From contig CAVXJH010000003.1 of assembly GCA_963762115.1 (NCBI GenBank), positions 399,493-463,492 of the forward strand: a stretch of DNA of 64,000 nt, in the 5' to 3' direction. Of this stretch, positions 1 to 64,000 are shown one piece after another. Numbering within the stretch: position 1 is the stretch's first letter; every line of letters starts with the position of its first letter. This DNA is from Candidatus Babeliales bacterium (GTDB lineage Bacteria > Babelota > Babeliae > Babelales > JANWKD01). The position numbers were made by a program, and so were the translations under genes. Below the pieces are notes generated by a model that searched no databases, had not been told where the DNA came from, and was given only the letters and a program-made list of their open reading frames with translations.

Positions 1-10577: not shown

Positions 10578-11504
10578 TTATGGTTCAGAATAAGTATGTT
10601 GCATACTGTCCCTATGCCGGACAACATATTGCACATTCTCCAATGGTATTTTTGATAACGCTTCAACAAATGCCACCGAACGATGTCGTCCTCCCGTACA
10701 TCCAATGGCAATATTCATAAAAAAACGACCTTCTTCCGATGCTTTTTTTATGGAAAAATGCACAAAATCAACAAGTTTGGGCCAATATTCTTGCACATCA
10801 GTTTGTGCAAATAAAAAATCATGCACCTCTTGAGTTGTACCATCAAGCGGACGTAATGAAGCAATAAAATAGGGATTGGGCAAAAAACGGATGTCATACA
10901 CTGAATTGCTCTCATGTGGCACGCCGTATTTAAAACCAAATGAAATCAGATTAACAATAAGTTGTGGTTGTGTTGAAGCCGCAAACGAGTTGCGAACAAA
11001 ACGACGTAATTGATGGATAGTGAGCTGATCAGTTGCTAAAACTAAATCCGATAAATCCATGAGTGGTTTAAGCAAATGTTGCTCATAAGCAATTGCTTCC
11101 GAAAGACTGCGTGTATGACCAAGCGGATGATTTCTACGTGTTTCCTGAAAACGTTTAATCAAAACTTCAGGATTTGACGTTAAAAAAAATATTTTCATAG
11201 GATAATTACGTAATGCATTTCCCTTATTAAGTTCATCAATCAAATCTTGCATGTTTTGCCCACTTCTTACATCAATCCCCAAAGCAACTTTTTGTCCAAT
11301 CATTGTTGACTGAGAAGCTAATTGAAAAAATGAATTAAGAAGAGGAATTGGCAAATTATCAACACAAAAAAAACCAATATCTTCCAAAGCGCGCAGCACG
11401 GTACTTTTACCAGCACCAGAATAGCCGGTCACCATGAGCAATTGCGGTTGATTATCAGGTGTTATAGGAATTCCAGGTATTTCTTTTTGGTGTTCTATCA
11501 TCAT
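10578..11504 (-). CDS. rapZ: RNase adapter RapZ (YvcJ)
   Basis: TGYSGAGKS, VDNLP, ETRRNHPL, SFGFKYG, GCTGGRHRSV. Confidence 0.95.
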   Translation of the reverse strand: MMIEHQKEIPGIPITPDNQPQLLMVTGYSGAGKSTVLRALEDIGFFCVDNLPIPLLNSFFQLASQSTMIGQKVALGIDVRSGQNMQDLIDELNKGNALRNYPMKIFFLTSNPEVLIKRFQETRRNHPLGHTRSLSEAIAYEQHLLKPLMDLSDLVLATDQLTIHQLRRFVRNSFAASTQPQLIVNLISFGFKYGVPHESNSVYDIRFLPNPYFIASLRPLDGTTQEVHDFLFAQTDVQEYWPKLVDFVHFSIKKASEEGRFFMNIAIGCTGGRHRSVAFVEALSKIPLENVQYVVRHRDSMQHTYSEP

Positions 11505-11673
11505 TGTCTTCTTAAAATCAAAAAACTTTTATCAAGTATATATCATTTTTCGCATACTCACTGCAACTATTACTATTGCGTAATTTTATATTTATGAGTA
11601 TGTATGATTATTATAACCTCGAATAAAAAGAGTGACTATCTAAAAGTCAATCGTGATAAAAAAAGGAAGACTC

Positions 11674-13161
11674 ATGAATTATCAACCACTTTTTCAACAC
11701 ATGCTTATGGCGAGCATGTTCTTATTTTGCACCACGATTAAACTCTCTGGCGCATCAGAAAAAATTCCTGATTTTGAATCGGAAGTATATAAATGGTCAA
11801 AAACTTACGCAGAATCATTACATCTAATTCAACATAAATACTTTGAAAAAATAAACCCTGAACAGGGAATTATCAACGGTTTAGATGCACTTTTTCAAAC
11901 ATTAGACCCCCATTCAAAATTTATGGATAAAAAATTATTCAAAGAAATTTTAGAATCAACACAAGGAGAATTTTGTGGTATTGGCGTTGTTATTGACAAC
12001 ACCAAAAAAGATAAAGATGAAGCCTTAACCATCGTTGATACCATTCCTGCCGGACCTGCCGATAAAGCTGGATTACGTGCTGGGGATAAAATTGTTCAGA
12101 TCAATGATGAAGCGGTCAAAGATATGGCTGTTGAAGAAATTGTTGCAAAACTCAAAGGAAAACGAAACACCACCGTAACCATAAAAGCACAACGTGCTGG
12201 CAATCGAGAATTATTATCATTCACTATAACACGCGATATTGTCAAAGAACAAAACGCTCTTTGCTACCACTTTAAAGAACATGGCATGTATTATTTAGCA
12301 CTTAATATGTTCACGGAAAAATCAGCAAAACAACTTGAAAGCCTTTTAAAACAATGTCTTTCAAATAAATCAAAAGGACTCATTCTTGATTTGCGTAATA
12401 ATTCAGGCGGCCTTTTGAATTCTGTTGTTGATATCTCCGGACTTTTTTTAGAAAAGAATTCAGTTGTTGTGGTGACAAAGGATCGAGATAAAAACATCAT
12501 CGACACTTTTAGCACCACACGCCAACAACCAATCAACATCGGTGAAATGCCCATCTTCATTTTGACCAATAATTTTACCGCTTCGGCAGCAGAAATTCTT
12601 GCTGGGGTTTTGCAATCATATTCCAATGATTTTGCCAAAAAAGCTCATGGAAAAAATCAACAACTGCTTGTTTTTTTAGTTGGCAGCACGACGTTTGGTA
12701 AAGGATCAGTGCAAGAAGTCATCCCCGTAAGCAATGATTGCGCCATAAAGTTAACAACTGCCCTCTATTATCTTCCCCATGATATTTCTATTCAAGGAAT
12801 TGGCATAAAACCTGACTTTGAAATTGAACAACGTTTTGCACCAACCCCTGACATGGAATGGTTCACTACTTTTTTTGGTTATGAACACAGTTTAAAAAAT
12901 TCAATCAAACATGAAAAAAACCAAGAACCAAAGAAAAAAATTAATGAAAAAGATAAAAAAGAAAAAACATGGCAAGAAAAAAAACAAGAACAAATTGGCT
13001 CTGATTATATTATTTTAAGCACCATGCGTTTAATTGAAATGTTAACTATGGCAAAAAAAGCATACCCTGAAAAAGTAAGAACGCGCCCTGAATGCATAAA
13101 ATTTCTTAATAACACATATAGCGCGCATGATAAAATACTCATGGAAGAAATCAAATGTTGA
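11674..13161 (+). CDS. ctpA: S41 family C-terminal processing peptidase
   Basis: LDPHS, PDZ (GIGV...PADKAGL), DLRNNSGG, TASAAE, TFGKGSVQ. Confidence 0.9.
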   Translation: MNYQPLFQHMLMASMFLFCTTIKLSGASEKIPDFESEVYKWSKTYAESLHLIQHKYFEKINPEQGIINGLDALFQTLDPHSKFMDKKLFKEILESTQGEFCGIGVVIDNTKKDKDEALTIVDTIPAGPADKAGLRAGDKIVQINDEAVKDMAVEEIVAKLKGKRNTTVTIKAQRAGNRELLSFTITRDIVKEQNALCYHFKEHGMYYLALNMFTEKSAKQLESLLKQCLSNKSKGLILDLRNNSGGLLNSVVDISGLFLEKNSVVVVTKDRDKNIIDTFSTTRQQPINIGEMPIFILTNNFTASAAEILAGVLQSYSNDFAKKAHGKNQQLLVFLVGSTTFGKGSVQEVIPVSNDCAIKLTTALYYLPHDISIQGIGIKPDFEIEQRFAPTPDMEWFTTFFGYEHSLKNSIKHEKNQEPKKKINEKDKKEKTWQEKKQEQIGSDYIILSTMRLIEMLTMAKKAYPEKVRTRPECIKFLNNTYSAHDKILMEEIKC

Positions 13162-13220
13162 TTATTGTGTTTTAAAATTATTTTTTTGTATGCTTTATAC
13201 TACGTGATACTTAAAAAAAA

Positions 13221-14069
13221 ATGAGGCCCGCAATGTTCATCTATTACTTTATATTTTTTACCTGTATTTCTTCCCCAGGATTTATTTTTTGCAGTGAAAG
13301 AGTCTCAGAAAAAAGCGAGCCGAAAGAACGAACATCGCTCATCGATGAAAAAATAGAAAAAGCAAAAAAAAGATCTTTTGAAGAAGAGCTCAAAATTAAA
13401 AAAGCCAATGAAGATATCATTGAATATAAAAGAGAAATAAGAATTTCTCCCTCAAATGAAACCGTCACAATGTATAAAGAAAAAATTATTTTGACTGAAC
13501 AAATAAAAAAAGACGCAGAAAGTGCAAAAAAATTAGAAGACAGCACAATAAAAAAGCTCAGTGACGATAAAGAAAAGCTTACTAAACTGCAAAACGAATT
13601 AGTAAATGAGGCAACCTCAACGCAATCAAAAAGTGAATCAACGGCAGCTGAAAATTTCCAACAATGCATAAAACAAAAAATTTATGAACTTTTTCATATA
13701 CCCCCAACAAAAGCACCTAAAACAACAGAGCAAATAGTTGAAGATTTTTCAAAATCACTAAAAAAATTGATCTCTTATGAACGCATATATTTTACCAGCA
13801 CGGTAAAAACAACACCCGAGGATTGGGAAACGGTACGAAATAACGCCTTAGAGGTAAAACCGGGGGAAAAAAACGTTAATACCACCTATCAAGAGCTCAT
13901 AAAAAATGCCCTAAACCACCAGGCTGCCCTTGAAAAAATCACCGGCAAAAAAACTGGCCCTGAACCTCGCAATATGGGGGTCAACTGCTCTTTACCTTTT
14001 TTTGCTTCACAATTTGCTGCTCAAAAGGCTCTTGAGCAGTTAGATGAAGCATCTAATTATGATGGGTAA
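13221..14069 (+). CDS. Exported coiled-coil hypothetical protein
   Basis: Hydrophobic N-terminus, K/E-rich helical body. Confidence 0.65.
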   Translation: MRPAMFIYYFIFFTCISSPGFIFCSERVSEKSEPKERTSLIDEKIEKAKKRSFEEELKIKKANEDIIEYKREIRISPSNETVTMYKEKIILTEQIKKDAESAKKLEDSTIKKLSDDKEKLTKLQNELVNEATSTQSKSESTAAENFQQCIKQKIYELFHIPPTKAPKTTEQIVEDFSKSLKKLISYERIYFTSTVKTTPEDWETVRNNALEVKPGEKNVNTTYQELIKNALNHQAALEKITGKKTGPEPRNMGVNCSLPFFASQFAAQKALEQLDEASNYDG

Positions 14070-14115
14070 CAACTCATAAAATTATATATTAGCAATTCAA
14101 TAAAAATAGTGCCTT

Positions 14116-14144
14116 TTGACGGCAAAATTGAAAATGGCTATACT
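14116..14144 (+). promoter_or_regulatory. Sigma70-like promoter
   Basis: TTGACG-N17-TATACT. Confidence 0.6.
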
Positions 14145-14213
14145 AATACGTATAGTCATAAAAAATTATCTTTAAAAAAGCCTTAATGCTATGCCTATCG
14201 AAAGTGTCTGTGT

Positions 14214-14348
14214 ATGTGTAAAAAAAATAAATATCGTATTATCGTTTCAATTGGATCAACATTAGTATTTTTATTCATTTTTATTCTTGCCAGCACCAAT
14301 CCGCCCCATACCCCAAAATCACCAATTAAGATTCATGAATCTCAGTAA
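14214..14348 (+). CDS. Small single-TM protein (44 aa), not in ORF track
   Basis: MCKKNKYRIIVSIGSTLVFLFIFILASTNPPHTPKSPIKIHESQ, downstream of a near-consensus promoter. Confidence 0.45.
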   Translation: MCKKNKYRIIVSIGSTLVFLFIFILASTNPPHTPKSPIKIHESQ

Positions 14349-15403
14349 TTTTGCAAAAAAGCCCTGATATTTTTGGCACCTTTTGATGTAATAAAACCCT
14401 TTGATAATGTAGTCAATTCCCTTAAAGGTTCAAAATGCGTAACATCAATCGGCAAAGGCGTTTGAGAAAAACTGTTCACATCACGAGAATAATCTTTTCC
14501 TAATGTAACAGTATTTTTATAATCCAATGTTTCAAGAACCTTTGCAACACGTTCTGTATGAAGACTACCTGCTAGTACAAAAATGTGTTTAAAAGAATCT
14601 GCTTGAGTAAAAATTGTGTGCACTATGCGAGCATCAATAAATTCTACATCATAAGCACCCATTAAACAGCTAACAACATTTGCTTCGCTCAAATCTTTTA
14701 CTGATGAACCATACATATTCTCTAAGGTTTCTCTAAATACATCTTCATAGCTAATTTTATCTCTCAAAAGCTTTAAAGGAAAATCAGATTTGCTCATACA
14801 TTCAAATAGCCCTAAACAATCTTTTTTAGTTTTCTCATAAGTATCCAATACTTTCCTATAACAGTTATTGAGTTTTTCATTATCATCATAACTATAAATT
14901 TCTTCGGCTATTTTCTCGCCTCTGTCAAAAACTACTGATGCTTTAATATCAATACTAGAATTAAAAATAGACAATAATTTAATCTGCCTAAATTCAATGT
15001 TTTTATGGGGAATCTTATTATAAAAACAATACGAACTAAACCCAATTAATGGACTTCCCAATAAACTTAATTCTTTTTCTTTAAGTTCTTTTTGATCGTA
15101 AAAAAAATTTGAATAATCAATTCGCACTGGATCATCAATGGTGGAATCCAACGAAGATAAAGGCATTTGGCTATCTTCAACAATAACAAATCCATCATTC
15201 ATTTTTATAAAATTTGAAAGATCATTTCGTTGTTTATTACATATTTCCGATATTTGATCATTGTTTTTTTCGCCTAATCTATGATGATCATATAATAAAA
15301 TTACTTTAGAATCACCATTTGACCATTCTTCAATTTTATAAACAAAACCAAACAAATGAGAACAAGAAAAAAGTAAGAAAAACAGTAAGCTATAAAATTT
15401 CAT
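14342..15403 (-). CDS. Exported hypothetical protein, possibly EreA/ChaN/TraB(TIKI)-like fold
   Basis: Signal peptide; LLYDHH, IVED, AGSLH pattern. Confidence 0.6.
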   Translation of the reverse strand: MKFYSLLFFLLFSCSHLFGFVYKIEEWSNGDSKVILLYDHHRLGEKNNDQISEICNKQRNDLSNFIKMNDGFVIVEDSQMPLSSLDSTIDDPVRIDYSNFFYDQKELKEKELSLLGSPLIGFSSYCFYNKIPHKNIEFRQIKLLSIFNSSIDIKASVVFDRGEKIAEEIYSYDDNEKLNNCYRKVLDTYEKTKKDCLGLFECMSKSDFPLKLLRDKISYEDVFRETLENMYGSSVKDLSEANVVSCLMGAYDVEFIDARIVHTIFTQADSFKHIFVLAGSLHTERVAKVLETLDYKNTVTLGKDYSRDVNSFSQTPLPIDVTHFEPLRELTTLSKGFITSKGAKNIRAFLQNY

Positions 15404-15514
15404 ATTTCCCCTAAAACACGTTATAATAATTAGCGATTTATATTATACATTTTATATAAATATTTATATTTGTCAATTTTTTTATGAAAATTTCAGGGTA
15501 AAACAGGGAAAACA

Positions 15515-17131
15515 TTGAAAAAGCACTATAAAAAATATACCTGCAACCTCTTCATGGTCATTTTTCTAATAATAAGCATATTTTCAACACATGGCATGGA
15601 AGAACTAACTTCAAATAAAACCATTGAGGATTATTATGGCAACCTTTTTACGGGAGACGCTTCAACACTAGAAAAATGCGGCGATTTTTTTCAAACCATT
15701 AGTGATTTTGAAAATGACTCTGATAATGTTTCATTACTCCAAAGTATGAGACATCAAATAGTTCATGCATCTCCTGATGAAAAAACCATCGAAGACTATC
15801 ATGGCATCATTTTTACCGCGCCCGCTTCAACAATAGAAAAATGTGGCTTATTTCAAAACATTGGTGAATTTGAAGATGATTTTGATTTTAAGTCACCAGA
15901 TATTTGGAATCAATTATTTAGTAGAAGATTTCCTAAACGTGATATCAGTTTTTTTAAAGCAACGGCTGCTGACATACCTCTTTCAAAAGAAATTTTAAAA
16001 GCTGCCTTTGAATGCATCACACCTTTTTTTGAAAAAGCTGAATCCCCTGAAGACAAAAGAGAAAAAAGTGAAAAAATTCACGCTATGCTCGAGTCAATTT
16101 CAAAAGATCAGATGCGATCAATTTTTTCTGTCATTAATTATCTTGGCCCCCAAAAAGAAAAAGTAGCTAAAAAACTTGCTCAACAAATGAAAGCGATAAT
16201 TCCATCAAATGAATTAAAAGAAGAAAATGAAATTGATTTTATCATTTTATCGAAGCTATATGACAAATCTATAGGTACAATTATCAAAAAAAAAGAAGAA
16301 ACGGCATATTTCGATTCGCTAAAGCCTAAAGAACTTAATTTCCAAAAAATGAATATCGAATCCCTGCAAGGTATCGAACATATTAAAATTGATAAAAATA
16401 ACATTAGTACGTTACGTCTTAGTAACAATAAATTAACAACCTTAAATATTAAAAATCTTTTAGAAATATTTCCCAACCTTAAACATATCGATGCTGAGCA
16501 TAATCTAATTACAAAGGCTATTTTCCCTGAACAATTACCTGCCAATATAAAAATATTTTTGTATCAAAATTTTATTAAGGAACTAATGCCTTTTTATACA
16601 AATGATAAGAATAAAATAGACTTAAGAAATAATCCTTTATCTGCCGATGCTCATGAAAACATTAAAAAAGCCTTAATTCCACCGTTTTTTAAAAGAAACC
16701 GACATCATTTATATTTTTTTAAAGAAGCCTCTAAATCATTTTTATTTAATAGTTTAACTGGCGCAGGAATATCTACATGCTTTATTTGGGCACCTATAGG
16801 AATTATTCGATCTTACAAATCTGAATATCCGGCCCCAAATACAATTACACAATCTATACTTTTCCATATATTGTTAGGCACAGTAAGCCCATCGTTTTAC
16901 CTCTTTTTAAAAACAGAACAGCTTTTGGGATTCGGAAATTCACCTTCATCAGCACATAAACATTTTTTACAATTTGTTGATAAATATGCTCTTGCAAGCA
17001 GCTTAATTATAGGAACTACATCTATTGCTTGGAAACTTTATAAAAATGAATTAACTGAATACAAAAAACACAAATACGTTCCAACAGCAAAGATTTTTAC
17101 TGGTGACTTCGATGAAAGTGCAGGCATATGA
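15515..17131 (+). CDS. Exported Skp1/BTB-like + LRR + TM protein (paralog 1)
   Basis: Signal then GMEE; LRRs LRLSNNKLTTL, IDAEHNLIT, IDLRNNPLS; C-terminal hydrophobic helices; start may be ATG 15554. Confidence 0.75.
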   Translation: MKKHYKKYTCNLFMVIFLIISIFSTHGMEELTSNKTIEDYYGNLFTGDASTLEKCGDFFQTISDFENDSDNVSLLQSMRHQIVHASPDEKTIEDYHGIIFTAPASTIEKCGLFQNIGEFEDDFDFKSPDIWNQLFSRRFPKRDISFFKATAADIPLSKEILKAAFECITPFFEKAESPEDKREKSEKIHAMLESISKDQMRSIFSVINYLGPQKEKVAKKLAQQMKAIIPSNELKEENEIDFIILSKLYDKSIGTIIKKKEETAYFDSLKPKELNFQKMNIESLQGIEHIKIDKNNISTLRLSNNKLTTLNIKNLLEIFPNLKHIDAEHNLITKAIFPEQLPANIKIFLYQNFIKELMPFYTNDKNKIDLRNNPLSADAHENIKKALIPPFFKRNRHHLYFFKEASKSFLFNSLTGAGISTCFIWAPIGIIRSYKSEYPAPNTITQSILFHILLGTVSPSFYLFLKTEQLLGFGNSPSSAHKHFLQFVDKYALASSLIIGTTSIAWKLYKNELTEYKKHKYVPTAKIFTGDFDESAGI

Positions 17132-18567
17132 ATAAAAAAATTAGAATACTTCATTTTTTGATTCTAGTTTTTGCTTTAGCAAATATTTCGTTCTTACAAA
17201 GCATGAGACATCAAATAGTTCATGCATCTCCTGATGAAAAAATTATCGAAGATTATCATGGCACCATTTTTACCGTGCCTGCTTCAACAATAGAAAAGTG
17301 TGGTGGATTTTTTCAAACCCTTGCTGATTTTGATACCTTTTATTTTGAAACATCAGATATTTGGGATCAATTATTTAGTAGAAGATTTCCTAAAAGCGAT
17401 ATCAGTTTTTTTCAAACGAAGGCAGCAGATACCCCTCTTTCAAAAGAAATTTTAAAAGCTACCTTTGAATGCATCACACCATTTTTTGAAGAAGTTAAAT
17501 TACCTGAAGAAAAAAGTGAAAAAATTAAAGCGATAATCGAATCAATTGATAAGGATCACATTCGATCAATTTTTTCTGTAATAAATTATCTTGGCCCCCA
17601 AAAAGAAAAAGTAGCTAAAAAATTAGCTCAACGAATGAAAGCGATAATTCCATACGATGAATTAAAAGAAGATAATGAAATTGATGTTATTGTTTTATCG
17701 GGAATATATGATAAAACAATACAAAAACTCCTTAAAAGGAAAAATCAATGGGGATTTTATAACCAACGGGTAGCCCAAGCTTTAGAGCTTAAAGGAATGA
17801 AGCTTGACAACTTGAAAGGAATTGAAAAGATAACAATTGAAAGTGTTAGGCTATTATATCTTAACGATAATGCATTAAGAACACTTGATATTGCGTATCT
17901 AAAAAAAAAATTTCCAAAACTTACTTACATCAATGCAAGCAATAACTGCATTACCACTCTCATTCTTCCCTCTAAATTACAAGAGCGTTTAACCATCGAA
18001 CTTAAAAACAATTTAATTAAAGAACTGCCTACCTTTTCATTAGATGGTGATTGTACAATTAACCTAAAAGGTAATCCTTTATCAGAAGATGCCCATAAAA
18101 AAATTAGAAAAGCATTAACACCACCATTTTTTATAAAAAATAGGCATCATTTAATTTTTTGGGCAAATAACGCAGGATATTTAATACGCGGAGTATTCTT
18201 TGGTGGACTCATTGGAATGCCATTAGGAACATCACTAGCAACTCTCTATTATTGCCCACGTACAACAATAATAGCAGGTATAGCACTTGGCTTGAGCGCA
18301 TCCACTTCATCAACAATAGCCCAAGCCATTCCTTATTTTATGATTGCTCCTTACCTGGCAATAAGGCTTAATCTTGACCCTGAGTTTTCAAATCATTGTA
18401 CTGGCTTTGTACCATTTGTTCATAAATTTACTTTAGGAAGCAGTTTGGCCTTAGGATTTATTTCACTCATAAGTGAAACGAAAAATATTGCACGAGACTA
18501 TGAACGAAATAAATACATTCAACGAGCAAAAATTTTCACTGATGCCGATGATTCTGCAAAAAATTAA
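17128..18567 (+). CDS. Exported Skp1/BTB-like + LRR + TM protein (paralog 2)
   Basis: Tandem paralog of 15515; LYLNDNALRTL, INASNNCIT, INLKGNPLS. Confidence 0.75.
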   Translation: MNKKIRILHFLILVFALANISFLQSMRHQIVHASPDEKIIEDYHGTIFTVPASTIEKCGGFFQTLADFDTFYFETSDIWDQLFSRRFPKSDISFFQTKAADTPLSKEILKATFECITPFFEEVKLPEEKSEKIKAIIESIDKDHIRSIFSVINYLGPQKEKVAKKLAQRMKAIIPYDELKEDNEIDVIVLSGIYDKTIQKLLKRKNQWGFYNQRVAQALELKGMKLDNLKGIEKITIESVRLLYLNDNALRTLDIAYLKKKFPKLTYINASNNCITTLILPSKLQERLTIELKNNLIKELPTFSLDGDCTINLKGNPLSEDAHKKIRKALTPPFFIKNRHHLIFWANNAGYLIRGVFFGGLIGMPLGTSLATLYYCPRTTIIAGIALGLSASTSSTIAQAIPYFMIAPYLAIRLNLDPEFSNHCTGFVPFVHKFTLGSSLALGFISLISETKNIARDYERNKYIQRAKIFTDADDSAKN

Positions 18568-18584
18568 ACAATAAAATTCAGTTA

Positions 18585-20429
18585 TTATTCAACCGTAACC
18601 GATTTTGCTAAATTTCTAGGCTTATCAATAGGACAACCTAACTCTTTTGCAATTTGATAGACAAAGAATTGCATCAACCCCGTCATGGCCAATGGTGCAA
18701 GTAATCTGTGCACACGAGGAATGACAAAAAGCTGATCTGCCAACTGCATTAATTCTTCCTGCCCTTCAAAAGCAAAAATAACCAAATGCCCCTTGCGCGC
18801 TTTCACTTCTTGTGCATTTGAAACTAATTTAGGATACACAAGCGGATCTAAACTGGAAAATAAAAAGATGGGTGTTTCAGCATCAATCAAAGCAATTGGT
18901 CCATGTTTCAGTTCTCCGGCTGGATAACATTGCGCAAACATATACGAAATTTCTTTTAATTTTAACGCTGATTCCATAGCAAAAGGATAGCTAATATGCC
19001 GCCCCAAAAAAATACATTTTTTATACTGCGCATACCGTGCTGCCAAGGTGGAAATAATCTCAGCTTTATAATTTTCAATACTTATTTCTAATATTTGTGC
19101 TGCAACTAAAATATCACGACAGGCTTCATCCATGCTTGATGCTGGCAACAATCCCTTTTCTATGGCAATGCGATGAGCAAGCCAAAATAGGGTAACAATT
19201 TGTGTTGAAAATGCTTTGGTTGAAGCGACAGCGATTTCTTGACCGGCTTGCGTCACCAGGCAACCATGCGCTTCACGCGCAACGGTACTTGAAGCAACAT
19301 TAGTAATACCAATCGTTGGCAAACCATATGAATGCACCATACGTAATGCTTCAAGCGTATCGGCTGTTTCTCCTGATTGTGTAATGGCAATGTAAGCACC
19401 TTTATCATCAGGAAAAAATGACATTAAACGAAATTCAGATGCTAACGCTACTTTTGCTGGAATTTTAGTAATTTCTTCAAAAAAGAATTGAGCAATACGT
19501 GCCGCATGCCAAGAAGTACCACAACCAATCATAGTGAGCGAGGTAAGATTTTTAACCTGTTCAATCGTAAGGCCCAATTGCGACCAAAGATCATCACCAA
19601 GATTTTGCAGAGAAGCAATTGTTTTTTGAATAACACATTTCTGCTCATAAATTTCTTTAAGCATAAAATGATCAAATTCTTTTTTTCCACTATCAATCCA
19701 ACTTGTATCAACTTCTTGCACAATAACAGGAAGCGATTTACCAGAAAAATCATACAATTCCACTTCATCTTTTTTTAAAACTGCGTAGGATTTGTCAGGT
19801 AAAAAAACGACTCTATTTGTTTTGTCAGCAAATGCAAGCAAATCAGAAGAAACGAACATTTCATCATTGCCCATGCCAATGCAAAGTGGCGAACCACGAC
19901 GAGCAATCAATAATTGGTCGGGAAATTCTTGGGAAATACAGACAAGTGCATAAGCACCTTCAAGGCGATTAACTAAAGCATTTACGGCTTCTTTGAAAGA
20001 TTTTTTTTCAACGATAAGAGCTTCAAGGAGATGAGCAACAACTTCAGTATCTGTTTGTGACTCAAAACTATGCCCGCTTGCTAAAAGTTCTTGCTTGAGA
20101 GCACGATAATTTTCAATGATACCATTATGAGCAATTGAGATTTTTTTGTGACAATCAAATTGAGGATGGGCATTTTCTGTTGAAATGGCACCGTGAGTGG
20201 CCCATCGCGTGTGACCTATACCAAGATGCCCATCAATCGGTTCAGCATCTAAACACTGAATAAGATTAGCTAAATAGCCAGTTGTTTTATGATATAAAAT
20301 AGTATTATCATTACCACTTAAACAAGAAAAACCTGCTGAATCATAACCACGATATTCAAGACGAGATAAGCCTTGAATAACATAGCCTCTGCTCCAACCA
20401 TTTCCAATGTATCCTGCTAAACCACACAT
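18585..20429 (-). CDS. glmS: Glutamine--fructose-6-phosphate aminotransferase
   Basis: MCG N-terminus, LEYRGYDSAG, GHTRWATHG, PRNLAKSVTVE. Confidence 0.97.
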   Translation of the reverse strand: MCGLAGYIGNGWSRGYVIQGLSRLEYRGYDSAGFSCLSGNDNTILYHKTTGYLANLIQCLDAEPIDGHLGIGHTRWATHGAISTENAHPQFDCHKKISIAHNGIIENYRALKQELLASGHSFESQTDTEVVAHLLEALIVEKKSFKEAVNALVNRLEGAYALVCISQEFPDQLLIARRGSPLCIGMGNDEMFVSSDLLAFADKTNRVVFLPDKSYAVLKKDEVELYDFSGKSLPVIVQEVDTSWIDSGKKEFDHFMLKEIYEQKCVIQKTIASLQNLGDDLWSQLGLTIEQVKNLTSLTMIGCGTSWHAARIAQFFFEEITKIPAKVALASEFRLMSFFPDDKGAYIAITQSGETADTLEALRMVHSYGLPTIGITNVASSTVAREAHGCLVTQAGQEIAVASTKAFSTQIVTLFWLAHRIAIEKGLLPASSMDEACRDILVAAQILEISIENYKAEIISTLAARYAQYKKCIFLGRHISYPFAMESALKLKEISYMFAQCYPAGELKHGPIALIDAETPIFLFSSLDPLVYPKLVSNAQEVKARKGHLVIFAFEGQEELMQLADQLFVIPRVHRLLAPLAMTGLMQFFVYQIAKELGCPIDKPRNLAKSVTVE

Positions 20430-20490
20430 GACCTACTACTCCCTTTTTTGCTATTTTTAAAAATAGAGGTGAGCAAGAACAATAAAGAAA

Positions 20491-20952
20491 TTATCGCTTA
20501 ACGAATTGGAATTTACGACGTGCTGCTTTTTGGCCGAATTTCTTTCGTTCTTTAAGACGAGCATCCACCGTTAAAAGTCCTGCCGCACGCAACGCCGGAC
20601 GATCAGCTTCATTAAGCTTTACCAATGCTCGAGCAATGCCCAAACTTGCTGCGCCTGCTTGCGAATTAAGACCACCGCCATCAACATTAACAGAAGCATC
20701 ATAATGCAATGCAGAACTGAGAACAACAAATGGTTTATGAGCATTAATACGAGCAACGTCAGTATCAAAGTAGTGTTCGTAATTTTTGCCATTAACGATA
20801 ATGTTGCCAGAACCTCTACGCAAATCAACGCGAGCTACTGAACTTTTGCGTCTTCCAACGCCATGCGCTAGAGGAGTACCTCTTTTAACTTTTTCACGCA
20901 CTTTACCTGTTTGAACTTTTTTTACAGGTTTAACTTTTTTTGTTTCTTCCAT
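20491..20952 (-). CDS. rpsI: 30S ribosomal protein S9
   Basis: GVGRRKSSVARV, GGGLNSQAGA, ERKKFG..ARRKFQFVKR; start probably ATG 20952. Confidence 0.95.
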   Translation of the reverse strand: MEETKKVKPVKKVQTGKVREKVKRGTPLAHGVGRRKSSVARVDLRRGSGNIIVNGKNYEHYFDTDVARINAHKPFVVLSSALHYDASVNVDGGGLNSQAGAASLGIARALVKLNEADRPALRAAGLLTVDARLKERKKFGQKAARRKFQFVKR

Positions 20953-21057
20953 GAACGGTTTATTAATCCTATTTTGAAAGGTTACTTTTTTAGAGAGCAA
21001 TATAGCTTATAATGCCAAAATCAAGAAAAAAGTCAAAGTAAACCCCTTAAATAATTT

Positions 21058-21133
21058 TGGAGCCGATGATCGGAGTCGAACCGACGACCTATTGATTACG
21101 AATCAATTGCTCTACCAACTGAGCTACATCGGC
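21058..21133 (-). tRNA. tRNA-Thr(CGT)
   Basis: GCCGATGTAGCTCAGTTGGTAGAGC...TTCGTAA...GGTTCGACTCC...CCA cloverleaf. Confidence 0.95.
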
Positions 21134-21195
21134 TTATTTTGTTGTATGGTAACAAAAAATAAGCTTTTTGTATAAATTTTTTTAAGAAAAGTATA

Positions 21196-21570
21196 TTAAG
21201 ATTCTTTTTTTTCTTCTAATTGTTCTTGGCATAGTAAACAACGTGTTGCATTGGGATATAATTTAAGACGTTTTTCTGATATTGGTTGACCGCAATCATA
21301 ACAAGTACCATAGGTGCCATCTTCAATCATTTCTATTGCTTTAAGGATACGATTATATTCTTCTAGTTCTGCATCTTGTAAGGAAATTTTCAAGGTTTCC
21401 AGCGACGATGAAGAAGCTTGATCTCCTATATCCTGCACTTCACCAGTAACTTTTTGAGAATAAAGTTCTGCAAGCTCAGTATCAAGTTCTTTTTTACGTT
21501 CAAGCAAAGCATTTTTTACTTCTTCAAACTGCTTTTTTTTTGATTCAGCTTGGTTTCTTTCATCACTCAC
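21196..21570 (-). CDS. dksA: TraR/DksA family zinc-finger regulator
   Basis: DIGDQA coiled-coil tip; YGTCYDCG...RCLLCQ. Confidence 0.8.
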   Translation of the reverse strand: MSDERNQAESKKKQFEEVKNALLERKKELDTELAELYSQKVTGEVQDIGDQASSSSLETLKISLQDAELEEYNRILKAIEMIEDGTYGTCYDCGQPISEKRLKLYPNATRCLLCQEQLEEKKES

Positions 21571-22060
21571 TCTTTGATTTCCTTTTTTGTTTAAAAAACT
21601 TTTTTAATAATGCCGATGCTTCTTGCTCACCAATGCCCCCTATGATGTGCAAAGTGTCTCTTCTATATACCTGAAGGGGACCACTATTGTCAAGATGATA
21701 CCCAAAAATTGGTGATTTCGCCCCAAAGACCAATCCTTGAAATCGGCTCATCAAAATCAGGTTCATGCACATTGAACAAGGCTCCAAAGTCACATATAAC
21801 CAACATCCCTCAAGACGCCAATTGCCCATTTTCTTGCAAGCCTTTTCAATTGCCCTGATTTCAGCATGAGCAGTTTGCTGCTGACATTTCTCTACTAGGT
21901 TATAGGCACGGCCAATGATTTTGCCATCAGATGAAACGATAACTGCCCCTATAGGAACCTCGTTCTTATCATAGGCTTTTTGGGCTTGCTTAAGGGCTTG
22001 GTGCATATATTTTGAGTGATTATCGACAGAAATAGTATTCTTCATAGAAAAAATTTTCAA
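21563..22060 (-). CDS. tadA: tRNA adenosine(34) deaminase
   Basis: EVPIGAV, AHAE, TLEPCSMC. Confidence 0.9.
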   Translation of the reverse strand: MKIFSMKNTISVDNHSKYMHQALKQAQKAYDKNEVPIGAVIVSSDGKIIGRAYNLVEKCQQQTAHAEIRAIEKACKKMGNWRLEGCWLYVTLEPCSMCMNLILMSRFQGLVFGAKSPIFGYHLDNSGPLQVYRRDTLHIIGGIGEQEASALLKKFFKQKRKSKSE

Positions 22061-22120
22061 AAAAATATTTATTGATATAATAAGAGAAAATCAAGGGATT
22101 TTATAACAAGTATACTCATT

Positions 22121-22562
22121 CTTAACATTTTAAGGAAATACGATGAATATTCAAAAAAACACTTTTATGTGGGCACTATTGATAGCTAACTTACTCTTTA
22201 ATATGCCAACTTTACTTAAAGCAGACATGCAAAACACTGAAGAAGCATTAAATAGCTTTGAAGAAACCTTGAACGCAGGCCACGAACAAACAAAATGCAT
22301 AATGGAGTGTTTTTATAAACATCAAAAAGAATCAGATAAAATGGAATGTACAATGTGTTCACAAGAATGTGAAATGGCATATTTAAAAAAAATTATAGCA
22401 ATTCAGAGAAAAAAAAATGAAGCTCTTCAGCAAAATAAATCTGATAAATCTAACTAACTTAACGTTTTAAGGAAATACGATGAATATTCAAAAAAACACT
22501 TTTATGTGGGCATTATTGGTAGCTAACTTGCTCTTTAATATGCCAACTTTACTTAAAGCAGA
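22121..22562 (+). repeat. 105-bp direct repeat (22121-22225 / 22458-22562) covering RBS + signal peptide
   Basis: 4 mismatches; identity stops at the predicted cleavage site. Confidence 0.9.
22143..22457 (+). CDS. Small exported protein with twin CX3C motifs (paralog 1)
   Basis: Signal peptide ...LLKA; CIMEC and CSQEC. Confidence 0.75.
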   Translation: MNIQKNTFMWALLIANLLFNMPTLLKADMQNTEEALNSFEETLNAGHEQTKCIMECFYKHQKESDKMECTMCSQECEMAYLKKIIAIQRKKNEALQQNKSDKSN

Positions 22563-22815
22563 AAATAAAGAAACAAAAGAATATGATGAGCTACACAGTT
22601 CACTTGAAGCATTAAAAAATGATATAAAGGCATGTAAAGATGTTTCAGGGGAACTAGAACTTGTACTGAGTGCACACTTAGAAAAAGCATTTTGCAATCT
22701 TGAATGCGCATCTAAAAAACAAGATAAAACAATATGCCAGAACAAATGTGAAGTTGAACATTTAAGAAAAATTGTACATTTTTGGCAAAATAAAGTTAAT
22801 AATTCTAACAAATAA
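22480..22815 (+). CDS. Small exported protein with twin CX3C motifs (paralog 2)
   Basis: Near-identical signal peptide; CNLEC and CQNKC. Confidence 0.75.
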   Translation: MNIQKNTFMWALLVANLLFNMPTLLKAENKETKEYDELHSSLEALKNDIKACKDVSGELELVLSAHLEKAFCNLECASKKQDKTICQNKCEVEHLRKIVHFWQNKVNNSNK

Positions 22816-23282
22816 ATGCATTTTTTGTGTTAAGTATTTTACTTCTCTCAAAATATCTTAAAATAGATTCCCATCTTATTATTTTTCGGCCCTATGCGGG
22901 CAGCACAAAGGTATTGTTTGCCCAATACCTTTGATACAAGGGCACATAAGAGAATTCTCTTATGTATCTCTTTGACGCAAAAAAGTCGGACTTGATCATT
23001 ACGTGCTCAAAGTCCTCCACCAGTTTTGCTAATGGGGAAATTTTTAATTTTATCCGATGACTTGCAATTGATAATTATCGTAGCATTACAACTGTCACCC
23101 TGAGCCAGTAGCTTAATTCCTACGGCAATAAAATTGTCTCTGAATAACAATCTTTTCTACATGATTTTATAACAATGCCCAAGCTACTGCTTAGCGATAA
23201 TAGTCATTAATATTGTTCCGGTAGTGCGTTGTGCACCCGAAAGAATGATGCGCAGCATCATGATGTGTGGTGCATATACGCG

Positions 23283-24744
23283 CTACTCTTTACCCACATT
23301 TTTACTATAATTAACGAGATACAGAGTTAATATATCAAAAAAAGAAAAGTAAAAAATGATTAAAGAATTGTGGGCAGCAAATGAGACTAATCGTATGTCA
23401 TTAAAAGATAAACGCAGAAATGAAAGAGTTAGAATACTTCTAGAGGCCGTTGCCGATAGCCCATCAGCAAGCATTTTACAAGCTTGCAACGGAGAAAATG
23501 CACAAGCAAAAGGTGCTTATCGTTTTCTTGCCACAACAGAAATTGATGAACAAGATATTCTCGAAGGACATTATCAAGCAACCGTCGAAAGAGCTGAAAA
23601 TGCTGATGGAAAAGTCATTATTGTTAGCGATGGCATGGATGCATCTTTTAAAAATCTTAAAAAAACTTCAGGGTTAGGAACTCTATCTAATACAAAAAGT
23701 TCACTTGGAATAAAAGTTCAAAATACGTATGTATTTAGTGAAAATTTTATTCCATTAGGGCTAATAAATCAAAAGTATTGGATACGCAATAAAGAAGATT
23801 TTGGCAAAAAAAAACATAAGCTAAGGTTGCCTACAAAGGAAAAAGAATCTTATAATTGGATTGAATCAATTTATCAAATAGAAAAAAAGCTTCCTATAAA
23901 TAAAAGCTATTTATTTATAGGTGATGGTGGTGCCGATATTTATGATTTATTAACAGCAGAAAGGCGTGTAAATAGCGATTTACTCATTCATCTTGTGCAA
24001 AATAGAAATATACAGAACGAAGAAGAGCGTCTCTTTGAATTGCTGGAAAAACAATCAGTATTAGGCGTTATAACGAAAGAATTAGAACGTACAAAAACTC
24101 ATTCTAAGAGAACTGCAAAGTTAGCGATTAGAGTCAAAGAAGTCGAAATTTGTTCTCCTTTAAATCGAAAAAATGAAAAATTACCAACCATACATTTAAC
24201 AGCGATTTATGTGCAAGAAATAGAATATGACAACTCAGTAAATGATCCAATAGTATGGCGACTTATTACTACGATTAAAGTTCAATCATTGGAAGAAGCT
24301 GAAAAGCTTATTGCCCTTTACTCAAAACGTTGGCTCATTGAACGCTATCATTATATTTTAAAAGAAGGTTGTCGCATAGAAAAATTTCAAATGGAATCGG
24401 TTGATAACCTAAAAAGAACCTTGGCTGTTTACTCAATTGCTGCCTGGCGTTTAATTTATATCACTTATCTTGCAAGAATTAAACCTGATGCCCCATGTAA
24501 TTTAATTCTTACAACCGATGAAGCTGATGCGTTATATTGCACGCATCATAAAACTCTTACATTGCCCCCCAAATCTTTTTCTGTTAAAGAAGCAACTCAA
24601 ATGATAGCAAAATTAGGAGGTTTTCTTGGCAGGAAAAACGATAAAGATCCTGGTGCAAAAGTTTTGTGGCAGGGATTATTTCGGCTAGAAGCCATTACAC
24701 AAGCTTATCTTTTATTTAAAGAACTAAATGTGGGTAAAGAGTAG
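23283..24744 (+). mobile_element. IS4-family (IS50/Tn5-like) insertion sequence, 1462 bp
   Basis: Terminal IRs CTACTCTTTACCCACATTT; flanking direct repeat CATATACGCG at 23273-23282 and 24745-24754. Confidence 0.95.
23356..24744 (+). CDS. IS4 family (Tn5-like) DDE transposase
   Basis: DKRRNER, AYRFL, YSKRWLIERYHYILK (YREK), LGGFLGRKNDKDPG; stop codon lies in the right IR. Confidence 0.95.
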   Translation: MIKELWAANETNRMSLKDKRRNERVRILLEAVADSPSASILQACNGENAQAKGAYRFLATTEIDEQDILEGHYQATVERAENADGKVIIVSDGMDASFKNLKKTSGLGTLSNTKSSLGIKVQNTYVFSENFIPLGLINQKYWIRNKEDFGKKKHKLRLPTKEKESYNWIESIYQIEKKLPINKSYLFIGDGGADIYDLLTAERRVNSDLLIHLVQNRNIQNEEERLFELLEKQSVLGVITKELERTKTHSKRTAKLAIRVKEVEICSPLNRKNEKLPTIHLTAIYVQEIEYDNSVNDPIVWRLITTIKVQSLEEAEKLIALYSKRWLIERYHYILKEGCRIEKFQMESVDNLKRTLAVYSIAAWRLIYITYLARIKPDAPCNLILTTDEADALYCTHHKTLTLPPKSFSVKEATQMIAKLGGFLGRKNDKDPGAKVLWQGLFRLEAITQAYLLFKELNVGKE

Positions 24745-24890
24745 CATATACGCGCGGGAAAAATGATCCAACGGAACGTTGGTGCACTTGTATCCAATGT
24801 ATTGTGCAAGCAATACATTGGTGCTGCCCGCATAGGGCCGATAGATAATAAAGATTTTGATTTTTAATTCTAAGGAACTAATTTTATTAT

Positions 24891-24920
24891 CTGGATCCCC
24901 ACGCTACGCTCGGGAAGACA
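24891..24920. repeat. REP/RPE-like short palindrome
   Basis: Reverse strand TGTCTTCCCGAGCGTAGCGTGGGGATCCAG resembles TGTCATCCCG...GGGATCCA-type extragenic palindromes. Confidence 0.5.
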
Positions 24921-25098
24921 ATTCTGCACATTAAGCTCTCATTAAATTAATAAAATTCGATGGAAAGCCGCAAAAATACAAAAAATATTTTTCACAATTT
25001 CATTTCATAGTAATACCTTGTAAAAAAATAGAAAAATAATCTAAATTCTTTTATACTAAGCGTAATTGAATTTATAGTTTTTATACCAACTTCGTTAA

Positions 25099-28115
<3,017 letters not shown>

Positions 28116-28171
28116 ATTCCCCCTTTAAACCAGTAAATAAATGCCATTAATCAAAAATATACATAATACAA

Positions 28172-28199
28172 TTGACTTTTATCAATAATATTTTATAAT
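28172..28199 (+). promoter_or_regulatory. Sigma70-like promoter of the four-gene array
   Basis: TTGACT-N16-TATAAT. Confidence 0.55.
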
Positions 28200-28248
28200 T
28201 GAATATAATTACAATGATTTATCTTATTTTAATAAAAGGGACAAAGAT

Positions 28249-29208
28249 ATGAAATCACTATTTCTTAAAGGTTTAAACCTGTTATTTGCAGTTGCACTCT
28301 TTGCAACAATAAATACATATGCAATGGAACAACAAGAAGAAGTTGCAGAGCCTATTTCTGCTCAAGCGCAAACTGATAATGTTATTGAACGTATGTATAA
28401 TGCTTTTAGCAAACAACTTGATGAAAGATTTCCAGAAGCACCTACAAATTTTTATGAAGCAATTGTACGCCTTCAAAGCATTGCAAAATTACTTGAAAAA
28501 TCTGAGATTGAACTCTGTGAAAATTTCAACGCTACACAAGAAAGTTGTATAATAAATGGCATTGAACAACCATATCATATGCTTCATCCAATTTTTAAAC
28601 ATTGGTTTCAAAGCGCTTGCAACAAAACTCTTCTTGAACATACAAAATCTATTGAAGCAATTGATCTAATATTTGATTTATTAAGTAAAATAACAACAGA
28701 GAACAATATCGAAAATTACAAAAAAGCAATTGAATCTTTGCCCCATGTTATTGCTGAATATATCAAAGAAGAATTTATTGAAATGCATGGCTGGAAATAT
28801 AAAAATAAAGGCTGGCTGACTGACTTTAAACCTCAAATGACTTTTGATGATAATGAAAACATGATAAATGTCGAATTTATTAAAGATAATTATCATGTTC
28901 GTGGATATTATTTGAAAGCAATCGATCAACCAATAATCGTTGTAATTAATTTAAATAATGGAACATATCCCTATATGGCGTTTAACGCTCATGCAACATT
29001 ACCACCAATGCTTTCAGACCTTTTGAACAATTTTTTTCATATTCCATTACCAGAAAGCGGTGTTTACCCTCCACTTTGGGAAAAACCAACATTTGAACAA
29101 TCATTAAAAAATTGTATCCAAGAAAACGCTAAAACATTAATAGGAAAAATAAAAAGACAAATCCAATCAACATTTTATTCTTTTAGCGAATTTATGGATC
29201 GATTTTAA
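28249..29208 (+). CDS. Exported array protein 1
   Basis: Signal + AMEQ; family domain PTNFYEAIVRLQSIA...PYHMLHPIFKHWF. Confidence 0.8.
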   Translation: MKSLFLKGLNLLFAVALFATINTYAMEQQEEVAEPISAQAQTDNVIERMYNAFSKQLDERFPEAPTNFYEAIVRLQSIAKLLEKSEIELCENFNATQESCIINGIEQPYHMLHPIFKHWFQSACNKTLLEHTKSIEAIDLIFDLLSKITTENNIENYKKAIESLPHVIAEYIKEEFIEMHGWKYKNKGWLTDFKPQMTFDDNENMINVEFIKDNYHVRGYYLKAIDQPIIVVINLNNGTYPYMAFNAHATLPPMLSDLLNNFFHIPLPESGVYPPLWEKPTFEQSLKNCIQENAKTLIGKIKRQIQSTFYSFSEFMDRF

Positions 29209-29263
29209 TGAAACATAATAAAAAAACTCTTATTTTTTAATTAGAACGTAGAGGAATATGTAT

Positions 29264-30220
29264 ATGAAATCACTATTTTTTAAAAGGTTAACACCTTTAT
29301 TACTCACCGTTACACTCTTTGCAGCAATAAATATACAAGCAATGGAACAAGAAGAAGGACAAGAACCTTTTTCTGCTCAAGAACAAAGCGCCAATGCCGA
29401 TAATGTTGTTGAACGTATATATAATGCTTTTAGCAAACAACTTGACGAAAGATTCACAGAATCACCTACAAATTTTCGCGAAGCAATTGCACAACTCAGA
29501 TGTATTGCACGATTACTTGAAGAATCTGAAGTTGAACTTCTTGAAGATTTCAACGTTACACAAGAAAACTGCACAATACATGGTATTAAACAACCATATC
29601 ATATGCTTCATCCAATTTTTAAACATTGGTTCAAAAATGCTTACGAAAAAATCCTTCTTGAACATCCAAAAGTTATTGAAGCTGCTGATGTAATTCTTGA
29701 AAGATTAAGTGAAAATGTTTCTCATGAAAATATGAATAATTATGATAAAGCAATTACAAATCTGCCAAAAATTGTTACTGAATGCATCCAAGATCAATTC
29801 ATTGATATACATGGTTGGCCACACAATATAAAACCCTCAATCACATTCAATGATTCGGGAGTAAAGCACATTTCATTTCTTCAAGATAATTATGTTTTTG
29901 AAGGATTTGGAACTGGTTGGATACATAAAACACGGTCACAACAAAGTCATTTAGAAAATATCAATAATAATCCTTCAGCATGGCTTAGCCGCAGCTCTAC
30001 ATTGGTTGATGGAAAATTAGCAACAGGAATTGCATACGAATTAGGATTAGCTGAAGAAATAAACGGAGATATTAAACCATTAAAAGCCTCTAATGATAAA
30101 GAAGAACCAAGTGGTGTATTACCACCTCTTTGGGAAAAACCAACATTTAAAGAAGCTCTTAAAAAACGAGCTGAAGAAAATAAATTAAAGAAAAATAGAA
30201 ATAGATGTATTATAAGTTAA
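29264..30220 (+). CDS. Exported array protein 2, C-terminal CaaX (CIIS)
   Basis: Paralog of 28249; ends KLKKNRNRCIIS. Confidence 0.8.
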   Translation: MKSLFFKRLTPLLLTVTLFAAINIQAMEQEEGQEPFSAQEQSANADNVVERIYNAFSKQLDERFTESPTNFREAIAQLRCIARLLEESEVELLEDFNVTQENCTIHGIKQPYHMLHPIFKHWFKNAYEKILLEHPKVIEAADVILERLSENVSHENMNNYDKAITNLPKIVTECIQDQFIDIHGWPHNIKPSITFNDSGVKHISFLQDNYVFEGFGTGWIHKTRSQQSHLENINNNPSAWLSRSSTLVDGKLATGIAYELGLAEEINGDIKPLKASNDKEEPSGVLPPLWEKPTFKEALKKRAEENKLKKNRNRCIIS

Positions 30221-30263
30221 AATCCATCTAGCATTTTTTAATCATATAGAAGGGACAATTTTT

Positions 30264-32132
30264 ATGAAATTATATATTAAACAGGGCAAAAAGGCCTTAT
30301 TACTTTCTCTCGTATTATTTACCGGAATCACACTCAATGCAATGGAACAACAAGATAAGCCTGAATATAGTTCTTTCGTTGATAATCTAGAGATAGTACT
30401 AAAAAGAAATAACAAACAACTCTGCGCAAAGCTTCTTCATCATTTCAATGAAGAAATTGAACAAAAAGAAGTAATTGAACAAGTTTCTATAGTTGCAAAT
30501 TTAATACCATATGCTGCACAAAAAAGTAATCAAGTAACCTCTGTACTTTGCAATGCACTGGTAAAAATTGTCCAGGCTAACGACTCATTAGCCTCAATAA
30601 TTAAAGAAAAGATAAATCCTGTTATTCACACTTTAGTAGCACACCAAAGAAAAAAGGCTTTAAAAAAACTTCTTTGTATATTTGCTGATAACACTGAATC
30701 GGAAGAATATACAAGGATTAATCAAATTATACAAAGTAAGTTACAAAAAGGATTAACCGTATTTAATCCAGAAGAAAATTCTACCACAAAAGAAGCACTA
30801 AAATATATTTATTCTACTATTGATTTGATACAAGAATCGATATCAAACCCACAACGCACAGTAATATTCTGCAATATGTTGCTAGGTCATTTTATTAGCC
30901 AAGAAAAAAATTTCAGAACAGACATGCAAAAAATTATTTCTCCAATCATTCATCCTCTAATTCAAGCTAATAACATTGAAGCATTAAAACAAATTCGATA
31001 TATTTTCTCTGATTTTAAAGATAAAGATACACAAGAATACAAAATCATACATAAAGCAATTAAAAAATATAATTCAGTAATAAAATCCAAGCAAAATGAA
31101 CAGCTTGCAAAATTATCAGAAAAAAGTCCTCATGAAAAAGTTGCAACTGAAGATAACGATCAAGAATTAAACTTTGCTCGCACTGTTAGTACAAGGGAAA
31201 CTACCAATCCAAGTGCGACTACTTTTGAAAATCCAATTGATTTTATGAGATTACAAAAGGAATCTGCTGAACTTACTGGTGTTCCGCTCTCAGATGAAGA
31301 AGCTGATGCATTTTTGATTAGAATTTTAGAAGAACACATCGACAATCACCCTTCTTGCAAGAAAATACCAAAAACATTTTATGAAGCTTTAGTGCGTCTT
31401 CAATGCATTGCTCGTTTGTTTGATAAAACTCGCTTTTATATAGGTGATATGGAAATTACAGAGAATGATTGTGTGATTAATAACTTAGTTCTTCCTCATC
31501 ATATGACAAATAAAAGATTTAAACAGTGTTTTGATATTGTCAAAAATCGAACCGTACTTCTTTCCCATGAAAAATCTGTTGAAGCAATAAATATCATTCT
31601 TGAAAGCATCAGTAAAAAAGTAAAACCAGAAACGGCAGCCGAATATATAAAAGCAATTAATTGTTTACCCTCTTTTTTTTCTCATAACATTAAAAAGCAA
31701 TTTAATAGAATGATGTATCAAGAATTATATAATATTCCTTTGATAACAACGGGTTTAAATTTTATTGGTTCGTTTGTTAATTATGACATAGTAAAAACCA
31801 AAATTAAACCTTATGAAGTTATCTTCGATGAAGAAGACAGGATAACATCATTCAAATTTAAAAAATCTGGAATTAACGTTGAAATATCTAACATACATTG
31901 GATAGGACAGGATCCTTGGGGTAAAGCAGTTATGGGAAGTGAAACATGTTATGGTACTGATCTAAACAATTTACACACTCTTCTAAATAGAAAATTTGAG
32001 GGACGAGCAACATATTTTGATGAAAACGACTTTATTTGGCGACTAAATTTTGAAGAAATGTTACAAAAACGTGCTCATGAAAATGAAAACAAGACACAAG
32101 AAAAGCAACAATCAAAATGCATTATAAGTTAG
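30264..32132 (+). CDS. Exported array protein 3, mosaic, C-terminal CaaX (CIIS)
   Basis: Two helical repeats shared with protein 4, plus the PKTFYEALVRLQCIA domain shared with proteins 1 and 2; ends QSKCIIS. Confidence 0.8.
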   Translation: MKLYIKQGKKALLLSLVLFTGITLNAMEQQDKPEYSSFVDNLEIVLKRNNKQLCAKLLHHFNEEIEQKEVIEQVSIVANLIPYAAQKSNQVTSVLCNALVKIVQANDSLASIIKEKINPVIHTLVAHQRKKALKKLLCIFADNTESEEYTRINQIIQSKLQKGLTVFNPEENSTTKEALKYIYSTIDLIQESISNPQRTVIFCNMLLGHFISQEKNFRTDMQKIISPIIHPLIQANNIEALKQIRYIFSDFKDKDTQEYKIIHKAIKKYNSVIKSKQNEQLAKLSEKSPHEKVATEDNDQELNFARTVSTRETTNPSATTFENPIDFMRLQKESAELTGVPLSDEEADAFLIRILEEHIDNHPSCKKIPKTFYEALVRLQCIARLFDKTRFYIGDMEITENDCVINNLVLPHHMTNKRFKQCFDIVKNRTVLLSHEKSVEAINIILESISKKVKPETAAEYIKAINCLPSFFSHNIKKQFNRMMYQELYNIPLITTGLNFIGSFVNYDIVKTKIKPYEVIFDEEDRITSFKFKKSGINVEISNIHWIGQDPWGKAVMGSETCYGTDLNNLHTLLNRKFEGRATYFDENDFIWRLNFEEMLQKRAHENENKTQEKQQSKCIIS

Positions 32133-32170
32133 AATATATATTTTTTAAACCATATAGAAGGGACAATTCT

Positions 32171-33007
32171 ATGAAATTATTTATAAAACAAGGTAAAAAC
32201 ACCTTATTACTTTCTCTCGTATTATTTACCGGAATCACGCTTCAGGCAATGGAACAACAAGGGAGCGAATACGGCTATTTAGTTGATACTCTTGATGCAG
32301 CAATGAAATCATCAAATCCCACTGCTTGCAAAGATCTTTTCGAAAGCTTTAGTAATGATCTTAACCAAAAAGATCCAATCGAACGAGCTGCTATTGTTGT
32401 TGGCTTAACACAAGAAGCAGCAGCGAAAAAAAATGAACAATTAACAGGGGTATTTTGCAATGCACTCGTTAGTATTTATAACACTAGCCCCGGAATAACA
32501 GAAGCAATGCAAGAAATAATAAGCCCTGTCATTCGTCCTTTGGCAGAGCACAAACAAATATCAGCATTGGGAAAAATTCACTGTATTTTTTCTAACAATA
32601 TTGAAAGCGAAGAATATAGACAAATTGATGAAGCAATTAAAAATAAATTGCACGGTAATACAACAGTAAATACTGATGAAGATGAAGCAATTGCAAGATT
32701 ATTACAAGAAGAAGTTCAAAGTCCTGATGACAATTTTGCACCTAAAGATAACGATCTCAACAGGGCACTAGCATTAAGTTTACAAACAGGCAGACAAGAT
32801 GACGAACAAGCAGAATTAGAAAAAGCACTGCGTGCAAGCAGATTTACCAACCCTAGCGCACCCGTACTAACAGACATCGAAGAAGATGATGCAGTATTAC
32901 GTATTGCACTCGCAGAAAGCTTACAAGTAAACACACCAAATACCAACTCAAATCCAAGCATCTGGAACAATCTCCGCAACATATTTTTAGACGGCTTTGG
33001 TAGTTAA
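32171..33007 (+). CDS. Exported array protein 4 with tandem ubiquitin-interacting motifs
   Basis: Start at ATG 32171 by homology with 30264; DLNRALALSL, ELEKALRASR, VLRIALAESL. Confidence 0.8.
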   Translation: MKLFIKQGKNTLLLSLVLFTGITLQAMEQQGSEYGYLVDTLDAAMKSSNPTACKDLFESFSNDLNQKDPIERAAIVVGLTQEAAAKKNEQLTGVFCNALVSIYNTSPGITEAMQEIISPVIRPLAEHKQISALGKIHCIFSNNIESEEYRQIDEAIKNKLHGNTTVNTDEDEAIARLLQEEVQSPDDNFAPKDNDLNRALALSLQTGRQDDEQAELEKALRASRFTNPSAPVLTDIEEDDAVLRIALAESLQVNTPNTNSNPSIWNNLRNIFLDGFGS

Positions 33008-33017
33008 TACTATTTCA

Positions 33018-33053
33018 ATGAACTGGTCATGCACCAATGTATGACCAGTTCAT
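33018..33053 (+). terminator. Long hairpin closing the array
   Basis: atgaactggtcatgca-ccaa-tgtatgaccagttcat. Confidence 0.65.
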
Positions 33054-33099
33054 GAACAAGAATCGTACAATACCAAAAAATATGATAGGCTAACCCATT

Positions 33100-54208: not shown

Positions 54209-55390
54209 TTAACAGATAACACGAACAACTTCTTCCAAGCTAATTATGCCGGCTTGTAGTTTTTCTCGTGCATCATGCAATAAAGGCTGCAAACCATCAG
54301 CAAGTGCCTGTTCTTGAATCGCCTCAAAAAGAGGATTGCGCACAATAAGTGTACGTAACGCGTTACTCATAATTAACAATTCAAAAATACCAATGCGCCC
54401 TTTATACCCAAGATTAAAACAGTGTGAACAGCCAAGACCTTTATAGAGTTTTTGCATATTCACCGCCAATCGTTCTAGTATTTTTAATTCTTGCTCATTT
54501 GGTTCTTGTTCAACACGACAATGTGTACAAATCTTGCGCACTAAACGTTGGGCAAGAACACCTGTCAATGAACTATTAATCAAGAATGGTTCAATGGCCA
54601 TATCCATTAAGCGCATAATGGTAGATGATGCATCATTGGTATGCAATGTGCTTAACACCAAGTGACCAGTTAGCGATGCTTCAATAGCAATACGCGCTGT
54701 TTGCTTATCACGAATTTCACCAATCATGGCAATATCAGGATCTTGTCGCAATAATGCGCGAATACCTCGTTCAAAAGTAAATCCTGCTTCAGGATGAATT
54801 TGGCCCTGCGTTATACCATCAATGTTATATTCAACAGGATCTTCTAGCGTGATAATATTTTTTTCAGCAGAATGTAATGCTGATAGCGTTGCATATAAGG
54901 TAGTCGTTTTTCCTGAACCGGTTGGCCCCGTTACTAAAAAAAATCCCTGCGCGCGAGCAATAAGATTTTTAAATTGTTCTAATATTTTTGGTTGTAACCC
55001 TAATTTTTCTAAAACAATAGTGTGATTTGTGCGATCCAAAATTCTAATAACTATTTTTTCGCCATAAATTGCAGGAAAGGTGGAAACGCGCAAATCAACC
55101 GATTTATCAGCAAGTTGTATGCGAAATTTTCCATCCTGAGGAATTCTTTTTTCTGCAATGTTGTTGTGAGCAAGAATCTTAATGCGCGAAATCACTTGTG
55201 CCGCACTCATTGCTTCTATCATGGGCTGATCATAAAGAGTACCATCAATGCGATAGCGAACCCTCAATCCCTTTTGCGTTGATTCTAAATGAATATCAGA
55301 TGCATCACGTTCAATTGCTAACGCAATAATATCATTAACACGATCAATAATTGATAAGGCAATAAAAGCTTGATTTTCGCGCTCCAACAT
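54209..55390 (-). CDS. GspE/PilB-family secretion/pilus ATPase lacking the N1 domain
   Basis: ASDIH, PQDG, TGPTGSGKTTT, EDPVE, LRQDPD, TGHLVLSTLH, tetra-Cys zinc site. Confidence 0.92.
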   Translation of the reverse strand: MLERENQAFIALSIIDRVNDIIALAIERDASDIHLESTQKGLRVRYRIDGTLYDQPMIEAMSAAQVISRIKILAHNNIAEKRIPQDGKFRIQLADKSVDLRVSTFPAIYGEKIVIRILDRTNHTIVLEKLGLQPKILEQFKNLIARAQGFFLVTGPTGSGKTTTLYATLSALHSAEKNIITLEDPVEYNIDGITQGQIHPEAGFTFERGIRALLRQDPDIAMIGEIRDKQTARIAIEASLTGHLVLSTLHTNDASSTIMRLMDMAIEPFLINSSLTGVLAQRLVRKICTHCRVEQEPNEQELKILERLAVNMQKLYKGLGCSHCFNLGYKGRIGIFELLIMSNALRTLIVRNPLFEAIQEQALADGLQPLLHDAREKLQAGIISLEEVVRVIC

Positions 55391-55398
55391 ACTCTTTT

Positions 55399-55950
55399 TT
55401 ACTCTTCTTCTTTATCAAGCTCTATTTCTTCTTGCGCCAGAGCTCGTGCTTCATCGCGCTCTTCTGCTTCAATATAATCAAAATCATCAGTCACTTGTAA
55501 AGAAGGATCATAAAATTCTTCTACCGTTTCTATAATATCTTCACCAATACCAACCATAAATTGAATATCGGACGACATATAATTACCAATATTAGGCAAC
55601 AATGAATCATCTTGCGGATCGGCAGCAACAACGACAAGCATGTTGTCATTCAATTCTTGCAAAGGAATAATTTCATTGCGAAGCAAAAAATCGCGAGGAA
55701 ATTTAATAACCAATGAATGATCAAAAAAATGACCTATCACATCAAATGATGGCACATTATAATAGGCACTTAATGCTTTTAATAAATCTTCTTTTTCAAC
55801 AAGTTCTTCCTGCAATAAAAAATTATCAAATTCATCTTCCGATTCTGCTTTAAATAATCTTTTTGCATCCTTTGATTCTTGAGGAGTAAAAACCTTATTT
55901 TTTTCTAAGATTGTACAAAGTCCGTCGACAAATTTATCGCCTTTTCTCAT
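55399..55950 (-). CDS. Stand-alone GspE/PilB N-terminal (T2SSE_N/MshEN-like) domain protein
   Basis: LLKALSAYYNVPSFD, FPRDFLLRNEIIPL, LVVVAADP. Confidence 0.75.
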   Translation of the reverse strand: MRKGDKFVDGLCTILEKNKVFTPQESKDAKRLFKAESEDEFDNFLLQEELVEKEDLLKALSAYYNVPSFDVIGHFFDHSLVIKFPRDFLLRNEIIPLQELNDNMLVVVAADPQDDSLLPNIGNYMSSDIQFMVGIGEDIIETVEEFYDPSLQVTDDFDYIEAEERDEARALAQEEIELDKEEE

Positions 55951-55959
55951 GCTATTTTC

Positions 55960-56352
55960 CTATCCAACTTTATAACCAATCAAGAAACCTACACTCGCGC
56001 TCAAAACAATCGGAATATTATTTTTCATCCAATCTAAATAGGCATTACCAACTGTTTGAAAAGTATCCGACTGCTGTATTCCTACCATTGTTTTCAATTT
56101 TATCATATCTATCGTTATTATTTGAAACGTATTAAGAGCATAAAGCGCTATACAAGAAATCACTATACTCAAAAATAAATAACGCATACACTTTTTGAAA
56201 AAAAAGCCAAAGAAAAAACCCGCACAAAGATATACCATTAAATTCATGACGCCGTTAAATGATAAATCAAATGATTTGATGAATTTTTCCAAATCAAAGG
56301 TAGATTTTATATGTTCAACCCAGCTTGTTTGCGCTTGTGTTTTGCTTAACAT
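55960..56352 (-). CDS. FUN14-like membrane protein
   Basis: GFFFGFFFKK, LYALNTFQIITIDM, GFLIGYK. Confidence 0.6.
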   Translation of the reverse strand: MLSKTQAQTSWVEHIKSTFDLEKFIKSFDLSFNGVMNLMVYLCAGFFFGFFFKKCMRYLFLSIVISCIALYALNTFQIITIDMIKLKTMVGIQQSDTFQTVGNAYLDWMKNNIPIVLSASVGFLIGYKVG

Positions 56353-56443
56353 CTGATGAAACCTTTATTGTTAAATAGGTATATTAATAATTCATTGTAA
56401 TGAGTATAGCCAGAGGGATACCAAAACGGCAAGAAATTTGCAC

Positions 56444-56490
56444 AAAAAAAAAGAGAAATATTTTTTTAGGATATTTCTCTTTTTTTATTT
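56444..56490 (-). terminator. Terminator downstream of hup
   Basis: aaaaaaagagaaatat...atatttctctttttt. Confidence 0.65.
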
Positions 56491-56504
56491 TTTTAAATTA
56501 CTAA

Positions 56505-56780
56505 TTACTTAGCAACCAAACCTTTTAAGGCCTTGCCTGGCTTAAATTTTGGAACTTTTTTAGCAGCAATTTGCATTTTTTTCCCGGTAGCAGGATTAAC
56601 GCCAACTCTTGCTTTTCTTTTCATAACAGAGAAGGTACCAAAACCAGTAAGAGCAACTTGTCTATTCTTTTTTAATTCTTCGCCAACAACATCGATAAAA
56701 GCTTCTAAACAGCGTTTTGTTACTGCTTTTGATTCTTTTGACATTTTTGCCATGCGCTCAACTAACATTGCTTTATTCAT
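56505..56780 (-). CDS. hup: DNA-binding protein HU
   Basis: MNKA, GFGTF, RKARVGVNPATG, PKFKPGK. Confidence 0.95.
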   Translation of the reverse strand: MNKAMLVERMAKMSKESKAVTKRCLEAFIDVVGEELKKNRQVALTGFGTFSVMKRKARVGVNPATGKKMQIAAKKVPKFKPGKALKGLVAK

Positions 56781-56896
56781 AAATCTTCCTTTATCTGATC
56801 AGCTATTATTACATCAAGTAAACAAGACTAAATTACCTACAAGTACATTAGTATAGGAGAAATATGTTTGTCAAGTTTTACTTGATACAAAAGACT

Positions 56897-56982
56897 TGGT
56901 GCCGAGAGCCGGACTCGAACCGACACGGAGAAACCTCCGAAGGATTTTAAGTCCTTTGCGTCTACCATTCCGCCACCTCGGC
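56897..56982 (-). tRNA. tRNA-Leu(TAA)
   Basis: GCCGAGGTGGCGGAATGGTAGACGC...CTTAAAA, long variable arm, CCA. Confidence 0.95.
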
Positions 56983-57017
56983 AAGCAATTTTTTCAATTT
57001 TTTAAATTTTCAATTTC

Positions 57018-57091
57018 TGGAGGCGGCACCCGGATTTGAACCGGGGATCAGGGTTTTGCAGACCCTTGCCTTACCCCTTGGCTATGCCGCC
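57018..57091 (-). tRNA. tRNA-Cys(GCA)
   Basis: GGCGGCATAGCCAAGGGGTAAGGC...CTGCAAA...CCA. Confidence 0.95.
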
Positions 57092-57119
57092 CTCTTTTTT
57101 TATTGATAATATAACAGTT

Positions 57120-57641
57120 TTATCCTTTAACCGCAAATTCTTCTAACTTTTTCTTTAATTCTTCTACAGAAATAGTTACTACGGCAGGTTCTCCATCATT
57201 TTTTTGTTCTGTCATACCAGGTGATTTTTCAAAATCTTTTAAATAAATTTCTTTGCAAGGACCTTCAACGGCAATACCCACGTGCATCGCTTCTGCCGTA
57301 CCACCTTCATAAGCAAATACATTTTTGAAGCCTAATGTATGCAACATCTGCCATCCTGCAGCGCTTGCGGTACATTTATAATTTGTACAATGTATTACAA
57401 TTTCAGTTGCATCTTTATCCCAATGAGATTGCGCATATGATTCAAGATTCTCAAATGGTATGTTGATTGAACCTTTTATATGACAATCATCATAAAATTC
57501 TTTATCTAATACGTTCACAAGAACGAATGCTGGCTTAACAGCTTCTTGAGTTTCTTTTTGTTCAAATAAGCGGCATGATGACACTAATGCAAGAGTACCA
57601 CAAACAATGCTCAATATTTGTATGTTTTTTATAAAATTCAT
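57120..57641 (-). CDS. Rhodanese-like domain lipoprotein
   Basis: Lipobox VSSC; HIKGSINIP, HCTNYKC, YEGG. Confidence 0.8.
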   Translation of the reverse strand: MNFIKNIQILSIVCGTLALVSSCRLFEQKETQEAVKPAFVLVNVLDKEFYDDCHIKGSINIPFENLESYAQSHWDKDATEIVIHCTNYKCTASAAGWQMLHTLGFKNVFAYEGGTAEAMHVGIAVEGPCKEIYLKDFEKSPGMTEQKNDGEPAVVTISVEELKKKLEEFAVKG

Positions 57642-57734
57642 TTTTTCCTTTCATTGTAGTTGTAACAATTTTTTATATTTCGATCTTCTAGATAAACGTT
57701 ATTTTTTCGTCTTAACCTCCATTTTTACTATTAT

Positions 57735-58208
57735 CTACTGTTTCGGATTACTCTTTTCTAAAATTTGATTAATAAATAGAAAATAAGTATGAACTTCGCC
57801 TATTATAATTTGAGCAATTTCTTCTCGATAAATATGTGATGTCAAATTTCTTTGCTCAATCATTTCTTGCGCTAGGTCACTTTCTTTTTCATTCAATAAA
57901 CCTATTTTAGCACACATTCTCATAATATTTTTAGGGCTACTAACATCAATACTTACACCTTGTATTTCTTCAAGATATACTTTGAGATATTTCCAAAGCA
58001 AATCAACAGAATATTCAAATCGTTGAATGACTGAATCTCGCAACCCTAAAACTACCTTATGCATATTAAGCTCAAGAAAATTACTTCCCGATAATTCCTG
58101 TTCTTTTTGAAGCAACAATATTTTATCAAATAAATCTATAGCTTCTTTAAAACTATTCACCGCTTGCATCAAGGTTTCATACTTTAATATTACTTTTTCT
58201 CGCTCCAT
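57735..58208 (-). CDS. HEPN-domain protein (HI0074 family), putative RNase toxin
   Basis: IQRFEYS..LLWK, RNLTSHIY (RX4H). Confidence 0.88.
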   Translation of the reverse strand: MEREKVILKYETLMQAVNSFKEAIDLFDKILLLQKEQELSGSNFLELNMHKVVLGLRDSVIQRFEYSVDLLWKYLKVYLEEIQGVSIDVSSPKNIMRMCAKIGLLNEKESDLAQEMIEQRNLTSHIYREEIAQIIIGEVHTYFLFINQILEKSNPKQ

Positions 58209-58477
58209 ATTATTCCATCTTTCTTTATCTGAATCTTCATTTTTTCTGATACCGCATGCAAATCAACAACATCAACAAATACTGGCAATAAAGAATCTTC
58301 CAAATCACTCATAATCAATAATATTTTCTTATGATCAATTTTGACAAGATCATCAAGAGCAATATCAAAATCAGCACCCTCTCGATTAGTTTTTCGAGCA
58401 CGAGAACCAAATAAATAAATTTTACATGTTGGAATATGCTTATGAACAATATCAATTATTATTTTTTTATAATCCAT
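58190..58477 (-). CDS. Minimal nucleotidyltransferase (MNT) antitoxin
   Basis: YLFGSRAR...DFDIA, VDVVD; overlaps the HEPN gene. Confidence 0.9.
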   Translation of the reverse strand: MDYKKIIIDIVHKHIPTCKIYLFGSRARKTNREGADFDIALDDLVKIDHKKILLIMSDLEDSLLPVFVDVVDLHAVSEKMKIQIKKDGIIWSEKK

Positions 58478-58483
58478 ACTAAT

Positions 58484-59356
58484 TTAATAAACCCATTGAA
58501 AAAACCTACTCCAACGAACACGTTGCCAAAAATCAATTGGATGTTTGATTAAATCAAGAATCCACCATGATTCATGGCTATCAATTGACCACAAGCGCAC
58601 AATAATTTTGCCATGAATCAATTTACCGTCAAGTGGTCCCCAAAAACGCGAATCATAGCTTCCCAACCGATTATCACCCATCGCCCAATATTGATTTGAA
58701 TCCAACGTGATATCAAAAATATCAACATTCCTACCATATTGATCAAAGGAGGGAGTTTGAGGTAACCGTAACCAATCTTGATCATATGTCTTTGACCAAC
58801 GCTTCCCAAGCTCAACGTCATACTCATCCATTCGATAAAAAGGCTGATCATTAAATGAAAAATTTTCATCGTAGGAAGAATGCAATAGGCATTTATTATT
58901 ATAAACAGCAATAAGAGGATATTTATTTAAATAAGGTTCATCTAATTTTTCCCCATTACGATAAATAACCGGCTTTCCATCTTCAATTACTCCTTTAATA
59001 TGATCACCAGGAAGACCAATCACTCGTTTAGTCCAATTAGAAGGTCCCCAAACATAACGTTGAAAAACGTCCGTAAAATAGTTATGAGAATAATTAAAAT
59101 TGGGATCATTAAAAGTAATAATATCGCCATACTTGATTGGTCGAAATAAATATGAAAATTTATCAGCAAAAAAACGTTCACCAACTAACATGGTTGTTTC
59201 CATTGAACCCGTTGGCACTTGATACAGACCATAAAAATAAGTGCGAATAAAAAAGGCAATTGGCACAATAATAAGAAAAGATTCTATATATTGAGCAATT
59301 TTTGATTTATGAGGACGTTTAAGCCAAACACGAAACTTATTAATAAATTCTAACAT
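58484..59356 (-). CDS. lepB: Signal peptidase I (paralog 2)
   Basis: VPTGSM (Ser), TKRVIGLPGD (Lys), MGDNR..SYDSRFWG. Confidence 0.93.
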   Translation of the reverse strand: MLEFINKFRVWLKRPHKSKIAQYIESFLIIVPIAFFIRTYFYGLYQVPTGSMETTMLVGERFFADKFSYLFRPIKYGDIITFNDPNFNYSHNYFTDVFQRYVWGPSNWTKRVIGLPGDHIKGVIEDGKPVIYRNGEKLDEPYLNKYPLIAVYNNKCLLHSSYDENFSFNDQPFYRMDEYDVELGKRWSKTYDQDWLRLPQTPSFDQYGRNVDIFDITLDSNQYWAMGDNRLGSYDSRFWGPLDGKLIHGKIIVRLWSIDSHESWWILDLIKHPIDFWQRVRWSRFFQWVY

Positions 59357-59379
59357 TGTTTTCTTTCGTTATATATGAT

Positions 59380-60252
59380 TCAAGATACTCTTTGAAGAAA
59401 CCGATTCCATCGAATACGTTTCCAAAAATCAAGGGGATGTTTGATCAAATCAAAAATAAGCCATGATTCATTGCTATCAATTGACCATATTCTAAAGACA
59501 ATCTTTCCATGTATCAATTTACCATCAAATGGACCAAGAAATCGTGAATCTTTGCTTCCCAGTCGATTATCACCCATACACCAATATTGATTTGGCGCCA
59601 AGTGAACATCAAAAATATCAACATTTCTTCCATAGTGATCAAACGAAGGCGTTCCCGGCATTAATAACCATTCTTGGCCATACATATCTGACCAACGTTT
59701 TCCTAATTCCGCCTCATAGTCATTAAAACTATAAAATGGTTGATCACTATATGAATAAGCTGGGTCATAAGAACGTGGCGCTTGGATGCGATTATTTTTA
59801 TATAACGTAATAAGAGGAAATTTGTTTAAATATGGTTCATCTAATTTTACATCATTGCGATATACAACCGGTTTTCCATCTTCAATAACGCCTCTAATAT
59901 GATCACCTGGAATACCAATAACACGCTTTGTCCAATTAGTAGGACCCCATACATAGCGCTGAAACAAATCAACCCAATAATTATCAGAATATATAAAAGT
60001 AGGATCATTAAGAGCAATAATATCGCCATGCTTTATTGGTATAAATAAGGGCGTAAATTTATCTGAAAAAAAACCCTCCCCAACCAATATCGTTGTTTCC
60101 ATTGAACCCGTCGGTACTTTATAAAGTCCATAACCAACCGTTCTAATAAGAAATGCAATCGGCAAAATAATAATGAAGGTTTCAAGATATTCTGCAACGA
60201 TAGATTTATTCGGTCGTTTTCGCCATTGATGAAATTTTTGAACGAGTGTCAT
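59380..60252 (-). CDS. lepB: Signal peptidase I (paralog 1)
   Basis: VPTGSM, TKRVIGIPGD, MGDNR..SKDSRFLG. Confidence 0.93.
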   Translation of the reverse strand: MTLVQKFHQWRKRPNKSIVAEYLETFIIILPIAFLIRTVGYGLYKVPTGSMETTILVGEGFFSDKFTPLFIPIKHGDIIALNDPTFIYSDNYWVDLFQRYVWGPTNWTKRVIGIPGDHIRGVIEDGKPVVYRNDVKLDEPYLNKFPLITLYKNNRIQAPRSYDPAYSYSDQPFYSFNDYEAELGKRWSDMYGQEWLLMPGTPSFDHYGRNVDIFDVHLAPNQYWCMGDNRLGSKDSRFLGPFDGKLIHGKIVFRIWSIDSNESWLIFDLIKHPLDFWKRIRWNRFLQRVS

Positions 60253-60302
60253 TATCGCTGATCTTTCGATTTAAATGTTATTTCAAAAAATAATCTGTTA
60301 TT

Positions 60303-61007
60303 TTATCTACTTAAATTTCGTAAAGGATTAATACGCTTACCATCTTCAATTACTTCAAAATGTAAATGCCATGCTTTTTTACCATGCACATACCCCGTGT
60401 CTCCAACATGACCAATTAATTGACCAGCATTAACATAATGCCCTTTGCTGACTAACATGGAATCCAAATGCGCATAACGCGTTCTAAAATGTTCATTGTG
60501 GGCAATCACGAGCGAATTCCCATAACCTTTTGGTGTATAAGAAGACTCAATAACAATTCCTTTTGCTGCCGCATAGACCGCCGTACCTTTTAATGCTGCC
60601 ATATCAATACCATGATGAAATCCCCATGCTTTATCATTCTTTTTCTTTCGAGGACCAAATTTTGAGCTTAACCAAAACTGTGATCTATCAATCGGCCATT
60701 GTAAAGTAAAATTTCGATATTGCGTTAAACTATAATGCTGTTGCGTTGTATGATTACGCGAACGCACACGTCGATTTTTATTGTGCCCTTGCTTAATCGA
60801 ACGAGCAAATGATACTTGTGAAGCTATTGCTTGCCCATCGTAACTATCATATACATCAGACAATAGAGATTCAAGATTATTTGCTTTACCAAATGACAAA
60901 GCTGAATCGCGTAAATACAAAGTATCACGATTCACCACATTAAATTGAGTCTTCAACGATTCATCATTATCGAGTATATCAACAGAAGAAGAAATATTAT
61001 CTAATAA
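60303..61007 (-). CDS. M23 family metallopeptidase (C-terminal part; frame open up to the A11 tract)
   Basis: HHGID, GYGN, YAHL, HLHFEV; no stop between 61007 and 60956. Confidence 0.85.
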   Translation of the reverse strand, partial: LLDNISSSVDILDNDESLKTQFNVVNRDTLYLRDSALSFGKANNLESLLSDVYDSYDGQAIASQVSFARSIKQGHNKNRRVRSRNHTTQQHYSLTQYRNFTLQWPIDRSQFWLSSKFGPRKKKNDKAWGFHHGIDMAALKGTAVYAAAKGIVIESSYTPKGYGNSLVIAHNEHFRTRYAHLDSMLVSKGHYVNAGQLIGHVGDTGYVHGKKAWHLHFEVIEDGKRINPLRNLSR

Positions 61008-61234
61008 TTTTTTTTTTTATGTATACTGCAAGCCTCTTTATATGCTTGAATATACATTTGATATTCATCTTGCAAAATCACCATTCGCCGAGATTGCTCT
61101 CTAAAAAACTGATATTCTGCAATCAACAAACCGGTTGTAATAAGCATTAAGACACATAATAGAGTAAAAAATAATGTACCTAATGCACTAAAAGTATGCT
61201 TAATCGTTTTATTCCTATTGTTAACAACTAACAT
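61001..61234 (-). CDS. TM + coiled-coil ORF, probable N-terminal half of the M23 peptidase (-1 frameshift)
   Basis: Ends just after an A11 run where the -1 frame continues into the M23 ORF. Confidence 0.65.
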   Translation of the reverse strand: MLVVNNRNKTIKHTFSALGTLFFTLLCVLMLITTGLLIAEYQFFREQSRRMVILQDEYQMYIQAYKEACSIHKKKNY

Positions 61235-61934
61235 ATTCTAAAGCGTCAGTCTTAAGCCAGCCTGATTGATGATCACGGCTTACTTTGCACCATGCACCTC
61301 GCTTTTCATGTATTACGACTTCTTGTCCTCTTGCTATCTTTCCTCGTTTACTAAATTGCTCATCAGTACCAACAAACAATAACGCTTCTTCATTTTTTAT
61401 GATTCCACGCTCCTTAGAAAGCAAAAAAACTTTTAAGGTGAGCCCAGAACTTATAACGCCCTGAGGCAGCAAGAGAAATAAGAGCCAAATTTTTTTACGC
61501 AAAGATCTAACCCAACATAATCCAAATAAAAGTATATACCAAGATAACAAAAACAAAAACTGCCATAATCCAATTGAATATGACTGTACCCAATTTTCAC
61601 ACGCGTTTAAAATTTTATTTTTATGTGTTGCTTCGATCCGTAATTTCTCGGCTGCTTTTTGGCAATTGTGCTCAATGGGTAATCCTACACAGCCCCTATT
61701 CTCAGCTTTTCGCCAATAAATAAGCGCTGAAACATAATCTCCTATACGATACCAACAATTACCCATATTATATAAAACAATACCACTTTTCGGTTCAATT
61801 TTTTCATATAAATGTAATGCTTGTTTATATTCTTTTTGCTGATATGCAGCATTTGCTTGCAAAAAGAATTCTTCATAATTAGCAGAACAAAAAAAAGGAA
61901 TCAAAACAAAAAAAATTATATTCAACATCATCAT
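61221..61934 (-). CDS. BatE-like TPR + TM + SH3 protein
   Basis: ANAAYQQKEYKQA, YNMGNCWY, C-terminal WCKV...SGWL. Confidence 0.8.
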   Translation of the reverse strand: MMMLNIIFFVLIPFFCSANYEEFFLQANAAYQQKEYKQALHLYEKIEPKSGIVLYNMGNCWYRIGDYVSALIYWRKAENRGCVGLPIEHNCQKAAEKLRIEATHKNKILNACENWVQSYSIGLWQFLFLLSWYILLFGLCWVRSLRKKIWLLFLLLPQGVISSGLTLKVFLLSKERGIIKNEEALLFVGTDEQFSKRGKIARGQEVVIHEKRGAWCKVSRDHQSGWLKTDALEYVSC

Positions 61935-63643
61935 AATTTTTCTTCCAGTTGCTTAAGCCAAATTTCAGCTCGTTTAACTAATTCTGCATCTATTTTTGTT
62001 TTATTTTTTGGCATAAAAGCAGCCTCTTCAAGCTTATGAAAAAAGCGACGCCATTGTTCAATTACATCATGAGAAAATCCTACGTGGTTCAATTTCGCTT
62101 CGATAACCTCGGCAGTAAGATCTGATAAAGATAGTTGCAACCGGTCAGCAAATAAATTCATAAAAATGTCATAGAGCGAAAACGATATCATAGTTGTTTT
62201 GTTATTATTTTTGAGCTGCTTTTTGGCATGCTTAAAGGCATATTTTTTCGTTAAATACTGTTTATGAATGTTTCTGTATTCAGAGATATACATTCCTGCA
62301 AAATAATAGCAACAATACAAAAGTGGTAACAACGTTGCTAGTAAAAACCAAAACCATGATAACGATCGTTCTTTTTTTAATAACCAAGATCCAGTTACCT
62401 GTAAAGGAAAAATATCATCCTCATCAAAATCAATTACAACAGGTCCATCTGGTTTTATTATTTGCTCATTTTTAATCAATTGATTAGGCGTAATGATAAT
62501 TGGTAAGGGCTTCGTTTTTAACATCTCAAATACTTTTGTTTCTGTATTAAAAAAAGTAAATACCTGCTCAGGAATCTCATAAGAACCCGGTTTCATCCCC
62601 TGCACAATATATTCAAAAGATTTTTTATAATGAGCCACACCATTTTGATGATTAATCATTTTTGACTCATAATATTTTAAACCATCTTGAATAACTAAAT
62701 GGGGTGCTTTAATTTCATCTAAATTAGTTTTACCTTCCAGCATTAATGTCAACACCATTCCTTCACCCACATGAGCTTTTTGTTGATTAAGAGTTGCACT
62801 AAAATGGGAAAAAACACCAATGGCATCAAGAATGCCAGCATGATAGGGCAAAGGATCAATAACGAGAGAGAGATCATTAGAAAAATAATTTTGTGGCGGT
62901 GAACCAGCACCCAATCGATGCAGCATCGCGCTAAAAAAGTCTTGCGATCGTTCTTGCTTATTAAGCAATTTACACTGCGCCCTGAATGGTGGAATGATAA
63001 GCGTACCTACTTTATTCAATGTTAACTCCGCATGCCACTCTGCATATTCATACATAACGTTGTCAATGGTGACCGTTCCCCGGTCAATCTGCTTTAATTC
63101 ACTTAAACTACCCATTGATGGATCTAATTTAGGTTGTTCGATAGACATAAGTTCAGTTGGCACGCGCGTATTTAACCGAACACGCACAACGATTTTTTCA
63201 CCAATAACCGCTCGATCAACACTAGTCGATAACTGCACAATAACATCCTGCTGTTGTTCTTGCACAACCGAAAAGGAAAGAACATTTGACTTACGAGTAG
63301 TTCTTCTTTCACCAATCATATGCGCTGGCCCAATAACATAGGTACCTATCGTATCAGCTCTAATTACATACGTATGTTGTGTCGTAACTTTCGACATCAT
63401 AGTAAGGCGACTTGCTCCGCGAAATTCATGATGCAACGCATTAAGACCTGGTATAACAAGCTTGTGCAAATCCTGATTACCATCAGCTTTTATTTCTAGC
63501 AAATAAGAAACACCGCGCATTAACTCTTGCACCGAATGTCCGTTCATATCCGTAACATTCAGCGTTAATACATCGGTGCGAGCAAATACATTTGCAAAAA
63601 AAACCGTTATTAAAAAAAATATTTTACCAATTTTTTTGACCAT
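61931..63643 (-). CDS. BatD-like oxygen-tolerance (Bat operon) protein
   Basis: Signal from ATG 63643; GTYVIGPA, AIGVF, PGSYEIP..FTFFN, C-terminal TM. Confidence 0.8.
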   Translation of the reverse strand: MVKKIGKIFFLITVFFANVFARTDVLTLNVTDMNGHSVQELMRGVSYLLEIKADGNQDLHKLVIPGLNALHHEFRGASRLTMMSKVTTQHTYVIRADTIGTYVIGPAHMIGERRTTRKSNVLSFSVVQEQQQDVIVQLSTSVDRAVIGEKIVVRVRLNTRVPTELMSIEQPKLDPSMGSLSELKQIDRGTVTIDNVMYEYAEWHAELTLNKVGTLIIPPFRAQCKLLNKQERSQDFFSAMLHRLGAGSPPQNYFSNDLSLVIDPLPYHAGILDAIGVFSHFSATLNQQKAHVGEGMVLTLMLEGKTNLDEIKAPHLVIQDGLKYYESKMINHQNGVAHYKKSFEYIVQGMKPGSYEIPEQVFTFFNTETKVFEMLKTKPLPIIITPNQLIKNEQIIKPDGPVVIDFDEDDIFPLQVTGSWLLKKERSLSWFWFLLATLLPLLYCCYYFAGMYISEYRNIHKQYLTKKYAFKHAKKQLKNNNKTTMISFSLYDIFMNLFADRLQLSLSDLTAEVIEAKLNHVGFSHDVIEQWRRFFHKLEEAAFMPKNKTKIDAELVKRAEIWLKQLEEKL

Positions 63644-63998
63644 GGCGACTCGGCATCTGTTGTTGAATTTGTCTTTTAAACAATGCTTTCGACATCTGTG
63701 CATCATGCTGCTCAACTAATTGTAGTAACATTGTTTCTTTATCAGTAGGTTCTTGTGAAACCTGTTTATCATTTGTACCATCATTTTTTGCCTCTTGCAA
63801 TGCTTCTTGCGCGTGGTTTTGAGATGCTTGATTTTGACATGCAGCTTGCTCGTCTTGTTTTTCTTGAGCCGATTGTTGATCTTGCGATTGCGCTGATGAT
63901 CGATCATCAGAAGCATTTTTTTGATTTTCAAAATTATTTTTTTTGTTTTGAGCATCATTACTTGCATCAGATTTCTCTTCTTTATCTTGCTCATCACG
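63624..63998 (-). CDS. BatC-like protein C-terminus (5'-truncated)
   Basis: Q/D/E-rich linker then LLQLVEQHD...HGQKNW*, typical BatC ending; different frame from ORF-track 63716..63997. Confidence 0.7.
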   Translation of the reverse strand, partial: RDEQDKEEKSDASNDAQNKKNNFENQKNASDDRSSAQSQDQQSAQEKQDEQAACQNQASQNHAQEALQEAKNDGTNDKQVSQEPTDKETMLLQLVEQHDAQMSKALFKRQIQQQMPSRHGQKNW

Positions 63999-64000
63999 CT

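Follow-up and report, generated by a model that had tools for sequence, protein, structure and literature searches.

The window (the whole 64,000-nucleotide stretch of DNA analysed, from a Babeliales genome, G000) contains four plus-strand open reading frames (ORFs), P1 to P4, which sit between gyrB and tilS at positions 28249-33007 and are separated by intergenic gaps of 38-55 nt. The locus comprises the following features, where a slash marks a predicted signal-peptide cleavage site.

27522-28115, minus strand: 197-aa ORF, divergent from the array, with its own signal peptide (…LPLIC/MEED)
28172-28199, plus strand: sigma-70-like promoter match (TTGACT-16-TATAAT, 11/12), the best of the region, 50 nt upstream of P1; a consensus match only
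28249-29208, plus strand: P1, 319 aa; signal peptide aa 1-25 (cleavage predicted at A/MEQQ), domain A, C-terminal helix
29264-30220, plus strand: P2, 318 aa, alternative start at 29258; signal peptide aa 1-26, domain A, KLKKNRNR, CIIS at 30206-30217
30206-30352, plus strand: first copy of the junction block, made up of the CIIS codons, a stop, a 43-nt spacer bearing RBS-like GAAGGGACAA, and P3 signal-peptide codons
30264-32132, plus strand: P3, 622 aa; signal peptide, then domain copies B1 (~aa 31-175) and B2 (~aa 176-300), followed by a decayed UIM-like linker (~aa 296-360) and by domain A (aa 341-622), with CIIS as CaaX box at 32118-32129
32118-32260, plus strand: second copy of the junction block, made up of the CIIS codons, a stop, a 38-nt spacer that shares the 16-nt core, and P4 signal-peptide codons
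32171-33007, plus strand: P4, 278 aa, ORF open from 32117; signal peptide aa 1-26, domain B (~aa 30-165)
32744-32785, 32804-32845 and 32885-32926, plus strand: UIM cores in the disordered tail of P4
33019-33052, plus strand: perfect hairpin of 11-15 bp 3' of P4 (dG -26.3, z -7.2; 0/200 shuffles reach this)

The four array genes probably form one operon. A first-pass annotation of this DNA had described a promoter-to-hairpin unit of four AMEQ proteins, and both parts of that description hold: the four ORFs are co-directional, all are cleaved at A/MEQ by prediction, the promoter match precedes P1, and a strong hairpin follows P4. No T-run follows the hairpin, which is possibly a transcript end or stabiliser. 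Each of the four proteins starts with a lysine-rich n-region and a hydrophobic run leading to A/MEQ. By inspection, all four have the features of type I Sec signal peptides, with a basic n-region, 10-15 residues of hydrophobic h-region and small residues at -1 and -3. Of 138 cases genome-wide, 130 have A, G, S or C immediately before M-E/D, and two signal peptidase I genes lie within the window.

The proteins are built from two domains. Domain A is common to P1 and P2 (46% identity, E-value of 1e-75 to 1e-87) and recurs in P3 (residues 369-483; 40% identity with P1, E-value of 5e-18). The domain B of P4 is matched twice in P3, by residues 1-196 (44% identity, E-value of 4e-43) and by residues 176-372 (29% identity, E-value of 1e-13), and the two copies within P3 are related to each other (E-value of 9e-8). 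Pairwise homology thus supports the architecture proposed at the outset, with A in P1 and P2, B in P4, and B+B+A in P3. Pfam searches gave no match for either domain, and neither matches an ordinary periplasmic family.

In the AF2 model of P2, the N-terminal part of domain A (A-N, residues 45-190) has pLDDT values of 80-96 and the C-terminal helix (residues 295-317) of ~90. Foldseek returned no match to the A-N fold at E≤1e-3, and the best VIA Z-score of 6.5 reflects a generic helical arrangement and is below the tool's stated noise level. Comparison of domain A with known folds (cullin repeat, Exo70/Munc13 CATCHR, F-box adaptors) gave no significant Foldseek, Pfam or PDB-profile match. The domain may be a novel helical scaffold, in which the N-terminal part and the last helix would bracket a variable β insert; distant A paralogues hold a full WD40 propeller where this insert sits. 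Domain B, modelled with pLDDT values of 65-84, resembles a short ARM/HEAT-like helical repeat (best Z-score of 10.1, with a designed repeat protein); its Z-scores of 7.5-8.7 with importin-β, β-catenin and AP complexes are in a range that is common for helical repeats according to the tool. Both domains could be protein-binding modules.

Domains A and B are novel modules, limited to one genus-level lineage. The A profile matches 24 of 1,835,955,588 representative proteins, and searches of a 5.8-billion-protein set returned 4 proteins among 1386 candidates for P2 and 2 among 2254 for P4, the window's own proteins included. Matches are present in two of 41 Babeliales genomes, G000 and its congener G001. 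In G001 the gyrB-tilS interval holds a0, a minus-strand ORF, a1, a2 and b; on the metagenome contig L099 it holds a minus-strand ORF, an A gene with CIIS, and a B gene. The dN/dS of P1 against its L099 counterpart is 0.38, compared with 0.04 for gyrB, and the array is best read as part of a fast-evolving, genus-restricted A/B family.

The C-terminal half of P4 contains three ubiquitin-interacting-motif (UIM) cores (aa 192-205, 212-225 and 239-252) that the first-pass annotation had overlooked, each of the form Φ-x-x-A-Φ-x-x-S after acidic residues. P4 is the sole ORF of 1454 with three such cores; the same number is present in G001 b and in P0008, and two sites in the B gene of L099. Pfam scores lie at the threshold (UIM_2, PF23625, 21.0 bits with a cut-off of 21; UIM, PF02809, 20.5 bits with a cut-off of 21), and UIM_2 matches two of five B-family members at E≤0.05. 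The AF2 model of P4 shows short isolated helices (195-203, 213-222 and 239-250) in a tail that is disordered elsewhere and ends in a conserved GFGS, and weak PDB matches are to the tandem UIMs of RAP80 (E-values of 0.23-0.65). Eukaryotic tandem-UIM proteins include S5a/Rpn10, epsin and Hrs. Like RAP80/UIMC1, P4 has tandem single-helix motifs (acidic-x-x-Φ-x-x-A-Φ-x-x-S) joined by disordered linkers; unlike RAP80/UIMC1, it joins them to a novel domain of helical repeats and starts with a bacterial signal peptide, the likeness being at the level of the motif and ubiquitin binding a prediction. Amphipathic C-terminal helices had been proposed for P1 and P4. This stands for P1, whose tail ends in FMDRF and has a muH of 0.59 (95th percentile, 0.55), and fails for P4, whose tail is not unusually amphipathic (muH of 0.36 versus a proteome median of 0.33).

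The block of CIIS codons, stop, spacer and signal-peptide codons is indeed present twice, as had been noted: positions 30150-30420 and 32060-32330 are 83% identical over ~270 nt, with a spacer core CATATAGAAGGGACAA that is identical at 16/16 positions and a 95-nt junction core that is 88% identical and includes a 37-nt perfect run (30295-30331). The block lies within a collinear 1.9-kb repeat (29444-31100 versus 31344-33007), in which A is 45-60%, the junction 87% and B ~60% identical. An A-B gene pair was duplicated long ago in collinear fashion, and the junction is where this duplication is best preserved; the claim that the block is a recombination unit, moving one gene's tail together with the next gene's head, was not sustained. 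At synonymous sites, 19 of 24 codons are identical in the junction versus 37 of 60 in the rest of domain B (p=0.20). Since this excess is not significant, the extra identity of the junction can be ascribed to amino-acid conservation, for which selection alone can suffice.

A recent gene-conversion tract across the gene boundary, in place of purifying selection on the old duplication, would account for the 37-nt perfect run, in which 12 of 12 codons are identical, for the invariant spacer core, and for the dS of 0.42 between P3 and P4 over codons 1-35 versus 0.87 for the remainder; a clear conversion-like tract adjoins in P1/P2 (p=0.003), and the A and B genes of L099 share one signal-peptide type. 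We nevertheless consider such a tract somewhat unlikely, given the insignificant synonymous excess and a dS of 0.91, which is not low, between the last 30 codons of P2 and P3. Moreover, the spacer core includes the RBS-like AAGGGACAA, which is also present upstream of P1, so that the core is probably under selection.

The mosaic structure extends beyond the junction. Between P1 and P2, the dS is 0.37 over codons 1-145 and 1.01 over the rest, and identical residues are encoded by identical codons at 84 of 96 positions in the first part versus 31 of 47 in the second (p=0.003). As the dS of gyrB between G000 and L099 is 0.78, the P1/P2 5' tract is younger than the split of these species; array paralogues overall differ at dS of 0.4 to >1. 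Over their final 18 residues, P3 and the P2-type protein P0002 agree at 16 positions, P1 has a tail orthologous to that of G001 a1 yet an A-N nearest to that of P0004, and the a2-type protein P0014 bears the signal peptide of G001 b. These observations support recombination of modules, tails and signal peptides in the course of evolution. The A-N of P3 groups in one clade with P0016 and P0018 (support 96/98). P0018 is a full-length fused orthologue of P3 that aligns end to end with 46% identity, which makes the fused gene old, and P0016 holds the P3-type A as a stand-alone protein with its own signal peptide, a distribution compatible with either fusion or fission. Eleven of the 20 inner branches of the A-N tree are open, leaving P1, P2, P0002, P0004, P0011 and P0015 unresolved, so that orthology and the direction of tail swaps are not firm.

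The genome of the array (1.53 Mb, 34% GC) encodes three TLC ATP/ADP translocases, and the bacterium that carries the array is a Babeliales (Dependentiae) member that lives as an obligate intracellular energy parasite and imports ATP. A Sec signal peptide alone delivers a protein to the periplasm. Searched for markers of type III and type IV secretion, the genome gave no FHIPEP and no VirB4 match; it encodes two secretins, and a T2SSE ATPase gene lies inside the window. In the cultured Dependentiae member Chromulinavorax destructans, 44% of coding sequences have signal peptides, and the available part of the source reads these proteins as secreted effectors (PMC6561590).

Both P2 and P3 end in CIIS, which fits a CaaX box (Cys at -4, two aliphatics, S last), and relatives end in CIIS, CIVS, CIIC or CGIS. 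Farnesyltransferase CaaX boxes have Cys at -4, two aliphatic residues and S, M, Q, A or C as the last residue; yeast Ras2 and Ras1 end in CIIS and CIIC. CIIS is the commonest C-terminal tetrapeptide of the genome (7 of 1454 ORFs versus 0.009 expected), and Cys stands at -4 48 times versus 21 expected. It also terminates secreted ankyrin and WD40 proteins, and other ORFs that combine a signal peptide with a CaaX box include three ankyrin proteins of 824-927 aa and two WD40 proteins. At the DNA level, the CIIS-stop pattern has 36 matches in 22 of 61 Babeliales genomes, compared with 10 for the reversed control; the congener G001 has an array without a CaaX tail and a genome without a CIIS-stop match. 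Upstream of CIIS, KLKKNRNR in P2 is basic, and KTQEKQQSK in P3 is weakly basic with no clear polybasic stretch. The proteome-wide enrichment of CIIS strongly suggests CaaX-type targeting to host membranes, in agreement with the first-pass annotation.

On the sequence evidence, we think it reasonably probable that the four tandem genes encode Sec-exported effectors that act in the host, are anchored by a farnesyl group, and became mosaic by gene-pair duplication, fusion and end-swapping. We infer delivery to the host, prenylation, the binding of ubiquitin and the order of events as follows. The proteins would be exported via Sec, with signal peptidase I cutting after a small residue to leave a mature protein that starts with Met-Glu; a type II-like secretin system or vesicles are candidate routes for the onward passage to the host cytosol. 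There, the host would farnesylate P2 and P3 at the C-terminal CIIS and thereby attach them to its membranes, P1 would attach by its amphipathic C-terminal helix in place of a CaaX box, and the three putative UIMs of P4 would bind ubiquitin or ubiquitinated cargo. An ancestral pair, A-CaaX followed by B-UIM, in an order that persists in a relative, may have been duplicated, and the middle B and A may have merged into one gene by an out-of-register crossover or a later deletion; duplication of the pair and this merging would leave the tail-spacer-head junction in two copies. B would then have doubled internally, and in the fused copy the UIMs would have decayed; later partial gene conversion and end-swapping would have made 5' ends and C-terminal tails more alike or traded them between copies. 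All of these events would lie on an evolutionary time scale. The locus shows no sign of a special recombination mechanism and supplies no new one, the mosaic being one of ordinary duplication, fusion and end-swapping.

A wider reading, which we hold to be unlikely, makes the array one visible piece of a hitherto undescribed, order-wide effector-export code in Babeliales, with A and B as halves of one ubiquitin adaptor. According to it, Sec signal peptides in ~10% of the proteome are cleaved to expose an invariant Met-Glu/Asp N-terminus, resembling the start of a newly synthesised eukaryotic polypeptide (a NatB-type terminus), and this terminus could act as a second signal that sorts or stabilises proteins for delivery to the host cytosol without type III or type IV injection. 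CaaX, UIM, ankyrin and WD40 modules would be appended as host-targeting parts, and the membrane-anchored adaptor would come as two separate subunits, P2 and P4, or as one continuous chain, as in P3 and P0018, a Rosetta-stone pair.

The array of host-acting effectors is also to be weighed against ordinary envelope or periplasmic proteins in which CIIS would serve the bacterium itself in sorting or processing, for example through its own Rce1-like (CPBP) protease. The classical Sec signal peptides of all four proteins would fit such a role, as would the one Rce1-like domain encoded in the genome, inside a 1159-aa ORF, and the genome's lack of an identified system dedicated to effector injection. 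It is made quite improbable by the presence of Rce1-like domains in 11 of 14 control genomes without CaaX proteomes and by the occurrence of CIIS on ankyrin and WD40 proteins and beside UIMs, all of which act in the eukaryotic cytosol, as well as by the interpretation of Dependentiae signal-peptide proteins as secreted effectors in the part of PMC6561590 at hand; the genome gave no prenyltransferase match either, a weak argument since the control genomes are equally silent.

The least probable reading is a dedicated diversity-generating locus, in which the tail-spacer-head block is an actively exchanged cassette yielding effector variants. Although the block occurs twice and no other stretch of the array shows as much similarity, the tails and signal peptides of relatives are incongruent with the domain tree, array content varies among three related genomes, and a Tn5-like transposase gene lies 3.5 kb upstream, beyond gyrB, variant generation by domain shuffling, as first proposed, is made very improbable by block copies that are 83-88% identical with an insignificant synonymous excess, by genes that are each complete with their own RBS, start and signal peptide and accompanied by no silent or promoterless cassette, by the absence of inverted repeats of at least 80% complementarity inside the four genes (repeat search of 27500-33500) and of a recombinase in or next to the array (Pfam scan of the 51 other window ORFs), by the fused architecture kept in an orthologue at 46% identity, and by one metagenome run (X1, of low depth and possibly the source sample) whose contigs are identical to the window with no alternative joints. 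Anaplasma msp2/p44 and Neisseria pilE/pilS depend on promoterless partial cassettes, flanked by nearly identical repeats, and on frequent conversion in one direction. The array is like these systems in having tandem or clustered paralogous segments with ends exchanged by recombination, and in this it also resembles polymorphic toxin tip swapping, as far as the consulted part of PMC3482391 goes; unlike the cassette systems, its copies are complete genes with imperfect repeats and old divergence.

Dependentiae are widespread, almost uncultured protist parasites with an essentially unknown host-manipulation toolkit, for which an array of putative farnesylated effectors supplies testable candidates. 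The tandem UIMs point to the host ubiquitin system, and the farnesylation box is used proteome-wide. The growth of the family is documented in gene-pair duplication, fusion, tail swapping and a dN/dS ~10 times that of a housekeeping gene. Salmonella SifA is an effector with C-terminal CaaX-type host prenylation, and the prenylated effectors of Legionella are not known to have Sec signal peptides. In the accessible portions of the sources, Legionella pneumophila AnkB and other prenylated (Pel) effectors have CaaX boxes and undergo host farnesylation, which fixes them to membranes of the host (PMC2916131, PMC5506055, PMC13081727), and Salmonella GtgE has C-terminal CaaX-type host prenylation (PMC13423502). 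As with AnkB and Pel proteins, CaaX effectors of an amoeba-associated intracellular bacterium with eukaryote-type repeats, CIIS in G000 stands on ankyrin and WD40 proteins. The Legionella effectors differ in using the Dot/Icm type IV system for injection, whereas the array proteins carry cleavable signal peptides; A and B have no sequence or fold relation to them, the phylum is Dependentiae, and prenylation is here predicted. SifA and GtgE differ in their type III delivery, their unrelated families and their lack of tandem modular arrays. If host prenylation is true, the Legionella/Salmonella CaaX strategy extends to a distant phylum and a different export route.

Nothing joining CaaX with Dependentiae was found in a full-text literature search, and the available part of the Chromulinavorax destructans paper (PMC6561590) contains no CaaX or prenyl terms and no description of the A/B family. 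That organism is alike in being an obligate intracellular, ATP-importing protist parasite with a signal-peptide-rich proteome that includes many ORFan and ankyrin proteins interpreted as effectors (PMC6561590, same part). The minus-strand 197-aa ORF beside the array is not homologous to A or B and has no Pfam match at the curated cut-off; both relatives have it in synteny, and its evolution is rapid (dN/dS of ~0.39 versus L099).

Four open reading frames (ORFs), all on the forward strand and separated by spacers of 38–55 nt, occupy positions 28249–33007 of the window, between gyrB and tilS:

28249–29208, + strand: P1, 319 residues
29264–30220, + strand: P2, for which homology to P1 and spacing from the RBS-like AGAGGAA decided the start
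30264–32132, + strand: P3, 622 residues
32171–33007, + strand: P4, with a P3-like start at 32171, after the common GAAGGGACAA; the frame is open already from 32117

At the N-terminus of all four proteins, an n-region rich in lysine leads into a hydrophobic run and then AMEQ, with signal-peptide cleavage predicted between the alanine and the methionine. The homology of the modules shared across the array (domains A and B), which had been proposed in the first-pass annotation, is borne out by alignment. P1 and P2 are 46% identical (E of 1e-75 to 1e-87), residues 369–483 of P3 are 40% identical to P1 (E of 5e-18), and residues 1–196 and 176–372 of P3 are 44% and 29% identical to P4 (E of 4e-43 and 1e-13, respectively); within P3, the B copies match each other with an E of 9e-8. 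P1 is preceded, at a distance of 50 nt, by the region's best promoter-like site, and a strong hairpin without a T-tract (dG −26.3, z −7.2) lies 3′ of P4. The four genes are probably transcribed as a single unit. Amphipathic C-terminal tails had been claimed for P1 and P4; the tail of P1 is strongly amphipathic (muH 0.59), whereas that of P4 (0.36) is at the proteome median.

Domains A and B have no Pfam family, and PDB profile searches with either gave no significant match. Weak Pfam matches to Copine, Imm30, Mutator, PH_20 and Sbi-IV were dismissed, with scores far under the cut-offs. A structure model of domain A, built on P2 with 8 aligned sequences, has a helical N-terminal part that is modelled with confidence (A-N, residues 45–190, pLDDT 80–96), a β region of low confidence at about residues 190–290 and a confident last helix (residues 295–317). 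No match to this model was found with Foldseek at E ≤ 1e-3, and the best score of a wide structural search (Z of 6.5, to Munc13, Exo70 and cullin repeats) is background for helical bundles by the search tool's own calibration. A protein atlas held no usable match for P2 or P4. Domain B, modelled on P4 with 5 sequences, is an all-α solenoid of 130 residues (pLDDT 65–84), with designed repeats and HEAT/ARM proteins as its best fold matches (Z up to 10.1), which is likewise just a generic likeness.

C-terminal to domain B, the P4 model is disordered apart from short helices, which coincide with three cores of the ubiquitin-interacting motif (UIM), DNDLNRALALSLQ, EQAELEKALRASRF and DDAVLRIALAESLQ; the first-pass description of the anatomy stands, with these motifs as an addition. 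P4 alone among the 1454 ORFs of the genome (G000) has three UIM cores. Its Pfam score for UIM_2 is 21.0, exactly the cut-off, and that for UIM is 20.5 against a cut-off of 21, and the sole PDB hints are weak matches to the tandem UIMs of RAP80 (E of 0.23–0.65). The motifs are retained in P4 orthologues, and the P3 linker is homologous to the same stretch but decayed. P4 is predicted from its motifs to bind ubiquitin. Two UIM-like cores occur in just one further ORF of the genome (G000:C1:4715-5575, − strand), which encodes 286 aa and has no Pfam family.

A profile of domain A matched 24 proteins in a search of 1.84 billion representative proteins, and a set of 5.8 billion proteins contributed just two or three more, from metagenomes. 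Within the order, 41 genomes were compared, and matches were confined to G000 and its congener G001. A genome-contig scan gave one spurious match of 34 residues with P3 and none with the family protein P0004; a metagenome scan with the narrower alignment A5 gave one locus, on the related contig L099.

Architectures among the 24 matches to domain A
A with CaaX tail: CIIS, CIVS, CIIC or CGIS
A with amphipathic tail: …FMDRF or …KIWNYCLGK
A-N running straight into the last helix, without the middle region: P0015
A-N, a full WD40 propeller, then the same PTFE…-type last helix: P0005 and P0006 (G000), P0026 and P0029 (elsewhere)
B-B-A fusion: P3, P0018
B, A-N and WD40: P0006, P0029

A-N and the last helix thus bracket an interchangeable insert, and the repeated fusion of A and B suggests that the two domains may bind each other. 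The two distant paralogues within G000 are the following:

G000:C3:25068-27203: P0005, in which a signal peptide is combined with two copies of A-N and a WD40 propeller; the protein ends in CTIG
G000:C7:12911-15085, − strand: P0006, in which a signal peptide is combined with domain B, a UIM-like stretch, A-N and WD40

The mosaic of the array can be traced to a duplicated gene pair. Positions 29444–31250 and 31344–33007 form one collinear repeat, with identities of 45–60% in A, 87% at the junction and approximately 60% in B, in which the middle B and A are a single gene. An out-of-register crossover between two pairs of A and B genes would yield A, a fused B·A and B in a single step; in-register duplication followed by a deletion fusing the middle genes would have an equal outcome. 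Judged from the sequences, the event is old. In the A-N tree, P3 stands apart from P2 in a clade with P0016 and P0018 (support 96/98), and P0018 is a full-length fused orthologue of P3 (identity 46%); the idea that P3 arose by recent duplication of P2 was dropped on this basis. P0016, a P3-type A encoded separately and with a signal peptide of its own, is compatible with fusion as well as with fission. It aligns to P3 from residue 331 onward, and the idea of a domain B remnant in it was dropped, as BLASTP places its N-terminal part on the pre-A linker of P3.

It had also been noted that a block consisting of CIIS-stop, spacer and signal-peptide stretch occurs at both the P2/P3 and P3/P4 boundaries. 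The repetition is real: the copies are 83% identical over approximately 270 nt, with a spacer core conserved at 16/16 positions and a perfect run of 37 nt. Given the collinear repeat, this block is the best-conserved part of the duplicated gene pair. To account for it, selection acting on signal peptide, RBS and CaaX box suffices; the spacer core includes the RBS-like AAGGGACAA, present upstream of P1 too. Gene conversion at the junction is possible; a claim that it is demonstrated between P3 and P4 was dropped, since at residues identical between these proteins identical codons number 19/24 in the signal peptide versus 37/60 in the remaining B (p = 0.20). Over the last 30 codons, dS between P2 and P3 is 0.91.

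Mosaicism is evident elsewhere in the family. Between P1 and P2, dS is 0.37 over codons 1–145 versus 1.01 over the remainder, with 84/96 and 31/47 identical codons, respectively (p = 0.003), and the 5′ tract is younger than the split of G000 from L099, for which dS of gyrB is 0.78. The last 18 residues of P3 equal the tail of the P2-type protein P0002 at 16/18 positions, and the tail of P2 itself differs; P1 has the tail of the G001 array gene a1, yet its A-N is nearest to that of P0004, a protein with a CIIS end. In P0014, an a2-type protein, the signal peptide is that of G001 b, and in L099 one signal-peptide type is common to the A gene and the B gene. Ends have therefore been exchanged between neighbours, in keeping with the tandem arrangement of the paralogues and their short spacers. 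No sign of a programmed mechanism was seen: the array has no silent cassettes, near-identical repeats or recombinase, and the metagenome run X1, in which short contigs identical to the window cover it in part, has no alternative joints. Of the domain-shuffling effector locus envisaged in the first-pass annotation, what remains is a modular, fast-evolving family that is probably host-targeted, but its mosaic structure is attributable to ordinary duplication, fusion and end exchange.

The position between gyrB and tilS is constant in G000, G001 and L099. In G001 the order is gyrB, a0, a minus-strand ORF, a1, a2, b (B with UIMs) and tilS, and the array lacks both a fused gene and a CaaX tail. L099, a metagenome contig of a nearer relative whose GyrB is 95% identical, has gyrB, a minus-strand ORF, a single A-CIIS gene and a single B-UIM gene, and therefore the pair of A-CaaX and B-UIM genes exists by itself. 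This B-UIM gene (8289–9113) contains two in-frame stops (8400–8402 and 8790–8792), is alignable to its end (…GGFGS) despite them, and is probably a recent pseudogene. The additional A-type gene of G001, a0, sits in a 991-nt segment between 42-nt direct repeats (locus L018, 5380–5421 and 6371–6412) that are 88% identical and correspond to the gyrB 3′ end, so that a0 terminates in a copy of the last 13 residues of GyrB; the segment resembles an insertion that entered the end of gyrB and duplicated its target. A Tn5-like DDE transposase is encoded just upstream of gyrB in the window (23356–24741, + strand), and no look-alike occurs at the same place among ORFs of at least 100 aa in G001 or at least 90 aa in L099.

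The array genes have a dN/dS of 0.38, versus 0.04 for gyrB, and a protein-level rate approximately 10 times higher, which is typical of host-interaction genes; they are under purifying selection and are therefore real genes. CIIS is the commonest C-terminal tetrapeptide of G000 (7/1454 ORFs versus 0.009 expected), and 14 of the 28 CaaX-like endings follow a signal-peptide motif. Outside the array there are 26 CaaX-like ORFs, and a Pfam scan of 15 of them and of the two-UIM ORF (16 proteins) identified three ankyrin proteins of 824–927 aa, one more with a weak sub-cut-off ankyrin match, two WD40 proteins, one NADAR protein and nine without a Pfam family. Across Babeliales, 22/61 genomes together hold 36 copies of the CIIS-stop DNA pattern (reversed control, 10), and G001 has none. 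Eukaryote-type repeat domains combined with a CaaX box are known from the Legionella AnkB and Pel effectors (PMC2916131, PMC13081727). A claim that the genome has no prenyltransferase of its own was dropped, since the search gave no match in the control genomes either.

G000 (1.53 Mb, 34% GC) encodes three ATP/ADP translocases, two secretins and one T2SSE ATPase, and no match to VirB4 or FHIPEP was found at 95% completeness. A scan with the translocase returned 8 loci at 42–52% identity, four of them chlamydial (Chlamydiae, Rhabdochlamydiaceae, Chlamydiales and Parachlamydiales), two from uncultured bacteria and two from Clostridia MAGs; a GyrB scan returned 80 loci of unrelated phyla, none above 60% identity. 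For the cultured Dependentiae Chromulinavorax, signal peptides are reported on 44% of CDS and interpreted as marking secreted effectors (PMC6561590). The probable targets of the family are the membranes and the ubiquitin system of the host, which would involve passage from the periplasm to the host cytosol and prenylation of the CaaX tails. The theme of CaaX effectors is known, and what is new here is the phylum and the Sec signal; a full-text search, with subscription journals outside its coverage, found no paper linking CaaX to Dependentiae. Another candidate host-directed enzyme is a PLA2_B protein (cytosolic phospholipase A2/lysophospholipase, eukaryote-type; E of 9e-29) with a signal peptide (window 4184–6223, − strand).

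The signal-peptide pattern may be a more interesting lead than the array. Throughout G000, and in G001, G020 (another family) and G022 (a third family), signal peptides terminate in a stereotyped A, G, S or C followed by Met-Glu or Met-Asp; examples in the window lie at 15515, 27522–28115, 38410, 43992, 46688 and 48500. This dipeptide ends the hydrophobic run in 138 of the 616 G000 ORFs with an N-terminal run (3.3% expected), and the preceding residue is small in 130/138. In 400-kb samples, its share is 44/170 in G000, 35/169 in G001, 26/171 in G020 and 14/149 in G022, with approximately 3.5% expected and 0–6 in reversed controls. No description of a Met-acidic signal-peptide end was found in the literature searched, and for Babeliales signal peptides a full-text search returned solely the Chromulinavorax paper and its preprint, subscription journals being outside the coverage of this search. 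Signal peptidase I (Peptidase_S26) is encoded twice in tandem in the window (58484–59353 and 59380–60249, − strand; 289 aa each), which may bear on the unusual motif at the cleavage site. Two adjacent ORFan pairs in the window carry signal peptides and have no Pfam match: 22143–22454 and 22480–22812, with near-identical N-termini (MNIQKNTFMWALL…), and 15515–17128 and 17128–18564, with similar C-terminal ends. The members of each pair look paralogous, and secreted genes of G000 seem often to have been duplicated in tandem.

Follow-up and report, generated by a model that had tools for sequence, protein, structure and literature searches.

The question raised by this locus is whether two bacterial proteins that end in the four residues CIIS, a box of the type used for prenylation in eukaryotes (CaaX), are lipidated by the farnesyltransferase (FTase) of a host cell. 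The genes lie in the interval between gyrB and tilS, which holds four tandem paralogs, here called A, B, C and D. The window (the whole 64-kb stretch of DNA that was analysed) contains the following features in this interval, where the arrow marks the predicted cleavage site of the signal peptide.

28249..29208, + strand: paralog A, 319 aa; signal peptide and A↓MEQQ, family domain, no CaaX
29258..30220, + strand: paralog B, 320 aa; signal peptide, family domain, C-terminal helix, polybasic linker, CIIS
30182..30205, + strand: polybasic linker KLKKNRNR of B, immediately preceding the CaaX box
30206..30217, + strand: CaaX box CIIS of B, TGT ATT ATA AGT; stop TAA at 30218-30220
30264..32132, + strand: paralog C, 622 aa; signal peptide, N-domain, family domain, polar linker, CIIS
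32118..32129, + strand: CaaX box CIIS of C, TGC ATT ATA AGT; stop TAG at 32130-32132
32171..33007, + strand: paralog D, 278 aa from the ATG preceded by a Shine-Dalgarno site; a single copy of the helical N-domain, then three UIM-like motifs
32732..32944, + strand: UIM region of D, residues ~188-258, with motifs DNDLNRALALSLQ, EQAELEKALRASR and EEDDAVLRIALAESLQ

The database copies of A and B are P0003 and P0001 respectively, the latter beginning at the third codon. The family domain that C has in common with A and B starts at about 31230, and the profile match covers residues 325-622 of C. It is preceded by the N-domain, which is all-helical, internally duplicated and common to C and D. Paralog D has no CaaX box and ends in ...FLDGFGS; its closest noted homolog is P0025, at 58% identity.

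Translation confirmed that both B and C end in CIIS followed by a stop codon, at 30206-30220 and 32118-32132, as given in the initial annotation: positions 30182-30220 read KLKKNRNRCIIS and positions 32094-32132 read TQEKQQSKCIIS, each ending at the stop. Both proteins have Cys at position -4 followed by aliphatic-aliphatic-X. The two ends were also said to differ in their codons. The Cys codon does differ (TGT in B, TGC in C), as does the stop (TAA and TAG), but the remaining codons are the same, leaving a single synonymous change. The final 15 bases are identical at 13 positions, whereas the preceding 60 bases are identical at only 25, and the match is therefore not explained by a recent gene conversion covering the entire end.

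A polybasic stretch like that of K-Ras had been described for one of the tails. It is real in B, with five K/R in the eight residues before the Cys, but the point was overstated: a K/R cluster directly upstream of the CaaX box, as in K-Ras4B, is otherwise found only in the homolog P0004, and C, which reads ...EKQQSK at this point, has none. The net charge of residues -14 to -5 is +4 in B and P0004, and 0 to +2 in C and the remaining members. The AlphaFold2 model of B has a pLDDT of 75.1, with a helix at residues 295-312 and a low-confidence tail. The tail of paralog A is longer and without CaaX, ending in ...LIGKIKRQIQSTFYSFSEFMDRF; its helical hydrophobic moment is high, at 0.59, compared to 0.13-0.40 for the CaaX-bearing tails.

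The initial annotation read CIIS as an FTase-type box, and the literature agrees: the same four residues form the validated CaaX box of yeast Ras2 (PMC9927470, PMC10320760). CIIS is the native box of S. cerevisiae Ras2, for which PMC9927470 describes full modification (farnesylation, cleavage and methylation), and its entry in Table 3 of PMC10320760 is observed +, 100%, PrePS 1.281, RRS EF 9.01. The PrePS score of Ras2 is not transferable to B or C, because PrePS scores the upstream linker too. According to this literature, CIIS is an accepted FTase substrate motif.

We also considered whether the N-termini are those of exported proteins. Each of the four paralogs has a Sec-type signal peptide at its start and then A↓MEQ. 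In B (signal peptide ~29258-29341, ...NIQA↓MEQEE) and C (30264-30341, ...TLNA↓MEQQ), a K-rich N-terminus leads into a hydrophobic stretch ~14 residues long, after which comes a site resembling A-x-A (IQA↓ME and LNA↓ME); the signal peptides of C and D are near-identical. In each gene there is a Shine-Dalgarno-like AAGGGA or AGAGGA 6-8 nt upstream of the first ATG. The alternative that translation really starts at the Met downstream of the signal peptide was rejected, because it is the upstream ATG that is preceded by a Shine-Dalgarno-like site; inspection of the DNA by reading showed no such site before the internal ATG of C. In all family members with an N-terminus, an h-region of ~12-15 residues is followed by A/G at -1. 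From these N-terminal features and the Shine-Dalgarno-preceded start, the earlier description of the proteins as Sec-exported appears to be a fair reading.

All family homologs that retain an N-terminus share the combination (signal peptide)-[A/G]↓M-E-[E/Q]. Among the 34 window ORFs with signal-peptide-like starts, 7 have it, compared to 0 of 373 in control loci, that is, in none of the 80 loci used for this comparison. These are 80 loci from other bacteria of many phyla, obtained by a GyrB scan; the GyrB of the window shares no more than about 60% identity with its top 80 matches, which come from many phyla. The window proteins carrying the motif are ORFans and UIM, WD40 and methyltransferase proteins, not housekeeping periplasmic enzymes.

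The same control loci were used to ask how unusual a Cys at -4 is. It occurs in 4 of the 60 window ORFs of at least 100 aa and in 12 of 1053 ORFs in the control loci (Fisher p 0.0085), which becomes p = 0.041 once the two CIIS paralogs are counted as one. The enrichment at the level of the window is weak and depends on the two paralogs; the strong evidence against chance sits at the level of the family. Two further window ORFs have Cys at -4, ending in CLKA (8903-9628) and CRHY (48500-49375). These were rejected as CaaX boxes because their a2 residues are poorly tolerated in yeast screens (PMC10320760): among the top hits given there, a2 = K is missing from both screens and a2 = H from the Ras-based screen. 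The Ydj1-based screen is described in the same source as under-scoring canonical, cleaved motifs.

The family is small. A profile search found 21 matches at E<=1e-3 among 1.84 billion representatives, and none in a set of 185,579 species genomes. Although Cys accounts for 1.6% of the residues in the family, 11 of the 23 proteins (P0001-P0023) have it exactly at -4. Canonical boxes are present in nine of these 11 (three CIIS, three CIIC, and one each of CIVS, CGIS and CTIG) and fit C-[I/G/T]-[I/V]-[S/C/G], with I or V at a2 in all nine. The other two, P0010 and P0021, end in CLGK and are probably no FTase substrates, since a2 = G and X = K are absent among the yeast-screen top hits given in PMC10320760. 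Among the 12 members without Cys at -4, six are obvious fragments (P0013, P0014, P0017, P0019, P0022 and P0023) and six are not obviously so (P0003, P0007, P0012, P0015, P0016 and P0020).

The CaaX box is seen in each of the two well-supported subfamilies (SH-aLRT 99 and 95) as well as in a distant WD40 fusion, over tree paths of up to 2.7 changes per site; two homologs, P0018 and P0020, fuse the family domain to WD40 propellers. The tree requires at least five gains or losses of the CaaX motif. Together with the six non-fragment members that have no Cys at -4, this means that the motif is dispensable. Over the 36 pairs of the nine canonical members, the last four residues are 68% identical, compared to 20% for the preceding ten. 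The linker before the box is polar (K/Q/E/N/S/T), variable in length, and of low confidence in the AlphaFold2 model. Failure of homologs to keep the Cys had been proposed as a ground for abandoning the prenylation idea; homologs at 25-58% identity do retain it at -4. The alignments and tree point to conservation of this Cys beyond what descent alone would give: it is present in 11 of 23 members and in both clades, within a tail at 68% identity against 20% upstream.

Searches for the identity of the domains gave little. Pfam and NCBIfam searches with A, B, C and 11 homologs did not rise above noise, and a profile search of PDB sequences returned a single match, at E = 0.47. Foldseek searches with the AlphaFold2 model of B found no match at E<=0.001 in PDB (best 0.18) or BFVD (best 0.021), and the ESM Atlas had no usable match. 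The family is new and has no relative in Pfam, NCBIfam or PDB. The N-domain of C and D is modelled as generic helical repeats, and its best PDB match is a designed repeat protein (E = 0.015). An F-box was considered on the basis of weak Foldseek matches to Skp1-Cdc4 and beta-TrCP complexes and of the WD40 fusions. The idea was rejected for want of an F-box profile match: the F-box Pfam models gave no match at E<=1 in the 15 proteins scanned, and the Foldseek similarity to Skp1-F-box complexes did not reach significance (E>=0.2, probability <=0.21).

Paralog D is of a different kind. The ubiquitin-interacting motif (UIM) consensus is a short helix with an acidic run, then hydrophobic-x-x-Ala-x-x-x-Ser. 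In Pfam, D scores 21.0 bits for UIM_2 (cut-off 21) and 20.5 bits for UIM (cut-off 21). The pattern hydrophobic-x-x-A-hydrophobic-x-x-S matches D four times, three times in the UIM region and once at residue 41; shuffled sequences gave a mean of 0.26 matches, and none of 5000 shuffles reached four. All three UIM-like motifs are conserved in P0025. Such motifs would be sensible only in the eukaryotic cytosol, and they would be a second eukaryote-directed feature of the cluster. The presence of this neighbouring UIM paralog suggests that the cluster may work on ubiquitin-marked host structures.

The window as a whole shows indirect signs of life inside a host. Its GC content is 34%, signal-peptide-like starts are found in 34 of 60 ORFs (373 of 1053 in the controls), and it encodes eukaryote-type domains: PLA2_B, WD40, LRR and FUN14. 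The GC content, the share of signal peptides and the UIM, WD40, PLA2_B, LRR and FUN14 domains suggest, indirectly, an intracellular lifestyle; the source bacterium is probably obligately host-associated, inside a protist. The window also encodes a GspE/PilB-type ATPase, and this is the only secretion-related gene detected: no component of a type III or type IV secretion system was found among the window ORFs scanned. For the Dependentiae parasite Chromulinavorax, PMC6561590 reports signal peptides on 44% of CDS, describes Sec as the export route, and notes signal peptides on putative effectors; the same source reports outer-membrane vesicles early in infection by a Dependentiae parasite.

We consider it moderately probable that B and C are Sec-exported, effector-like proteins of a small, lineage-restricted family that are farnesylated by the host of an intracellular bacterium. 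On this proposal, the classical Sec signal peptide seen in the sequence directs the proteins to the periplasm, and cleavage at the signal-peptidase site predicted by the -3/-1 rule leaves Met-Glu as the mature N-terminus. The proteins would then pass from the periplasm to the host cytosol without an injection machine, either through a type II secretion or type IV pilus-like apparatus or in outer-membrane vesicles; the bacterium would lie in the host cytoplasm or be exposed to it. Delivery is the weak link, because the prenylated bacterial effectors covered in the literature consulted are injected by Dot/Icm, and an N-terminal Sec signal peptide runs counter to what they carry. In the host cytosol the Cys at -4 would be farnesylated, as suggested by the identity of the motif and its conservation; host FTase is named as the enzyme because S or C at X favours FTase. 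Host Rce1 and ICMT would next cleave off -IIS and methylate the C-terminus thus exposed, as with the CIIS of Ras2. The lipid would finally anchor the family domain on the cytosolic face of host membranes. In B the polybasic stretch would help, directing the protein to acidic membranes, for example the plasma membrane, while C, which has neither a polybasic stretch nor a second Cys, would go to endomembranes by default. In the paralogs without CaaX, the longer amphipathic tail at the same place is possibly an alternative membrane anchor.

A broader proposal is that the signal-peptide-ME motif and the CaaX tails are parts of a lineage-specific, injection-free effector code for transfer from periplasm to host cytosol. 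We regard this as speculative and rather unlikely. Under such a code, the signal peptidase cut would expose a eukaryote-like Met-Glu-(Glu/Gln) N-terminus that marks the whole class of proteins, and the C-terminus would select the host membrane, by a farnesyl group with or without a polybasic stretch or by an amphipathic helix. The signal-peptide-ME motif could be a host-targeting signal, with a logic comparable to that of PEXEL or RxLR; alternatively, it could provide a stabilising NatB-type N-terminus for the mature protein in the host cytosol.

Host farnesylation has to be weighed against three other readings. One is that the C-terminal Cys has a bacterial-side role after Sec export, as a lipid anchor or sorting tag for placement on the bacterial surface or as a disulfide or metal site, and that the likeness to CaaX is coincidental. 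The Sec signal peptides mean that the tail would first be exposed in the periplasm, where there is no eukaryotic FTase; Sec-dependent tags with an invariant C-terminal Cys do exist, for example MYXO-CTERM (PMC11980579), and a GspE-type ATPase is encoded in the window. However, unlike in MYXO-CTERM, neither a transmembrane helix nor an Arg-rich end follows the Cys, and the residues that do follow match FTase preferences (a2 = I/V in 9 of 9; X = S, C or G), which would be needless for an anchor or a disulfide. Such a role would also leave the UIM paralog in the same cluster unexplained, and no CPBP protease or Lgt-like gene was found among the window ORFs scanned. The window covers 64 kb of a contig at least 586 kb long, so a bacterial enzyme that acts on the tail may lie elsewhere in the genome. 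We consider it distinctly unlikely.

Another reading makes CIIS a functionless inheritance from a common ancestor, in what are now ordinary periplasmic or outer-membrane proteins. B and C are indeed tandem paralogs with 13 of their 15 final bases in common, the enrichment in the window is marginal when paralogs are counted once (p = 0.041), and several family members have lost the motif. This is hard to reconcile with a Cys kept at -4 at 25-50% identity and over distances on the tree exceeding 2 changes per site, next to a linker at 20%, or with an aaX that varies only inside the FTase-compatible set; nor would drift hold the stop exactly three codons past the Cys in nine divergent genes. We regard inheritance without function as very unlikely. 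Equally improbable, in our view, is that the signal peptide is an uncleaved anchor or that the N-terminus is bypassed, so that the proteins stay in or on the bacterium or the vacuole membrane and are prenylated only incidentally after lysis or vesicle release. Incidental prenylation would not select for retention of the motif, and short h-regions (~12-15) with A/G at -1 are typical of cleaved signal peptides, although cleavage is predicted here from the -3/-1 rule only, and PMC6561590 describes outer-membrane vesicles at an early stage of infection by a Dependentiae parasite.

Host prenylation of injected bacterial effectors is already known from Salmonella, whose host-prenylated effector SifA is delivered by a type III system. 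It is also known from Legionella (PMC4322725). If the present family is host-farnesylated, the trick would have arisen independently in a deep-branching, uncultured lineage, and prenylation would work on proteins that leave the cell by the general Sec pathway. The four-residue tail would then be a testable handle on how Dependentiae-like parasites, apparently without injection systems, place proteins on membranes, and new members of the family could be recognised as host-directed from their sequences. Our literature searches found no report of CaaX or prenylation for Dependentiae.

Among well-studied proteins, K-Ras4B has a basic cluster next to the farnesyl site that serves as a second membrane signal; compared to K-Ras4B as generally described, B also has a basic cluster directly upstream, but a shorter one (5 of 8 residues). 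With Ras2, whose C-terminus is CCIIS, B and C have the CaaX box itself in common, but they have neither the GTPase domain nor the upstream palmitoylatable Cys of Ras2.

Close bacterial parallels are the Pel proteins and AnkB of Legionella pneumophila, and the initial statement that Legionella effectors use host prenylation is borne out for these by PMC4322725. Like B and C they carry a eukaryotic CaaX box at the C-terminus; their lipidation by the host's farnesyltransferase or geranylgeranyltransferase I is described as anchoring them to membranes of the host or the vacuole (PMC4322725, PMC5506055). The presence of the motif varies among homologs in both cases, some AnkB alleles being reported without CaaX (PMC4322725, PMC5506055), and the link to ubiquitin that AnkB has through its F-box may have a counterpart here in the UIM-like motifs of D. 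The differences are in export and ancestry. The Legionella proteins are injected by a dedicated type IV system (Dot/Icm) and have no Sec signal peptide, whereas every member here has one, and no such injection system was seen within the window ORFs scanned. There is no relationship in sequence or fold, with no Pfam match to F-box or ankyrin, and no Legionella is among the top 80 GyrB matches.

[quoted passage not shown] An N-terminal Sec signal peptide and a conserved C-terminal Cys are common to both systems, but the tripartite tag is replaced here by three residues after the Cys, with no hydrophobic helix. Chromulinavorax destructans offers a further likeness: the share of proteins with signal peptides is very high in both, and an action on the host has been proposed for numerous secreted ORFans and repeat proteins of eukaryotic type in that parasite (PMC6561590).

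Genes A to D are tandem paralogs on the same strand, with B and C as the middle two, and they lie between gyrB and tilS:

23356-24744 (+): Tn5/IS4-type transposase with DNA-binding, DDE and dimerisation domains, shortly before gyrB and the paralog cluster
25111-27549: gyrB, one flank of the cluster
28249-29208 (+): A, sharing one domain with B over its whole length
29258-30220 (+): B, 320 aa
30264-32132 (+): C, 622 aa, with the A/B domain as its C-terminal half
32171-33007 (+): D, with a single copy of the helical N-domain of C
33100-34107: tilS, the other flank

The helical domain that forms the N-terminal half of C is internally duplicated. The window has a GC content of 34%, and the best 80 loci matching its GyrB, spread over many phyla, reach no more than about 60% identity.

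Translation of 30182-30220, the end of B, gives KLKKNRNRCIIS, and that of 32094-32132, the end of C, gives TQEKQQSKCIIS, each followed by a stop codon. Both C-termini agree exactly with the initial annotation, which had read them as host-prenylated CIIS tails on two exported proteins. The tail DNA of B and C is identical at 13 of 15 bases, the mismatches lying in the Cys codon (third base) and in the stop codon, compared with 25 of the 60 bases preceding the tails. The same annotation had seen a K-Ras-like polybasic stretch in one of the two tails. This holds for B, where five of the eight residues ahead of the Cys are basic and the net charge over positions -14 to -5 is +4, and for the family protein P0004, whose linker (the residues just before the C-terminal Cys-aliphatic-aliphatic-X box) has a similar charge; it does not hold for C and the remaining members, which are neutral to +2. 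Resemblance to K-Ras is therefore a trait of one sub-branch and not of the family.

Of 1463 candidates in a word-indexed search with B, four passed E≤0.01, including the window's own two, and a search with C added one more, P0006. When a five-member profile was run on 1.84 billion cluster representatives, 21 proteins scored E≤1e-3 (17 at ≤1e-10 and 13 at ≤1e-30), and no member turned up in 185,579 species, each represented by a single genome; the family is thus very small. No Pfam or NCBIfam model matched it.

Cys at -4, four residues from the C-terminus, is present in 11 of the 23 family proteins P0001-P0023, with the following endings:

CIIS: P0001 (the database copy of B), P0004, P0005
CIVS: P0002
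CGIS: P0006
CIIC: P0008, P0009, P0011
CTIG: P0018
CLGK: P0010, P0021

The 12 members lacking it comprise six obvious fragments (P0013, P0014, P0017, P0019, P0022 and P0023) and six others (P0003, which is A, P0007, P0012, P0015, P0016 and P0020). Cys makes up 1.6% of family residues. Homologs thus do keep the -4 Cys, on whose loss the initial annotation would have been abandoned. The alignment shows a conserved helix (LWEKPTFExALxKRAxEN) and, after it, a linker whose length and sequence differ between members; the box comes last. Pairwise identity among the nine canonical members (36 pairs) is 68% over the last four residues and 20% over the ten before them, and each of the nine has I or V at the third box position, a2. 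A quick maximum-likelihood tree of 16 members has CaaX bearers in each of its two supported clades (SH-aLRT 99 and 95), and the distant WD40 fusion P0018 is a bearer too; the paths between bearers reach 2.7 changes per site, with the long branches flagged as unreliable, and at least five gains or losses of CaaX are required. Without selection on the box itself, it is hard to see why the stop codon has stayed exactly three codons past the Cys despite such divergence.

P0018 (711 aa) and P0020 (528 aa) are fusions of WD40 propellers with the helical part of the family domain, which P0018 has in two copies. P0018 retains the C-terminal PTFE-like helix together with CTIG, so that helix, linker and CaaX box together act like a module that can move between proteins. 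In A, P0012 and P0015, which lack CaaX, the same position is taken by a longer tail with hydrophobic residues; the helical hydrophobic moment is 0.59 for the tail of A against 0.13-0.40 for the CaaX tails. This is suggestive, and no more, of an alternative membrane-binding end.

The AlphaFold2 model of B, made from a 16-sequence alignment, is moderately confident (pLDDT 75.1, pTM 0.65), with one helical and one beta-rich half, plus a C-terminal helix at residues 295-312 and a tail of low confidence. Foldseek found no match to it at E≤0.001 in the PDB (best 0.18) or in BFVD (best 0.021), a profile search of PDB sequences gave a single match at E = 0.47, and the ESM Atlas gave no usable match. 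The N-domain shared by C and D was modelled as a generic helical repeat (pLDDT 71.4), whose top PDB match is a designed repeat protein (E = 0.015). No F-box was detectable in the 15 proteins scanned.

CIIS is the native CaaX box of S. cerevisiae Ras2, which is farnesylated, proteolysed and methylated (PMC9927470). Table 3 of PMC10320760 lists it as observed and 100% prenylated, with an RRS EF of 9.01 and a PrePS score of 1.281; this last score is not transferable to B and C, because PrePS also scores the linker. In that work, the top hits of both yeast screens lack D, E, G, K and R at a2, and those of the Ras-based screen lack H at a2 and K at X, the fourth position. We therefore do not count CLGK as a credible box. 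The main rival reading is that the C-terminal Cys serves the bacterium itself, as in MYXO-CTERM proteins; it fails, since the tripartite structure that defines that tag, as outlined in PMC11980579, is not matched by these tails.

Cys at -4 occurs in 4 of 60 ORFs in the window and in 12 of 1053 in 80 control loci from other bacteria (p = 0.0085; p = 0.041 with paralogs counted once). The other two window ORFs are a 241-aa signal-peptide ORFan ending in CLKA (8903-9628, -) and a class I SAM methyltransferase that starts with signal-peptide-ME and ends in CRHY (48500-49375, +). Neither is counted as a box, as K and H at a2 make prenylation doubtful, and the window-level enrichment then depends on B and C alone.

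All four genes A-D have a Shine-Dalgarno-like AAGGGA or AGAGGA 6-8 nt ahead of the ATG. Their N-termini are K-rich, then hydrophobic, and end in A|MEQ, with residues -3 and -1 satisfying the signal peptidase I rule in each; cleavage is thus predicted for all four. C and D have near-identical signal peptides. Signal-peptide-like starts are found in 34 of 60 window ORFs, compared with 373 of 1053 in the control loci (p = 8.9e-4), and a strict signal peptide-A/G/S/C-M-E-E/Q pattern in 7 of these 34, compared with 0 of the 373 (p = 1.5e-8). This pattern is also present in every family homolog that has an N-terminus. A broader pattern (signal-peptide-like start, A/G/C/T, Met-Glu, then Glu/Gln/Leu/Asn) occurs at 15515-17131, 27522-28115 (-), 28249-33007 (A-D), 38410-39933, 43992-44492, 46688-48466 and 48500-49375. 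Carriers of the pattern in the window are ORFans and UIM, WD40 and methyltransferase proteins, and not recognisable periplasmic enzymes. The boldest reading the data allow is that the signal-peptide-ME[E/Q] pattern may mark an effector class.

Some further secreted or export-related genes are noted here:

15515-17131 and 17128-18567 (+): tandem pair of small or medium secreted ORFans with similar N-terminal regions (IEDYYG/IEDYHG), both closing with short acidic tails (DESAGI, DDSAKN)
22143-22457 and 22480-22815 (+): tandem pair of small or medium secreted ORFans with near-identical N-termini, beginning MNIQKNTFMWALL
42050-42592 (+): signal-peptide protein whose mature part opens with tandem AKLGYPTYT repeats
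58484-59356 (-) and 59380-60252 (-): tandem signal peptidase I (Peptidase_S26) paralogs, 290 aa each, a notable pair given the many signal-peptide proteins and the unusual residue past the predicted cut

The two ORFan pairs suggest that secreted genes are often duplicated locally.

D contains three helices resembling ubiquitin-interacting motifs (UIMs), each an acidic run followed by hydrophobic-x-x-Ala-hydrophobic-x-x-Ser, at residues 196, 216 and 243, all kept in P0025, its one homolog (58% identical). The bare pattern matches four times, the fourth at residue 41 within the N-domain; the shuffle mean is 0.26, and four matches were reached in 0 of 5000 shuffles. Against Pfam, D scores 21.0 bits for UIM_2 and 20.5 bits for UIM (cut-offs 21). 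Other proteins bearing on a eukaryotic target are:

4184-6226 (-): signal-peptide protein with a cPLA2-type lysophospholipase domain (PLA2_B, E = 9.5e-29)
17128-18567 (+): LRR protein, a weak match (E = 2.7e-4)
38410-39933 (+): WD40 propeller protein ending in QQPAQE repeats
55960-56352 (-): FUN14-family protein

The best-supported chain of events begins with Sec export and signal-peptide cleavage, as predicted from the sequences. Release to the host cytosol would follow, via a type II secretion/type IV pilus-like apparatus or vesicles. Host enzymes would then farnesylate the Cys, remove -IIS and methylate the new end, as motif identity and selection suggest, and the proteins would be anchored in membranes, with the polybasic stretch perhaps steering B. 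A GspE/PilB-type secretion ATPase in the window appears to be split into two neighbouring ORFs 8 nt apart:

54209-55390 (-): ATPase body, 393 aa
55399-55950 (-): MshEN-domain N-terminal piece, 183 aa

In Chromulinavorax destructans, a member of the Dependentiae, signal peptides are found on 44% of CDS and also on putative effectors, export is described as going through Sec, and the cells are located in the cytoplasm of the host and release vesicles (PMC6561590). The window bears a resemblance to this. A full-text literature search found nothing combining CaaX and Dependentiae; CaaX or prenylation paired with Babela, Vermiphilus, TM6 or Chromulinavorax gave no joint report among the top-ranked matches listed, and the titles listed for CaaX or prenylated effectors of amoeba or symbiont systems all concerned Legionella or general bacterial effectors. 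The apparent novelty lies in a known trick that would here serve a new protein family, from another lineage and with a Sec-dependent architecture. Its nearest known parallel is the Legionella Pel/AnkB group (PMC4322725), whose members are Dot/Icm substrates without signal peptides, whereas the window proteins have Sec signal peptides; delivery is the difference that matters.

Follow-up and report, generated by a model that had tools for sequence, protein, structure and literature searches.

Tandem UIM-type motifs in a predicted secreted protein of a Dependentiae bacterium

In a 64,000-nucleotide stretch of bacterial DNA (the window), gene D (32171..33007, stop codon included; + strand, as are all features below) appears in the ORF list with a 278-aa product that combines a signal peptide, a helical domain (domain X), and a tail carrying an MIU-like motif and three UIMs. 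With four UIM-type helices in a secreted protein, the product probably latches onto host proteins tagged with ubiquitin, a binding activity that we predict from its sequence.

Results

Layout of the gene D product

The start of gene D was set at the ATG at 32171 (MKLFIKQGKN...) and not at 32117, where a longer ORF begins, because the N-terminus then matches that of the neighboring paralogue C (MKLYIKQGKK...). Residues 1-26 (32171..32248) form a Sec-type signal peptide, MKLFIKQGKN-LLLSLVLFTGITL-QA followed by ME, as judged by our own hydrophobicity heuristic alone (H = 2.32), which fits the description of the protein as exported in an earlier note on this DNA. The basic, hydrophobic, and small-residue cleavage regions are all present, in the form of MKLFIKQGK, 13 hydrophobic residues, and L-Q-A/M-E (slash, predicted cut), with a small residue at position -1. 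Cleavage would occur after Ala26, so that the mature protein would begin with Met-Glu. The same junction of signal peptide and Met-Glu recurs in 10/53 window genes, and the window holds two signal peptidase I genes. In the literature searched, nothing relevant to a signal-peptide motif in Dependentiae was found.

Domain X (residues ~33-162; 32267..32656) was modeled by AlphaFold2 as a seven-helix, all-alpha domain of ~130 aa, with pLDDT values of 67 to 85 per 10-residue block. It is common to gene D, paralogue C (two copies), and the proteins P0004-P0009, and it matches no Pfam family (even at E<=10) and no NCBIfam family. A fold search with the gene D model against solved structures found nothing at E<=0.001; the top match (E 0.12) was to generic helical repeats (TPR, armadillo, designed). 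This lends no support to reading domain X as a VHS- or ENTH-like fold. The ESM Atlas held no usable match for the whole protein, and the best value for domain X, 0.79, lies under the lead threshold (0.8). Neither Josephin, ENTH, VHS, nor VWA domains were found in gene D by Pfam (E<=10), fold search, or Atlas. We take domain X to be a lineage-specific helical domain.

The presumably flexible tail of about 115-118 aa is followed by a conserved amphipathic C-terminal helix (residues 262-278; 32954..33004; ..NPSIWNNLRNIFLDGFGS) with the end G-[FY]-G-S. This helix spans residues 264-276 in the AlphaFold2 model, has a hydrophobic moment of 0.47, and is conserved in P0002, P0004, and P0009. The C-terminus of gene D, ...DGFGS, is not a CaaX box.

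Three UIMs in the tail

The motif array extends over 32675-32926, and its UIM cores begin at residues 196, 216, and 243. UIM1 (KDNDLNRALALSLQ; residues 192-205; 32744..32785) has the core L196-x-x-A199-L200-x-x-S203, UIM2 (EQAELEKALRASR; residues 212-224; 32804..32842) the core L216-x-x-A219-L220-x-x-S223, and UIM3 (EEDDAVLRIALAESLQ; residues 237-252; 32879..32926) the core L243-x-x-A246-L247-x-x-S250. The four peptides reported at 32675..32926 in the earlier note are all in place, in frame + and within the ORF at 32171-33007. The UIM consensus is given as X-Ac-Ac-Ac-X-Phi-X-X-Ala-Phi-X-X-Ser-X-X-Ac-X (PMC8273247). The core hydrophobic-x-x-Ala-hydrophobic-x-x-Ser is found in all three motifs, as the earlier note had claimed for the last three peptides, and is preceded by 2-4 acidic residues among six; the trailing (C-terminal) acidic residue of the consensus is missing from all three.

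The curated Pfam cut-off for UIM (PF02809) and UIM_2 (PF23625) is 21 bits. In the Pfam scan that the earlier note had proposed as a check, the 116-aa tail exceeds this value with both profiles (UIM, 26.1 bits, E=6.5e-6; UIM_2, 25.5 bits), with two stretches matched. The whole protein scores 20.5 bits for UIM, just below the cut-off, and 21.0 bits for UIM_2, equal to it. Taken singly, UIM1 reaches 20.1 bits (UIM) and UIM3 13.7 and 13.6 bits (UIM and UIM_2), and UIM2 has no Pfam score. Among 52 window proteins, scanned at E<=10 (5 proteins) or E<=0.001 (47 proteins), Pfam UIM was matched by gene D only. By profile, the three C-terminal motifs of gene D are UIMs.

AlphaFold2 placed short helices at UIM1 (195-204), UIM2 (212-222), and UIM3 (241-250) in an otherwise disordered tail; they are low-confidence helices, since the pLDDT of the tail is <50. 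Short helices within an otherwise disordered region are the usual setting of UIMs. When the UIM tail was compared to solved structures, the best match was the tandem UIM of ataxin-3 (2KLZ, E=0.051), aligned without gaps over 31 residues across UIM1 and UIM2 with 15/31 identical positions (own count); individually, all matches to solved structures are nonsignificant (E 0.05-0.5). A family-profile search of solved structures returned UIM proteins in 7/8 matches at E<=10, namely, ataxin-3, STAM2, Vps27, S5a (twice), RAP80, and ZFAND2B. We take the S5a (two constructs), RAP80, and ZFAND2B structures to be UIM regions.

An MIU-like motif ahead of UIM1

Motif 0 (DEDEAIARLLQEE; residues 169-181; 32675..32713) resembles an inverted UIM (MIU) and is helical over residues 168-179 in the AlphaFold2 model, within the low-confidence tail. 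The MIU call of the earlier note is a reading of the sequence pattern. By eye, the pattern D171-x-x-I-A175-x-x-L178-Q179-E-E fits the inverted consensus, for which the details used here reportedly go back to Penengo et al. 2006. Profile and structure searches did not support the call: Pfam gave no match for motif 0, and a 24-aa piece queried against solved structures gave one unrelated match (E=1.6) and neither Rabex-5 nor RNF168. L178-Q179 is the counterpart of a Leu-Gln pair that is called "highly conserved" in the canonical MIU (text of PMC5824887). In 4/6 relatives, the motif 0 helix also places an Ala in register with a forward UIM, and P0006 has a full forward UIM there. Motif 0 may thus derive from a UIM or be two-faced.

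Conservation and chance expectation

The gene D family is small, with only 9 representatives among 1.84 billion proteins. A pattern built from a three-sequence alignment and run against the GTDB species representatives gave 26 matches, none of them a relative, which argues that the family and the genome of the window are both absent from that set. The gene D orthologue P0002 is 61% identical. Six proteins (gene D and five relatives), which are 33-61% identical, share the gene D layout, and all six contain the array, in which motif 0 is accompanied by 2-3 or more UIM cores. At E<=1, Pfam UIM_2 matched 4/6 and UIM 2/6 of these members (best, 1.7e-5 and 3.1e-5).

Within motif 0, D169, D171, [IL]174, and A175 are found in 6/6 members and Q179 in 5/6. 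In UIM1, S203 is invariant (6/6) and A199 nearly so (5/6); in UIM3, L251 occurs in all six members and A246 and S250 in five. Invariance or near-invariance in the tail thus falls on diagnostic positions (D169, D171, A175, S203, and L251). Compared with gene D, family members are 26% identical in the linkers and 28% in UIM2, against 39-52% in motif 0, UIM1, and UIM3.

Three UIM cores and one inverted core are packed into 84 residues of gene D. For an estimate of background frequency, a loose UIM pattern was defined as hydrophobic-x-x-A-x-x-x-S with at least two acidic residues within the preceding six. It occurs three times in the 118-aa tail, a number reached by 3/20,000 composition-preserving shuffles of the tail and by 9/20,000 shuffles of the whole protein. 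Across the window, 77 stop-to-stop frames reach at least 100 aa (21,616 residues in total), and together they contain 10 matches to the pattern, three in gene D, one in paralogue C, and six as scattered singles. At the DNA level, the gene D tail contains no tandem repeat beyond matches of 12-15 nt between acidic codons, and recent internal duplication as the source of the motifs was rejected for this reason.

Four tandem paralogues, two of them with CaaX boxes

Gene D closes a series of four tandem paralogues (A to D) separated by 38-49 nt. Paralogue A (28249..29208) comprises a signal peptide and domain Y, without CaaX. Paralogue B (29258..30220; likely start, ATG at 29264) comprises a signal peptide, domain Y, a basic stretch, and a CaaX box (CIIS). 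Paralogue C (30264..32132), also listed as P0003, joins a signal peptide, two copies of domain X, a linker, and domain Y and, like paralogue B, ends in a basic stretch and CaaX (CIIS). The box recurs in the orthologues of paralogue B (P0131, CIVS; P0133, CIIS) and in that of paralogue C (P0005, CGIS), giving a CaaX end in 5/7 domain Y proteins; the two that lack it, paralogue A and P0132, are one and the same window gene. Ser in the X position favors farnesylation.

The linker of paralogue C contains a degenerate UIM remnant (...DNDQELNFARTVS...) that fits the loose pattern. The earlier note had described a degenerate copy in this protein; the copy is indeed present, but it has no Pfam UIM match at E<=10 and is missing in the orthologue P0005.

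NCBIfam gave nothing near its cut-offs for the four paralogues, and modeling of domain Y from a 6-row alignment of paralogue B gave an unusable structure (mean pLDDT, 44.7). The fusion of domains X and Y in paralogue C prompted the idea that the two might interact in trans; a complex prediction for gene D domain X (28-165) with paralogue B (27-318), run without controls, scored 0.00 against a mark of 0.32, a value that weighs in neither direction.

The best σ70-like promoter match (28172..28199; TTGACT-16-TATAAT, 11/12) lies ahead of paralogue A and is a consensus match only. Just past the gene D stop, a stem-loop (33010..33060) with a 15-bp perfect core has a folding energy of -26.3 kcal/mol (z = -7.2), equaled by 0/200 shuffles. 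It is likely the end of a four-gene transcript. The terminator scan did not list this element because no T-run follows it.

Source lineage and access to the host cytosol

Among the 120 proteins listed in a GyrB search, nine relatives (68-72% identity) carry an organism name, and every one of them belongs to Candidatus Dependentiae or Babeliales, which places the source in this lineage and bears out its earlier description as bacterial. A GyrB scan of the GTDB species representatives gave 80 loci with 48-60% identity, spread over many phyla, and no placement. Dependentiae are known as intracellular parasites of protists and are widespread and almost uncultured; to our knowledge, their host-manipulation proteins are essentially uncharacterized. 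For a cultured member, an intracellular pathogen, signal sequences are reported on 44% of proteins, with emphasis in that text on ankyrin repeats and on a secretome whose function is unknown (PMC6561590).

In a Pfam scan of the window, no route from the periplasm to the host cytosol was seen, the only candidate gene being one for a type II/IV-pilus-type ATPase. A CaaX box is useful only where host prenyltransferases have access, and its conservation in two neighboring paralogues implies delivery to the eukaryotic cytosol. From these boxes, and from nothing in gene D itself, we infer that the gene D protein would be in the host cytosol as well. A eukaryotic target of gene D is plausible.

Discussion

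The best explanation of these data, and on balance a probable one, is that gene D encodes a secreted modular protein whose UIM array would engage host ubiquitin conjugates. Once inside the host cell, each helix would make weak contact with the hydrophobic Ile44 patch on a single ubiquitin, and the array, spread over flexible linkers, would gain avidity toward polyubiquitin chains or cargo that is multiply ubiquitinated. The bound material could be tethered to another partner or a membrane by domain X or by the C-terminal helix, and host ubiquitin conjugates could in this way be masked, rerouted, or recruited. The earlier note had proposed a polyubiquitin reader or shield that would act on host ubiquitin signaling or xenophagy.

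Acidic, Ala/Leu-rich amphipathic helices can mimic a UIM. The tail could be an acidic, helix-forming, partly disordered part of a periplasmic or surface protein with no ubiquitin role, in which the conserved Ala and Ser residues serve, for example, a bacterial partner or the paralogues. The borderline UIM profile scores, the singly nonsignificant structure matches, and a signal peptide that leads to the periplasm only, with no host-delivery system identified in the window, are in line with this. However, three cores and an inverted core within 84 residues are matched by only 3/20,000 shuffles, the diagnostic residues are conserved although the proteins are only 33-61% identical, 7/8 family-profile structure matches are UIM proteins, and the sister paralogues carry CaaX boxes. 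We consider this explanation rather unlikely.

The UIM-type helices might also bind host ATG8 through its UIM-docking site, instead of or besides ubiquitin, with a direct effect on autophagy. The ubiquitin-like autophagy proteins are described as having a UIM-recruiting interface (PMC8273247, citing Marshall et al. 2019), and the profiles and family cores of gene D are equally compatible with such a target. Nothing here separates ATG8 from ubiquitin, but no LIR/AIM-type motif was seen in gene D and the closest sequence matches (ataxin-3, S5a, Vps27, and RAP80) are ubiquitin binders, making this target improbable. It is just as improbable that the UIMs act in cis, recruiting host machinery so that the effector is itself ubiquitinated (coupled mono-ubiquitination) and thereby steers its own sorting, turnover, or localization: lysines flank the array and UIMs are credited with a [quoted passage not shown] (PMC2951365), but four motifs exceed the need of cis-ubiquitination, and ubiquitin binding would still be required, which makes this a refinement of the main explanation more than a competitor.

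Beyond engagement of host ubiquitin by gene D, the whole cluster could be read as a Dependentiae-specific effector toolkit of interchangeable modules (X, Y, UIM array, and CaaX), a joint reading that we regard as unlikely in its entirety. Delivery of its products into the host cytosol would then be Sec-dependent, without type III or IV injection. Gene D would be a bacterial polyubiquitin receptor with an ataxin-3-spaced cassette, captured from a eukaryote or convergent. The junction of signal peptide and Met-Glu would serve as a second signal not described before, perhaps by giving the mature protein an N-terminus in imitation of eukaryotic cytosolic proteins, perhaps as a host-translocation tag.

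Eukaryote-like motif mimicry, of which gene D would be a case, is a known kind of phenomenon. In the literature searched, bacterial precedents for UIMs consist of single "UIM-like" regions of mycobacterial phosphatases, and a search combining UIM, eukaryotic-like, amoeba, and ubiquitin found nothing; database annotations of bacterial UIM matches may well exist. Host ubiquitin is a conserved arm of eukaryotic cell-autonomous defense. If true, a conserved array of canonical UIMs would offer a concrete, cheaply testable handle on the dealings of Dependentiae with host ubiquitin. The CaaX paralogues and the Met-Glu junction further raise the question of how Sec-exported Dependentiae proteins get to the host cytosol.

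Comparison with known systems

The eukaryotic tandem-UIM receptors (ataxin-3, S5a/Rpn10, Vps27/Hrs/STAM, epsin, and RAP80) carry several short UIM helices on a flexible stretch behind a folded domain, the arrangement predicted for gene D, and have the same core, hydrophobic-x-x-A-hydrophobic-x-x-S, behind acidic residues. The core-to-core spacing of 20 residues between UIM1 and UIM2 of ataxin-3 is the same as that in gene D, and the ataxin-3 tandem UIMs are reported to bind di-ubiquitin cooperatively via their linker (PMC2951365). In contrast, there is no homology beyond the motifs, gene D has a bacterial Sec signal peptide, and the C-terminal acidic residue of the UIM consensus is missing from gene D. 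Since the gene D linkers contain Gly and Pro, a rigid K63 ruler of the RAP80 type seems unlikely. With respect to the MIUs of Rabex-5, RNF168, and ZUFSP, motif 0, read in reverse along the UIM consensus, has Asp at Ala-4, Ala175, Leu at Ala+3, Gln, and two acidic residues.

Among bacterial proteins, the secreted Mycobacterium tuberculosis phosphatases PtpB (PMC12560355) and PtpA (PMC5048167) are each reported to bind host ubiquitin through a UIM-like region. In both, this is a single noncanonical stretch inside an enzyme, with ubiquitin as the activator, whereas gene D has an array of canonical motifs and no recognizable enzyme domain. Host farnesylation is described as the vacuolar anchor of the Legionella CaaX effectors AnkB and PelC/PelE (PMC2916131, PMC13081727). 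Their basic stretch and C-a-a-X end resemble those of paralogues B and C, and gene D has no such box; unlike the products of this cluster, these effectors travel through a type IV system and lack a Sec signal peptide. [quoted passage not shown] That module is a novel folded, high-affinity domain beside a deubiquitylase, whereas the gene D tail is an array of short linear motifs.

An array of UIM-like motifs in gene D

An earlier note had placed four peptides resembling ubiquitin-interacting motifs (UIMs) in this region, and all four were found in a single plus-strand ORF, gene D: motif 0 (DEDEAIARLLQEE, 32675-32713), UIM1 (KDNDLNRALALSLQ, 32744-32785), UIM2 (EQAELEKALRASR, 32804-32842) and UIM3 (EEDDAVLRIALAESLQ, 32879-32926). 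Gene D (32171-33007, plus strand) encodes 278 amino acids. Its start was assigned to the ATG at 32171, not to 32117, where the ORF list opens the frame, because the resulting N-terminus (MKLFIKQGKN...) matches that of the upstream paralogue C (MKLYIKQGKK...). An 88-aa antisense ORF overlapping gene D (32716-32982) is unsupported.

The claim that the last three motifs fit the UIM pattern holds. The consensus is given as X-Ac-Ac-Ac-X-Phi-X-X-Ala-Phi-X-X-Ser-X-X-Ac-X in the available text of PMC8273247, and the core is complete in UIM1 (L196-N-R-A199-L200-A-L-S203), UIM2 (L216-E-K-A219-L220-R-A-S223) and UIM3 (L243-R-I-A246-L247-A-E-S250). Each has two to four acidic residues in the six positions ahead of the core, and all three lack the trailing acidic residue of the consensus. 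In the Pfam scan that had been proposed as a check (cut-off 21 bits for both UIM and UIM_2), the 116-aa tail scores 26.1 bits for UIM (E=6.5e-6) and 25.5 for UIM_2, in a match spanning two stretches, and the whole protein falls just under the UIM cut-off at 20.5 (UIM_2, 21.0). Taken alone, UIM1 reaches 20.1 and 14.9 bits and UIM3 13.7 and 13.6, respectively; UIM2 and motif 0 obtain no score with either profile. No other window protein has a Pfam UIM match (52 scanned). A loose regular expression for the UIM matches three times in the tail, a count reached in 3 of 20,000 tail shuffles and 9 of 20,000 whole-protein shuffles. The motif region contains no DNA-level tandem repeat, and the motifs are therefore not a recent duplication.

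When the tail was searched against solved structures, the tandem UIM of ataxin-3 (2KLZ, E=0.051) was the best of 12 matches at E<=10, with UIM1 and UIM2 aligning to it over 31 residues without a gap; two S5a entries were also matched. With the family profile, seven of eight matches at E<=10 are UIM proteins (ataxin-3, STAM2, Vps27p, S5a twice, RAP80 and ZFAND2B), the remaining one being a ribosomal protein. The E-values of these matches (0.05-0.5) are each non-significant, and the weight of the comparison lies in UIM enrichment and shared spacing. The ataxin-3 pair binds di-ubiquitin cooperatively via its linker, according to the accessible part of PMC2951365.

Motif 0 (residues 169-181) had been described as resembling an inverted UIM (MIU). 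Read in reverse, it has Asp171 at Ala-4, the counterpart of the UIM Ser at Ala+4, a central Ala175, Leu178 at Ala+3, Gln179 and two Glu, a pattern that by eye resembles the MIU consensus. Excerpts of PMC5824887 describe a Leu-Gln pair as highly conserved in canonical MIUs. The MIU-like label is tentative, a reversed pattern found by reading; it gained no Pfam score, and the search of solved structures with the motif 0 piece returned no MIU, its one match being an unrelated response regulator (E=1.6). Four of six relatives also carry an Ala in forward register in this helix, which in the relative P0006 is a complete forward UIM (LAQALEAS). Motif 0 may thus have derived from a UIM, or it may be two-faced.

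Architecture and conservation of the gene D protein

By a hydrophobicity heuristic, the N-terminus is shaped like a Sec signal peptide (a basic part, 13 hydrophobic residues, L-Q-A|M-E), in keeping with the earlier description of an exported protein. AlphaFold2, run with a six-row alignment, gave a mean pLDDT of 54.1. Domain X (residues 33-162) comprises seven predicted helices with block means of 67-85, and residues 1-32 and 163-278 fall below 50. Within this low-confidence tail, predicted helices at 168-179, 195-204, 212-222 and 241-250 coincide with the four motifs. A further predicted helix (264-276; hydrophobic moment 0.47) lies on a conserved C-terminal segment, ...NPSIWNNLRNIFLDGFGS, retained with its G-[FY]-G-S end in the relatives P0002, P0004 and P0009. 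Neither Pfam nor NCBIfam assigns domain X to a family, and structural comparison gave no fold match at E<=0.001 and no Atlas lead; it can be described only as a 'lineage-specific helical repeat'.

When 1.84 billion representative proteins were searched exhaustively with HMMER, nine were retrieved at E<=0.001, namely, the query, paralogue C (P0003) and seven others, and a word-indexed search of 5.8 billion clusters returned the query and P0002 only. The GTDB species-representative collection includes no member of the family, nor the genome that carries the window. The layout of signal peptide, domain X and motif array is common to P0002, P0004, P0006, P0007 and P0009 (33-61% identity), all five of which carry the first motif and at least two UIM cores; P0008 is a 128-aa domain X fragment. 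Among the six members with this layout, Pfam at E<=1 finds UIM_2 in four and UIM in two. Tail columns D169, D171, A175, S203 and L251 are invariant, and A199, A246 and S250 are retained in five of the six. Identity to the gene D protein is 52% for motif 0, 41% for UIM1, 39% for UIM3, 28% for UIM2 and 26% for the linkers. On these figures, conservation is concentrated on the diagnostic residues, with the exception of UIM2, whose conservation does not exceed that of the linkers in a MAFFT alignment that places it wrongly in two members. A second acidic repeat, D-Q-L-T-D-E-[ED]-L-x-Q-x-x-E-x-L-[HN]-x-S, lies between the UIMs of P0007 (one copy) and P0009 (two copies); the gene D protein lacks it.

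A paralogue cluster with CaaX boxes

Gene D closes a run of four paralogues on one strand, with gaps of 38-49 nt between neighbours. Paralogue A (28249-29208) encodes a signal peptide and domain Y, and paralogue B (29258-30220) adds a basic stretch and a CaaX box (CIIS). Paralogue C (30264-32132) encodes a signal peptide, two copies of domain X, a linker, domain Y, a basic stretch and the same CaaX box. Gene D combines a signal peptide, domain X and the motif array. The window's best promoter-like match (28172-28199, 11/12) lies ahead of paralogue A, and a very stable hairpin (-26.3 kcal/mol, z -7.2) follows gene D. The degenerate UIM copy reported in the paralogue C linker exists and fits the loose pattern, but it has no Pfam score and is not retained in the relative P0005.

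CaaX boxes also occur in relatives (P0005, CGIS; P0131, CIVS; P0133, CIIS). Since prenylation is a modification of the eukaryotic cytosol, their conservation is the best evidence here that the protein family may meet the host cytosol. The boxes of B, C and the relatives suggest host prenylation of Sec-exported Dependentiae proteins; Legionella effectors use prenylation (PMC2916131 and PMC13081727, in the portions available). Domain Y belongs to no known family, and its AlphaFold model (pLDDT 44.7) is unusable. Its invariant residues (Cys103, Pro111, His113, Lys120 and Glu139, paralogue B numbering) might mark an active site.

Genomic setting

The window has a GC content of 30-38%. Among the 120 GyrB matches listed, the closest relatives share 73-95% identity, and all nine organism-named ones (68-72%) are Candidatus Dependentiae or Candidatus Babeliales. 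A cultured Dependentiae member is described in the accessible text of PMC6561590 as an intracellular protist pathogen with 33.7% GC, Sec secretion and signal sequences on 44% of its proteins. The window fits this picture: a crude test finds a signal-peptide-like N-terminus in 29 of its 53 ORFs, and two signal peptidases are encoded as well. Candidates for further host interaction genes, all with eukaryote-type domains, are a PLA2_B lysophospholipase (4184-6226, minus strand; E=9.5e-29), a WD40-like beta-propeller (38410-39933) and an LRR protein (17128-18567), all with signal-peptide-like N-termini, and a FUN14 protein without one (55960-56352, minus strand).

In 10 of the 53 ORFs, a Met-Glu pair marks the very end of the signal-peptide-like segment, at residues 19-29 and preceded by a small residue, as ..QA|ME, ..FG|ME or ..HG|ME. 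These genes start at 15515, 27522 (minus strand), 28249, 29258, 30264, 32171, 38410, 43992, 46688 and 48500, the last added by eye to nine flagged by script. About 0.8 junctions would be expected from the background (20 Met-Glu in 15,433 residues). The junction recurs in the relatives P0004, P0006, P0007, P0009, P0131 and P0133. It could represent a mature N-terminus mimicking that of eukaryotic cytosolic proteins, an alternative start site within the frame or a signal for sorting; a literature search turned up nothing that looked relevant.

A gene for a Tn5/IS4-type transposase (23356-24744), with the domains Tnp_DNA_bind, DDE_Tnp_1 and Dimer_Tnp_Tn5, precedes the paralogue cluster by 3.5 kb and sits directly before gyrB (25111-27549). 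P0012, a GyrB sharing 95% identity with that of the window, and P0133, a domain Y relative, are each listed with a longest contig of 9180 bases, which would fit a close relative in which gyrB also adjoins the cluster. Elsewhere, a type II/IV-pilus ATPase occupies two adjacent minus-strand ORFs (MshEN domain, 55399-55950; T2SSE, 54209-55390), either a split gene or naturally two genes, and a small signal-peptide protein (42050-42592) begins with tandem AKLGYPTYT repeats.

Proposed role and comparison with known systems

On balance, we lean slightly toward a Sec-exported effector whose flexible tail carries four UIM helices, the first of them inverted and the other three forward, and would bind polyubiquitin or multi-ubiquitinated host proteins. 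The four helices would bind jointly, by avidity, with a second contact made by domain X or by the C-terminal helix. A rigid, linkage-specific ruler is disfavored, as the linkers contain Gly and Pro. The same helices could instead bind ATG8 through a UIM-docking site, or the UIMs could act in cis to promote the effector's own ubiquitination. The remaining rival is an array without any ubiquitin-related role. A shield against xenophagy is conceivable but speculative.

Intracellular bacteria are well known to mimic modules of the eukaryotic ubiquitin system. Open-access text yielded nothing on UIMs together with ubiquitin in eukaryotic-like proteins of amoeba-associated bacteria and, in the portions available, no relevant work on Dependentiae and ubiquitin; the accessible part of PMC6561590 mentions ubiquitin once, in its reference list. 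The bacterial UIM precedents in the open-access literature, as far as the available excerpts extend, are the mycobacterial proteins PtpA and PtpB, each with a single UIM-like region.
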